A stretch of DNA of 64,000 bases from Centroscyllium fabricii (taxonomy: Eukaryota): assembly GCA_051313645.2 (NCBI GenBank), contig JBNRSN020000005.1, positions 179,924,001 to 179,988,000 on the forward strand, given 5' to 3'. The translations under genes and the position numbers were made by a program. Under the pieces are notes generated by a model. That model was not told the origin of the DNA. It was given only the letters and a program-made list of their open reading frames with translations, and searched no databases. Numbering within the stretch: position 1 is the stretch's first letter; each line of letters begins with the position of its first letter. This document shows, one piece after another, positions 1-64,000 of this stretch.

Positions 1-295
1 TGGCGCCAGGAATATCCAGAATGGTCCCGATTGCGAAAATTGCCCGGTTTCTTGCAGTTCTTAAATGAATCTTAGTTGATTCCTAAACATTCGTACATTT
101 CGCGTGAGTTCCTCTAACCTGCAGGAATGTTTTTGCTGGTCAAAAACTTTCCAACGAATTTCCAAATCGGGAATGACTCGGGAACCATTCTAATCGTTCG
201 GAGCTGCATCGCACTCGCTTCTTCTGCATTCGAGCGTTTCCGCGGCAAATTGACCAGGTCAGAGGTCACTGAGGGACGTATTTCACTTTAGAAAA

Positions 296-1783
296 ATGAA
301 CAGGAGGAGAGCAGGACAATCTGGCAAGGCCAAGGGATGCGGCAAAGCCACCAAGCTCGCCCCAGAGCTGATTGAGGACAGCCCGAGGGAAGCAGCTGTA
401 CCTCCACACATCACTCCACCACATGTGGCCGAACCAGATCTCCCCTCGACAGAGGAGGAGCGCCCGCTGGAGTTTGAAGACCAGCCGGGCGTGGTCGAGA
501 ACGAGGCCGACCATGCTGCCGAGGTGGAAGCTCCTCCATCCCCTGTGTCCCTGGGGACAAAGCAAAAGAAGGCGAGGCTGAAGTCTAACCTGAGTTCAGA
601 AGAACAGGAGGAGGTAACTGATATATTTATAACTGATAATCCTTTATTAATAATCACTATCGTCAATTTGATTTTGTATACAACTATATTAATTTTATTC
701 TAGGTGGCCCTCTTTCTGGAAGCCCATGACTTCATTTTTAACAAGAGGCGTGAGGACCACTGCTTCGCTGACCGTAAAAACAAGGCGTGGGAGGACCTGG
801 CCAACAGGATGGGCAAGCAGGTCAAGGCACTGACCACTTTTTTTGAGAGCATGCGGACGCAGGTGGGGAAGATGAGGATTACAAAGAGTGGCCAGGGAAC
901 GATGGAGCTGACAGAGAGGCAGGAGTGGATCTGGAAACGCTTCCAGTTCCTGGTACCACACATCAGCAAGGTCATCAGGCGGAACGTGCAGAGCCTCAAG
1001 CCTCCTACCACACAGCCGGCTCCTGGAGATCCACAGAACAGGGATCATGAGGTGGACCTGCAGGAGGCTAATGTCACCACGCCACCGTTCCCCATCACCC
1101 CAACCTCCTGCATCACCACCGCCAGCTGCTGCAGCTGCAGAGGAGGAAAGGGGAGAGTGGCAGCAACGGAGGAAGAGGAGGACATTGCAGGGGATATTCG
1201 CAAGTCAAGGGAGAGGCAGATGGAGCTGCTGGATATCCTTAAATCACACCCTCTTCATGCTGTTCCCTTTCCGGAGCGCCTCAAGTACGCCGAATATATG
1301 GGGCATGCATTTCAGCGATTGTCCACCGCTAGGTACATTGAGGTGAGGGACAAAATGTGGCAGATCATCTCGAGCACAGATAAGGAGATGGATGAAATGC
1401 AGCATTCCCACCAGGCAGCATCGCTAGGAGCACCTCCACCAGAACCAGCTGGCTATCGACAGAGACCATTCAGCTCATCCACCCTGCCCATGTATCCTCC
1501 TCCTCCTCCTCCTCCATGGAATCAACCCTACCAGCAGCAAGGCCAGTGGCCGTTGCAGCAGTCGCAGTGGCAGCCAAGGCCTGTGGTTCATCCTGCTTGG
1601 CAGCCAGTGGAAACGCCGTGGATGTATCAGCAGCCAGGAACCTCCGGGCACAGTGAAGCCGCCACGGTAAGGAACGTCAGTCCAGCAGCAGAAAGCCAAC
1701 AGCCAGACACGGGTGCACTAGTGGAGGATGTAGTTGTCAGCCTCTCTGAATTTAGCAGTGATGTGACCGACTTTGAGGTCTGA
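296..1783 (+). CDS. Harbinger DNA-binding protein (MADF/Myb-SANT domain plus BESS-like motif); two exons, 296-613 and 704-1783, about 465 aa
   Basis: Donor GAG|GTAACT at 614, AT-rich 90-nt intron, acceptor TTTTATTCTAG|G at 703, phase 0. The join gives LSSEEQEE|VALFLEAHDFIFNKRREDH...KNKAWEDLA...FFESMRTQ...KSGQG...W..FQFL (MADF-like). ERLKYAEYMGHAFQRL...VRDKMWQII is BESS-like. P/Q-rich tail. Confidence 0.85.
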
Positions 1784-1843
1784 ATTAAAATTTGTTAAAT
1801 GTTAGTTCCAAAAAGTTGTTGTTCTGAGTTTTAAAAATTTGGT

Positions 1844-1997
1844 GTTTTAATAATAGTTCTTAAAATTTGTTGTTACATGTGAGTTTTATAAAATTGTTGT
1901 TTTAATAATAGTTCTTAAAATTTGTTGTTACATGTGAGTTTTATAAAATTGTTGTTTTAATATTAGTTCTAAAAATATGTTGTTACATGTGAGTTTT
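1844..1997. repeat. 55-bp AT-rich tandem repeat, about 3 copies, in the Harbinger intergenic/3'UTR region
   Basis: Unit GTTTTAATAATAGTTCTTAAAATTTGTTGTTACATGTGAGTTTTATAAAATTGTT repeated. Confidence 0.85.
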
Positions 1998-2130
1998 AAT
2001 TTTTTTTACAAAAAATAATCCTTGTTTGCTGTTTAAATGTTGCTTTATTCCTGGTTTCCTTTTTTTGCTTAACACTTTATTTATCGCAATAAACATAACT
2101 TTCAAATTAATACTGTCTCAATTTATCAAA

Positions 2131-2275
2131 AAAGTCACACACCACCAGTTTCAAAGTCCAACGGTTTTATTTTAAATTACAAGCTTTCGGAGCTTTTGCC
2201 CCTTTTAGTCAGGTAACACAGAGAGAACGTCAAAGATCACACATGGGGGAGGGGAGAAATCTGAACTTATACATG
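2131..2275 (-). mobile_element. Penelope-like pLTR fragment inside the Harbinger, with a degenerate hammerhead motif (2177-2216)
   Basis: Diverged reverse complement of 4200-4290; minus strand reads TTAC CTGACTA AAA GGGGC AAAA GCTCC GAAA GCTT GTAA, then AATAAA. Confidence 0.65.
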
Positions 2276-2378
2276 TTTGAGAACACTAATGCAAATTAGC
2301 ATACATATCCATATTTATCCATTTAACCACAATTTAAGCATAATCACAGGCAATGTCCAATCACTGTCATTGTGTAAT

Positions 2379-3689
2379 TCACACTTGCTTGTTCAGTCCT
2401 GCCAACCTCTCCTGCCACGGAACAGATCCTGCAGGACTGTTGAAGTAAGCCGTGAGGTACTCCCTCTGGCTCTTGGCCTCCTGATGGTCTCTGTTGCGTG
2501 CATAGGGGTAGGGAACCGCGGCCATCTGCATGCCTTCCCTCCAGGCTCCAGGGATGATGTTGTGGTTGTCATCCTCGTGGTCCACCTCAGCGTTTCCAAT
2601 GGCGGGGAACCTGATCCTCATGAGGTTGTGAAGGAGGACAGCTGTTTCCACCATGGTGCGCACCGTATCTGGATGTTGTTCCAGGGTTCCATGGAAACAT
2701 CTCCATCTGCTGGCCATGATGCCAAAGCCATTCTCCACCACGCGTCTGCCCCTTGAGATTCGGTAGTTGGCCACCATCATCTCATCACTGAGACCCCTCC
2801 TGGAGTAGGGTTTCATGAGGAAAGTTCTGAGGCCAAAAGCATCGTCTCCCAGGATAAAGTAGGGCGTGTCTCTGTCATCATTAGGCAGAGGGTCGTCGTC
2901 AGGGAAGTGGATGGTGTGGTCATCGATGCATTCCCTCAGTTCTGAGGCCCCAAATATCTGTCCATCAGATTGATGACCTTGTCCACCAGTGTCAATCCAG
3001 ATAAACTTATAATCAGCATCCACCATGGCCAGCAGAACCACAGAGAAGAAGCTCTTGTAATTGTAGTACAGACTGCCGGACCTGGGTGGTTTCTTGAGGG
3101 CTATGTGTTTGCCATCCAAGGCCCCCAGGGCATGAGGGACATTCCACCGGTCTTGGAACTGCTGGGCAATGGCTTTCCAGTCCTCCTGGGTCCGGGGCAG
3201 TGGCATGACCTCGTCCTTTAGCGCTTGAATGATGGCGTGGCATACCTCCTTGACGATCACTCCCACGTTGCTCCTGCCACATCTGAAGTCGTAGTGGAGG
3301 GTCGGGTACCCGTCTCCTGTAGCCAGGTGTCTGAGGGTGAGGGCCAGCTTCAGTCCAGCTTCTAGGGGTGGTCTCAGGCAGGTGTGCTGCCTCTGGATGA
3401 CAGGGGTGATCCTTTGGAGGAGCTCATCAAACATCTGGGGTGGCATTCTTACATAGTTGGTGAAGGAGTTCTCATCCTCCAGCCTCAGCTCCTGCAGCAG
3501 TCTGTTGTAGTGCCCATGTTCTAGCCTTCTAGCAGGTGTCAGCCATGGTCGAACCCACCAGCGCTTGCGTCTTCTCTGTCTTCCTGTGGGATCCATTCTT
3601 CTGCTGTTCAGAGCTACCAGCAGTTGGTCTAGATGTTGGTACTCTATTTCCATGGCAAGAGCAAGACATCCTATCAGTTCAAAATCCAT
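2379..3689 (-). CDS. Harbinger transposase (HARBI1-like, DDE_Tnp_4), 436 aa, uninterrupted
   Basis: RWWVRPW, F.NY.RM, LALTLRHLATG, ALDGKH, YYNYK.FFS.VLLA.VDA.YKF, LGDDAF, LMKPY, NYRISRGRRVVENGFGIMASRW, LHN motifs; DDE triad present. Confidence 0.96.
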   Translation of the reverse strand: MDFELIGCLALAMEIEYQHLDQLLVALNSRRMDPTGRQRRRKRWWVRPWLTPARRLEHGHYNRLLQELRLEDENSFTNYVRMPPQMFDELLQRITPVIQRQHTCLRPPLEAGLKLALTLRHLATGDGYPTLHYDFRCGRSNVGVIVKEVCHAIIQALKDEVMPLPRTQEDWKAIAQQFQDRWNVPHALGALDGKHIALKKPPRSGSLYYNYKSFFSVVLLAMVDADYKFIWIDTGGQGHQSDGQIFGASELRECIDDHTIHFPDDDPLPNDDRDTPYFILGDDAFGLRTFLMKPYSRRGLSDEMMVANYRISRGRRVVENGFGIMASRWRCFHGTLEQHPDTVRTMVETAVLLHNLMRIRFPAIGNAEVDHEDDNHNIIPGAWREGMQMAAVPYPYARNRDHQEAKSQREYLTAYFNSPAGSVPWQERLAGLNKQV

Positions 3690-4194
3690 TGTGCAAATGA
3701 CCTGCTCAACCTGGGGTCAGGGTTTTTTTATACCTTTCCGCAACCAAGAATATCCCCGAATGTCAAGAACGATGCCGATTATCTTAAACTATTCGTAGAT
3801 AATTCGTAGTAGTCGTAACTTCATCGTGGAGGTCGTAGTGGATTCGAACAATCACTCGGCACATTCGTAAGTGGGTCGTACCTTATTCGTGCACTTCTTA
3901 CCTGATTCATTGACTTCGTACTTGTTTCTTAAACCATTCTTGACATTCGGCATATCTTTCAAGCCGAATCTCCACGAATATTTCGTGATAAATTCGTTAC
4001 ACCTTCGTACCATCTCCCGAATCGCCAAGAAATCAACAAGAATTTTGACTTTTTTTCCCGAAACGCCAAAAATTTCGATTCGGGGAAATTCGGGAATTCG
4101 AGATATTCTTAGCTCTCAGTGAAAGCGGGGTATTAGAGTGCACAATGTGAAGGTAAAGGAGCTTTCTTGTAGGGAGAGAGTGAAAAAGAACCTG

Positions 4195-4330
4195 CTGGTG
4201 TCACTTCACCTGAGGAAGGAGCAGCGCTCCGAAAGCTTGTGATTTCAAATAAAACTGTTGGACTATAACCAGGTGTTGTGTGACTTCTTACAATTGTTCA
4301 CCCCAGTCCAACACCGGCACCTCCACATCA
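4195..4330 (+). mobile_element. Penelope-like pLTR repeat fragment
   Basis: Hammerhead core followed by AATAAA and GTTGGACTATAACCAGGTGTTGTG; related pieces at 2131-2216 and 56702-56746. Confidence 0.6.
4206..4242 (+). ncRNA. Minimal type I hammerhead ribozyme motif
   Basis: TCAC-CTGAGGA-A-GGAGC(AGC)GCTCC-GAAA-GC-TT-GTGA: CUGANGA and GAAA core, stem II GGAGC/GCTCC, stem I TCAC/GTGA, palindromic AGCT stem III. Confidence 0.65.
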
Positions 4331-4882
4331 CGGTGTCTCAAAAGCAGCAATGGCAGAAGCCTGTAGGCCATCTGGCGATCCGCTCAGACAAGAAATGGTA
4401 TACAATACAAGTAAAATAAATAGGAGGGGAGGAAGAAATCTATTTTATAAGGGGGGATAAATTGAAACAGTGCATTTAATATTAAAGACATATTTTGCAG
4501 TTCCAGAATTGAATCCAACACAAGTTGCAATCTACTGGAGGACAAGTTCAAATAAGCACCTTATATTCTATTAAAAACAGATATATTGAAAAGAGACTGA
4601 GGAATGTATACATGGCTATGAAATGCTTACCTTTAGTAAACTACATTCAGTAAGGTGAACTCCATGTTTCCCTTATCAATCAAATTTCTAGGTTATTAAT
4701 GATATAATATTCAAATAACTGCTTTAAGGATTATTTTATGTAATTACATTATAAATAATTGCTTCAGTTGGTTGCATCAGGCACACAACCCTGATGATGC
4801 ATTTTTAAATCACAATGGCCCCAATCAACTGCCACATAATTACAGGATAACAGAGCTTAAAATTATCACATAATGTCCAAAA

Positions 4883-6218
4883 GGGGGCAAATATTCGGTA
4901 GGTTGGCACCTACATAGGACGGTAACTGGGTGCTGATGCAGTAGCGCCAGGGCAAGGCGAATGCAGTGCCACACAGCAAATCGGCCCCCGCCACTGGTAT
5001 GAGGTACCGCTGGGGACCTCAACGCCAGGCAGATCGTGACTTCAATGAGCATGCAATGCTCACCGGGCACCCGATCTGCAAAATCCATTGTCGCCAATTA
5101 CCTTTGCGCTTCGACCGGACAGCGACAGAGAGAGCAGGCACACAGCTGACGGAAGCCGGCCTCCAGCGATGTTATTTAAAGGCATCAGCATTAATGACTT
5201 GCAGCTGTCAGGGCAGGTTAATTTCAGAGGCTTCTTGTCAATTTCAGAGGCTTCTTGTCATTTTCAGCCATTGGAGCAGTTTGTATGAGTAATTTCAAGC
5301 TTCTTTTTTATCAGCAGTCTTCTGGCAAGTGCAAAATGGCTACATTTATTGTTCAAAGATTCAAACTGCTACACTTGGCAACATTATTGGGGGCATGCCA
5401 CCTCGCCCTCCAGGATCTACAGTGGAGGAAGCATAGGCAGCCAGAAATACAGGACCATATGTGCAGAGGGATGAGGAGGGGCATCAGGGTTCTTACCAGG
5501 AGGCCTTACCCTCCAAGGGTATTCCAACAGCAGTTTTCCAACCTCCAATTAAGCGAGGAGCAGTGTATTCGACGGCTCCAAATCACCAAGCTGGTGGTCA
5601 CAGAACTCTGCCATCTCCTCCAAACAGACCTCCAGCCTCACAGTGGAAGGACTTGAACCCCAGATCCCTTTTACTCACCACATGCCCATCATACCATCCC
5701 TGTGACATGCCATATCACAGCGTCCTCCTGGGTGCAAAGGTGAAATGAGAGAGTCCACAAAATATTGCAACCTCCAAAAATAAATTTATGCATAAACATA
5801 TCACATTCATTCTAATAATTAATGACCCTTGTGCCTGCCATCGTTGAATGACTGTCACTGTGTGCAAGGCGTGAGATGTGGGTGGGAGTGTTGGTAGGAA
5901 GAGATTGTTGGTGGGTGAGCGCTGGGGGTGTGGTGCTTTGGGCAGTGTGTGAAGATTGTGGTACAGATGGTGGTTTGTAGCATTTGTTGAAGCATTCAAT
6001 CACCCTGACCACCCGACTGAGGTGGATCTGCCATGAGCACACCTGCTTCAGTCCTCTGGCTCCTTCTCCTTGTCGTGCTTCTCGTTGCTGAGGCAGCTGC
6101 ACAGCCAGCAATGCTGAGAATGTGGTGCTGCAGCATCAATGAACCTCCCCTTTAAGTACTGGGAAAAGCCTGTGACAATGATGAGTTGAGATGAGACTGC
6201 ACCCGATATTGATCCACC
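4883..6218 (+). mobile_element. Degenerate, internally deleted Harbinger-family element
   Basis: ORF 5255-5656 holds a transposase N-terminal relic (RRPYPPRVF...LSEEQCIRRL...VVTELCHLLQTDLQP); imperfect ends GGGGGCAAATATTCGG / CCGATATTGATCCACC. Confidence 0.6.
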
Positions 6219-7762
6219 CTTTGAGTGTAATGCTACTGAGCTAGGCCTTTAAGACTTGCTTTAGCGTCCCAATTATTTCTTTGAGCAGTGAGAATGAATT
6301 TTGCATGCTGTCTAAAGCATTAGTGCCTGGAACTAATTCTCAAACCTTTCTAAAGATATCGCTCATTCCTGGGCTATAATGAATTTCTAACCCCGGGTCT
6401 TTAAAAAGGGTCTTGTATCCAGGAATACCATTTGTGAGAGATAACGCGATATCCATGATCATGAGCATTAATTTGTCAAAGGTTCTATGGGCTGTAATGG
6501 GAGCTTTGAGGGAATCCAAGAGCCCTGTGCCTGCCCTCATCTTCCCCTCCCACTCCTCAGTCAGTGCAGTCAACTCTTGCTTCTTAATAGTTTGGAGGTA
6601 GGGTACTTTCTTTCAATCTGTTTTAAATACAATTTGTCAGATTATATACACAAATTCAGATTTGCATCTCACATGCACTGATGCTGAGTCAGAAGTGACA
6701 TGCTGAATTCAATAAACTGCCCCACCCGCAACTTAAACTTCCGCCACATACCATCTACAACTCTGCATTTTTAAAGGAGAGAAAAAAAAACTCCTGTGGA
6801 ATTTTTGTTCTCAGACTGGTGGGGTATTAATCTTATACCACCCTTCAAGTGAGTAGGTGACATTCCAGGCAAGTTAACTGGTTCATGGTAATATAGGGGG
6901 GGATTTCGCCAGAAGGGCGGGAACCTGGCGGGGATTGGTCTGGGGTGCCTCCGGCCCCGCCCGCCCAAACAGCTGGGAAGGCCACGCAATTTTAGTTTAA
7001 TTGGGTTGTTAAATCCCCGCCGGCAGCAGCGGGAGGTAATTAGGTCAATCGAGTCGGGCTGCATCGGGGCTGCGAGCAGCTTGATTGACAATTCCAGCAC
7101 TGGTTGTTGACAGTTCCCATGGAAACATTCCACTGTGACATCACAGTGGAGTTGAACCAATGGGAATGGTCAAACGCTGGTGACTGATAGGTGGGCGGGC
7201 TCAGAATTCTTGACAGCTCGGCAGCAGCTGTGAGGAAATGTTCAGAACTGAGTTTTCTCAGTTTCTGCTCACAGCTGATGCAGTCACAGCGGAGATACTT
7301 ACTCCTCTAAGGTGCTGGAGGCATGCCAAGCATTTGGCAGCATGTCCCTCCCACCTTGAATGAGAAAGTAATAACCAGCGCTGTGCTCCAGCGGGGTTTA
7401 GGGTGACGGGGTTAGGGCAGGAAACAGGGCAAAATGGCTGAGGTCCCTTAAAATGGCATTAAAGATGCCAATTAAGGGCCTTTAACGAGGTGACAACCCA
7501 TCCCCGCCGGCTGCCGGCGGGAAGGTTTTGGGGCGGGGAATCTGGGCGGGGGAAAATGAGAATGCGGCGGGGATACGGCGGGTGGCGGGGGGGGTCGCGA
7601 CCCACTGGTTGCGCTATTTTGCCGGCCGGGCCACCGACATCAAAGCCAGCGTCCCCGCCACCCTGGACCAATACCAGTTCGCCTACCGAGGAAACAGATC
7701 AACGGAAGATGCAATCACTACGGCTCTTCACTCTGCACTAAACCACCTGGATAGCAAAGATA

Positions 7763-10700
7763 TGTAGTGCATGCAGGCCTGAAGAACCACGCGGGAGCCA
7801 GAAGGACAGAGAACACTTGTTTTATTCATTGCGTGGCCAGGTAGAAAGAGAGAGAACCACCTGGAGCAGGCTTATTTAAAGCGCCCGCGGTTGGTGATCT
7901 CATCACGCCGGAAGTCGCGGTGACATCATCACGTCACCCGATGGGCGGGGCTGTGCCCCGCAGTACTCCCGAGGCGGATTCGATGTCTTTGGTGGGCGTG
8001 TCGCCACACAGCTCCCCCCCAGAATCTGTACGGGAGAATAAAATAAAATAAAAAAGAGTCTTATGAGAGGCGTTGTAGTGGCCGGATGATGCGGCCGGCA
8101 CGTGTCGTGCGCTACTCCTTGTTCTGCGGTGGAGTGTGGGCGGGTGTTGGTGCGGGAGGGCGTCCGCGTTTCGGTGGTTGCGTGGGGACTGTTGGCTCAC
8201 CCGCTATTACGTGTGCCGGTTTCAACCGGTCTATTGAAACGGTTTCAGTCCTGTTGCCCATTTGCAGTTGGAAAGCTTTAGCTCCCGCCCGAAGCACTCT
8301 GTAGGGTCCATCATACGGTGGCTGTAGTGGCGATCGATGTGCGTCGTGCCGGACAAACACATACTTGGCGTTTTTAATGCCGTCCGGTACACGTGCTGCT
8401 GGCTCTCCGTGCCGGGCCACCGGTAGCGGCTTGAACGCTCGTGCTGGGTTGGTAAAGTCTTTTAGGTACTGGTCAGCTGACCAGGGAGCGTTTGGCTCTG
8501 CGAGGAACTCGCCTGGCACTGTTAGTGTTTGGCCGTAGACGAGTTCCGCTGCTGAGGCGTGCAGGTCTTCTTTGGCCGCTGAGCGTAGGCCGAGCATTAC
8601 CCAGGGCAGGCGGTCTGTCCACGTTGCGTCTTTAAGACTGGCCCGTAGGGATGCTTTCATGGAGCGGTGGAACCGTTCGCAAAGTCCGTTTGCTGTGGGT
8701 GGTAAGCGGTGGTTCGGTGTAGGGATACCCCAAGGTCGCGGGCGATGGTCGCCCATAGTGTCGACGTGAATTGGGGGCCTCTGTCCGACGTAATGTCGGT
8801 GGGTACGCCGAAACGAGCGACCCAGGTGGCAATGAAAGCTCTGGCCAGGTCCATGGTGCTGGTAGCAACGAGGGGGACCGCTTCTGGCCAGCGAGTGCTG
8901 CGGTCGACCATGGTCATGACGTGTGTGTGGCCCCGGGATGGCGGTAGAGGTCCGACCAAATCGATGTGGACGTGGTCGAAGCGTCTAGCTGGCATGGTGA
9001 ACGTTTCCAGCGGTGCCTTGATGTGTTTGTGCACCTTGGCGCGCTGGCAGGCAGTGCAGGCATTGGTCCAGGCGCGGACATCCTTGCGCAGGCCGCGCCA
9101 CACGAAACGTGCCGAAATTAGCTTGATGGACGCGCGGGTGCCGGGGTGGGACAGGCCATGGAGGGTCTCGAAAATGTGTCGCCTCCATGCGTGGGGGATG
9201 ACAGGTCTGGGCCGCGGTAAGGAGACGTCGCAGCAGACTACGGTGGCTGCGGGCCCGTGTGCTACGTTGGCCAAGCGCCGGCCGGGGAGGTTGGTAGCCG
9301 GATTGAGCAGGTCTGGGTCTGCCAGTTGGTCGGTTGCCAGTTTGGCGTAGTCGACCGCTGTTTGGACGGCGTTAATGGTGGGACGTGACAGGCAGTCAGC
9401 AACCACGTTGTCGCGGCCGGAGATGTGCTGTATGTCGGTGGTAAATTCCGACACGGCTGCGAGCTGGTGCTGCTGCCTGGCCGACCAGGGTTCGGCGATC
9501 TTAGCCATCGCGAACAGGAGTGGCTTGTGATCGACGAAGGCTGTAAAATGGCGGCCCTCCAAGAGGAAGCAAAAGTGGCGTACTGAGAGGTAGAGAGCGA
9601 GCAGCTCCCTGTCGAAGGCGCTGTACTTAACCTCTGGGGGCCGAAGTTGCCGGCTGAAAAAGGCCAGGGGTTGCCAGGAGTTGCCGGTCCACTGCTCAAA
9701 GACAGCTCCGACAGCGTGGTCAGAGGCGTCGGTGGTGAGGGCCACTCTGGCGTTGGGCCTAGGGTGGGCTAGGAGCGTGGCGTTGGCCAGGGCGGTTTTG
9801 GTTGCGGTGAAGGCAGTGATGGCTTCGGCCGTCCACTCGACCGCAGTTTTGTTGGACTGCCCGCGTGTGGCCTGGTATAGGGGTGCCATGAGAGCGGCTG
9901 CTCCTGGGATGAAGCGGTTATAGAAATTAAACATGCCTAGGAATTCCTGCAGCCCCTTGATGGAGTGCGGGCAGGGGAATTACTGGACCGCCTGCACCTT
10001 GGAGGGCAGGGGTATGGCCCCAGTTTGGGAAATGCGGTGGCCGAGGAAGTCGATGGTCTCGAGGCCAAATTGGCATTTAGAGGGGCTTAATATGAGACCG
10101 TGTTCGGTCAGGCGTTGGAACAGGGCCCTGAGATGCAGGAGGTGTTCCTGGGGGGAGGTGCTGGCCACGAGGATGTCGTCTAGGTAGACGAAAATGAACT
10201 GCAGGTCCCGTAGGACTGAGTCCATGAGGCGTTGGAAGGCCTGTGCAGCGTTTTTAAGTCCGAAGGGCATTCGGAGAAATTCGAACAGGCCGAAGGGGGT
10301 GATGACGGCTGTCTTAGGGACATCCGCCGGGTGCACCGGGACCTGGTGGTAGCCCCGTACCAGGTCGATCTTAGAGAAGATCGTGCAGCCCGCTAGCCTG
10401 GTGGAGAAATCTTGGATGTGGGGGACAGGGTACCTGTCTGGGGTGGTGACGTTGTTGAGGCGGCGGTAGTCTCCGCAGGGGCGCCAACCACCGCCCGGCT
10501 TGGGGGCGATGTGGAGGGGAGAGGCCCAGGGGCTGTTGGAGCGGCGGATTATGCCGAGTTGTTCCATGGTGCGGAACTCGGTACGCGCGAACTCCAGTTT
10601 GGCCGGGTCCAGTCTGCGGGCGTGGGCATGGACGGGAGGGCCGGTGGTGGTGATGAAATGCTCCACCCCGTGCTTGGCCGTGCGGGCTGTGAAGGTGGGG

Positions 10701-12223
10701 TTGGTGGGGGCTGGGAACTCCGCGAGGAGCGTGCCGTACGTGTCGGAGTTCCGGGTTCGGCAGTGTGCCGCTGCGTGGGCCAGGTGTGCCGGCCCTGTGG
10801 AGCATGGGATGGTCGACATGTTGTGAATGTCGACCAGGCGGCGCCGGGTCATGTCGACCAGGAGGCCGTGGGCGCAGAGGAAATCTGCCCCGAGGAGGGG
10901 TAGTTTAACCTGGGCAGTGATAAAGTCCCAGTGGTACGTGTGGCCGGCGAGCTTGATGGTGAGCTTGCGGGTGCCGTACGTCTTTATTTCGGAGCCGTTT
11001 GCGGCCTCGAGTGGCGGGCCCCGGGTGCCTTTTTTGGCTTCTGCAGGGGAGGCTGGCACAATGCTGTGCTGTGCGCCTGTGTCGCAGAGGAACCGTAGGC
11101 CTGTGCCGCTGTCTGTGGCGTAGAGCAGTGCTCCAGTGTGGCCTACTGACATGGTGGGGCTTGAGCCGGGCTGGGGTTTGAAGGTGCAGGGCTGGACGCA
11201 GTGGTGCGCTTTGGAATCAAACCGCGTGTGGTAATAGCACCAGCCGGTGCCCGATGTGCGCGGCCTTTTGCGGGGTCGCGTTGGCCTGGGTTCAGGCCTG
11301 GAGTCGGACCTGGGGTGTGCGTAGGGGGGCTCGGCTGCCGTGGCAGAGATCCCGCACGTAGCGGAGCGGGAGCGCTCGGCCATCATGAGCTTGTCGGCCT
11401 CCTCAGCTAGCTCGTCCCCGCTCCGGTGGCAGAGGGCCGTCAGGGCCGGTCTGATGGAGGGGGGCAGTTTGAGGAGGAACATGGTGCGCTTGAGGGAGGC
11501 TGGATCTGCGTTCAGCGCTTCCATTTGGGCCCAAAGGTCCGATGGGTCTGCGTCCCCGAGTTCGGGGAGGTTCATGAGCTGGCAGTCGCGCTCAAATTGG
11601 GAGGGGGTGAATTTTTTAAACAGCGCGGCCTTAAGGAATTCGTACCTGCCTGCTGCTGGTGCACGCTGTAACGTCGGCCACATCCGATCGACCGTGGACT
11701 GCGGTAGGGCCGAGAAGACCAGGTCGTAGCGATCATCCCCCTGGACGCCATGGATGCGGCAGCTGGTTTCGATACACAGGAACCATGCCGCTGGGCGTAG
11801 CTCCCAGATCTCCGGTAGAGTTAGTCTGTGCCCGGGGTTCTGGCCAAGTCTTTGAGTTCGCGAAGCTTGGTTTCCTGAAGGCATGTTTGGTGGAAGTGCT
11901 CTGAGGCAGCTTGGCCCTCAGTCCTGCAGCAACTGCTTCTTTTCTCTTGGAAGACGTTCCAAGTTCGATGTCACCACTGTAGTGCATGCAGGCGTGAAGA
12001 ACCACGCGGGAGCCAGAAGGACAGAGAACACTTGTTTTATTCATTGCGTGGCCAGGTAGAAAGAGAGTGAACCACCTGGAGCAGGCTTATTTAAAGTGCC
12101 CGCGGTTGGTGATCTCATCACGCCGGAAGTCGCGGTGACGTCATCACGTCACCCGATGGGTGGGGCTGTGCCCCGCAGTACTTCCGAGGCGGATTCGATG
12201 TCTTTGGTGGGCGTGTCGCCACA
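7763..12223 (-). mobile_element. Full-length Gypsy LTR retrotransposon, CsRn1-like
   Basis: 246-bp TG...CA LTRs at 7763-8008 and 11978-12223 (about 6 mismatches); GATA TSD at 7759-7762 and 12224-12227; PPT GGGGGGGAG next to the 3' LTR; TGG-type PBS next to the 5' LTR. Confidence 0.95.
8112..11884 (-). pseudogene. gag-pol polyprotein (Gag CHCC knuckle, protease, RT, RNase H, integrase) with one stop and one frameshift
   Basis: [18 protein letters not shown]; LCDTGA; YLDD; TDASD; integrase H-H-C-C and DLVGP...SDRG...E; GPY motif. In-frame TAA at 9980-9982; frameshift near 8690-8700. Confidence 0.92.
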
Positions 12224-14343
12224 GATACGTATATTAGAATGCCGTTTATTGACTACAGCTCAGCATTCAACACCATCGTCCCCAGCAAGTTGTCTACCAA
12301 ACTCCTCACCCTTGGCCTGAACACCTCCCTCTGCAACTGGATCCTGGACTTCCTAACCAACAGACCACAGTCTGTGAAGTTAGGCAACCTCACCTCCCCC
12401 CCGCCCTTACCCTGAACACGGGAGCCCCACAAGGCTGTGTGCTGAGCCCCCTCCTCTACTCCCCATTCACCCATGACTGTGCGGCTGTCCACGGCTCCAA
12501 CACGATCATCAAGTTTGCGGACGACACCACGGTGGTTGGCCAGATCACCAACAACGATGAGTCAGCCTACAGGGATGAGATTCAGCGCCTTGTGGGATGG
12601 TGTGCCGATAACAACCTGGCACTGAACACCAAGAAAACCAAGGAGATCATAGTGGACTTCCGGAAGACTAAAAGCAGAAGACACACCCCCATCTTCATCC
12701 AAGGGGCTGAGGTGGAAAGGGCGTCCAGCTTCAAGTTCCTCGGGGTCCACATCTCGGAAAACCTCGCCTGGTCACTAAACACCTCCTCTCTGGTTAAGAA
12801 GGCCCAACAGCGTCTGTACTTCCTAAGGAAGCTGAAAAAAGCCAAGCTGTCATCCGGCATCCTCACCAACTTCTACCGCTGCACAATCGAAAGCATACTG
12901 ACAAGCTGCATCCAAGTCTGGTATGGGAACTGCACCATCTCGGACCGGAAGACCCTGCAGCGGGTAGTCAAAACTGCCCAACGAATCACCGGCACCCAGC
13001 TACCGTCAATTGATTGCACCTACCTCAAACGTTGCCTACGGAGGTCTCAGAACATTATTAAAGACCCCACACACCCCAGCCACAGTCTGTTCGCCCCCCT
13101 GCCCTCCGGGAGATGCTACTGATCAATCCGCAACCCCACGACTAGATTCAAGAACAGCTTCTTCCCCAGGGCAGTCAGCCTCCTGAACTCTAACAAAAAA
13201 CTCCATTATCTGCACACCTGAAATGTACTTTACTGTATGCAATTGTATGTAACTTATTTGCACTACTCTCGGGAGCAGCGAGTCTTCGTTTTGTTGTATT
13301 GTACTTGTACTCTGCAATGACAATAAAACTTGAATTGAATTGAATTGAAATTGAATTGATAACCCCGCCTCACAGGGACATGAAAATCACCCCCATAATC
13401 TGGAAACTTACTTTCAAATATGTGTTTGAGTATTGTAGTACAGGTACTATTGTGACCCTCCAAAGGTTGTAAATGGCTGAATCTTTGTATTCTTGATATT
13501 TCAGTGGGCATGTTCAGGATCTCCAGTTAACCTTGTTGTTTAATTTTCCTACTGCTCTCTTCTTGTTAAGCTATCTTGTATCTTATGATTATGTTCCTTG
13601 TTCTGTTCTATAAATTATCTAAATAATTTTTTTTTTTTAAACAGGTTAATCATTTGGACAGTAACTCAATAAGGCAACTCAGTTTATTGACCAAGTTAAT
13701 TATACAGGTCTTTCTCATGAATGGAGTCTACTGTCTCAGAATTATGACTAGAAACATGAGTAATTTTATCAGCTGGACAACAGTATGCATTTTAACAACC
13801 GTGATGCTTGAAAAAAAGGTACAGAAAATCAAGCAATTGGCATTGAATTGCAAAAAGAGTGCCATGCTGTTAAAATAATGCTGCTGTATTTTATTTTACT
13901 TTGGAAAGAAACTTTTCCTGGAGTAAAAATGAGAATGTTCAAATTGCCTGAAATTTCCATGAAAAATGGTTTTAAAAAAGGACAGAAATTGTAACAGTGT
14001 AGGTTTTACTGATGGTAGATCACTTGTAGCTCAGCAACACGAAGACTTATATAATTGTTCACAAATTGGAGCTGATCTTATCGTAGTCTTGCTGTATTTA
14101 AAATTTACATATAGATTGCCCACTTAACAATTTTCTGATCATGGCTATAATGTCATAAGGCAAGTTTGCTCCGAAGACATGAAATTGCACAATAATGGAA
14201 ACTTGCAACAAAATGTTCCACCTATTTATCATTAGAAGTTAAATATAAAATGTTTCTAGATGATTAAAGGATGAACATAGAGATCAGTATGCCATTTGTT
14301 TGCACTGTTGACTGCACAAATATACAGATTCCTCAGGTTGCAC

Positions 14344-14746
14344 GGACGGCACGGTGGCATAGTGGTTAGCACTGCTGTCTCACAGCACTGGAGACCCGGG
14401 TTCAAATCCAGCCTCGGGTACTATCTGTGTGGAGTTTACACATTCTCCCCGTGTCTGCGTGGGTTTCCTCCGGGTGCTCCGGTTTCCTCCCACAGTCCAA
14501 AGATGTGCGGGTTAGGTTGATTGGCCATGTTAAATTGACCCTTAGTGTTAGGGCGATTGAATGTGTGGGGTTACGGGGATAGTGTGGGATGTGTGTCGGT
14601 GCAGGCTTGATAGGGATTGAGGGATATGGGGAGAAGGCAGGGGCGGGGTGCTGGGTTTGGATGATCAGCCATGATCTCATTGAATGGCGGAGCAGGCTCG
14701 AAGGGCCGAATGGTCTACTCCTGCTCCTATCTTCTATGTTTCTATG
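14344..14746 (+). mobile_element. tRNA-derived SINE (HE1-like) with CR1-derived 3' tail
   Basis: A box TGGCATAGTGG, B box GGTTCAAATCC; tail shared with CR1 3' ends in the window; (TTCTATG)n end. Confidence 0.85.
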
Positions 14747-14907
14747 TTGTGAGGGGATGATAACTAGAATCTCTAGTTCATTTTGCCAAACAGTAATTAG
14801 AAGCCAAATTCTCGTGGGTATGTATAGACAGAAAAACTGCTCCATCTACAAAGTCCTAAAGCTGACTGGCACAGTGCCACCTCCCTGGTACAACTCCTAT
14901 CACCCAC

Positions 14908-15042
14908 CTTATCCTGCGTGACTCGCTTTGATGGGGCGTTAATGCCAAGTTGTTCTAATGGATAGATAATCTGTCGTCTCCGGCGCACAGGAACTAGGTA
15001 ATGAAGGGCAGATGTCAGGGAATGAGCATGTGGACTGTTAGT
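14908..15042 (-). CDS. CFAP61: CFAP61 coding exon (135 nt): [45 protein letters not shown]
   Basis: TTTCCTTTCAG acceptor, AAG|GTGGGT donor, phase 0/0; matches the recalled CFAP61 motif [33 protein letters not shown]. Confidence 0.92.
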
Positions 15043-15655
15043 CTGAAAGGAAAGATTTACAGTTACCTCCAGGAAGTAATGTAAAGATAATTCATTAGCT
15101 TCTCAATGAATAAATCTGAAATATATTGTGTAAAACTCAAGAAACTTTAAGCCAAAACAACTAAAATATCACCTGAAGCATAGGAATGAATCCCTCATTA
15201 TAGCTGGCACTAATGAGCCTAAATATGATGCATGAGTAATGATATTATAGTCTCTATGGAAATTGCAGAAAAACAAATGGTAAGCTTTATGGCACGAGCA
15301 ATGTACGGCAGTTTCTAAATGGAAAAAAAATCAGTATGCTAATTACAAATCAGCCATATTAAGTCTAAAGAAAAATCAGAAGCATCTTTCGTTTAGGTAA
15401 ATTTAATGTTGTACTAAGACAATATTTTAGGCCATCGTCAACTGTCTACATCTAAGTCTAAAGTTGTGCATAAACCACCCAATTCACAAAACTGTATTCT
15501 CCACTCTTTGCAGATAATAACTTCAGCACATGTAGATGAAAAATAAAAACAAACAGAAGTACATTAAAAAAAATAAGGTATATAGGTAATTTAATTACAA
15601 CTGGTATACTACAATATCTGTTAAACACTATAACAGTTTGTTTTGTTGTTTTTAC

Positions 15656-15862
15656 CTTAGTCCGTGATGCTTTTGGGTAGACAGGGTAGTACAGGCATGT
15701 CTTACAAGTGATCCGAAGTATCTCTTTGAGAAAATGTCTGGTACGGTGATGGAAAATTGGGTTCAAAGCAAAGTGATAGAGATGACCATGTTCTTCGCGT
15801 TGGTGATGGTTGAAGTAGATAAAGTTTTCAATGTTATAATGTGAACGGATATATTCAATATC
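15656..15862 (-). CDS. CFAP61: CFAP61 coding exon (207 nt): DIEYIRSHYNIENFIYFNHHQREEHGHLYHFALNPIF...YPVYPKASRTK
   Basis: CCTGCCAG acceptor, AAG|GTAAAA donor, phase 0/0; hallmark DIEYIRSHYNIE.FIYF.HH.REEHGH..HFALNPIF. Confidence 0.95.
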
Positions 15863-16225
15863 CTGGCAGGTGAAAAAAAATCACATTGAACATGGGAAAA
15901 AATACCTACAGTTAGAGCAGATAAAAATAGGAACATATTTATAATGAACTGTCACAAACTAATGTGTGGGGGAAAATTTTAATTAAACTACTGTGGGATT
16001 TGTTGTATATAATTCATTACATATGTTATGAGGTTTTGGTACCAGCACAGAGTCTCACTCAACAGGAGTACAGATCGAGAATTGATTGGAAAAAGTGCCA
16101 GGAGCGGAACCTCACAAACTTAACCTTATGATGCACTTTCCCTCTCTGTAAAGGTTATTCCATACATCTAAACACACATTTACATAAAACACGCACCTGG
16201 ATTTCCCAATGCAAAATGGCACACA

Positions 16226-17002
16226 CGGGGGAACTTCGCCGTAAGTGCGGGAACCTGGCGGGGATTGGTCTGGGCGGCTTCCTGTCCCGCCCGCCCAAAC
16301 AGCTGGGAAGACCACGCAATTTTAATTTAATTGGGTTGTTAAATCCCCGCCGGCGGCAGCGGGTGGTAATTAACTCAATCGAGTCGGGCTGCAGCGGGGC
16401 TGCGAGGAGTTTGATTGACAGTTCCAGCACTGGTTGTTGACAGTTCCCATGGAAACACTCCACTGTGACATCACAGTCGAGTGGAACCAATGGGAAAGGG
16501 CAAGTGCTGGTGACTGACAGGTGGGCAGGCAGGCTCAGAATCCTTGACAGCTCGCACTGGCTGTGCGCAAATGTGCAAATCTGAGATTTCTCAGATTTTG
16601 CTCACAGCTGGTGCAGCAACCAGAGTGACTTACTCCTCTAAGGTGCTGGAGGCATGCCAAGCATTTGGCAGCATGTCCTTCACACCTTGAAGGAGAAAGT
16701 AATGACCAGCGCTGTGCTCCAGCTGGGTTTCACCCAGCGGGGTTTAAGGTGACGGGGTTAGGGTGGGAAACAGCTCAAAATGGCTGAGGGACCTTAAAAT
16801 GGCATTAAACATGCCAATTAAGGGCCCTTAACGAGGTGACAACCCATCCCCGCCGGCCGGCGGTGGGAAGGTTTCGGGCCGGGGGAAAATGAGAAAGCGG
16901 TGGGGATCCGGCAGGGCGGGGGGGTCGCGACCCACTGGTTGCGCTATTTTGCCGGCCGAGCCGCCCAAAACCCCGCCTCACGGGGACATGAAATTGCCCC
17001 CC
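16226..17002. mobile_element. MITE family A copy 2
   Basis: Colinear with copies 1 and 3; probable ACA duplication on the flanks. Confidence 0.85.
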
Positions 17003-17009
17003 ACAGAGT

Positions 17010-17338
17010 TACATAGAAGTACACAGAATTTACGACACAGAAACAGGCCATTTGGCCCAACTGGTCTTTGTCGGTGTTATGCTCCACACAAACCACTTCC
17101 CACCCATCTTCATTTAATGCCATCAGCCTATCCTTCAATTCCTTTCTCCCTCATCCTTGTCTAGCTTCCCCTTAAATGCATCTATGTTATTTGCCTCAAC
17201 TACGCCATGTGGAAGCAAGTTCCACATTCTTGCCACTCTTTGGGTAAAGAAGTTTCTCCTGAATTCCCTATTAGATTTACTGGTGACTATCTTACATTTA
17301 TGGCCCCTAGTTTTGGTCGCCCCCACAAGTGGAAACAT
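17010..17338 (-). mobile_element. CR1 LINE 3' fragment
   Basis: TRGH...RRNFFTQRV.RMWNLLP..VVEA C-terminal ORF2 motif. Confidence 0.85.
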
Positions 17339-17582
17339 CGACAGGAAGTTTGCCTACCTGGGCAGTTCGATGCGGGCGCTGGCCATGGCGGATCGCGACC
17401 CCGTTGCTGGCTCCTCTCTAGGAGGGATGTCAGCACAGACGTGGGTCCTCATGACCCCAAGACCCCACTGATGTGCAGCAATGTGCTCTCCAGCTCCTTG
17501 GCAGCAGGGAAGTGAGTAAGCTGCCTCTACCTCTGCTGAAGCCACAGGGCTAGCACCTCATACAAGCACGCGGAAGAGAAAG

Positions 17583-17970
17583 ATAGAAACATAGAAGATA
17601 GGAGCAGGAGTAGGCCATTCGGCCCTTCGTGCCTGCTCCGCCATTCAATGAGATCATGGCTGATCATCCAAACCCAGCACCCCGACCCTGCCTTCTCCCC
17701 ATATCCCTATCGAGCCTGCACCGACACATATCCCACCCTATCCCCGTAACCCCACATATTCAATTTCCCTAACACTAAGGGTCAATTTTTATCATGGCCA
17801 ATCAACCTAACCCGCACATCTTTGGATGGTGGGAGGAAACCGGAGCACCCGGAGGAAACCCACACAGACACGGGAAGAATGTGCAAACTCCACACAGATA
17901 GTACCTGAGGCTGGATTTGAACCCGGGTCTCTAGCGCTGTGAAGCAACAGTGCTAACCACTATGCCGCCC
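17583..17970 (-). mobile_element. HE1-like SINE
   Basis: Reverse complement of 14344-14746. Confidence 0.85.
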
Positions 17971-18849
17971 CACACAATGACACACAAGTTGATTCACAAG
18001 GGTAGCCGCTTGGTGTTTTATCAAATGTTTATGTAAAGTTTCCATTAATGTGCTGTCAAACATAAAAATCTTTACTTTCAACACTTGGACAGATTTGTGT
18101 GCACCTTTGGAAGTGGCTTAGTGAGTTGCAGTGACTTGTGAGACATAATGGTGGTGAGTGTGAAAAGAATCGCTTGGGCATTGCAGGGATGCTTTATAGT
18201 GTTGGCGTGGGGTGGTGCCAACCTGGTGCATCATGTGGCAGCCACATGGGCGTACAGCGTCACGTTAAGTAAATCTGGCCATGATGAGGCCATCCCTAGC
18301 ATCAATGAGCTCAGGTGCTGATGCCCTCTGTCCTGTGCAGCATCAGGTGATTGTGGAGAAGGTTGGTGATGTTGTTGTTCAGGCTGCTGGTGTGCCTTGT
18401 GCTGTTGGTGTTGGGGCTTATCGTGGTCAGATTCTGAGGACCAAGGTGAGACAGTGTAAATGGCACCTATGTTGATGGAATAGATGGCAGGTGAAGTAGA
18501 GAAGACAGAAGCAATCTGTCAATGGTGAGAGAGGTTCTTCCAATGAGCTGGCACTGGGTGGAGACTTTGCTGGATAGACTTGCAGCCTGCAGAATCTGTG
18601 CTGGGATTGCAGTGAGCAACAGCTTCTGCCTGAGGAAAGTCATCAGCTGTCAGGTGGGAGCTTTTATAGTACATTTCATGCTGTCAACCAATCAGCTGGA
18701 GTAATGACCACTGAGCTCCCGCCTCAGGTTGGCAGATGCGGTTATCGAGCAGTGTGGTTCCCGTGGCCATCCAGGTAAATTTAAAAGGTTAAAAAGACTC
18801 TGAAGGGTCTGAGAACAAGCTAATAATCCTTTAAATTCCAGCCATCTTC

Positions 18850-19405
18850 TCTACGTCTACCCTATCAAACCCCTTCATCATTTTAAAGACTTTTACTTAG
18901 TCACCCCTCAGCCTTCTCTTTTCTAAAGAAAAGAGCCTCAGCCTGTTCAGCCTATATCTCAATTAAGTATAACCTCTCAGTTCTGGCATCATCCTTGTAA
19001 ATCTTTTTTGCACTTTCTACAGTGCGTCTATATCCTTTTTATAATATGGAGACCAGAACTGTGCACAGTACTCCAAGTGTGGTCTAACCAAGGCTCGATA
19101 CAAGTTTAACATAATTTCTCTGATTTTCAACTCTATCCCTCCAGAAATGAACACCAGTGCTTTGTTTGTCTTTTTATGGCCTTATGGCCTTTTTATGGCC
19201 TTTATGGCTGCTTTGCAACTTTTAGTGATTTGTGTATCTGTACCTCCAGATCCCTTTGCTCCTCTACCCCATTTAGACTCTGATTTTCCAAGGAGTTTGT
19301 GGCCTCCTTATTCTTTCTACCAAACAGTAATACCTCACACTTATCTATATTGAAATTCATCTGCCAATTACATGCCCATTCTGCAAGTTTATTAATGTCT
19401 TCTCG
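18850..19405 (-). mobile_element. CR1 LINE ORF2 fragment
   Basis: LAEWACNWQMNFNIDKCEV...QRDL motif. Confidence 0.8.
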
Positions 19406-19468
19406 ATACACTGCACATGAAAATAACTGAGGTACATTTTGTGATTTTTTTTATAGTATTCAGATATA

Positions 19469-19646
19469 AGGAGTGATCTTAACTTTCAGTGGTGGAAAAC
19501 TGGCTGTAGTGGATGGGCCAGTTAGACACCCCACCCAATTTCCCTTTCCACTGAAGTTAATGGAACGGAAACTGGGTGGGCTGTATAACTGGCCACCGAT
19601 CATCTACCACCAGTTTGCAGCCACCGCTGAAAGTTAAAATTGGCGC
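19469..19646. mobile_element. Small, almost fully palindromic MITE-like element
   Basis: TTAACTTTCAGTGGTGG (19479) pairs with CCACCGCTGAAAGTTAA (19621-19637); internal GGCCAGTTA/TAACTGGCC and CCACCCA/TGGGTGG arms. Confidence 0.6.
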
Positions 19647-20344
19647 TATAATGTGTACTTGGGCTGTTGACATGATCACCAATGTAAAATATTGCAAGTC
19701 GTACATGAAAAATGAGGGAAATGGGTGCTACTGTAGGTTAAACGTTGGCCTTTCACCTCTGTGGCCCGAGATCAATTCATTGAAAAGAATTTGGGCAGTC
19801 TCAATCCATTTGTCCCCATTTACTCCCAACGCTAATAATATTTAAATAATGACTGGGCTGCCATTAATGTACAGGGTGCATTATGCAGTAGTTTTTGTTT
19901 TCCATAAATATTGTGATACCCATTGGATTTTGGGACATTGTGCCAGCTCCAGTTGCCAGAGGATAAGAGGGAACAGAGATCAGCAGGAGAAGACTTCAGA
20001 CTGGACCAATTAGAAGCAAATGTTCTTTGCTAGTTCATCTGCAAAACTGTATATATCTTATCAATTACATCTTACGAAGTGCAGATCGGAACAGAATGTT
20101 AAGCTGCGAGTTTGGTGAGTGAGAGAGTGAATCTTAAAGGTCAATCTCTTATTTTTATAAATTCTAGTCTTGTGTGTTTGCAATTAGTTTCTTCCAGGCT
20201 TGGGCAGGGCTAAGCAAGCTCTGTGCTGGAGAGCAGGTGAGAGTAATTAATTAATGAAGTGGTCTAATCTGGTTCTGCATCTTATATTGCTAAGCACTTT
20301 GAGTCTACTCTTTTTAGTAGGATCTTAAATAAATTGTCTGTAAA

Positions 20345-20595
20345 TTAATAACACTTTAAATAAACCTTAACAAATTAAATTAAAATTTGATTTTCCGGGT
20401 TGATGATGCACTCCAGTCCCCGCGGTGCCCACCGGTCACGGAAAACCTCAAGCGTACCGGCAGACACCGCGTGCTCCATCTCCAGGGCCACCCGGGCACG
20501 AACATGGCCGCGGAAGAGAGGCAGGCAATCCGGACGGATGAAATCTGGTTCTGTAACTGCCAGAGAGCTCACTTATTTCAATCTCAGCCGTAAAA
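20345..20595 (-). mobile_element. Tx1/L1-like LINE 3' end fragment
   Basis: DCLPLFRGHVRARVALEMEHAVSAGTLEVFRDRWAP resembles a Tx1-clade ORF2 C-terminus. Confidence 0.55.
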
Positions 20596-20699
20596 ATAAG
20601 GGAGGCTAGAGTGGACTTTGTCATGGAGTGCAGATTGGAACAGAGGGTGAAGTTGTGAGTTAAGGGAGTTTGGGGCGGGAAGTGTTTCTTTCTTGTTCC

Positions 20700-23600
20700 A
20701 TCTTTGTCAGCTTCCAGGAGAGCAGGAGCTAAAAAGTTGCACAAGAGGGGACAGAGAACCAGTGGTGAATATTTCTACATTCCAGTCATTAAAGTGAAAG
20801 TAAGGTCTCTAGTTCAGAGTAAGTAGCGTTTAAAGGGAAATAGGTCCCTAGTGCATTTAATATTCTTTAATTTAAAGGGAGTAAATTAAGGGTAGGACAG
20901 GGCAGCTTGGCAGTGTAGAGTGCTCCTCCTGTGCTATGTGGGAAGTCAAGGACACTTTAGGTGTCCAGGGTGAACACATGTGCAGGAAGTGTCTCCAGCT
21001 GCAGCCACTTCAAATCTGTGTTTTGGAGCTGTCACTGGCGCATCTGTGAAGCTCAGATCTTGGTGGATAGCATGTTTAACAAGGTGGTCACACTGCAAGT
21101 AAAGAATGCACAGGCAGACAGGGAATGGGTGACCACCAGACAGAGTAAAAGACCTAGGAAGGTAGTGCAGGAGTCCCCTGGGTCCATCTCCCTTTCTGAC
21201 AGATTTTGTCTTTTGGATACTGATGGGGGAGATGATTTCTCAGGAGAATGCAGCAAGAGCCAGGTCTGTGGCACTATGAGTAGCTCAGCTGCACAGGAGG
21301 GGAGGAAAAAGAGTGGGAGTACAATAGTGATAGAGGATTCTATTGTAAGGGGAACAGGTAGATGTTTCTGTGGCTGCAGACATGACTCCAGAATGGTATG
21401 TTGCCTCCCTAGTGCCAGGGTCAAGGATGTCACTGAATGGCTACATGGCATTCTGAAGGGAGAGGGTCAACAGTCAGGTTGTGGTTCACATTGGTGCTAA
21501 CGACCTGGGAAGAAAGAGGGATGAGGTCCTGCAACAAGAATTTAGGGAGCTAGGTAGCAGATTAAAAAGCAGGACCTCAAAGGTTGTAATCTTTGGATTA
21601 ATCCTGGTACCATGTGCTTGTGAGTAGGAATAGGAGGATAGGGCAGATGAATGTGCGGCTAAAGAGTTGGTGCAGGAGGGAGGGCTTGAGTTTCCTGGAT
21701 CACTGGGTCTGCTTCTGGGGAAGGTGTGACCTGTGCAAGTCGGATGGGTTGCACGGGAACCAGAATGGGACCAACATCCTTGTGGGGAGGTTTGCCAGTG
21801 CTGTTGGGGGTTTAAACTAACTTGGCAGGGGGTGAAATATGGAGTCGAGCTACAGTAGGGGGTGATGCACAGCCAAATATAGAGGAACAAACAAGTCCGC
21901 CTGGAAGGCAGAGCAAATATGTAACCGCACAAGTGAGTATGGCAAGGCTGGATGGCATTTATTTTAATGCAAGGAGTCTTGCGAGTAACACAGATGAATT
22001 GAAGGTGTTGAACACATGGTGTATGATATTGCTACTATCACAGAGACATGGTTGAGGGAGGGGCAGGACTTGCAGCTCAATATTCTGGGGTACAGAATCT
22101 TCAGGCGAGACAGAGGGGGGTGTAAAAGAGGGGTATTGCAATATTAATCAAGGAGTCAATTACTGCTGTAAGGATGGATGATATCTTTGCAGGTTCCTTT
22201 AATGCGGCTATATGGGTAGAACTTGAAAACAAAAAAGGGAGCAAGCACTTTGCTGGGAGTGTACTATAGGCCCCCAAACAGTCAGGGGGAGATAGAGGAA
22301 CAGATGTGTAGGCAAATCTCGGGTGTAGAAACAATAGGGTAATAATAGTAGGGGATTTCAACTTTCCCAATATTAACTGGGATAGTCAGAGTGTGAAAGG
22401 CTTGGAAGGTGCAGAATTCTTAAAGTGCATACAGGAGAGCTTTTTGAGCCAGTATGTAGAGGGTCCTACAAGAGAGGGGGCGGTGCTGGACCTGATTCTA
22501 GGAAATGTAGCCGGACAAGTGGTAAAAGTGTTAGTAGGAGAGCACTTTGGTGACCGTGACCATAATTCGGTGAGATTTAAGGTAGTCATGGAAAAGGACT
22601 GGAAATAAAGGCCAATTTTAATATAAGGCAGGAACTGGTCGAAGTGGACTGGGATCAGCTACTTGTAGGAAAATCCACATCAGAGCAGTGGGAGTCTTTC
22701 AGAAAGGAAATAAGAGTACAATGGCAACATGTTCCCGTAAAGGTCAAGGATAGGACCAACAAGCCCAGGGAACCCTGGATGTCCAGGGATATACGAGCAT
22801 GGATTAGGAAAAAAAGGGAGGCTTTTGGCAGATACAGGTACAAAGGACTAATGACAGAGGAAGCCCTAGAGGAGTATAGAAAGTGCAGGGGGGTACTAAA
22901 AAAGAAATTCGGAGAGCAAAGCGGGGGCATGCAAAAACACTAGCGGGCAAAATAAAGGAAAATCCCAAGGTGTTTTATAAGTATATTGAGGGCAAGAGGA
23001 TAACCAGGGAATGAGTAGGGTCCATTAGAGACCAAAGTGGATCTGTGTGTAGAGCCAGAAGATGTAGGTGAGGTTTTAAATGAATATTTTGCATCTGTGT
23101 TCACTATGGAGAAGGACGATGCAGGCATATAAATTAGGCAGTGGGATTGTGATATACTTGAACAAATTAGTATTGAGACAGAGGAGGTGCTAGCGGTTTT
23201 AGCGGGCTTAAAAGTGGATAAATCCCCAGGCCCAAAAGTGGATAAATCGCGAGGCCCAGACGAGATGTATCCCAGGCTGCTGTGTGAGGCAAGGGAGGAG
23301 ATTGCAGGGGCTCTGACACAAAATTTCAGAACCTCGCTGGCCACATTGGAGGTGCCAGAGGACTGGAGGAGAGCTAATGTAGTACCATTATTCAAGAAGG
23401 GTAGTAGGGATAAACCAGGGAGTTACAGGCCAGTGAGCTGAACATCAGTGGTAGGGAAATTATTGGGGAAAATTCTGAGGGACAGAATTAGTCTTCACTT
23501 GGAGAGGCGAGGATTAATCAAGGATAGTCAGCATAGCTTTGTCAGGGGAGATCATGTCTGACCAATTTGATTGAATTTTTCGAGGGGGTAACTAGGTGTG

Positions 23601-24795
23601 TGGATGAGGGTAGTGCAGTTGATGCGGTCTACATGGACTTCAGTAAGGCTTTTGACGGTCACACATGGGAGACTGGTTAAGAAGGTAAGAGCCCATGGAA
23701 TCCAGGGCAATTTGGCACATTGGATCCAAAATTGGCTTAGTGGCAGGAGGCAGAGGGTGATGATCGAAGGTTGTTTTTGTGACTGGAAGCCTGTATCCAG
23801 TGGGGTACTTCAGGTATCTGTGCTGGGTCCCTTGCTGTTTGTAGTGCACATTAATGATTTAGGTATGAATGTAGGAGGTAGGATCAGATGAGACAAATAT
23901 TGGCAGGGTGGTAAATAGCGAGGAGCAAAGCCTCAGGCTACAGGACGATATAGATGGGTTGGTTAGATGGGCAGAACAATGGCAAATGGAATTTAACCCT
24001 GAAAAGTGAGAGGTGATGCATTTTGGAAGGACTAACAAGGCAAGGGAATACACAATGAATGGTTGGACCCTAGGAAAGACAGAGGATCAGAGGGACCTTG
24101 GTGTGCATGTACATAGATCCCTGAAGGCCAGGTAGATAACGTGGTTAAAAAGGCATATGGGATACTTGCCTTCATTAGCCGAGGCATAGAATAGCCGAGG
24201 CATAGAATATAAGAGCAGGGAGGTTATGATGGAGCTGTACAAAACGCTAGTTAGGCCACAGCTGGAATACTGTGTGCAGTTCTGGTTGTCACACTGCAGG
24301 AAGGATGTGACTGCATTGGAGAGGATGCAGAGGAGATTCACCAGGATGTTACCTGGGCTGCAGCGCTTCAGGTATGAAGAGAGACTGGACAGGCTGGGGT
24401 TGTTTTTTTAGAGCAGAGAAGGCTGAGGGAGGACCTGTTTGAGGTGTACAAAATTGAGGGGCATAGATAGGGTAGATAGAAAGGAACTTTTCCCCTTAGT
24501 AGAGGGGTCAATAACCAGGGGCATAGTTTCAACCTAAGGGGCAGGAGGTTTAGAGGGGATTTGAGGAAAAACCTTTTCACCCAGAGGGTGGTTGGAATCT
24601 GGAACTCACTGCCTGAATGGGTGGTAGAGGCAGGAACCCTCAACATCCAAGAAGCATTTAGATGAACACTTGAAACTCCATAGCATACAAGGCTATGGAC
24701 CAAGTGCTGGAAAATAGGATTAGAATAGGTAGAGCTTGATGGAGGCGTAGACACAATGGGCCGAAGGGCCTCTTTCTGTGCTGTATAACTCTGAC
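20700..24795 (+). mobile_element. Near full-length degenerate CR1 LINE (esterase-type ORF1; APE-RT ORF2)
   Basis: ORF1 DSIVR...VCCLPSARV...HIGAND (SGNH-like); ORF2 [56 protein letters not shown]; many stops and frameshifts; 5' limit uncertain. Confidence 0.88.
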
Positions 24796-24975
24796 TACTA
24801 AATTCCTGTCGCAGCGACAATAGGCCAAAATTACACATTAGGTGGTTTAATAACCTTTTTCTTTAATACGTTACAACAGCCAAACATTTAAAAATTAATC
24901 ACATATTTAAGATCTAGCAGGTGCTTATGTTACCACATTTAAAGTATAAACCTCAGCACATTTGCTGATTGACAG

Positions 24976-25551
24976 TTGCTGCAGTTGTACAGGGCCTTGG
25001 TGAGACCACACCTTGAGTATTGTGTGCAGTTTTGGTCACCTTATCTGAGGAAGGATGTTTTTGCCATGGAGGGCGTGCAGCACAGATTCACCAGGCTGAT
25101 ACCTGGGATGGCAGGAATGACGTATGAAGAGATTGGGTCGATTGGGCTTATATTCGCTAGAGTTTAGAAGAATAAGAGGGGATCTCATTGAAACTTATAA
25201 AATTCTAACAAGACTAGATGCAGGAAGGATGATCCTGATGGCAGAGTCCAGAACCAGGGGTCACAGTCTAAGGATAAGGGGTAAGCCATTTAGGACTGAT
25301 GAGGAGGAATTTCTTCACCCAGAGAGTGGTGAACCTGTAGAATTCTCTACCACAGAAGGCAGTTGAGGCCAACTTCTTAAATATATTCAAGAAGGAGTTA
25401 GATATATTTCTTGAGGCTAAAGGGATCAAGGGATATGGGGAGAAAGCAGGGACAGGGTACTGAATTTGGATGATCAGCCATAATCTCATTAAATGGCAGA
25501 ACAGGTTTGAGGGGCCGAATGGCCTACTCCTGCTCCTATCTTCTATGTTTC
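24976..25551 (+). mobile_element. CR1 LINE 3' fragment
   Basis: [21 protein letters not shown]...TRGHSLRIRG; tail shared with the HE1-like SINEs. Confidence 0.88.
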
Positions 25552-25884
25552 AAACAGGCATGCAGACTGCATGCAGGCCAGTGAGCATCTTGTATATTAC
25601 CAAATAAATTCCAGAAGCTCCATTGGCATAAATGACAAGTTTGATATTTAACAAGCCAAACATTTGACAGTGGAGAAGTTGTGAGAATGAGTGCTCAGAG
25701 TAATAATGCCATCAACATTCCAAACTTATTCTCCAACCTCAAACTTTTCAATGTTGCATGTACAAATATGCTTACATAATAATAGAATGTTTGGAGATCA
25801 CAAATATTGATTTACTTATTTCTCCAATGGACAGGTAGTCAACGTGTCTCCAGTGACATTTCTAATATATAAATTAGTCAATAC

Positions 25885-25962
25885 CTCTTCGTTCCTGATG
25901 ATGGCAATGCCCACAATTTCCGTCAATACTTCAGCAACAATTGCTTGAATTGGAGTCCCATC
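25885..25962 (-). CDS. CFAP61: CFAP61 coding exon (78 nt): DGTPIQAIVAEVLTEIVGIAIIRNEE
   Basis: TTTTGCCAG acceptor, GAG|GTATTG donor, phase 0/0; joins in frame to DIEYIRSHY. Confidence 0.92.
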
Positions 25963-26986
25963 CTGGCAAAATAAATAGCAGAATGGTAACATACGCATTA
26001 CTAGTTAAACTGGAAAATCACTCAAGTTAAACAGGAAAAAATACAAACTTTGTAGGTTTGAGTAACAAAGTCAAAAATTTGGAGGCAACAAAGTTCTGTG
26101 ACCAATTGGAAGGGACCTAAAACTAATTGGTAAATCAGACATGATGTCAAACTCATTAAAGGAAATGAGAGGTTGCCATGCTCCATGTTACTTATTAATT
26201 AATACTTAATTATACAGAATTTTAATTTCTGACTAACAGTATGGAATTGTTTTTGGTTGTACAACCAACTCTGAAGGTCTCTGGTATAAATGAAGGGACT
26301 ATGGTGCATGCTGCTGTTAAATGAAAAGGCATAACAGTAATCGCAGACAACACATACCTGATCTCAGCATAGAATTTCAATCTGACAAATCAATTCCACT
26401 AGTTGTAACACTTAATGTATAATCTTCATCCACAATAAAACATTACTCAATTACTTGGGTTTCATTTGCTCATCACAGTGAAACAATTAGAAATCGAGCA
26501 CATATAACCTCTTGTAAAGGGATTGCATTTTCTAAAACAATTTTGATTCGGTTGCAGCGGCAGTGATTAAAGGTACAGGTCTAACGTACAGATATCATCT
26601 GCTTTTAATTTTTAAGCACATTGCAGAAACCTTGGTACAGTTTATTGGAAAAGCATTTGTGTTTACCCATACTCAACTTCACCAGTTCAAAATATACATG
26701 AGCTAAAGTAAATATCAGGTCAAAGTAATGAGAAGTAAGAGAGTACAGACCTTATTTTAGGCTATACCCCTCCCCAATCTTGAGAATAGTGAGAAAGGGA
26801 GTGCTTTCTATCATGTGACCTTTAGTAATAAGGGAGCCATAAACAAAGCATGATCGCTGTCTATCAAATTACTACAGGGAGATGTGGGAGAGTGAGATAT
26901 CTACTGTGTTTCAAGAAATTGCATTTCCTTTACAGTGAACTATTTTTAATTATTATACTTAAGAAATGAAGTGGTTTAAAATGCCA

Positions 26987-28107
26987 CCTTCCATACTAGT
27001 GCTTCCAATATGTCTTCCTTTATCCTCAACCGAGGATTCCCCTTTACCGTGGTTCACATGGCCCTTGACTGTATTCGTTCTATTTCCCGCACTTCTGCTC
27101 TCACCCCTTCCCCTCCCTCCCAGAACCACAACAGGGTTCCCCTTGTCCTCACCTTTCACCCCACCAGCCTTCACATTCAACGTATCATCTTCCACCATCC
27201 CCAGCGTGATCCCACCACCAAACACATCTTCCCCTCCCCTCTTCTTTCAGCATTCCAAAGGGACCGCTCCCTCCGCAACACCCTAGTCCACTCCTCAATC
27301 ACCCCCAGCACCCCTTCCCCTTCACACGGCACCTTACTGTGCAAGCGCAGGAGATGTAACACCTGCCCTTTTACCTCCTCCCTTCCCACTGTCCAGGGCC
27401 CCAAACATTCCTTCAGATGAAAGTGATTTACTTGTACGTCCTGTAATTTAGTATACTGTATTTGCTGCTCACAATGCGGTCTCCAACAGTGGGGAGACCA
27501 AACACAGATTGGGTGACCGCTTTGCGGAACACCTCTGTTCTGTACGAAAGCGTGACCCTGAGCTTCCGGTTGGCTGTCACTTTAATTCTCCGCTCCACTC
27601 CCACTCTGACCTCTCCGTTCTCGGCCCCCTACACTGTTACGATGAAGCTCAACGTAAGCTCGAGGAACAGCACCTCCTATTTCGATTAGGTACTTTACAG
27701 CCTACTGGACTCCACATCGAGTTCAACAATTTCAGACCATAACCTCTGCCCCTATATGTTTTCCACATAGCAGCTGTTGATGATTCGGCTGTTCCCATTT
27801 ACACCTCATCTGGACTTATTTTTTGTTTCTTAGCTTGTCCCATTACCATCTCCTTTTGCCTTTCACCATCATCCCTTTTTGTTTCTTAATCTCTCCTGCC
27901 TTCCATCCAATCACAGGCCTTCCCTTTTGTTCTTTCCTCCCCTCTTTCCCTGCCCCTGCACTTGTTTACATCTCTAACTTTTTCCAATTCTGACGAAAGG
28001 TTATCGACCTAAAACGTTAACTCGGTTTCTCTCTCCACAGATGCTACCTGACCTGTTGAGCATTTCCAACATTTTTTGTTCATCCGCAGTATACTGCTTT
28101 TGGTATT
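26987..28107 (+). mobile_element. 5'-truncated Penelope-like element (RT C-terminus, GIY-YIG endonuclease relic, pLTR)
   Basis: RVPLVLTFHP, C.R.RC.TC, GET...LGDRFAEH...VGCHFN...RKLEEQHL.FRLGTLQP.GL; 15-bp direct repeat TGGTTTAAAATGCCA at 26972-26986 and 28108-28122. Confidence 0.88.
27986..28023 (+). ncRNA. Mutated minimal hammerhead motif in the Penelope pLTR
   Basis: CTGACGA-A-AGGT(TATCG)ACCT-AAAA-CGTT; the GAAA box reads AAAA, so probably inactive. Confidence 0.5.
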
Positions 28108-28154
28108 TGGTTTAAAATGCCAATATTTTGAGTCACAATCCAAGGAAGGCTGTG

Positions 28155-28600
28155 TCTGCTGTGGCTCACTTGGTAGCACCCTTGCCTCTGAGTCAGAAGG
28201 TTGTGGGAATTGAGCACAAAAATCTAGGCTGACACTGCAGTGCAGTACTGAAGGAGTGCTGCACTGTCAAAGGTGCTGTCTTTTGGATGAGACGCTAAAT
28301 GTGGACCCGTCTGCCCTCAGGTGGACGTAAAAGATCACATGGCACTATTTTGAAGAAAAGCAGGGGAGTTATCCCTGGTGTCCTGGTCAATATTTATCCC
28401 TCAATCAACATCAATGAAAAACAGATCATCTAGTTATTATCACATTGCTGTTTATGGGAGATTGCTGTGCGCAAATTGGCTGCCACGTTTCCTACATTAC
28501 AACAGTGACTGAACTTCAAAAAGTACTTTGTTGGCTGTGAAGCGCTTTTGGATGTCTAGTGGTTGTGAAAGGTGCTATGTAAACGCAAGTCTTTCTTTCT
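28155..28600 (+). mobile_element. Deu-domain SINE (SacSINE1/AmnSINE-like)
   Basis: tRNA-like head GTGGCTCA.TTGGTAGCAC; Deu-like core GATGAGACG...GTAAAAGATC.CATGGCACT; (CTTT)n tail. Confidence 0.7.
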
Positions 28601-28787
28601 TTAATAGATGTTGTATTTTGAAGTCTTTCTTTTACAAGTGTATGATTACCTCAATTTTCATCCAATACCCTTAGTCTCCCCAAACTATTTACCATCTCAA
28701 TGAGATATCCGTTTGGGTATGAGTGAATAAAAGTGGCAGCTTCTGCCAAAAACACTCTTAGCCAGCCATCGAGAGGGGTATTACAAT

Positions 28788-29848
28788 GGGCCGGATTTTC
28801 CCATGGCCCCCGAGGCCAAACGTGTGAGTATGGAGCGGGTACTCACACGTGCGGCCCTCAGAAGTGCTGGTTCTGTGCGTGCACCGAGCATGCGCACAGA
28901 ACCAGTACTTCCGATGCCGGCTCTGGGAGGGTCAAGAGCCGGAGCGCGTTGGCGACGCAGTGCACTTCCGATTTTGTTGGAAGTTTATCGAGGTAAGTAT
29001 CGGAAAAGATACGGCTCAAAATATCAGCCGTAACGACCCATTTTTAGCAGGTAAGTCTCTATTTTATTCAATTTATGTATTTCTTTCACAGGTTTTTTAT
29101 TTTTAAATAATTTAAACAAAGGTAGTTTTTTAGCCCAGTTAAAACAAAATATTTTTTCAACATTTTTATTTTTTGTTTAAAATAGGAAATTTATGTTAGT
29201 GATAGTAATGTTAAAAATGTGGTGTTTTTTTAAATTTATTTTGTTTGGTGTGTTTTTGGGGCTCTTGCATTTCATAACTTTGACAGATCTGTCTGTCAAA
29301 GTTATGCATGGCGGATCCTTGTTAGTGATTGGCTCCCCGCAGACCACGTGGTCCCGCGCGGAGCTTCCCCACTAACTATGATGCTGAGTTCATAGAATCA
29401 TAGAAGATAGGAGCAGGAGTAGGCCATTCAGCCCTTCGAGCCTGCTCCGCCTTTCAATGAGATCATGGCTGATCTTTAGCAAGCTAGTACCCCGTCCCCG
29501 CCTTTTCTCCGTAACCTTTAATCCCTTTAGCTTGAAGAAATATATCCAATTCCCTCTTGAATATGTTTAATGAACTGGCCTCCACCGCCCTCTGTGGCAA
29601 GGAATTCCACAGGCCCACCACTCTCTGAGTGAAGAAATTCTTCCTCATGTCTGTCCTAAATGGTTTACCCCTTATTCTTAGACTGTGGCCCCTGGTTCTG
29701 GACTCCCCCTCAGCACGGCACGTGGAGCTTGGAGCAGGCCAGAGAATCAAGATTTCAAATCTTAAAAGAGGACAACGGCAGGTGCGCTCCGCAAGTGTAG
29801 GTTTGAAGCTTGCACCCGCGGCAAGGCTCCGAGGCTAATTTTTAGGCC
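28788..29848. mobile_element. MITE-like element with an AT-rich core, interrupted by a CR1 3' fragment (29392-29710, minus)
   Basis: GGGCCGGATTTT...TTTAGGCC ends; architecture like 57094-57823; CR1 motif TRGHSLRIRG...FFTQRVV.LWNSLP. Confidence 0.55.
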
Positions 29849-30275
29849 AAGGACTTTCCCTCTGACGCCTCCCCACATCATTGCAACTGATAAGTGTTGT
29901 AAGCATATCAAATCTGTATCCCTTACTGTTAAATGTCATGAGCCTGAAATTCTGATCCAGTTGCTCTGCCGGTGAAAGTGCAACAGAGTAGATTCTAAAT
30001 CCATCAATGCAGGGAGACCCAGACACCATCCCAAATTATCATCTGCATACTCAGGGCAGGTGGCCTGCATTTGTAAATGTGCATCATTGGTACCAGCCAT
30101 GACAACAGCCCGGAAAACTGGTGTGGTGCTATGTGGATCGATGACCTAGGAAGGGCCGAGACCAGACAGGCCAAAATTTTAAAGTTTGCTCCTAAGGATG
30201 CGCTGGCCCATCAAGTTAAAGTACTCAGTCGTCTCCAGGATCAATTACCTTTAACCTGTAAAAAGACCTGGACCT

Positions 30276-30587
30276 GGGCGGCACGGTGGCATAGTGGTTA
30301 GCACTGTTGCCTCACAGCACTGGAGACCCGGGTTCAAATCCAGTCTCGGGTACTATCTGTGTGGAGTTTGCACATTCTTCCCGTGTCTGCGTGGGTTTCC
30401 TCCGGGTGCTCCAGTTTCCTCCCACAGTCCAAAGATGTGCAGGTTAGGTTGATTGGCCAGGATAAATTGACCCTTAGTGTTAGGGGGATTAAATATGTGG
30501 GGTTATGGGGATAGGGTAGGATATGTGTCGGTGCAGGCGTGATGGGCCGAAATGGTCTCTATCCGCACTGTAGGGATTCTATGATTC
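30276..30587 (+). mobile_element. HE1-like SINE with a shorter tail
   Basis: Same head and body as 14344. Confidence 0.85.
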
Positions 30588-32209
30588 TTTCTGGAGCCTC
30601 AGTGGGGCTCACACAAGCTCTTAGCTGACTAGAGTTCTGCTGAGGCCTGCAAAGAGCAGAATTCCCAAGGTAGCTCAGGAAGTCCCCTAAAAATGCCACT
30701 TGATATGGATGTGGGGTGGGTGAAAAATGTTCTCTTTATTTCCCCTTCCACTGTAAAATATCTCCGTTGTTCCAATGGGGCAGACTGCCAGCAGAACCAG
30801 ATTCTGCCCCATTTTCCTGTCCCCCAATGGGTGATCCACCTCAACTCTGCCCAGGGCCCAACTGGAATTTTGGCCATGATATATTTATGCTCTTGTAAAC
30901 TGCACCGCAAAAATTGTTTCACGTTTAATTTTCCAATGACTATTCAACATAACATTGGAGGCATTTTCCATCTCCTTTGCTCATTTTCATACAGTATGGC
31001 TTCAGTGGACCAAGTATTGAAGTTGAAAAGTGCCAGTGGTGGCACCAGGTACTGATACATCATCACAACATTAGGCGCAAGAAAGAGAAATAGCTGTGAC
31101 TCTCTCAATATGTGGGACATTTAAAAATACATTGATGCATTAAAGAGGGATAACAAAAGAGTGACAAAGCTGATTCTGGGATTTAAGGGTCAACATTAGA
31201 AAAAGAACGAAATATGTTATCACTGAAGAAAAGACTGAAAGGGATCATGTAAGCCTATAAATTCTCAGACAGAAATAATTATGTAAGTTATTTAACTTAG
31301 ACCATTACTGTAAAACTAGAAACCCCTATTACAAATTTGTCAAGACTCTAGCAAAACAAGAAACCAGAAAAAATCACTCTTCCCCTCCCCCAATGATGGA
31401 ATTGAGATGTAGAACAGACACAGCAAAATGTTGTCTCCATCAACTCCTTTAAAAAGTGCTGGATACTTATCTGATTAAGAGCATGACTCAAAGCTGCAGT
31501 GCATAGATGATTAGTTAGTTAGTTAGTTAGACATGAACATAATTGTCCATGGAGAAATCATCTGTGGACTGCATGTAACTGATTTGAATAGTGCAGGTTC
31601 TAAAGTTGGTTTCATAGCCCACAGTTATTGTTTTTCAGGGGGAGGGGGAGCGCAGATTCATGGAAATATTGCAGAGCTTTACTTTCTTCAAGGTTTTAAT
31701 TGTGATTAGTTGAATTTCAAGGGATTCAATGGGTTGGGGTGGAGTCCATGATGATGAAAATTTCACAATCTGTATTTCACAATCTGTGATGGGGTCATTG
31801 TTTCGACATTTTGCACCATTTGGCCTAGGGTTGCCAACTCTGGTTGGATGTTTGCCTGGAGGTTTCATTCCATGATCTTCTGTCTTCAACTGCCCTGACA
31901 CAGCCTATTTTCCCATCTCCAATTACTAATAAATGAAAGATTTTGATATATGTAAAATAAATCAGTCTGTTGGTTTATAATTGACCTCATCTCACTAGAG
32001 TTCATCAGCTGACATTTGGAAGATAGGAGAAACACATGTGCAAAATGTGAAAGATTACAGTATCCAGTTCACATAACAAGGGGTGTTCACACTATCATAT
32101 GACTAGATACAAGGCAGTAATGGTAAATGCACAGTCCACTTACAGGAGGGACTGATGATGCTAAACCAGACATATAATTTGTAACAGGAAGGAATGAACT
32201 TGATAGAGA

Positions 32210-35200
32210 CATAGAAACATAGAAGGTGGGAGCAGCAGTGGGTTATTCGGCCCCTTGAGCCTGCTCCGCCATTCAATGCGATCATGGCTGATCAGCCAAA
32301 TTCAATACCCTGTCCTTGCTTTCTCCCCATATCCCTTGATCCCTTTAGCCTTAAGAAATATATCCAACTCCTTCTTGAATATATTTAATGAATTGGCCTC
32401 TACTGCCTTCTGTGGTAGAGAATTCCACAGGTTCACCACTCTCTGGGTGAAGAAATTCCTCCGCATCTCTGTCCTAAATGGTTTACCCCTTATCATTAGA
32501 CTGTGTCCCCTGGTTCTGGACTCTTTCACCATCGGGAACATTCTTCCTGCATCTAGTCTGTCTAGTCCTGTTAGAATTTTATAAGTTTCAATGAGATCCC
32601 CTCTCATTCTTCTAAACTCCAGCGAGTACAAACCCAATCGACCCAATTTCTCATCATACGTCATTCCTGCCATCCCAGGTATCAGCCTGGTGAATCTTCG
32701 CTGTACTCCTTCCAAGGCGACCATAACTGCACACAATTTTCAAGATGTGGTCTCACCAAGGCCCTGTACAACTGCAGAAAGACATCCTTGTTCCTGTACG
32801 CAAACCATCTTGCTACGAAGGCCAACATACCATTTGCCTTCTTAACCACCTGCTGCACCTGCATGCTTACCTTCAGTGACTGGTGCACAAGAACGCCCAG
32901 GTCTCGTTGCACTTCCCCTTCTCCCAATCTATTGCTATTCAGGTAATAATCTGCCGCCTTATTTTTGACACCAAAGTGTATAACCTCGCATTTATCCACG
33001 TTATATTGCATCTGCCATGCTTCTGCCCAATCACCCAACCTGTCCAAATCATACTGAAGTTTCTTGGCATTCTCCTCAGCACTCACGCTCACCCAGCTTT
33101 GTGCCATCTGCAAACGAGGAGATATTACATCTCGTTCCCTCGTCCAGATCATTAATATATATTGTGAATAGCTGGGGTCCAAGGACCGATTCTTGCGGTA
33201 CCCCACTAGTCACTGCCTGTCACTCGGAAAAAGAGCCGTTTATTCCAACTCTTTGCTTTCTGTCTGCCAACCGGTTCTCTATCCAAGTCAATAACTTGCC
33301 CCCAATCCCATGTGCCTTAACTTTACACGCTAATCTCTTATGCGGGACCTTATCGAAAGCCTTTTGAAAGTCCAAGTACACCACATTCACTGGTTCTCCC
33401 TTATCTATTTTACCAGTTACATCCTCAAACAATTCCTGTAGCTAAGTCGAGCACGATTTACCTTTTGTAAATCCATGTTGACTTTGTCTGAACCGGTCAC
33501 TATTTTCCAAGTACTCTGCTATTACATCTTTTATAATGGACTCTAGCATTTTCCCCACTACTGATGTCAGGCTTACCAGTCTGTAATAACCCGTTTTCTC
33601 TCTACCACCTTTTTTGAACATTAGCTACCCTCCAATCCATGGGTACTGTTCCACAGTCTATCGAATTTTGGAAGATGACCAGCAAAGCATCCACTATTTC
33701 TAGGGCCACTTCCTTAAGTACCCTCGGATGTAGATTATCAGGCCCTGGGGATTTATCGGCCTTCAATTCCATCAATTTCTCTAACACCATTTCCCTACAG
33801 ATACTACTTTCTATCAGTTCCTCCCTTTCATTAGACCCTGTGGTAATATTGAACAGACTTCCGGGGGAAGGCTAAGGGGTGAACTCTGTACATGTCACTT
33901 CCTGTTTTCTATTAGTATAAATACTAGAACTGCTCAGTATGGGGGAACGCTTCACCTGGAAGCATGGTAAAACCCGTCTTTGTACATAGTGATAATGTAG
34001 TGGATTAAAGCTTAAGTTATTGATATATCAGACTCCATTATTACATCAATTTAATCCACTAAAAACTTCACGCTCAAAATCCTTAAAACTTTTGGACGGC
34101 ACGGAACTGAGGATCCAGGGACCAACCCATCATGGAAAGCCTCCTCAAACCTACTCACCTGGATCTGGACCCAAATGCACCAGCAGCTGCCAAGGTATGG
34201 AAGCATTGGTTCCATACTTTTGAGAATTTTCTTGAAGAATGTTGTGAGGATGCCTCTACCAAACTACGATTACTTGTGAATTATGTGTCCCCCAACGTAT
34301 ATGAATATGTTGATAAATGGGATAACTATAATGAGGTAATCCAAGCACTGAAAGAACTATATACTAAGGCCCCAAACGAGGGCTATGCTAGACATTTACT
34401 GTCCATGGCCCAACAAAGGCCAGGGCAATCGATTCAGGAGTTCCTTCAAGAACTTCGCAGGCTCAGTGTAGATTGTAATTTTAAGGCAGCCTCGGCTGAG
34501 GTGTACCACGAAGAAATGATTCGAGATACTTTCATCTGCGGGATCGCCTCTCCATTTATACGCCAGCGTCTGCTAGAGAGAAACACGCTTGAGCTATCAA
34601 AGGCTTTTGACCTGGCTTGTGCTCTGGACTTGGCAAAAGAAAAATTCAGACCTCTATCAGCTGCCCAGATCGCGAACTGCTGCTGCAACTGCAATCAGAC
34701 CATTCAAGGGGCCTCAGGTGGACCCTATCATGGAAGAATCTAGTCTTGATGAGTTCAGTGATGAGGAAGAGGATGACCCCACTTTAGCAGCCTCTTGGCA
34801 ATCTAGGAAGAAATGCTTCTTTTGTGGAGACTCTTTCCACCCTAGGAAATTCTGCCTTGCTCGCAATGCAATTTGCAGTCATTGCAGTAAAAAAGGACAC
34901 TTTGCAAAAGTTTGCCAATCAAGAGCCTCTACGAGGGCCTATCAAGCTAAGGCCTACCGAGCTGCCCCAATTAGGGCCTATCAAGATGCTCCAGCTAGGA
35001 CCTATCGAGCTCCTTCCCGAAGAAACACACCTGGAATTACAGCCTCCCTCTGTGCAACCACACCAATTACAGCTGCCTGCCCTCAAAATTTATTTCATGC
35101 AGCTACAAAAGTCTCGATTAATGGGCATACCTTTGATGCCATAATTGACTCGGGAAGTACTGATAGTTTCATTAGAAAACAGATTGTTGAGAATTTGAAA

Positions 35201-38200
35201 CTACATGTCTTCCCATCGGACCAGGCAATTGCAATGGCTCAGTCATCACTTAATACCAGAATCTCCGGCTTTTGTATTATTGACATGACACTTAATGGCC
35301 GCATGTATCCCTCCACTCGGCTCTCAGTGCTCAAGGACTTATGTAGTGATCTTATCCTAGGGCTAGATTTTCAAAAACAACATAAAAAAACTCATCATTG
35401 AGTTCGGCGGATCCAAACCTGGACTTACTATTTCTAATATACTGTCTAAATCACCATTTTGTGCACTGTCAGCAGCCTCACTTGATGAACCCTCATTATT
35501 CGCCAGTATTCCTCCTCAATGCAAACCAATAATAACCAAATCTCGACGCTTCAGTCAGGAAGATCAGTCTTTCATTGAGACAGAAATCTCTCGTCTTTTA
35601 GCAGAGGACATCATCAAACCATGTTCATCGCCCTGGCGGGCTCAAATCGTCATTGTTAAGAACCCTCTAAAACCTCACAAATAACGACTATGCATTGATT
35701 ACTCTCAAACCGTCAATCAATATACTGACCTGGACGCCTACCCATTGCCACACATTGATGACATGGTTAATAAACTGGCTGAATACAAAGTGTTCTCAAC
35801 CTATGATTTAAAGAGTGCCTATCATCAGGTACCCCTACGGGTCTCAGATAAGAAGTACACAGCCTTTGAGGCTAATGGACGGCTGTATCAATTTCGTCGC
35901 CTCCCATTCGGGGTCACTAATGGAGTGGCTGTCTTCCAATGGGCAATGGATGGCCTCGTTGAGCAGGAAAACTTAAGGGATACTTTTCCCTAACTTGATA
36001 GCATTACTGTTGCAGGCCACGACCAGCAGGAACATGATGCCAACCTCCAAAGATTTCGGGATGCTCTCCATCACCGTAACTTAACTTTAAATTAATTCAA
36101 ATCTGTGGAGTCGCAATCGACCATCAACATTCTTGGCTACTGTGTCGGCAATGGTATCATTAAACCAGACCCGGAAAGACTTCGCCTGCTCCAGGAGCTC
36201 CCTCCACCTAACAATCCGACTTCTTTACGTCGGGCCCTCGGTCTGTTTGCATACTACGCTAAATGGATTCCGAATTTTTCAGATAAAATTCAGCCCTTGC
36301 TGAATGCTAGAACATTTCCATTGGGAACAGTGGCTGTTGCAGCCTTTAACCTTCTCAAGAAACAGTTGGAGAAAGCGACTCTTCACTCCATCAATGAGGA
36401 CCTCCCTTTCGTAGTCGAAAGTGATGCCTCGGAGGTGGCGATCTCAGCTACTCTAAATCAAGAAGGCCGTCCTGTAGCATTCATGTCCAGGACCTTACAA
36501 GGTGCCGAGATACATTATTCTCCAGTTGAGAAGGAAGCCACAGCCATCATAGAGGCAGTACGGAAGTGGAACCATTTCCCAGCTCGCCGGCACTTTACAT
36601 TAATCACGGACCAGCGATCAGTCGCCTTCATGCTCGATAATCGAAAGCGAACTAAAATTAAGAACAATAAAATACAGCTTTGGAGGATGGAATTGGCCTC
36701 TTTTGGTTTCATCATTCACTATCGACCTGGCAAAGAGAATGTGGCCCCGGATACCCTCACACGAGCATTCTGCTCTGCTATGTCATCTTCTACTCTCATA
36801 GACATCCATGATGGATTGTGTCATCCTGGCGTGACTCGCATGTTACATTTCATGCGATCACAGAATCTCCCATTTTCTACTGGAGATATAAAGAAAATGT
36901 GCTCCGAATGCCGAACTTGTGCAGAATTGAAACCTCAGTTCTTCCGCCCCCAGATGGTGCGCTCATACACGCAACCCAACTGATGCAACGACTTAGCATC
37001 GACTTCAAGGGCCCATTGCCCTCTTCAACACGGAACACATATCTGCTCAGAATGATCGATGAATATTCACTATTTCCGTTTGCCTTCCCCTTCTCCAATA
37101 TGCTGGCATCCACTGTAATCAACTGCCTTGAGCAAGTATTTTCTCTTTGTGGCATGGCAGCATACATTCACTCAGATCGGGGTCCATCCTTTATGTCAAG
37201 CGAACTGAAGGACTACCTCTCAGAATGGGGAATTGCGACAAGCAAAACGACGCCATACCATCCCATCGGGAATGGATAGGTAGAGAGATATAACGGAATC
37301 ATCTGGAATTCCATACGGCTTGCTTTAAAATCTCAGAGCCTACCAATCCAGCAATGGGAAGCAGTGCTTCCGGATGCATTACACTCTATACGGTCCCTTC
37401 TGTCTACAGCCACAAATACTACACCTCATGAACGGTTCTTTGGATTCCAGCGTCGCTCATCTTATGGGGCATCTCTTCCATCATGGCTAACTACTCCGGG
37501 ACCCATACTGCTCCGAAGATACGTTCGGACATCTAAAAATGACCCTCTCGTAGATGAGGTCGAACTAACTGATGCCAACCCTACCTATGCCTACATACGA
37601 TATCCCAACAGTCGAGAGTCTACCGTATCATTGCGGGACCTGGCACCCTGCCCACCAGGACCTAGAGGGACGCCAAGGGATAATATCCTACCAGGGGCCT
37701 CCAGGGACCCACCGGGTACCACTCTCCAGGACCCGGATCTGACACCAACTGGCTTTGTGCCGGTCAAATCGCACACTCAAGGTTACGACCCGCCAAGTAC
37801 CTCTTTCCAGGACACTGACCAGACACCAACCGACTCTGAGCCCGTGGGGGCTCGTACGCGGAGGCATGATCCTCCCGGTGCCTCACACCAAAGTGCCAAT
37901 TGGCCGCAGACCAGCTCTGTGCCTTCCCCTGACCAGGGACAAACCAGCTCTGCACCTATTGGAGCTCGTACGCGGAGCCATGATCTCCCCGGCCCTTCAC
38001 AGGGTAATCCAGGCCACGCAGGTTCTGACCCGTGGCCAACAGCAGGTAAACGGCCCAGAGACCCAGACATTGTCCATAGGGATGGACCATCAACCCAGCA
38101 ACGAGAACTCAAATGGGTGCGTCTCCTCCTTGTTCGGCTACTCCGGAATAAAAAGAAGATTCCCGCCTTTTAATTTTTCAGGAGGGAAGAATGTGGTAAT

Positions 38201-39065
38201 ATTGAACAGACTTCCGGGGGAAGGCTAAGGGGTGAACTCTGTACATGTCACTTCCTGTTTTGTATTAGTATAAATACTGGAACTGCTCAGTAGGGGGAAC
38301 GCTTCACCTGGAAGCATGGTAAAACCCGTCTTTGTACATAGTGATAATGTAGTGGATTAAAGCTTTGCTTTAAATTATTGATGTATCAGACTCCATTATT
38401 ACATCAGACCCCATGTTCCCCGACATCTCTGGAAGGTTGTTTGTGTCCTCCTTTGTAATTGGTCTGCCATTTCTTTGTTCCCATTATAAATTCCTCTGAT
38501 TCTGATTGCAAGGGACCTACGCTTGACTTCACCAATCTTTTTCTCTTCACATATCTACAGAAGCTTTTACAGTCAGTTTTTATGTTCCCTGAAAGCTTAC
38601 TCTCAACTTACTCTCATACTCTATTTTCCCCTTCTTAATTAATCCCTGTGTCCTCCTTTGTTGAATACTAAACTGCTCCCAAACCTCAGGTTTACTGCTT
38701 TTTCTGGCCAATTTATATGTCCTCTCCTTGGATCTTATGCTATCTCTAATTTCTCCTGTTAGCCACGGTTGAGTCACCTTTTTTGTTTTATTTTTATGCC
38801 AAACTGGGATGAACAAATTCTGTAGTTCATCCATGCGATCTTTGAATGTTTGTCATTGCCTATCCACCGTCAACCCTTTGAGTGACATTCCCCAATCAAT
38901 CCTACCCAACTCGTGCCTCATACCACTGTAGTTTCCTTTATTTGAATTCTGGACCTTAGTCTCAGTCAACTCCTTCACTCTCCATCTTAATGAAGAATTT
39001 GATCATATTATGATCGCTCTGACCCAAGGGGCCTCGCACAACAAGATTGCTATTTAATCCTCTCT
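32210..39065 (-). mobile_element. CR1 LINE ORF2 (32210-33833 + 38412-39065), interrupted by a Gypsy element
   Basis: DKSPGPDNLHPRVLKE, YLDFQKAFDKVPH, WQMQYNVDKC, TRGHSL; sequence continues across the GACCC TSD. Confidence 0.88.
33839..38406 (+). mobile_element. Full-length decayed Gypsy LTR retrotransposon without a tRNA PBS
   Basis: TG...CA LTRs at 33839-34048 and 38192-38406; GACCC TSD at 33834-33838 and 38407-38411; PPT AGGAGGGAAGAA; Gag with two CCHC knuckles, DSGS protease, RT, RNase H (ESDAS), integrase (DFKGP, SDRG); several stops and frameshifts. Confidence 0.95.
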
Positions 39066-39069
39066 CATT

Positions 39070-41444
39070 ACATGATGGTGAGGCACTGGGCATGAATGGC
39101 CTGTAGCAAGGCCAGCGGAAAGGGCAGCTCTGGGGACAGCTCCTTGGAGGGCTTGTTCACGCGTGAGTTCTGCTGCACATGACTCGGATGAGAATCTTGA
39201 TGGGGTGGCTTTCACAAGAAGGGTGATGGTCATGCACACCAAATTGAGGGGTGCAATGGCAAACCTGCCAAAGAGCATCTTGGCAATGTTAAGGAGCGTG
39301 GAGGAGTCTGCCTCTGACATTGCACGGGGCTCTGCACAGAGCATGGATCCCAAGATTCACAGCCTGGAAATGATGTCATCCAAACTCAAAGCTGTCATGC
39401 AGTCTCAGTTGGAAGCCACCCAAGCTCTGACTGGTGCCATCGCGGCTGAGGTTATCACTGTTGACCGGGGCTTGTAGGGTGTTGCAGCAGGCCAGCAATC
39501 TGTGCTGGCTTCTCTCACGATGACAGTATTCATGTTCCTACCTCTACCACTCCGCCATTGCCCTCGCCCCTTTGTCAGCCAGCCAGCTCACTCTGCTGCC
39601 GCTCATGCCGAGGTGGTGCAGTCTACAGCCGGACGTTCTAGGGCCAGAGCTGCTCGAGGTCATCCTGCAAGGCCACCTGAAGTCTCCTGCATGGAAACTC
39701 AGCAGCCTTCTACCAGCCATGCTGCAGCCACTGGGGGAGCGCTTCGTAGGAGCACTGGATTAAGAATGACAGGCACTACGGGATTGCTCAAGGATGATAA
39801 GATAATATTTTTCATGTAAATATGTGTGAATTGATTTGTGATAAATGTATCAATTTTGTTTGGAATCTTTTGTGGTGTCTCTCGTTTCAGCTTTGTGCCC
39901 AGGAAGATGCTGTGATATTCCATGAGACAGGGATAGAATTCAAGAATGACGGGGATGTGGTGTGCAACGGGGATCTGCGGTTTCATTAATGGAATCAGAG
40001 TCTGATCAGCCATTCACGGGTAGCCCGTCCAAAAGGACGATTGGCTGCCTACCTCGTTCCTCCCTCTGAGGTGGTGGTGCAATTCCTGGTGGCAAGAGCT
40101 GCGTCCTCATGATGGCCAAGTTGTGAAGCATGCAGCAGACCACCACAAAATTGACACTCGCTCCGCCGAGTACTGGAGGGCTCCTCCCGAGCAGTCAAGA
40201 CAGCGGAATGTTGCTTCAGTAGCCCGATGGTCTGCTAGATGATGTCCCTGGCGGAAGCATAGTTTTCATTATATGAGTGCTGGGCACGAGTGGTGTGGTT
40301 GCGGAGGGGAGTCATGAGCCAGATGGAGAGAGGATAGCCCTTGTCTCCGAGCAGCCACCCTCTAGTTTGCTGGGGTGTCTGGAAGATTGCTGGCACACCG
40401 GACTGACGCAAGGTGAAGACATCATGGCTGCTGCCAGGATAGCGGGCATTGACCATCAGGAAGTGCTGGGTATGGTCACACAACAACTGCACATTACGTG
40501 AGTGGTAGCCTTTGCGGTTGCGGAAGATCTCAGAATTGTTATACGCGCCCGCAAAGCCACGTGGGTGTAGTCGATGGTGCTGTGCACCATGGGAAAGCCC
40601 GTTATCCTGGAAAAGCGGGCATTGACATGCCTCCTGCTGCAGACTTGAAGGATCCACCGGCGAAGAAATTGAGGGCCATGATGATCTTGACTGCCACTGG
40701 GAGAGCTGTGGTTGCCCTGCTCTCAGGCTGCAGGTCTGGTTGCAGGAGGTAGCAGAGTTCTGTGCCTACCTCCTTGGTGAAGCAAAGCCTCCTAATACAC
40801 GCTCTTCCCCGCTTAAGTGGACGTAGAAGAAGTGCTCTCGAAAGACCCTAGGTGGGTAAGGCGTCCTGTTGAGAGCCCTCATGGCCCTCCTCCTCCCTCT
40901 GCGCTCATGTTCCCATCTTCCTTGTGGCCTCTACTGAAGCTCCTGGAGAGCGAAGTTGACTGCCAGTACAGTCCCCATGACTGTGAGCATAAGCCTTAAA
41001 AAAAAATGAAGGCGTTCTGCTCTTGCAACAACACTCCCAGTTACCTTAGAATCTTGAAAGAAGTTAATAAAGCTGCTGGAGTTGCAGAAAGTAGCACACA
41101 GCCAGTCAAACTGCATAACCATGTCAGGTGTGCCCATTAAATACTGCTGCTGGAGCCTCCTTCTTGCTTTTGAAAGCTTGCTCTGCTTGTTAAGGCATCT
41201 CAGTTGAACGGCGAAATCCAATGCTGCAAATCGGGCATCAAGTGAGCTTTGCACACTCACTGACATCACAATCTCATTAATTTCAATCTCTTCAGTGATC
41301 GCTTTTATTAGCAGCGCTGCCAGCCCTCGCAAAATGGTGGCCACCACGGGACCCGCCACCAGCTGGCGGAATTGCAGTGGCCGCCGTTTCTTCACCATAT
41401 CATGGCTGTAACCGGTGGCGTTAAACACCCACAGTTTTAGTCCC
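39070..41444 (-). mobile_element. Degenerate Harbinger element (transposase relic on minus, probable partner-gene relic on plus)
   Basis: FRNRKGYHS.NVQL.CD...NARYPGSSHD...WLLGDKGYPL..WLMTP in ORF 40235-40657. Confidence 0.8.
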
Positions 41445-41736
41445 TGGTCTCTTTCCTAGTAAAATGTTCAAGGATTGCAAATCGAATAATTACTGGCAGA
41501 ACTACCACAGCTCCCAGTTAGCACAAGCACACTATGATCCTGAAGGTCACTTTTCTGATATGGAGATTGAAGCGCTTTGTTTGGAATATAAAAGGGCGTC
41601 CGACTCCATATTCATGTTGCACCAGACCTGAAATTGATTGAAGTGGTCACTGAGTGGAAAGGGGTGACCATCTCCACCATTCTTCAGTATAGTTATACTC
41701 AACTATATAAATGCAAGTCTTTCATTTCTTTACTAA

Positions 41737-42113
41737 GAACATAACATAAGAAATAGGAGCTGGAATAGGCCATTTGGCCCCTTGAGTCTGCTCCGCCATT
41801 CAACAAGTTCATGGCTGATCTTCTACCTTACCTCCAGCTTCCGCACTATCCCCATATCCCTTAATTCCCTTTGTTCCCCAAAATTTATCGACCTCGATCT
41901 TGAATATACTCAATGGCTGAGCATCCACAGCTCTCTGGGGTAGAGAATTCCAAAGATTCACAACCCTTTGAGTGAAGAAATTACTTCTCATCTCAGTCCT
42001 AAATGGCCTACCCCTTATTCTGAGACTGTGACCCCGTGTTATAGATTCCCCAGCCAGGGGAAACATTTCCCCAGCATTAACTCTGTCAAGCGCCTTAAGA
42101 ATCTTGTATGTTT
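41737..42113 (-). mobile_element. CR1 LINE 3' fragment
   Basis: ETYKIL...TRGHSLRIRG...FFTQRVVNLWNSLP. Confidence 0.85.
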
Positions 42114-42201
42114 CAGATAAATACATCAAAATGTTTACAATTAACAGTTTAAACAGTCAACATTATGCTTTCAACATAACCCAAATTGATCAAATACTCA
42201 C

Positions 42202-42328
42202 CGAGTCTCTGCGACACTGATTATAAATAATTAAGTTGGCTAAAATGCTGTGCTGCAGATCAAGGCTTTGGACAAGGCTTTCAATCCCTTTAGTGTCACT
42301 GTATGTTGCAAGTCGTACCACAAAGGAT
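42202..42328 (-). CDS. CFAP61: CFAP61 coding exon (127 nt): (K)SFVVRLATYSDTKGIESLVQSLDLQHSILANLIIYNQCRRDS
   Basis: TTTTCTCCCCAG acceptor, TCG|GTGAGT donor, phase 2/0, consistent with neighbouring exons. Confidence 0.88.
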
Positions 42329-43153
42329 CTGGGGAGAAAACAGTTTAAAATCTATAAGGGTTTGATTAAGATGCAAAAACCTGTAAAAGGAAAGACAAAC
42401 ATATTACCGCAACAGTATAAGACCTGCCTTGTATTTATGAATTGAAGCAATGTAAATATCTAAATTATTAATGTAATATTGCTCTTCTGGTAGAACAATG
42501 AACTGTTTGAGTCCTGATACAGTTGCCTCCTCTTCCACCTAAGTCCTTAATGTTTTACTTCTCTCCTACACAAGCCAAAGGGCACGTTTGAGATGTGGCA
42601 CATATAATATAATGAAGGATAGTCAACATGGATTGCAAAAGGGAAGGTTTTTCCAACCTTATTGAATTATTTGAAGTAACAGAAAGTGTAGATATGGGTA
42701 ATATAGTAGATATAAGGTACTTGAATTTTCAAAAGGCCTTCCAGAAGATGCCACATACTAGACTCTAAACTATGGTCAGAGCATGTGGAGTTAAGTGACA
42801 AGTAGCAGAATGGATAGCAAACTGGCTACAAACAGAGAATAGGGGTTAAAGGTATTTACTCAAACTGGTGGAAGGTGGGAAGTGGTGTTCCACAGAGATT
42901 GGTGTTGGGATCACTGCTGTTCACCATTTACAGAAACGATCTGGATTCAGGTATCAGAAATGCAATTTCAAAATTTGTAGATGATACCAAATTAGGGGGT
43001 ACAGTTAATACTGAAGAAAACTGCAACAAAATACAAGACGTTAATAAACTTGCAGAATGGGCGTGTAAATGGTAAATACATTTCAATATAGGTAAGTGAG
43101 GTGGTGCATTGTGGTAGGAGGAATAAGGAGGCCACATACACCTTGGAAAATAA

Positions 43154-44045
43154 GGACGCAAAATTCGTGAGTGCACGATTTGGGGCACTAAAACGGGCGC
43201 AGCGCTAAAATTAGTGCCGGAGCACCCGATATTCACTTCTGTGCCGGCCTTGCTGATTGCGGCGCTAATTCTAGCGTTGCACGACTGCAAACGCCCAATA
43301 TCGTGGCGCTAATTGCCGATCGCGGGCGCAGCGCTCCTTCATCAACTCCTTGCTTTCCCATGAACTCTGGATCCGGACAGGTCTTAAAGGGGGTACCCCT
43401 CCCTCATCTCCCCGATCTCTGCCAATGCCCCTCATCATCTCCCCGATCTCGCCCAACTCCCTTCAGCATCTGCCCGATCTCGGGCCGCCCGACCCCCCTC
43501 AGCAACTGGCCGATCTCGGGCCGCCCGACCTCCCCGCAGCAACTGGCCGATCTCGGGCTGACCCCCCCCTCCCGCAGCAACTGGCCGATCTCGGGCTGAC
43601 CCCCCTCCCGCAGCAACTGGCCGATCTCGGGCTGACCCCCCCCTCCCGCAGCAACTGCCGGATCTCGAGCTGACCCCCGTCCCGCAGCAACTGGCCGATC
43701 TCGAGCTGACCCCCTGCCCGCAGCAACTGGCCGATCTCGGGCCGAAGAGGCTACCAAGGAAAGGGAGGGTCGCCCTTTTAGCAGCGCTGCAGTGGCCACG
43801 CAGACCCTCAGCAGCACTTGTCAAAGCTGGCGCTGGCAGCGCTGCGCCAGGGGGACTGGCACAAAGGGGAATATCGGGCGCAGTCCGGCGGGCGGGCGTT
43901 GAACCCTGATATGCACGACGATTGCCAATCGCAAATTAGCGCGCGCTAACAGTTAGCGCCGGCGCTAGTCGGGTGGCGAATTTAGCACCCGGCGCTAAAA
44001 CCTGTAGCGCCCATTTTTCGGCGCTAAGGCGGCAATTTCGTGCCC
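43154..44045. mobile_element. Tourist/Harbinger-type MITE
   Basis: TAA TSD at 43151-43153 and 44046-44048; imperfect TIR GGACGCAAAATT / AATTTCGTGCCC; CpG-rich. Confidence 0.8.
43470..43742. repeat. About 35-38-bp minisatellite, about 7 copies
   Basis: CCCGCAGCAACTGGCCGATCTCGGGCTGACCCCC(C)n units. Confidence 0.9.
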
Positions 44046-44090
44046 TAAGAGTCTAAATGGGGTAGAGGAGCAAAGGGATCTGGAGATACA

Positions 44091-45273
44091 GGCCCCAATA
44101 TTTACAAGGAGGCTGGATAGGCCGAAAAACCTGATAAGGCTGGGAACATGGATATCTTGCCAAACTTAATGGCAGGGCCTCATTATCATTTTTTATTCCG
44201 TTTCCTGTCTGGCAGCAGGCTAAATTAACAGCCTGGCTGGCGGCCAGGAGGGAGGGAAAACCAGAGGCAGGAGGCTGCAGCTTTTGACCCTTGGGAGGGA
44301 GGAAGGTCAACGATTGTGGCAGGGTGGAGAGAGAGGCCATCAGAGAAGAGGGAAGAGAGAGGAGATCTCAGCAAAGGGAAGAAAGGCGCGTTTGTGGCGG
44401 GGTTGAGAGTCCATCGTGGTAGGGAGAAAGAGAGAGTCCATCGTGGCAGGGAGAAAGAGAGAGTCCACTAAGGCAGGGAGAAGAGAGGAGTCATTGTGGC
44501 AAGGGGAAGAGAGAGGCCATCACTGCAGGGAGAAGAGAGAGGCCATCATAGCGGGGAGAGGAGAGAGACCATCACGGCAGGGGGAGGAGAGAGACCATCA
44601 CGGCGGGGGGAGGAGAGAGGTCATCACGGCGGGGGGAGGAGAGAGGCCATCACGGCGGGGGGGTGAGAGAGGCCATCACGGCGGGGGGGGGGGTGGAGGG
44701 GGTGAGAGAGGTCATCACGGCAGGGGGAGGAGAGAGCTCATCACGGCAGGGGGAGGAGAGAGGCCATCAGGGCGGGGGGAGGAGAGAGGCCATCACGGCG
44801 AGGGGAGGAGAGAGGTCATTGAAGCTGGTGGGAGGTAGAGGCCATCAGTTTTGGAGGGAGAGAGGTTGCGATTGGCAAGTGGTAGGCTGAAGACTTCCTT
44901 GAGGGGCCAGGGGGGAGCACTCCTGCTCATCCTGACTCACAGGGAATGCTGGTAAAGGCACTTACCTTTTGGAGCCAGCAGTTCCCACCTCCCTTTAACT
45001 GCTAGTTTTCCCGACTCCTGGGAAGCATGCGCAGCAGCAGTGAATTTTAAATCAGACTCCCAATTGTACTTGGGAACCCGATTTAAATATGTCAATAAAG
45101 TGTCCTCCTTCTCCATGGCGGGACAGACACATGCCACGATATCCGCTGCAGTAAAAGGGTGGTGGGTGCGTGTATGCTGTGTTGGGGGCACATTCGCCAT
45201 ATTTAAGCATTTTACACCCCCAACACCCTCCTGGCCCTCTCCCACCCATTGTGGGATGGTTAATAATGAGGCC
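44091..45273. mobile_element. MITE with 15-bp TIRs and an internal purine-rich minisatellite (about 26-27-bp unit, 44500-44830)
   Basis: GGCCCCAATATTTAC / GTTAATAATGAGGCC; flanks ACA and ATA; unit GGAGAGAGGCCATCACGGCGGGG. Confidence 0.75.
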
Positions 45274-45341
45274 ATAGATTCACAAATCATTAAAAGTACC
45301 AATGCAGGTTAACAAGGCCATAACAAATGCAAACAAACCAC

Positions 45342-46782
45342 TGCGGTGAAAAACAGACTGTAGGGGGTTGTGCACAGGTACTTTAGGTCAGTCAGCTCGG
45401 TCTGACTGCCTCCTTGAGCGGTTCGAATCGCTCACCCCCTGGGTTCTCGACACAGGACTTAGGTGCAGAAACAGCGATGCAGAGAAGACTCGGTAGACAA
45501 TGGGTTTGATGAAAATGAATACGAAATGTTATTGCCCAAAAGGGAGAAACCAGGATAATAATGATTGACAAGGGAGAAAAACAAACAATCACTGCTAACT
45601 TACACTACTGACATATAAACTGTTTCAAACTTAAACATGAAATGGGGAAACACACGGAACATCGAGGGACAACAACTGATGTTAATTATCCCCTTAATTC
45701 CCACCCCCATCTCTGACTAGATTGTACTATGAGGGGTCAGAAACATGCTCACCAATCCAAGAGTTTTGCTCAGTTCAAAACTGCAGTTGGGTTTGGGGTT
45801 TGTTCCTGGTGCTCTCTCGGGTCTGCTGTCATCACCTGGTCTTCGGGTGCTGCAGGGGTGTTGTCCAGGCTCGAGTACCCCAAGCTAATGCTTACTGCTT
45901 GGGTACCTCACCTTGCAGGGATGTTCTTGCCGAGAGCTCAGCTATGAACTGGATGCACATGGGTGAATCCCGAATTCGACTCGTCCCGTTTCTCCTGGCC
46001 TGCAAAATGTTCATGTCTGCCCAATTTTTATATTTCCTCTTCTTCGACGGCGGCACGGGCAGAGGCCAGGGGGTCAGTGCGGGACTGAGGAGCTAGAAAA
46101 CGAGGTCGATGGACCGGAGACGAGGACGGTTGGACCGAGCCCTACTTAGATGCTCCTTTTGTTATTCTTGAACTATCTTGAGGTTCCCGGTCCGATCTTC
46201 TCGATCGCCTGCTCTGCTGACCGTTGATGCCCGACACCCCGATGGCTACCCCGGGCTCCCAGTTATACTTTACTGGTGGAACCCTATCTCCCGCCAAATC
46301 AGGTTAGTTCTTTGTCTTTTACTTGGTGGGCCCATTTAGCAGCGGGGTAGCGATCTAGTTTAATCGGTTTTGGGATGGCCGGTAATCGCCGCTCCTGGTC
46401 TACAACAACCTTGTATTGTCCTCAATGGGTATCGATGGGCCTACTTGGTCTCGATGGCCCTCTTAATCTGTTTCCCTTTGTATGGGTAAACACTTTGATG
46501 GCCTTTATCTACAGGCCTGACTGCATTTGGATCTGTATCCAATGCATATGCATACATTCCTCTCTGGCTTCGAAATGCCAAAAGTCCTTTTCCACAGCGG
46601 CTGCAGACTGAATCCACAACCTGTCGGCTGGCTGCAGAAACCATTTTAAAATGCCACAGGTTGCCAGTCACGAGGCTCGGTGGCCATTTTGAGTGTCCCT
46701 TTTTCCTTTTGAAAGTTCAAAACAGGGCTTCTTTTATTTAGAATAATCCTTTGGGAAATGTGGAAATTTTGTGAATCTCACA
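45342..46782 (-). mobile_element. Putative long solo LTR (about 1.44 kb)
   Basis: Discrete CpG-containing insert in CR1 bounded by TG...CA (minus strand TGTGAGAT...TTCACCGCA); no clean TSD. Confidence 0.45.
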
Positions 46783-46850
46783 AGAAATTATGTTAAACTT
46801 GTATAGAACCACACTTAGAGTACTGTACACAGTTCTCCATATTACAAAAG

Positions 46851-47667
46851 AACGACTTGCATTTATATAGCACCTTTCACAACCTCAGGACATCCCAAAG
46901 TGCTTTACAACCAATGAAGTACTTTTGAAGTGCAGTCACTGTTGTAACGTAGTAGGAAACGTGGCACCCAATTTGCACACAGCAAGGTCCGACAAACAGC
47001 AATGTGATAATGACCAGATAATCTGATTTTTAATGATGCTGATTGAGGGATAAATATTGGCCATGACACTGTGGATAACTCCCCTGCTCTTCTTCGAAAT
47101 AGTGCTGTGGGATCTTTTACATCCACCTGAGATGGCAGACGGGGTCTCGGTTTAACACGGTGGCGCACTGGTTAGCACTGCTGCCTCGCATTAAGGAGCT
47201 CCTGGGTTCGAATCCTGCTTGACCCGGGACACCTCTCTGCGTGGAGTTTGCATGTTCTCCCCGTGTTCATGTGGGTTTCCTCCGGGTACTCCAGTTTCCT
47301 CTCACCACCCAAAGACATGCAGGTTAGGTGAATTGGAGATACTAAAAAAATTGCACATGAGTATGTGTGTGAGATATAGTTCTTAGAGTTGAGGGTGTCG
47401 GGGATATGGGGAGAGGGTAGGAGGGGGGTGCTGGGTTTGCATGATCAGCCATGATCTCATCAAAATGGCGGAGCAGGCTCGAGGGGCCGAATGGCCTACT
47501 CCTGCTCCTAGTTTCTGTGTTTCTAACATCGAAAGACAGCACATTCGACAATACAGCACTCCCTCAGTCAGCCTAGATTTTTGTGCTCAAGTCTCTCGAG
47601 TGGGACTTGAACCCATAACCTTCTGATTCCTAGGTGAGAGTGCTATCAATTGAGCCATGGATGACAC
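46851..47667 (-). mobile_element. Deu-domain SINE with an HE1-like SINE (47156-47525, plus) inserted
   Basis: Reverse complement of the 28155-28600 family, split by a tRNA-head SINE. Confidence 0.7.
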
Positions 47668-48429
47668 ATAGGATATAGTGGCACTGGAGAAGGTGCAAAA
47701 AAGATTTACAAGGATGATACCAAGACTGAGAGGTTATAACTATCAGGAAAGACTGAACGGGCTGGGGCTCTTTTCTCTAGAAAAGAGAAGCTGAAGGGTG
47801 ACCTAATAGAGGTCTTTAAAATTATGAAGTGGATTAGATGCAGTAGATGTAGAGAAGATGTTTTCATTTGTGGGGCAGTCCAAAACTAGGGGACATATAT
47901 GTAAGATAATCAATAATATATCCAATAAGAAATTCAGAAGAAACTTCTTTATTTAGAGAGTGGTTAGAATGTGGAACTTGCTACCACATGGAGTAGGTGA
48001 GGCGAATAGCATCGATGGTGAATAGCATTTAAGGGGAAGCTAGATAAGGACATGAGGGAGAAAGGAATAGAAGGATAGGTGGACAGGGTGAGAGGAAGTA
48101 GGGTGGGAGGAGGCTCTTGTGGAGCATAAACATTGGCACAAACAAGTTGGAAATATCAGCAGTGATCCCATACTATTTCCAGTGCATGTTTTAATGGTTA
48201 AAAAGATTCATTGTTTGCCCAGAAACATGCTATCCCAAATTAACTCACGCATAAGATCACATTTTCATTCACAGGGAGTGAAGGTTTATCTGCAGAAGTA
48301 AACTTTTGTGTTGGGCATGAGAAAAAGCATATGAAGTGAGTTCAAGTCATAACTACAACTTAAGAAAGTTTTATAAAGTGTGATGCGCTATCAATAACCT
48401 CAAAAGACTTTTTTTTTTCTTTTTTTTAA

Positions 48430-51400
48430 TTCATTGATGGGATGTGGGCGTCGCTGGCTGGCTAGGCCTACATTTAGTGCCCATCCCTAATTGCCCTTGA
48501 GAAGATGGTGGTGAGCCACCTTCTTGAACCGCTGCAGTCCATATGGTGTAGGTACACCCACAATGTTGTTAGGAAGGGAGTTTCAGGATTTTGGCCCAGC
48601 GACAGTGAAGGAGCAGCGATACAGGTCCAAGTCAGGATGGTGTGTGGCTTGGAGAGGAACTTGTAGGTGGTGCTGTTCCCATGCGTCTGCTGCCCTTGTC
48701 CTTCTAAGTGGTAGAGGTCGTGGGTTTGGAAGGTGCTGTTGAAGGAGCTTTGGCGAGTTGCTGCAGTGCATCTTGTAGATGGTACACACTGCAGCCACAG
48801 TGCGCCGGTGGTGGAGGGAGTTAATGTTGAAGGTGGTGGATGGAGTGCCAATCAAGCGGCCTGCTTTATCCTGAATGGTGTCGAGCTTCTTGAGTGTTGT
48901 TGGAGCTGCACTCATCCAGGCAAGTGGAGAGTATTCCATCACACTCCTGACTTGTGCCTTGTAGATGGTGGAAAGGCTTTGGGGAGTCAGGAGGTGAGAC
49001 ACTCGCCGCAGAATTCCCAGCCTCTGGCCTGCTCTTGTAGCCACAGTATTTATATGGCTGGTCCAGTTCAGTTTCCGATCAATGGTAACCCCCAGGATAT
49101 TGATAGTGGGGGATTCAGCGATGATAATGCCATTGAATGTCAAGGGGAGATGGTTAGAGTCTCGCTTGTTGGAGATGGTCATTGCCTGGCACTTATGTGG
49201 TGCGAATGTTACTTGCCACTTGTCAGCCCAAGTCTGAATGTTGTTCAGGTCTTGCTGCATATGGACACGGACTGCGTCAGTATCTGACGAGTCTCGAATG
49301 GTGCTGAACAGTGTGCAATCATCAGCGAACATCCCCACTTCTGACCTTATGATGGAGGGAAGGTCATTGATGAAACAGCTGAAGATGGTTGGGCCTAGGA
49401 CACTGCCCTGAGGAACTCCTGCAGTGATGTCCTGTGGTTGAGATGAATGACCTCCAACAACCACAGCCAACTTCCTTTGTGCTAGGTATGATTCCAACCA
49501 ATGGAGAGTTTTTCCCTTGATTCCCATTGACTTCAGCTCCTTGATGCCACACTCGATCAAATGCTGCCTTGATGTCAAGGGCAGTCACTCTCACCTCACC
49601 TCTTGAGTTCAGCTCTTTTGTCCATGTTTGGACCAAGGCTGTGATGAGGTCAGGAGCTGAGTGGCCCTGGCGGAACCCAAACTGGGCGTCAGTTAGCAGG
49701 TTATTGCTGAGTAAGTGCCGCTTGATAGCACTGTCGACGACACCTTCCATCACTTTGCTGATGATTGAGAGTAGACTGATGGGACGGTAATTGGCCGGGT
49801 CGGATTTGTCCTGCTTTTTGTAGACAGGACATACTTGGGCAATTTTCCACATTGCTGGGTAGATGCCAGTGTTGTAGCTGTACTGGAACAGCTTGGCTAG
49901 GGGCACAGCTAGTTCTGGATCACAAGTCTTCAGTACTATTACCGGAATGTTGTCAGGGCCCATAGCCTTTGCAGTATCCAGTGTCTTCAGCCGTTTCTTG
50001 ACATCACGTGGAGTGAATTGAATGGGCTGAAGACTGGCATCTGTGATGCTGGGGACCTCAGGAGGAGGCCGAGATGGATCATCCACTCGGCATTTCTGGC
50101 TGAAGATAGTTGCAAATGCTTCAGCCTTGTCTTTTGCACTCACGTGCTAGGCTCCACCATCATTGAGGATGGGGATATTTTTGGAGCCTCCTCCTCCTGT
50201 TAACTGTTTAATAGTCCACCACCACTCACGACTGGATGTGGCAGGACTGCAGAGCTTTGATTTGATCCGATGGTTGTGAGATCGCTTAGCTCTGTCTATC
50301 GCATGTTGCTTCTGTTGTTTGGCATGCAACTAGTCCTGTGTTGTAGCCTCGACAGGTTGACACCTCATTTTCCGGTATGCCTGGTGCTGTTCCCGGCATG
50401 CTCTCCTGCACTCTTCGTTAAACCAGGGTTGATCTCCCGGCTTGATGGTAATGGTAGAGTGAGGGATATGCCGGGCCATGAGGTCACAGATTGTGGGTGA
50501 ATCCAATTCTGCTGCTGCTGATGGCCCACAGCGCCTCACGGACGGGCGACACGGTGGCACAGTGGTTAGCACTGTTGTCTCACAGCACTGGAGACCCGGG
50601 TTCAAATCCAGCCTCGGGTACTATCTGTGTGGAGTTTGCACATTCTCCCCATGTCTGCGTGGGTTTCCTCCGGGTGCTCCGGTTTCCTCCCACAGTCCAA
50701 AAATGTGCGGGTTAGGTTGATTGGCCATGATAAATTGACCCTTAGTGTTAGGGGGATTAAATATGTGGGGTTATGGGGATGGGGTGGGATATGTGTCGAT
50801 GCAGGCTCGATACGGATCGAGCGATATGGGGAGAGGGCGGGGTACTGGGTTTGGATGATCAGCCATGATCTCATTGAATGGCGGAGCAGGCTCGAAGGGC
50901 CGAATGGCCTACTCCTGCTCCTAGTTTCTATGTTTCTATGGATGCCCAGTTTTGAGTTGCCAGATCTGTTCGAAATCTGTCCCATTTAGCACGGTGGTAG
51001 TGCCACACAACATGGTGGAAGGTATCCTCAACATGAAGACGGGACTTCGTCTCCACAAGGACTGTGCGGTGGTCACTTCCACCAATGCTGTCATGGACAG
51101 ATGCATCTGCAACAGGTAGATTGGTGAGGATGAGATCAAGTAGGTTTTTCCCTCTTGTTGGTTCCCTCACCACCTGTCGCAGACCCAGTCTGGCAGCTAT
51201 GTCCTTTAGGACTCGGCGGTCAGTTGTGGTGCTATCGAGCCACTCTTGGTGATGGACATTGAAGTCCCCCACCCAGAGGACATTTTGTGCCCTTGCTACT
51301 CTCAGTGCTTCTTCCAATTGATGTTCAACATGGAGGAGTACTGATTCATCAGCTGAGGGAAGGCGGTAGGTGGTAATTACTAGGAGGTTTCCTTGCCCAT

Positions 51401-51536
51401 GTTTGACTTGATGCCATGAGACATCCTGAGTCAATGTTGAGGACACCCAGGGCTACTCCCTCCCGACTGTATACCACAGTGCCACCACCTCTGGTGGGTC
51501 TGTCCTGCCGGTGGGACAGGACATACCCAGGAATGG
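48430..51536 (-). mobile_element. CR1-group LINE ORF2 (APE plus RT), clade uncertain, with an HE1-like SINE inserted at 50545-50940
   Basis: GDFN, PTRGKNLLDLILTN, SDH; ANYRPISLL, QFGFR, LDIKAAFDRVWH, GVPQGSVLGP, FADD, YKAQVRSVMEY. Confidence 0.85.
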
Positions 51537-51769
51537 TGATGCTGGAGTTATGTGAATAAACAATAGGCTTTTATTAGCTAAAGAACAGGAGCATACATCT
51601 GCTGATTGACTGGTCCAAGACTGAGTGGGAGTAGGGAGACGAACAGCCTTATACCTGGGTCCAGGGGAGGAGCCACAGGCGGAGTCAGCAGGGGCATGCC
51701 CAGGCAGGTTACATGCAGCCAGGTATAGTGAACTATAATACAATATATACAATACAGTGGCTTACCACA
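51537..51769 (-). mobile_element. Solo LTR related to the 60255-63187 family
   Basis: TG...CA ends; shares GGCTTTTATTAGCTAAA, GGAGGAG.CACAGGCGG, GCATGCCCAGG and GTGG.TTACCACA; imperfect TSD. Confidence 0.7.
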
Positions 51770-52588
51770 AAGTGGTAAGTAAATATTATTACAAGTATAT
51801 CTGTTATGCTCTGTATCTTTCAGTATCAGTTCGAAGCATGATATTTTTATTTTGTCGGTCAAAAATATATTACTTTTGTAAATTTGCTGTATTATTGCAT
51901 TCACAGTTCAGCTGCATCAGGACCTCAATAAACATCAGAAACTGCACTCCAGGTCCCAGCCTATCTGCCAACACCACAGAATATCTATTGGTATGGTTAG
52001 GATTTGCAATAACATATAGGAAAAAAAATTATTCACCTAGCAATACCGTTGTTTAAAGAAATTAGCTTCTTTTCTCAGTCATTTTGCTCAGGCCACTACT
52101 CTTGTATTTAAGGCTTTATACAATACACACCAGCCTAATTCTTTGACCAAAGGAGATGGCGGAGACCACAAGAAATGTAACACACAAGAGTTCAAACAGC
52201 AGCACCATGTCGGAGACATCAGGCACAGAATGGATGGGAGATCTAAAAATGGATGAAAACTATACCTATGGTAAGTATCCTAACATTCTATCTCATTCAT
52301 TCTAACTCTAGATAGCAGTAGGATTAGTACAGAATACTACAGGAACTAATGCTGGGGTTCCTGAAGATCTAAACGTTCAGGCGATCTTGCATCAAAGTGT
52401 TTTTTCATCCCGAGTTTATGTTTGGTGAAGGTATTCCAGGTAGTTGTCTTGTAGAAAGCTTCAACGGAAATTGCGGAAGTTGAACCAATAAAGTAGTGCA
52501 TTGTAATTCAAATCCCTTGCTTTTAACAATGCAGCAGTTGGAAGGGGCAGGAAGGATTGATGAAAAAATACCTTGTTCCATAGTGTTA

Positions 52589-52901
52589 AACATAGAAACA
52601 TAGAAACTAGGAGCAGGAGTAGGCCATTCGGCCCTTCGAGCATGCAACGAGATCATGGCTGATCATCCAAACCCAGCACCCCGGCCCTGCCCTCTCCCCA
52701 TATCCCTCGATCCCTATCGAGCCTCCATCGACACATATCCCACCCTATCCCCGTAACCCCACATATTCAAACCCCCTAACACTAAGGGTCAATTTATCAT
52801 GGCCAATCAACCTAACCCGCACATCTTTGGACTGTGGGAGGAAACCGGAGCACCCGGAGGAAACCCACGCAGACACGGGGAGAATGTGCAAACTCCACAC
52901 A
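52589..52901 (-). mobile_element. HE1-like SINE, 5'-truncated
   Basis: Reverse complement of the 14344 body and tail. Confidence 0.85.
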
Positions 52902-53030
52902 GGTTTGAATTTTAAAAAGTCTTAGGTTATTATGTTTGACTTAAAGATTCCATTTTCTTCTGCACATCAATAATCAGTACTTTTTCAAAAAGCTAGTAAG
53001 TATAGTAAATTGGTTTTGAAGATTCCTTAC

Positions 53031-53170
53031 TTAAGCAAACCTTTGCGATGAGTGACGTACAGCTCTTGAGGTATCGTGGTCTTGCTGTAGGGCGCAGCAT
53101 GGATAAAATCCTTCAGCAAAGGAAACTCTGGGACCACATGAGGTACAGTAATAACACAGTAGTCTCGGTC
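53031..53170 (-). CDS. CFAP61: CFAP61 coding exon (140 nt): DRDYCVITVPHVVPEFPLLKDFIHAAPYSKTTIPQELYVTHRKGLL(K)
   Basis: ATTATAG acceptor, TAA|GTAAGG donor, phase 0/2; matches the recalled D..FCVI..PH..PEF.L...LYV.HR.GLLK. Confidence 0.92.
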
Positions 53171-53482
53171 CTATAATCATTTGTGGCAAAAACACAAAAT
53201 AATAAGCAACTAATAGTTAAAAAAATTCCAACACACTAAAGAATTCAGAGAACATCTTAAACTCTGGGGGTAATATTTGAGCAGTTTAAGCACCTCATTT
53301 TGTATGTACACTGTACAACATACAATTAAAGTATTCTTAAAATAATTATTTTTGCAGAGACTGTAGCAGTGGGAATTTAACTAATATGTTTAATGGTGTG
53401 ATGAAGCAAGACAAAGTGGCAGTCTGAATGAGTGTGAGAGCAGATGGACTGTCAGTGTATTGTCCATCCTTATGGAACTAAT

Positions 53483-54162
53483 ATAGAAACATAGAAGATA
53501 GGAGCAGGAGTAGGCCATTCGGCCCCTCGAGCCTGCTCCGCCATTCAATGAGATCATGGCTGATCATCCAAACTCAGTACCCTGTCCCTGCCTTCTCCCC
53601 ATATCCCTTGATCCCTCTAGGCTGAAGAAATATATCCAGCTCCTTCTTGAATATATTCAATGAACTAGCCTCCACCGCCCTCTGTGGCAGAGAATTCCAC
53701 AGGTTCACCACTCACTGGGTGAAGAAATTCCTCCTCATCTCTGTCCTAAATGAGTTACCCCTTATCCTCAGGCTATGACCCCTGGTTCTGGACTCTCCGA
53801 TCATCGGGAACATTCTTGCTGCATCAAGTTTGTGCAGACCAGTTAGAATTTTATACGTTTCGATGAGATCCCCTCTCAATCTTCTAAACTCCAGAGAGGA
53901 CAAACCCAGTCTACCCAGTCTCTCCTCAGACGTCATTCCTGCCATCGCAGGTATCAGCCTGGTGAATCTTCACTGCACTCCCTCCATGGCAAGAACGTCC
54001 TTCCTTAGATAAGGAGCCCAAAATTGCACACAGTACTCAAGGTGTGGTCTCACCAAGGCCATGTACAACTGCAGCAAGACCTCCCTGTTCCTGTACTGGA
54101 ACCCTTTCGCTATGAAGGCCAATATACCATTTGCCTTCTTCACCGCCTGCTGCACCTGCATG
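53483..54162 (-). mobile_element. CR1 LINE 3' fragment
   Basis: [11 protein letters not shown]...[13 protein letters not shown]...TRGHSL. Confidence 0.88.
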
Positions 54163-54942
54163 CATAATATATCACGTCATTCTAAGATTAGTACAAATTT
54201 TTAGTACACATTTAATGTTGAGTAATTATGCGCCTTGCATGTATTGTATTTAAATTATTCAATAAGGAACTATGGAAGACAGTTCACTCGGCCAGCACCT
54301 AGGCACACCAACACATAGCCCTGTTAAACCACACATAATCATTGCATCACCCTTTTACTGTAGTTAGGATATTGCAATCCAGGGACAACCCGTGTGTTTT
54401 CCGCTAATACACTCGGCATGCCACTAAATCTCGCTTCTGCCAAACAGTTTCGAGACAGGGCATGAAATTATTCAATAGGATGTTATAATACCCTAGTATT
54501 ACAAAATTCTGAGGGAAAATTGGAGAGTCAGCCCCAGGACCATGCTATCAACCAGAGCAGCGCTGCTGTTTAAAAACAGAATTAGTCATTATGTCTAGTT
54601 ATGGTCAGAAGAAAATTCTGCAGGCAACACCTGTTACTCTATTAACTACCACTTCTGCCACCCTCACCTCCCCGCTTAGCAACCAATTGAGGGGAAAGAG
54701 GGCATAATAAGAAACTGATCTAGAATGTATATTGTGCTACAATATGCTTCTATAGCATGAAGCCCACTGTATAAAATAGTGGTTGTCAGCATGTAATTAC
54801 CGGCTGTATTTCAATTTTGATATTCTCAGGACTACCCGAGCTTCGTTCTTGTGGTCTAGTAACACGTTGACCTACATATTTTTCTGAATAATGTACAATA
54901 TTGGTTCTGTAACACAATGAAGATTATTTAAGATTCACTTAC

Positions 54943-54982
54943 TGGATAAAGATTAAAAATATAGGGCAAAAAATCCTGAGAC
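54943..54982 (-). CDS. CFAP61: CFAP61 small coding exon (40 nt): (R)SQDFLPYIFNLYP
   Basis: TCTTTTTCGTTCACAG acceptor, CCA|GTAAGT donor, phase 2/0; joins to DRDYCV as expected from the recalled RSLDF...F.LF.DK.FCV. Confidence 0.85.
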
Positions 54983-55111
54983 CTGTGAACGAAAAAGACA
55001 TACAGTTTTGTGGTCAAAGTTGGTAACAAAAACAGAACTTTAACTTTAGCCAGCTGATTAGAATATCCAATAAGTTTGAGTCTTTACTTGCATACTTACG
55101 TGTAAATACCT

Positions 55112-55859
55112 GGGGGAAAAATTCGGTGGCGCCCTTTTTGGGGCACTAACCTCGTCGGTGCGCTACTTTTAGCGCCCGGCTAACGCTCGCGCTGCTCCTC
55201 GGGAAATTGGGTTTCAGCACCTCAAGTAGGAGGCTGGGCGCTACTGCAGGCACCCGACCTCATTCTATAGGCGCAACAACTGAATTTCGGGCGCTGTGGG
55301 TCGCTGCGCCATGCTCTGCAGAGTGCCGCCCCGCGGTACTGCAGGCTTTCCTCCCCTGATTAAAGGGGAGTGGCCTAGTGCGGTTCCGGCCGGAGCCCCG
55401 TTGGGCTGCCGGGGATCGCAATGCCGCCGAAGGAGCCCGGCACTCGAGGAAAGTGCCGGGCTCACGAAGCACAGCCAGCCCACCGCGGGAGGACATCGGG
55501 GAAGACCGGGGACGGCAGAGGGGGCAGGTGCTGGCAGTTGGCCAGCAAGAAAAATGGCCACCCGGCACCCTTCCCTTTAATTATCGCTCCTCTGCTGCAA
55601 GCACGCCCCCCTGACCCTGTCGTTGGCAGTGTCAGTCGGTATGGCAGCGGGCGCGACAGAAGTTCGCGGCCGGGGCACGAGCGGGGCGCTACGCACTTCG
55701 ATAACGTCAGCCGGCGCTGTAGAGTCGCGGGGCGCTACCAGCTACCGCCCCCACCAGCGCCCCACTGAATATCGCGGGAGGCGCCAGCCCAGGCTTGCGC
55801 CCCATTAGCAGCCCTCTTAGGGCGCTAACGGGAGGTGCAAGCAACTGAATTTCTCCCCC
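55112..55859. mobile_element. CpG-rich MITE with about 19-bp imperfect TIRs
   Basis: GGGGGAAAAATTCGGTGGC / GCAACTGAATTTCTCCCCC; repeated GGCGCTA/TAGCGCC motifs, as in the 43154 element. Confidence 0.75.
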
Positions 55860-56216
55860 CTACAGTTAGCAATTCTGGTGGCAGCTTTATTACTTCCATA
55901 TAGAAATAATGTAAAAACAGAATCTTTCTGGAAAAAAATCTAATGTTTCAATAATTGTTTGCATTTAAAGCTCTAAAGAGTTCACCAAGCCTGGAGTTGC
56001 TAACATTTCATTCAGGTCAGTGTAATTCTACAGTGCAACATATAAATCTCACCTATGGGGAGCGTTAATTATGATCGCTGAGTTATTTGAATACTAATAC
56101 ACTGCACTGAGAATTATGGATGGATGGGTGTGGACTACAAGGTAACAATTCAATCAAGATCTTTAGATGATGTCAAAGCTTGCGCAGTAATTGGTGTCTG
56201 AAACCCGAGAATTACT

Positions 56217-57051
56217 GGGGGGAATTTTTCCGGAAGGGCGGGAACCTGGCGGGGATTGGTCGGGACGGCTTCCGGTTCCGCCCACCCAACCAGCTGGGAA
56301 GGCCTCGCAATTTTAGGTTAATGAGGTCGTTAAATCCCCGTCGGCGGCAGCGGCAGGTAATTAGGTGAATCGGGTCGGGCTGCAGCAGAGCTGCGAGCAC
56401 TCTGAGTGACAGTTCCAGCACTGGTTGTTGTCAGTTCCCATGGCAACATTCCACTGTGACATAACAGTGGAGTGGAGCCAATGGGAAAGGCCAAGTGCTG
56501 GTGACTGACAGGTGGGCGGGCGGGCTCCAAATCCCTCACAGCTCGCAGCAGCTGAGAGGCCATGGCAAGAACTGAGACTGCTCAGTTTCTGGTCTCAGCT
56601 GATATTGAAGGCAGAACGGAGGTACTTACTCCTCTAAGGTGCTGGAGGCATGCCAAGCATTTGGCAGCATGTCCTTCAGACCTTAAAGGAGAAAGTAATA
56701 AATTCAGGAACTCACACAACACCAGGTTATAGTCCAAAAGTTATAACCAGCGCTGTGCTCCCGCTGGGTTTCACCCAGCGAGGTTTAAGGTGACGGGGTT
56801 AGGGTGGAAAACACAGCAAAATGGCTGAGGGCCCTTAAAATGGCATTAAAAATGCCAATTAAGGACCCTTAACGAGGTGACAACCCATCCCCGCCGGTCG
56901 GCGGCGGGAAGGTTTTGGGGCGGGTAATCTGGGTACGGGAAAATGAGAAAGCGGCGGGAATCTGGCGGGGAGGGGTGGGACCCGCTGGTTCCGCTATTTT
57001 GCTGGCCCGGCCGCCGAAAACCCCGCCTCACGGGGACATGAAAATTCCCCC
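56217..57051. mobile_element. MITE family A copy 3
   Basis: GGGGGAATTTT / AAAATTCCCCC TIRs; ACT on both flanks. Confidence 0.88.
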
Positions 57052-57093
57052 ACTGTCTGTAATCCTCTTTTAGAATTTAACTCTACATATATT

Positions 57094-57823
57094 GGGCTGG
57101 AAATTGCAGTCGGAAGCTTCTTGCAGGCGAATGCCTCTGATCCCCCAAAAAAGTACAAGCCTACCTGGTGCCTCTGTATCTTTGGACTGTTGCGGTCCTG
57201 GGCCTGCAGGCGTCACCTGTGTAAAGGCCCATGTATCCCAGGGCGCATGCGGTTTGCAAGCGGCTCTGGGATCACGTGGGCCAGCCCAACCAATCAGAAA
57301 GGGGGATTCCCATTATGCTTATGGGGATGCCATTTACATATGGAATCCCCATGAGCAAAATAGGAAACACATAAAAAACACTTTCACTCCACTTAAATAA
57401 AAATAAATCACCACGTTAAAAATGAATTCAAATACAATTTAATTAAACATTTAAAACAAAAGTTTAATTTTTTGAAAAATAAATTAAACATTTTCAAAGG
57501 GGCCAAAAAGAATCGAAACTAATTTTAAAGGTTTTTGAATGTTTAAATGATTTTTTAAAATTAATTTTAATACTTATTTAAACTCTTACGCTGGTAAAAG
57601 ACCTTATACCTGCTTTTACCAGGCGTAAGAGTTTTGAGGGTATTTGCTGAGCAGTAGTTGGGCACCCACAAAACTCTTACGCCAGGAAAAAGCTGAAAAT
57701 TGACAGATCGCAAGTTCCAGGTTTTCGCGCATGCGTATCGCATGCAGAAACCCGGAACTTGCGGGTCACTAACAACCGTGTACGCTGTGCGTATGGGGTC
57801 ATAGACCCCAGAAAATACAGGCC
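57094..57823. mobile_element. MITE-like element with an AT-rich core
   Basis: ATT on both flanks; imperfect GGGCTGGAAATT / AAAATACAGGCC ends. Confidence 0.6.
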
Positions 57824-57829
57824 ATTGAG

Positions 57830-58670
57830 TTACATCGAGTGTATAGCACAGAAACAGGCCATTCGGCCCAACTGGTCTATGCCAGCATTTATGCTCCACG
57901 TGAACCTCGTGCTACCCTATTTCATCTAACCTTATCAGTATATCCTTCTGTTCCTTTCTCCCTCATGTGCTTATCGAGCTTCCCCTTAAATGTATCTATG
58001 AAATTCACCTCAACTACTCCATGTGGTAGCGCATGCCACATTCTTTCCACTCTTTGGGTAAAGAAGTTTCTCCTGAATTCCCTATTGGATTTCATAGAAT
58101 CATAGAAGTTTACGGCACAGAAGGAGGCCAAAAGAGGTATCCAGCCTAATCCCAATTTCCAGCTCTTGGTCCATAGCCTTGCAAGTTACAACACTTCAAA
58201 TGCATATCCAAGTACTTTTTAAATGCAATGAGAGTTTCTGCCTCCACCAGCCTTGCAGGTAGTGTGTTCCAGATCCCCATCGCACTCTGAGTGAAAAAGG
58301 TTCTCCTCAACTCCTCTCTAATCCTTCTACCAATTACTTTAAATCTATGCCCCCTGGCTATTGACCTCTGTGCTAAGGCAAATATGTCCTTCCTATCCAC
58401 TCTCTAGGCTCCTCATAATTTTATACACCTCAATCAAGTCTCTCCTCAGCCTCTTCCGTTCCAAAGAAAACAACCCCAGCCTATCCAATCTTTCCTCCTA
58501 GCTAAAATTCCCCAGTTCTGGCAACATCCTCATAGCTCTCCTCTGTACCCTCTCTAGTACAATCACATCTTTCCTGTAATGTGGTGACCAGAACTGTACA
58601 CAGTACTCTATCTGCGGCCTAACTAGTGTTTTATACAGTTCTAGCATAACCTCCCTGCTCCTATATTCTG
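57830..58670 (-). mobile_element. Two adjacent CR1 3' fragments
   Basis: RRNFFTQRV.RMW.ALP; [15 protein letters not shown]. Confidence 0.8.
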
Positions 58671-59202
58671 TGGCCAGAATTTTCATGCTGCTGTGCGTGC
58701 GGGATTGGAGGTGGGTCAGGAGTAAAATTGTTTAAAAAAAGGAGTGTGTGGGGAAGCTGCCGTCATCCCGCCTCCCCGTGCCTTTAACTCGGGCATGTTT
58801 GCCAGCGCGGCACAGACCCAAATGGTAGAGGCGGACCACCTAATTTAGCTCATTAACACCTTGTTGTCAGACCCTTAACAGTGTTTTTAACCAGACCATT
58901 GGAATTTAACTGCATGACCAGGGGAATCACGCAGCTCAGAAACCAAGTCTGTCAAGTTGGTTCAGTGGCCATTGATCGAGGTCATTACTGCAGAGCATCA
59001 AAAGCACAAAAACTGCCAGATGACTCCTGCCTACTTGCCTAAGGGAAAGGCTCTTGCTGAGTGCATTCTGAGCACAGATTTAGGTGTCTACAGTTTGCAA
59101 GTCTTTTCTGAAAATTCGGAAGCCACTCACACCTCATTGCTACTAACCATCACACCACTGACAGATTGCTTCTCTGATCTCTACTTGACCTACCATCTAT
59201 TA

Positions 59203-59481
59203 TGTTGTAAACCACTCTTTATGTATATATCTGTATATTATTGTAACCACCCTTAAACCATGTTGTATTGTAGTTCTTTGTATGTGATCACCTGGACATG
59301 CCCATGCTGGCCCCGCCTGTGACTCCTCCCTCCCAGGACCAGGTACATAAGCGGCCGTCTCCCTCTCCCCGGCCATTCCTGGGGACGGTCGACTAGCTGG
59401 TGCATGTCCACCTTTAGCTAATAAAAGCCTATAGTTTTCACCTCTTAATAACTCGTCTCCGAGGTCGTTAATTCGGTAACA
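59203..59481 (+). mobile_element. Solo LTR of the PBS-less Gypsy family
   Basis: TG...CA ends; perfect TATTA TSD at 59198-59202 and 59482-59486; TTTAGCTAATAAAAGCC poly(A) region. Confidence 0.88.
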
Positions 59482-59599
59482 TATTACATCAGCATGGGTG
59501 CCATTTATACTATCTCATCTTGGTCCTCAGAATTGGACAAGGATGAGCCTCAACACCAACAGCAGCAGGCACACCAGCAGCAGCAACAGGACCAACCAT

Positions 59600-60045
59600 A
59601 GGATTACATAGGATATACGGTACAGAACCAGGCCATTTGGCCCAACCAGTCCATGCCAGCGTTTATGCTCCACTCGAGCCTCCTCCTGTCTTTCCTCATC
59701 TAACTCTATCAGTATAACTCTCTATTCCCTTCTCCCTCATATGCTTGTCTAGCCTCCCCTTAAATGCATCGATACTATTCTCTTCAACCACTCCCTGTGG
59801 TAGCAAGTTCCACATTCTCACCACTCTCTGGTTAAAGAGGTTTCTTCTGAATTCCCTATTGGATTTCTTGGTGACTATCTTATATTGATAGCCTCTAGTC
59901 ATGCTCTTCCACACAAGTGGAAACATTCTCTCTCTATCCACTCCATCAAAACCTTTCATAATTTTAAAGATCTCTATTAGGTCACCCCTCAGCCTTCTTT
60001 TTTCAAGAGAAAAGAGACCCAGCCTGTTCATCCTTCCCCGATATA
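59600..60045 (-). mobile_element. CR1 LINE 3' fragment
   Basis: RLGLFSLEKRRLRGDLIE.FKI...RVVRMWNLLP. Confidence 0.85.
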
Positions 60046-60254
60046 TAAAGGCCAGACCGGGTAAGGATGGCAGATTTCCTTCGCTAAAGGATATTAGTAA
60101 GCCAGATGGGATTTTACGACAATCCGGTAGTTTCGTGGTCACCATTACTGATACTAGCTTTTTTTTAAATTCCAGATTTATTTAATTAATTGAATTTAAA
60201 CTCCACAGCTGCTGTGGTGGATTACTAGTCCAGTAACATAACCACTATAATACC

Positions 60255-63187
60255 TGTTGCCGAATCAATGACCTCGGAGACGAGATGTAACGAGGTGAAA
60301 CAAAAGGCTTTTATTAGCGAAAAGGCAGGGCATGCACCAGCTAGTCGACCGCTCCCAGAATGAATGGGGGAAGGGAGACAGTCGCTTATGTACCTGGTCC
60401 TGGGAAGGAGGAGTCACAGGCGGGGCTAGCATGGGCATGCCCAGGTAAGCAACATACAGAGAACTATGTACATGCTCACAGGCCGTTGGTTACACACATA
60501 TATATTCAAAGTGGTTTACCACATTCACCCCTTGTTTAAAACAAATCCGGCGGGGCGAATGCGACGCAGTTCTTAGAGGTCGAGCCTGTCGGGCGCCCTG
60601 GTCTGCCTAGTCGATCAGCACACCGCTGGTGGTGGAGTCGGCGGGCGCACCGTTGGGCCTCTGCCGACAGGGGAAAGGTGGTTGATTTAAGTAGTGGGCG
60701 GGCTTTGTCCGCATAGTTGGGGACCCACTGGGCATAGTAAGAAAAGAACCCCAGGCACCTTTTCAGGGCCTTGAGGGAGTGGGGGAGGGGGAGCTCCAGG
60801 AGGGGGCGCATGCGGTCCGGGTCGGGACCGATGACCCCATTCTCCACAACACTGCCGAGGATGGCGAGGCTGGTTGTCCTGAACACACATTTTTCTGTGT
60901 TATAGGTCAGGTTTAACATTTTGGCGGTGTGGAGAAATCTCTGGAGGTTGGCGTCATGGTCCTGCTGGTCGTGGCCGCAGATGGTCACATTATCGAGATA
61001 CGGAAAGGTGGCCCGCAGTCCGTACTGATCAACCATTCGGTCCATCTCCCTTTGGAAGACCGAGGCCCCGTTGGTGACGCCAAATGGAACCCTGAGGAAG
61101 TGATAGAGGCGGCCATCAGCCTCGAAGGCAGTATAGTGACGGTCCTCTGAGCGGATGGGGAGCTGGTGGTACGCAGACTTCAGATCGATGGTCGAGAAGA
61201 CCCGAAACTGGGCGATCTGGTTCACCATGTCCGCTATGCGGGGGAGGGGATACGCATCTAGCTGCATAAACCGGTTGACGGTCTGACTGTAGTCCACAAC
61301 CATCCGGTGTTTGGCTCCGGTCTTCACCACCACTACCTGCGCCCTCCAGGGGCTATTACTGGCCTCGATAACCCCCTCCTTCAGGAGCCGCTTCACCTCA
61401 GACTTGATGAAGTCTCTGTCCCCGGTACTGTAGCGCCTACTTTTGGTGGCGACGGGCTTGCAGTCCGGGGTGAGGTTGGCAAAGAGCGAGGGGGGGGCGA
61501 CCTTAAGGGTCGAGAGGCCGCAGGTAGCGCGCTGTGGGTACTGCGGGGAGCGCTGGTTGCTGACCGTGAGCGGGGGAAGGGGCCCACCGTACGCCATGGT
61601 AACGCTCTGGAGGTGGCACTGAAAATCGAGGCCCAGCAGTAAGGGAGCGCAGAGCTGCGGCAGCACGAATACTTTAAAATTACTGAAGTGTACGCCCCGC
61701 ACTGTCAGGGTCACAACGCAGTGACCGCAGACGTCCGCAGATTCGGACTTAGACGCCATCGGTATTTTTTGTCTAGCCGGCATGACTTTAAGGGAGAAGC
61801 ACTTTACCGTATCTGGATGGATGAAGCTCGCCGTGCTCCCGCTGTCAAAAAGGCACTCTGTACTCCGCCCGTTCACCTGCACCGTCATCATAGATCTGCT
61901 GAGTGGCTGACTCTTGTTCTGGTCGAGTGTGATGGGGGCCAGTATCGGGTCGGTCGAGTCAGTTGAGAGGTCTGGGGCCTGTTCCCAAGATGGCTGCCGC
62001 CACGCAGCGTGCTGTGATGGAGATGGCTGTGTCCAAGATGGCGTCTGCTCCCACGCGGCGGGCTGTGGTGGAGATGGCTGTGTCCAAGATGGCTGCCCCC
62101 ACGGCCCACACGCGGCGCTGCCCGGTTTGGAGGGCGCTATTGCCGCTGCTCTGCAGACTTTAGCGAAATGTCCTTTCTTACCGCATTTCGAGCAGGCCGC
62201 CTCTCTCGCCGGGCAGTTTCGCCTGGGATGTTGGGCCTGGCCGCAGAAGTAGCATTTCGGCCCTCTCGAGTGCGTAGCCACAGTCATCTCTTCCGCCGGT
62301 CGCGGCGCGGCCGGCTGTGCCCAAGATGGCGGCGCCGGCGATGGGGCCACGTGGTTGCCCGAGTAAGACGACAAGTTAAGGGACACCAAGTCCAGCGCGT
62401 TCCCCAGGTCAGCTGTCGCCTGCAGGTCCATACCGTTTTGCTCCAAGAGTCTTTGGCGGATATAATCGGACCTGAGGCCAGTCACATAAGCGTCCCTGAT
62501 GAGACTGTCCGCGTGCACCTGGGCTGTCTGTAACTTACAGTTGCAGGCCCGGCAGAGGACTCTCAGCGCTCGTAGGAACTCCACGCTCGATTCCCCGGGA
62601 TGCTGCTTTCTGGTGGCCAGGAGGTGTCTGGCGTGGACGAGGTTCGGTGTCCGGTTGTACTCGGCTTTTAGAATCCGGATCGCATCTAGGTAGGACGATG
62701 CATCCGCGATCATCGAGTAGCTTTGGGGGCCCACCCGGGCGTTGAGAAGGCGCCGCTTGTCCTCCTCTGTCCGGACGACCGCCGCGTTTGCTTTGAGGAA
62801 CGCGTCGAAACAGTCGAACCAGTGCGTGAAGGTATTGGAGGCGCCTGGTGTTTGGGGATCCAGTTCGAACGTTGCTGGTTTTAGCATGGACTCCATAGTT
62901 AAATTTAGCTAATAAAATTGTTACCGAATCAACGACCTCGGAGACGAGATGTAACGAGGTGAAACAAAAGGCTTTTATTAGCTAAAAGGTAGGGCATGCA
63001 CCAGCTAGTCGATCGCTCCCAGAATGAATGGGGGAAGGGAGACAGTCGCTTATGTACCTGTTCCTGGGAAGGAGGAGTCACAGGCGGGGCTAGCATGGGC
63101 ATGCCCAGGTAAGCAACATACAGAGAACTATGTACATTATCACAGGCCGTTGGTTACACACATATATATACAAAGTGGTTTACCACA
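60255..63187 (-). mobile_element. Internally deleted Gypsy LTR retrotransposon without a tRNA PBS
   Basis: 269-bp LTRs at 60255-60523 and 62919-63187 (about 9 mismatches); TSD ATACC/CTACC; PPT AAGGGGTGAA. Confidence 0.93.
60536..62896 (-). CDS. Gag-protease-RT ORF (786 aa) lacking RNase H and integrase
   Basis: CYFCGQAQHPRRNC and CSKCGKKGHFAKVC knuckles, FDSGS protease, DLKSAYHQ, PFGVTN, YLDN; homology to the 33839 element ends after TTFPLSAEAQ. Confidence 0.88.
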   Translation of the reverse strand: MESMLKPATFELDPQTPGASNTFTHWFDCFDAFLKANAAVVRTEEDKRRLLNARVGPQSYSMIADASSYLDAIRILKAEYNRTPNLVHARHLLATRKQHPGESSVEFLRALRVLCRACNCKLQTAQVHADSLIRDAYVTGLRSDYIRQRLLEQNGMDLQATADLGNALDLVSLNLSSYSGNHVAPSPAPPSWAQPAAPRPAEEMTVATHSRGPKCYFCGQAQHPRRNCPAREAACSKCGKKGHFAKVCRAAAIAPSKPGSAACGPWGQPSWTQPSPPQPAAWEQTPSWTQPSPSQHAAWRQPSWEQAPDLSTDSTDPILAPITLDQNKSQPLSRSMMTVQVNGRSTECLFDSGSTASFIHPDTVKCFSLKVMPARQKIPMASKSESADVCGHCVVTLTVRGVHFSNFKVFVLPQLCAPLLLGLDFQCHLQSVTMAYGGPLPPLTVSNQRSPQYPQRATCGLSTLKVAPPSLFANLTPDCKPVATKSRRYSTGDRDFIKSEVKRLLKEGVIEASNSPWRAQVVVVKTGAKHRMVVDYSQTVNRFMQLDAYPLPRIADMVNQIAQFRVFSTIDLKSAYHQLPIRSEDRHYTAFEADGRLYHFLRVPFGVTNGASVFQREMDRMVDQYGLRATFPYLDNVTICGHDQQDHDANLQRFLHTAKMLNLTYNTEKCVFRTTSLAILGSVVENGVIGPDPDRMRPLLELPLPHSLKALKRCLGFFSYYAQWVPNYADKARPLLKSTTFPLSAEAQRCARRLHHQRCADRLGRPGRPTGSTSKNCVAFAPPDLF

Positions 63188-63269
63188 CTACCATACCCCA
63201 CAAAAGTGCTTAATTGGTTGTAAAACGCTTTGGGACGTCCTGAGGTTGAGAAAGGCGCGATATAAATGC

Positions 63270-63860
63270 AATAACAACATGTATTTGCACAGCGTCTTTA
63301 ACGTAGTAAAACCGTCTCAAGGTGCTTCACAGGAGTAACAAACGACAAAAATTTGACACCAATCCACATAGTAAAAACCAGGGCAGGCAACCAAAAGCCT
63401 GGCCAAAGAGGTAGGCCTCAAGGAGCGTCCCAAGGAGGAAAGAGACATAGAGAAGCGGAGAGATCCAGGCAGGGAATTCCAGGGCCCAGGCAACAAAAGG
63501 CACAGCCACCAATGGCCGAGCGATCACAATCAGGGACGCTCAAGAGGGTAGAATTAGAGGAGCGTAAACATCTCGGGGGGGCCGTGGGGCTGAAGGAGAT
63601 TACAGAGACAGGGAGGGGCGAGGCCTTGGAGGGACCCGAAAACAAGGACAAGAATCCCGAAATCAAGGTGTTGCTTAACTGGGAGCCAATATAGGTCAGC
63701 GAGCATAGGGGCGATGGGCGAACGGGACCCGGCGCAAGCCAGAACATGGACAGCCGAGTCTTGAATCACCTCAAGTTTACGTAGAGTAGAATGTGGGAGG
63801 CCAGCCAGGAGTGCGTTGGAATAGTAAAGTTCAGAGGTAACAAAGGCATGGATGAGCAAG
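63270..63860 (-). mobile_element. L2 LINE 3' fragment
   Basis: LIHAFVTS.L.YSNALLAGLP...L..IQ.SA...I.PMLADLYWLPV...LAP..L..LL. Confidence 0.85.
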
Positions 63861-64000
63861 TCTTTCTTTTTACCTCCATTGTGAGGGATGAGCAGTATTG
63901 GCTGCTTCATGTGTGCTTTGTGAATAGAATGGAAAATAGATAATTTAACAACTAGACCTGGAACTGAAAACTACTTTAAAAAAAAACAGGGATGTAAATA

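Follow-up and report, generated by a model that had tools for sequence, protein, structure and literature searches.

Elements in the window

The window, the whole analysed stretch of 64,000 nucleotides of Centroscyllium fabricii DNA, contains two LTR retrotransposons of one clade, here called E1 and E2 (Table 1). E1 (33839-38406) was classified as a Ty3/Gypsy element on the basis of its paired LTRs, target duplication, polypurine tract and PR-RT-RH-IN order; the 5-bp duplication GACCC flanks it at both ends. The search of its integrase tail gave no Pfam match to a chromodomain or to SH3_Tf2-1. The RT of E2 is 56% identical to that of E1.

The window also holds E3 (7763-12223, minus strand), a Gypsy element of another clade with a DUF7041 gag, LTRs that are 98% identical and a TGG-type primer site. 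At 704-3716 there is a MADF-domain frame on the plus strand and a DDE_Tnp_4 transposase on the minus strand, a pair which we take to be of the Harbinger/PIF type. Minisatellites are present at 1825-1998 (27-28 nt unit), 43428-43744 (36-38 nt) and 44319-44916 (26 nt).

Table 1. Positions of the features of elements E1 and E2 in the window
Feature	Position	Strand	Remarks
E1 5' LTR	33839..34048	+	direct repeat with 38192-38406, TG..CA ends
E1 TATA box TATAAATA	33916..33923	+	best TATA score, -82 from arm; none at -35..-25
E1 putative transcription start and primer 5' end	33946..33947	+	3/10 family-group junction copies that end near the promoter end at TATA+30/31
E1 arm, paired 3' end of the putative self-primer	33998..34009	+	ends in ATTAAA (34004-34009); arm-to-minus-strand junctions in family copies
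E1 loop, putative template of short minus-strand strong-stop DNA	34010..34049	+	40 nt here
E1 non-tRNA primer-binding site	34050..34061	+	complement of arm
E1 gag-protease-RT-RNase H-integrase	34132..38170	+	interrupted by stops and frameshifts
E1 polypurine tract	38180..38191	+	directly before 3' LTR
E1 3' LTR	38192..38406	+	second arm copy at 38350-38361
E2 5' LTR	62919..63187	-	same clade as E1; direct repeat with 60255..60523
E2 TATA-like box	63056-63049	-	initiator A lies 31 nt downstream
E2 initiator A	63025	-	31 nt after TATA-like box, 39 nt before arm
E2 arm	62986-62973	-	14 bp, ends AATAAAA
E2 primer-binding site	62904..62917	-	14-bp complement of E2 arm
E2 3' LTR	60255..60523	-	element internally deleted, integrase missing

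Inspection of the E1 LTR/leader junction revealed no TGG directly after the 5' LTR. The terminal CA and a single A (34049) are followed by a perfect 12-bp reverse complement of the arm, and a match of this length or longer was obtained in 1 of 3,000 dinucleotide shuffles of the E1 LTR. The original prediction of a leader complementary to an ATTAAA-bearing arm of its own LTR was thus borne out, as was the placing of the arm about 80 nt downstream of a TATA-like word. The diverged element at 60255-63187, for which the same geometry with another sequence had been claimed, is E2, whose 14-bp arm/leader pair bears this out.

Both junctions are abundant in the 7.2-Gb genome, in which the exact E1 LTR/leader junction occurs in 2,055 copies and 6,048 normal junctions of E2 were counted; a first look by gag search yielded 337,484 candidates. 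Among 25 scorable E1 copies (29 were picked by gag) the leader was unchanged at 12/12 positions in 21 and at 11/12 in 4.

The loop in the 5' LTR of E1 lacks 6 nt that are present in its own 3' LTR. Small, varied deletions at the palindrome after the arm (34004-34020; loci L061-L089) were noted in 16/29 5' LTRs versus 6/21 3' LTRs (p=0.086), and an identical deletion was never found in both LTRs of one copy. A general scar of strand jumping was considered for this hotspot and rejected; it is family-specific, since it is absent in E2 copies and rare in those of a further family, E4. A separate AATAAA lies at 38147-38152 in the end of pol, 45 nt upstream of the 3' LTR, and is kept in 19/19 copies checked; this signal must be ignored or suppressed.

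Conservation of the arm/leader helix

An RT alignment gave 80 metagenome loci related to the clade, 33 of which were testable in that a gag start was present with 230 nt or more upstream. These loci were not selected for pairing, and in 19/33 a perfect complement of 11-17 bp was found in register, that is, beginning 1-3 nt after a CA. The remaining 14 fell below the cut-off for a perfect match; about eight of them have a decayed pair when judged by eye, and six are left over. Lack of conservation of the pairing in relatives, which would have spoken against the original prediction, was not borne out.

A second set of 25 families, 5 from this genome and 20 from metagenomes, was picked for showing the pair, and related families in it are not independent. 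Watson-Crick pairs were present at 12/12 positions in 19 families, 11/12 in 5 and 10/12 in 1, and only 7/600 cross-family combinations of arm and leader reached 12/12. At the variable positions 5-12, with at most four pair types per column, 98.5% of positions were paired within families versus 54% across them, and one single copy (L241) carries a two-sided change relative to its family. The check for covariation at the junctions of the clade thus came out positive in both sets: the letters change and the pairing is kept. At the level of sequence comparison, a covarying arm/leader helix is confirmed across a separate animal Gypsy clade.

The end of the helix stays in register, one base past the LTR, in almost all families. 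Directly 3' of the arm RCCT is found in 18/25 families, and in 15 of these 18 it has an AGGY partner that would form a hairpin after the arm (3.2 expected). Of the three duplexes that make up the 'pretzel' around the primer site in the Tf1/sushi group, the stem at the U5 end was found in 12/25 families, which is not above shuffles, and the z-scores of folding of the whole region were weak (-1.4 and -1.6). For E1 and E2 folding predicts that the nearby 5' arm pairs with the leader in cis. In one copy (L212) a template switch inverted the loop of the small post-arm hairpin and added a perfect copy of the arm complement.

A host tRNA matching the leader had been named as counter-evidence to the original prediction. 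Among the tRNA-Lys and tRNA-Cys genes, to which the screen was limited, the longest complement was 4-5 nt, so the prediction stands as far as these two are concerned. An Rfam search returned a chance match only, and the leaders of the families are too different from each other for one host RNA.

Promoter position and putative transcription start

The TATA box of E1 is common to other families of the clade in the C. fabricii genome. In eight families or subfamilies a TATA or TATA-like box lies at -67 to -94 from the arm, and none was found at -35..-25 in the four families scored there; L260, the fifth representative, has no clear TATA box. Sushi-type elements of the same genome served as controls: among 20 loci fetched, 5 copies retain an intact self-complement of 10-11 nt, and in each of them TATTTAAG lies at -30 from the arm. 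In these five (L324, L325, L333, L334 and L340) AGTAAA is the likely poly(A) signal.

These positions bear on ordinary Tf1-type priming, in which transcription would start at the arm and the upstream TATA box would be irrelevant. It is the sole form of self-priming shown experimentally, as described in passages of PMC4600332, and TATA-like words occur at -24..-29 of the arm in five metagenome relatives. The shark-type families, however, lack the box at -35..-25 that the sushi controls possess, and copies of the primer (described below) end upstream of the arm, in E2 by 37-41 nt and in a sister group, X, by a similar distance. For the clade as a whole a start at the arm is hence quite improbable; it is contradicted for the shark-type families and may hold for some invertebrate-type branches. 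The five relatives may have kept the Tf1 layout, or the words may be due to chance in AT-rich DNA, and the internal position of the arm is therefore perhaps not clade-wide. The claim that the arm lies well inside R and not at the cap is supported by the stops of primer copies at TATA+30 and by the sushi controls.

Genomic copies of putative priming junctions

The genome was searched for places where the arm, together with LTR sequence upstream of it, is followed by the complement of the LTR end. In the E4 family 31 matches were obtained as compared to 671 normal junctions. Four of them are inverted LTR pairs or remnants, and the other 27 are LTRs that carry, between the arm and the next base, an insert complementary to the spacer and U5 end. 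The inserts are mostly 18-19 nt long (others have 8, 23, 40 or 71 nt), and the junction is exact or within one base in 24/27, with a short overlap in the remaining 3. The aberrant LTRs belong to several subfamilies and mostly have their own target duplication. The minus strand in these copies ends at the first base after the arm and then copies its own start and the primer, so that both junctions are as self-priming predicts. No stop at the start site was detected in E4. More than 10 near-identical E4 copies, tens of kb apart, lie at 93.3-94.4 Mb of one contig (G000:C712; L216, L227-L236), probably as a result of segmental amplification.

None of the 27 E4 junction copies touches the internal region, as against 11/30 ordinary LTRs (p=0.0004), and an event at a 5' LTR already integrated is thereby disfavoured. 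The same numbers weigh against the proposal that the helix serves poly(A) control only, a host RNA acts as the primer and template switching on DNA at the inverted repeat gave rise to the junction copies. Template-switch products do exist (L212, L541) and 16/25 arms end in a canonical hexamer, which folding with the leader present is predicted to bury. Against it stand the solo state of the junction copies, the register of the helix one base after the LTR and the diversity of the leaders, and a DNA event would not end at an initiator, so this proposal is extremely improbable.

In E2 the search gave 59 matches (57 distinct), mostly a whole LTR followed by the copy of the primer. The initiator A was named before the stops were mapped, and the stops were placed by gapped mapping. 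Fourteen of the 57 fall within 2 nt of the initiator A, 18 inside the primer, 16 at the LTR start and 9 between; in the 34 nt below the initiator there are 30 stops, and in a stretch of equal length above it 7. Taken by itself, the second batch places 5/23 at the initiator (p=0.0004). The 16 stops at the LTR start and the 9 between need an extra jump or a later deletion. Group X gave 766 matches, and among the 30 examined 7 stop at the initiator, six of them exactly on the A, which corresponds to a primer of 51-54 nt. The pattern used for this group required the hexamer, hence its matches are no test of hexamer conservation. Two group X LTRs (L201, L247) are inserted within the leader or arm of related elements.

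For the E1 type 76 loci (out of 130 matches) were examined; 66 continue into U3 and 10 end sooner; 3 of these ends lie at TATA+30/31 and 4 within the primer, with another 3 at other places. The start given for E1 in Table 1, which would correspond to a primer of about 64 nt, is less firm because two of the three copies that define it join gag through 4-6 nt of microhomology and one adjoins a SINE. The arm is joined directly to the 8-nt U5 stem in 42/76 loci; among 16 such loci whose context was checked, one lies behind a polypurine tract and the other 15 are unattached. We infer from the pile-up of primer-copy ends at the initiator that it marks the cap site. At 9/17 stops a G directly precedes the 5' end of the copied primer, as might come from copying of a cap; this signal is too weak to use. 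The joining of this end to gag in L618, L621, L628, L633, L644 and L705 suggests that RT jumps from the primer end onto element RNA.

The sushi-type control gave 0 footprint matches, a search with no power as only 53 normal junctions were available, and an uninformative search for retroposed copies with an A tail also gave 0 matches.

The junction copies could also come from priming in trans or from the 3' end; the RNA annealing to the leader would then be either a short capped LTR transcript made separately or the arm copy in the 3' R, trimmed in both cases to the hexamer. In favour of this, the end of the arm coincides with the expected place of a poly(A)-proximal 3' end, U3 is contiguous with the arm in many junction copies (16/57 in E2, 66/76 in the E1 type), and the 5' stop would be the same with a short capped transcript. 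A stop at the initiator would nevertheless not be expected of a primer formed by the 3' end of the genome itself; in the 27 E4 copies the minus strand goes no further than the base that follows the arm, which looks like a template cut at this place, and pairing of the nearby 5' arm with the leader in cis is predicted. This route is consequently very unlikely. Priming from the arm without a tRNA, as originally claimed, is supported by the covariation together with the junctions between primer and minus strand.

Possible masking of the poly(A) signal

The arm ends in a canonical hexamer in 16/25 families and lacks it in 9/25. With the leader present, the last six bases of the arm are predicted to be paired in all 25 families (unpaired probability 0.01-0.12), versus 0.05-0.99 without the leader. 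A local hairpin can cover the hexamer in leader-free RNA as well, the unpaired probability then being 0.05 in L213 and L101 and 0.49 in E1. Cap-proximal poly(A) signals are often weak anyway. These predictions agree with the originally proposed hiding of the signal in the 5' LTR only, but leave a real role of the helix in masking possible and somewhat doubtful; masking would be a plausible side benefit of the helix.

Proposed mechanism

In the reading that we prefer, the leader of the clade pairs with the arm of its own LTR, and synthesis is likely primed by a capped piece of the element's own RNA that would begin at the start site and finish with the final base of the poly(A) hexamer. Transcription would begin about 30 nt after the TATA box and 39-52 nt before the arm, as the genomic primer copies indicate. 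Since these copies end at the initiator predicted from the TATA box, the primer is likely a capped RNA of about 52-64 nt and not the first 11 nt as in Tf1. The arm would then fold onto the leader in the 11-17-bp helix for which covariation was demonstrated, and the RNA would be cut right after the arm at the conserved TAAA|RCCT junction, a position taken from the junction copies and corresponding in E1 to the bond between 34009 and 34010. By analogy with Tf1, the cutter may be the RNase H of the element.

RT would extend the arm across the spacer and U5, giving a strong-stop DNA of the loop only (24-70 nt in the clade). The first jump would in consequence be limited to the short stretch between the hexamer and the poly(A) site in the 3' LTR, only about 10-30 nt as estimated from the usual poly(A) spacing. 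The primer may sometimes be left on, and plus-strand synthesis or fold-back would then copy it up to its 5' end and yield the aberrant copies. Copying of the primer would renew the leader from the arm in each cycle, which would explain the tight covariation.

Put together, the picture of an independent self-priming system in a widespread and abundant animal Gypsy clade, in which one helix is both a long capped-primer duplex cut at the hexamer end and a switch silencing the 5' poly(A) signal, with failed cDNAs mapping both primer ends to the base, is offered tentatively, as a composite that could well prove wrong in part.

Comparison with known systems

The RTs of the clade form one branch with a support of 100 in an unrooted tree of four clades only. 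They are 26-32% identical to the RTs of sushi-type elements of the same genome and of those which, from their motifs, we take to be CsRn1-like and Mag-A-like. The integrase of a sushi-type control (L325) gave Pfam matches to both Chromo and SH3_Tf2-1. Relatives identified by RT, not by pairing, occur in sharks, rays, a fluke, spiders and a sea slug, and none was found in IMG/VR. The double zinc knuckle of the clade looks Mag-like to us. A published name was sought by motif in the searched supplement files of PMC6238403 and PMC8556966 without a match, and the atlas gave generic gag clusters only.

The literature covered comprised passages of PMC6317226, PMC3601003, PMC4600332, PMC5341516, PMC11042837, PMC6934838, PMC5443660, PMC3670739, PMC8220671, PMC12801592, PMC11117352, PMC13524379 and bioRxiv 2022.12.06.519325, with Repbase reports and subscription journals outside its scope. 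In these passages self-priming is described for Tf1/sushi, Tcn1 and plant copia elements, and none deals with the present clade or with an arm overlapping a poly(A) signal. As far as they go, they link self-priming to chromoviruses and to a small number of plant copia lineages and place the primer at the cap.

If an animal clade apart from these has its primer at an internal position, self-priming arose more than once and the cut needs no nearby 5' end. Annotation based on the PBS would miss such a clade, and silencing by tRNA fragments should not reach it. Aberrant solo LTRs can be read for primer ends and start sites without any RNA, and this method is reusable.

In HIV-1 the hexamer in R is likewise covered by RNA structure, but this is a local hairpin and priming is by tRNA, whereas the helix described here is long-range and would also be the primer duplex. 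The tRNA-primed Gypsy elements have a TGG site complementary to the tRNA's 3' end, unlike E1 and E2, which lack TGG after the LTR. Mag-type animal Gypsy elements resemble the present clade in the short element, short LTR and single gag-pol frame (4,696 bp with a 208-bp LTR for pufferfish Mag1, in a table of PMC11117352). They share the 5-bp target duplication with E1, yet RTs of the Mag-A-like elements of this genome are 26-31% identical to those of the clade, which keeps its own branch.

In plants Tcn1 (Gypsy) and TAR, Houba and Osr-1 (copia) are predicted self-primers, with an LTR region likewise complementary to at least 10 bases right after the 5' LTR (passages of PMC6317226), and they differ from the present clade in lineage and host. 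Neither a start site nor an overlap of the arm with a poly(A) signal is mentioned for them in these passages. Tf1/Tf2 of S. pombe, Tj1 and the Tf1/sushi chromoviruses also have no tRNA site and an LTR complementary to the site just after it, and in the Tf1/sushi group the primer is copied into plus-strand DNA (passages of PMC11042837). The present clade differs from this group in its helix of 11-17 bp placed 39-52 nt inside R, its loop of 24-70 nt and its arm ending on the hexamer, as well as in the lack of a chromodomain, an RT 27-31% identical and a separate branch. It most likely works like Tf1 and yet is not a member of the Tf1/sushi group, and most likely represents a new form of self-priming in a non-chromovirus clade of animal Gypsy elements.

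Follow-up and report, generated by a model that had tools for sequence, protein, structure and literature searches.

Ty3/Gypsy elements of the clade described here most probably self-prime reverse transcription from their own RNA, in a manner similar to Tf1. One base beyond where the 5' LTR ends, in the position of the primer-binding site, they carry a short arm that pairs with the R region of the same LTR, and this pairing is, to judge from sequence comparison, a clade-wide conserved hairpin. Given self-priming, the chances are about even that the same predicted fold also masks the 5' poly(A) signal. An LTR element requires a primer whose 3' end is paired just outside U5. Self-priming is suggested because no tRNA-type site is present and the only complement of the arm is the element's own R region, ending at the required base.

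The hairpin of element A and related copies in the window

Element A is a 2.9-kb Ty3/Gypsy element on the minus strand of the window, the whole 64-kb stretch of DNA that was analyzed (Table 1). It displays TG...CA LTRs, a target duplication (flanks GGTAG/GGTAT, 5 bp with one mismatch), a polypurine tract (PPT), and a Ty3-like reverse transcriptase (RT), all of them Ty3/Gypsy traits; the best solved-structure match of the RT is Ty3 RT (E 1.3e-36). The single frame, which ends at the PPT, codes for a Gag containing zinc knuckles, followed by protease and RT. RNase H and integrase have been deleted, and this copy is non-autonomous. The RT catalytic motif at window positions ~60996-60985 reads YLDN instead of YxDD. 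Among 184 homologous proteins, YxDN is present in 123 and YxDD in 33, and a literature search on the YLDN motif of RTs yielded nothing relevant.

Table 1. Positions of element A, element B, related LTR copies, and the control element in the window
Feature	Position	Strand	Remarks
5' LTR of element A	62919..63187	-	269 bp, TG...CA; 260/269 identical to 3' LTR
3' LTR of element A	60255..60523	-	target copy 60322-60309, 1 mismatch; no arm after it
LTR target of element A (AATAAA at 62979-62974)	62973..62986	-	predicted 3' end of self-primer
Predicted cut in element A	between 62973 and 62972	-	inferred
One-base spacer, A	62918	-	directly after 5' LTR end
14-nt arm, primer-binding-site position	62904..62917	-	exact complement of target
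TATA-like box of element A	63049..63056	-	motif
Initiator-like A, predicted transcription start	63025	-	31 nt past TATA-like box
gag-PR-RT reading frame of element A	60536..62896	-	internal deletion: RNase H and integrase missing
Polypurine tract of element A	60524..60537	-	adjoins 3' LTR
Left target-site duplication of element A	63188..63192	-	4/5 bases identical to 60254-60250
Element B, same clade	33839..38406	+	order PR-RT-RH-IN; frames broken
LTRs of element B	33839-34048 and 38192-38406	+	
Target of element B (ATTAAA)	33998-34009	+	
Spacer and arm of element B	34049 (spacer), 34050-34061 (arm)	+	
Solo LTR, sister subfamily	59203..59481	+	TATTA duplication; target present, arm absent
3'-truncated LTR, sister subfamily	51537..51769	-	target retained; LTR end and arm missing
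TGG-type Gypsy (control)	7763-12223	-	246-bp LTRs, DUF7041 Gag, ordinary TGG primer site

The original prediction held that an arm at 62917-62904 pairs with a target at 62986-62973 that includes AATAAA, and that the gag ATG follows 7 nt past the arm. Both coordinates and letters are correct, the two segments are exact reverse complements, and the ATG is located at 62896, as claimed. Such a match is not expected by chance: none of 20000 shuffled LTRs matched the arm over more than 12 nt, and the 14-mer with at most one mismatch occurs five times in the window versus 0.03 expected, all occurrences being in LTR copies or in the arm. In control comparisons, the host DNA behind the 3' LTR of element A matches only 5 nt, and the TGG-type Gypsy element of the window matches 6 nt. 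A TGG tRNA-type site is absent after the 5' LTR end of element A, and no tRNA genes were found in the 64-kb window. Other repeats in the window include two RT-matching frames with no LTRs noted (48583-50146, minus strand), probably a LINE fragment; minisatellites at 44319-44916 and 43428-43744 with periods of 26 bp and 36-38 bp; and a SINE-like dispersed repeat with a tRNA-like head at 14342-14748, 30274-30573, 50542-50939, and other positions.

Element B shares the arrangement of spacer, arm, and LTR target, and its Gag is 38% identical to that of element A. The stems of the two elements had been proposed as sequence-independent instances of one hairpin. They do have different bases at the same register, but the elements are homologous, as their Gag proteins demonstrate, and do not represent independent inventions. 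The arm had also been reported in the LTR copies at 51537 and 59203. In fact both carry only the LTR-side target, and the former is a 3'-truncated LTR (51537-51769) rather than a whole solo LTR. Because the arm is absent, the hairpin cannot form, and these copies add no evidence for it.

A separate observation concerns a strong deletion hot spot in family B, which coincides with a short inverted repeat at the target's 3' edge (window 34004-34021; L141-L170, L281-L320). It accounts for 17 of 19 indels of at least 3 nt in 39 5' LTRs and for 4 of 5 in 26 3' LTRs; among 25 LTR pairs, 11 are affected in the 5' LTR only, two in the 3' LTR only, and two in both (p=0.022). The hot spot was considered as a footprint of strand transfer and rejected, as 13 of the 15 affected pairs are discordant and the same deletion is common to only one.

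Conservation and covariation across the clade

A genome search for the element A family, in which 40 of 4469 first-look candidates were scored, returned 30 loci, with the window copy first and the set biased to close copies. The junction is present in all 30 copies examined, and the arm is exact in 27 of them. The shared junction rules out local rearrangement as its source. The original prediction was to be abandoned if related elements had a normal tRNA site or if the junction had arisen by rearrangement; both possibilities were checked and failed, and the hairpin stands. Directly behind the 5' LTR, members of the clade do not have the site beginning with TGG that tRNA-primed elements carry, L071, discussed below, being a doubtful case.

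For a broader set, own-genome loci obtained with divergent Gag queries were combined with 80 metagenome loci. The gag start with 90 nt upstream was available in 274 of 291 loci, of which 231 are non-identical, and a copy was taken as paired if Watson-Crick pairs filled at least 10 of the 11 positions counted from one base after a CA. This holds for 197 of the 231 copies (152/176 from the own genome, 45/55 from metagenomes). When clusters are judged by their first member, 34 of 43 pass, versus 0-3 of 43 in each of 20 shuffle rounds; some of the 43 clusters are splits of one family. The families are related, so that the counts are not independent. In 25 of 57 loci the LTR end was set independently by the 3' LTR, and it falls at the CA that precedes spacer and arm or, by chance matches, a few bases farther on.

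The paired copies comprise 25 fully complementary 11-bp stem types, one of them a register-shifted duplicate, leaving ~24 distinct versions. Changes on both sides are observed at stem positions 2 and 4-11, and the core positions 1-3 and 10-11 are nearly constant. Even sister subfamilies within this genome differ on both sides at positions 8-11. Stem versions with G-U pairs are single copies, the only multi-copy type being a deletion scar. The natural covariation claimed in the original prediction is strongly supported. A-to-I editing of the primer was considered and rejected, since own-genome copies have no excess of target-A/arm-C combinations (5 of 91 non-Watson-Crick cells). In one locus, L013, the arm is of the sister subfamily version (L189 type) and the 5' LTR target is of the family A version; this mixed stem may have resulted from a point mutation or a template switch.

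Among the eight failing clusters, L126 and L275 have 17-bp stems and a mutated CA, and L099 has 9 of 11 pairs. In L074, the arm pairs with its own 3' LTR copy, which accounts for an apparent TGG. Decay, overwriting, or deletion seems to have affected L140, L185/L200, and L218. L071 remains an exception and counts against self-priming. Two related metagenome loci, L075 and L136, have a common A-C mismatch at stem position 6, with neighboring pairs covarying.

The constant features were determined on 36 representatives, hand-picked with one per stem type. A scan that permits G-U pairs gives false alternative stems in several loci, and the tallies of poly(A) signals, loops, and spacers were taken from these representatives. 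The spacer is A in all 36, preceded by CA in 34, and RC directly follows the target in 35. The perfect run is 12-18 bp in 31 representatives, and the loop is 24-72 nt. AATAAA or ATTAAA lies in the core in 30; the other six keep the stem without a canonical hexamer, and they occupy at least three places on a short Gag tree. The hosts of these six may use other poly(A) signals. In these comparisons, the LTR end and the arm keep their one-base register more constantly than any other feature, and this is the geometry of a primer-binding site.

Among own-genome representatives, 12 of 17 have a TATA-like box 54-83 nt upstream of their 11-nt core; within 130 nt such a box is found in 12/17 own-genome and 2/19 metagenome representatives. 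Promoter motifs point to a predicted start that precedes the paired core by ~42 nt. The leader of element A folds at z -2.97 with pair probabilities of 0.67-1.0, whereas that of element B folds no better than shuffles (z -0.84). In element A, the predicted probability that AAUAAA is unpaired is at most 0.01 in the 5' context versus 0.39-0.79 in the 3' context. A helix starting at RC is enriched (4.2 vs 3.0 bp in shuffles; 34 representatives, not independent). The enrichment of an LTR-end helix over shuffles is not significant (p=0.10), and a third, downstream duplex of the pretzel type was not found (4.8 vs 4.8 bp in shuffles, p=0.70).

Self-priming and alternative explanations

According to the proposed mechanism, transcription would start near 63025, and the R-region target of the 5' LTR would fold onto the arm. 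A cut would then be made in the RNA where the target ends on its 3' side and the second short helix begins (AAA/RC), the likely enzyme being RNase H of the element, provided in trans. From the resulting 5' fragment (~53 nt, internal), synthesis of minus-strand DNA would be primed and would run through U5 and the remainder of R, and this DNA would jump to the 3' R. Masking of premature 5' polyadenylation is suggested because the poly(A) signal is usually the target itself and the arm occurs only behind the 5' LTR, so that AAUAAA would be closed there and more open at the 3' end.

A primer is copied into its binding site during plus-strand synthesis. Strict Watson-Crick covariation without fixed G-U pairs is expected if such copying takes place. 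The mismatch shared by L075 and L136 counts against it, because copying should erase a mismatch. Further points were counted against priming of the Tf1 type: the predicted start upstream of the core is unlike the first-11-nt primer of Tf1, neither a third pretzel duplex nor a significant LTR-end helix was found, the leader of element B folds no better than shuffles, and the hexamer in the targets is also predicted by a poly(A)-masking role. A start at the first A of the core, which would reproduce the exact Tf1 geometry, is disfavored by the stems longer than 11 bp in 31 of 36 representatives and by the position of the TATA boxes.

It is unlikely that the hairpin only hides the 5' LTR poly(A) signal, with priming by something else. 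Suppression of 5' polyadenylation is described as a necessity in retroviruses (PMC3694450), and a hiding role agrees with the 30 hexamer-containing targets, the closed AAUAAA in the 5' context, and the short loop. However, it does not account for the constant one-base register, for the lack of any further primer site and of fixed G-U pairs, or for the six stems without the hexamer (in L068, ATTAAA sits in the loop); moreover, R-U5 alone is already partly paired there by prediction (0.09-0.85). A variant of self-priming, in which priming falls to the 3' R copy or to short LTR transcripts in trans, and the RNA is shortened as far as the duplex instead of being cut in the 5' hairpin, shares most of its evidence with the preferred explanation. 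The target is found in both LTRs and in solo LTRs, and DNA sequence cannot tell the priming copy. This variant nevertheless seems improbable to us, given that the 5' hairpin is local and predicted to be dominant, with its loop bounded.

Gating of gag translation by the stem, another suggestion of the original prediction, is not supported and is very improbable. The ATG is indeed close to the arm here, and the distance is at most 10 nt in many families, but it varies from 1 to 70 nt across 33 representatives, the ATG lies outside the stem, and the spacer and the first two bases of AUG are predicted to be unpaired. Hardly credible is the binding of a host small RNA (an internal tRNA fragment or similar) to the arm, the LTR match being secondary. 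The near constancy of core positions 1-3 and 10-11 would agree with such binding, and half-tRNA priming is known in other groups (PMC6317226, PMC10886601). Yet the arm and its own LTR change together through ~24 versions, including those of sister subfamilies in one genome, and this covariation brings host small RNA binding close to refutation. Self-priming from the 5' hairpin thus remains the preferred explanation.

Relation to known elements and implications

The order of pol domains is PR-RT-RH-IN in element B and in all five full-length relatives, which have single frames of ~1200 aa; element A lacks RH and IN. In the Gmr1 clade, the integrase precedes RT, and the observed domain order rules out Gmr1 identity. 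No chromodomain was detected in the five full-length relatives (E 0.05) or in the last frame of element B. RT relatives number 1408 at E 0.001, the closest named ones being from sharks and rays (~80-84%), and Gag relatives were found in rays, Trichinella, cnidarians, a mollusc, Seison, and a prawn. Overall, relatives of the clade span sharks and rays, cnidarians, molluscs, nematodes, and arthropods. An Atlas search matched generic Gag clusters, and no relatives were found in viral contigs. By their published description, Mag and CsRN1 resemble the clade in short LTRs and a size of ~4.3 kb (PMC11117352).

The closest mechanistic parallel is provided by Tf1/Tf2 of S. pombe, Tj1, and the Tf1/sushi chromoviruses, which are described as Ty3/Gypsy elements without a tRNA site. 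In Tf1/sushi, as in our clade, the primer site adjoins the CA that ends the LTR and is complementary to LTR sequence of the element itself, with an 11-nt conserved core (PMC7175516, PMC4600332, PMC10085805, PMC5341516), and in Tf1, the cut that RNase H makes behind base 11 of the mRNA gives the primer (PMC7175516, PMC5341516). The definition of Tf1/sushi includes a chromodomain and the pretzel structure (PMC10085805). Unlike Tf1/sushi, the clade has neither a chromodomain in the five full-length relatives nor the third pretzel duplex, its primer is predicted to be internal rather than the first 11 nt, its target overlaps the poly(A) signal, and its RT motif is mostly YxDN. The clade works like Tf1/sushi, yet fails membership on the chromodomain and the pretzel structure.

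A hairpin internal to R also contributes to suppression of 5' polyadenylation in HIV-1. In HIV-1 and foamy virus, and by the present proposal also in the clade, two identical LTRs come to behave differently through an element found solely downstream of the 5' one; in these viruses it is U1 snRNP at the splice donor, whereas here it would be direct pairing with the primer site (PMC3694450). Self-priming has also been inferred from LTR complementarity for the plant elements Tcn1 (Gypsy) and TAR (Copia), which differ from the clade in lineage and hosts, and the part of that account available mentions no poly(A)-signal overlap for them (PMC6317226). The "conserved hairpin site" of fungal GalEa Copia elements likewise replaces a tRNA site beside the 5' LTR, but it is not complementary to the LTR and belongs to Copia, not Gypsy (PMC5445492).

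No prior description of the clade's hairpin was found in the literature searched, with subscription papers, GyDB, and Repbase notes lying outside it. We tentatively suggest, while regarding it as somewhat doubtful, that a widespread non-chromovirus animal Gypsy clade evolved self-priming separately from Tf1/sushi and used the poly(A) signal of the element for the end of the primer. A single helix would then serve two purposes, silencing the 5' poly(A) site and, when cut at AAA/RC, releasing a long capped primer; neither point would be in print. If true, a large clade of animal Gypsy elements would join the chromoviruses in tRNA-free priming, which would account for annotation tools finding no primer site in such elements. 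It would also provide a simple way for identical LTRs to avoid 5' polyadenylation without a splice donor.
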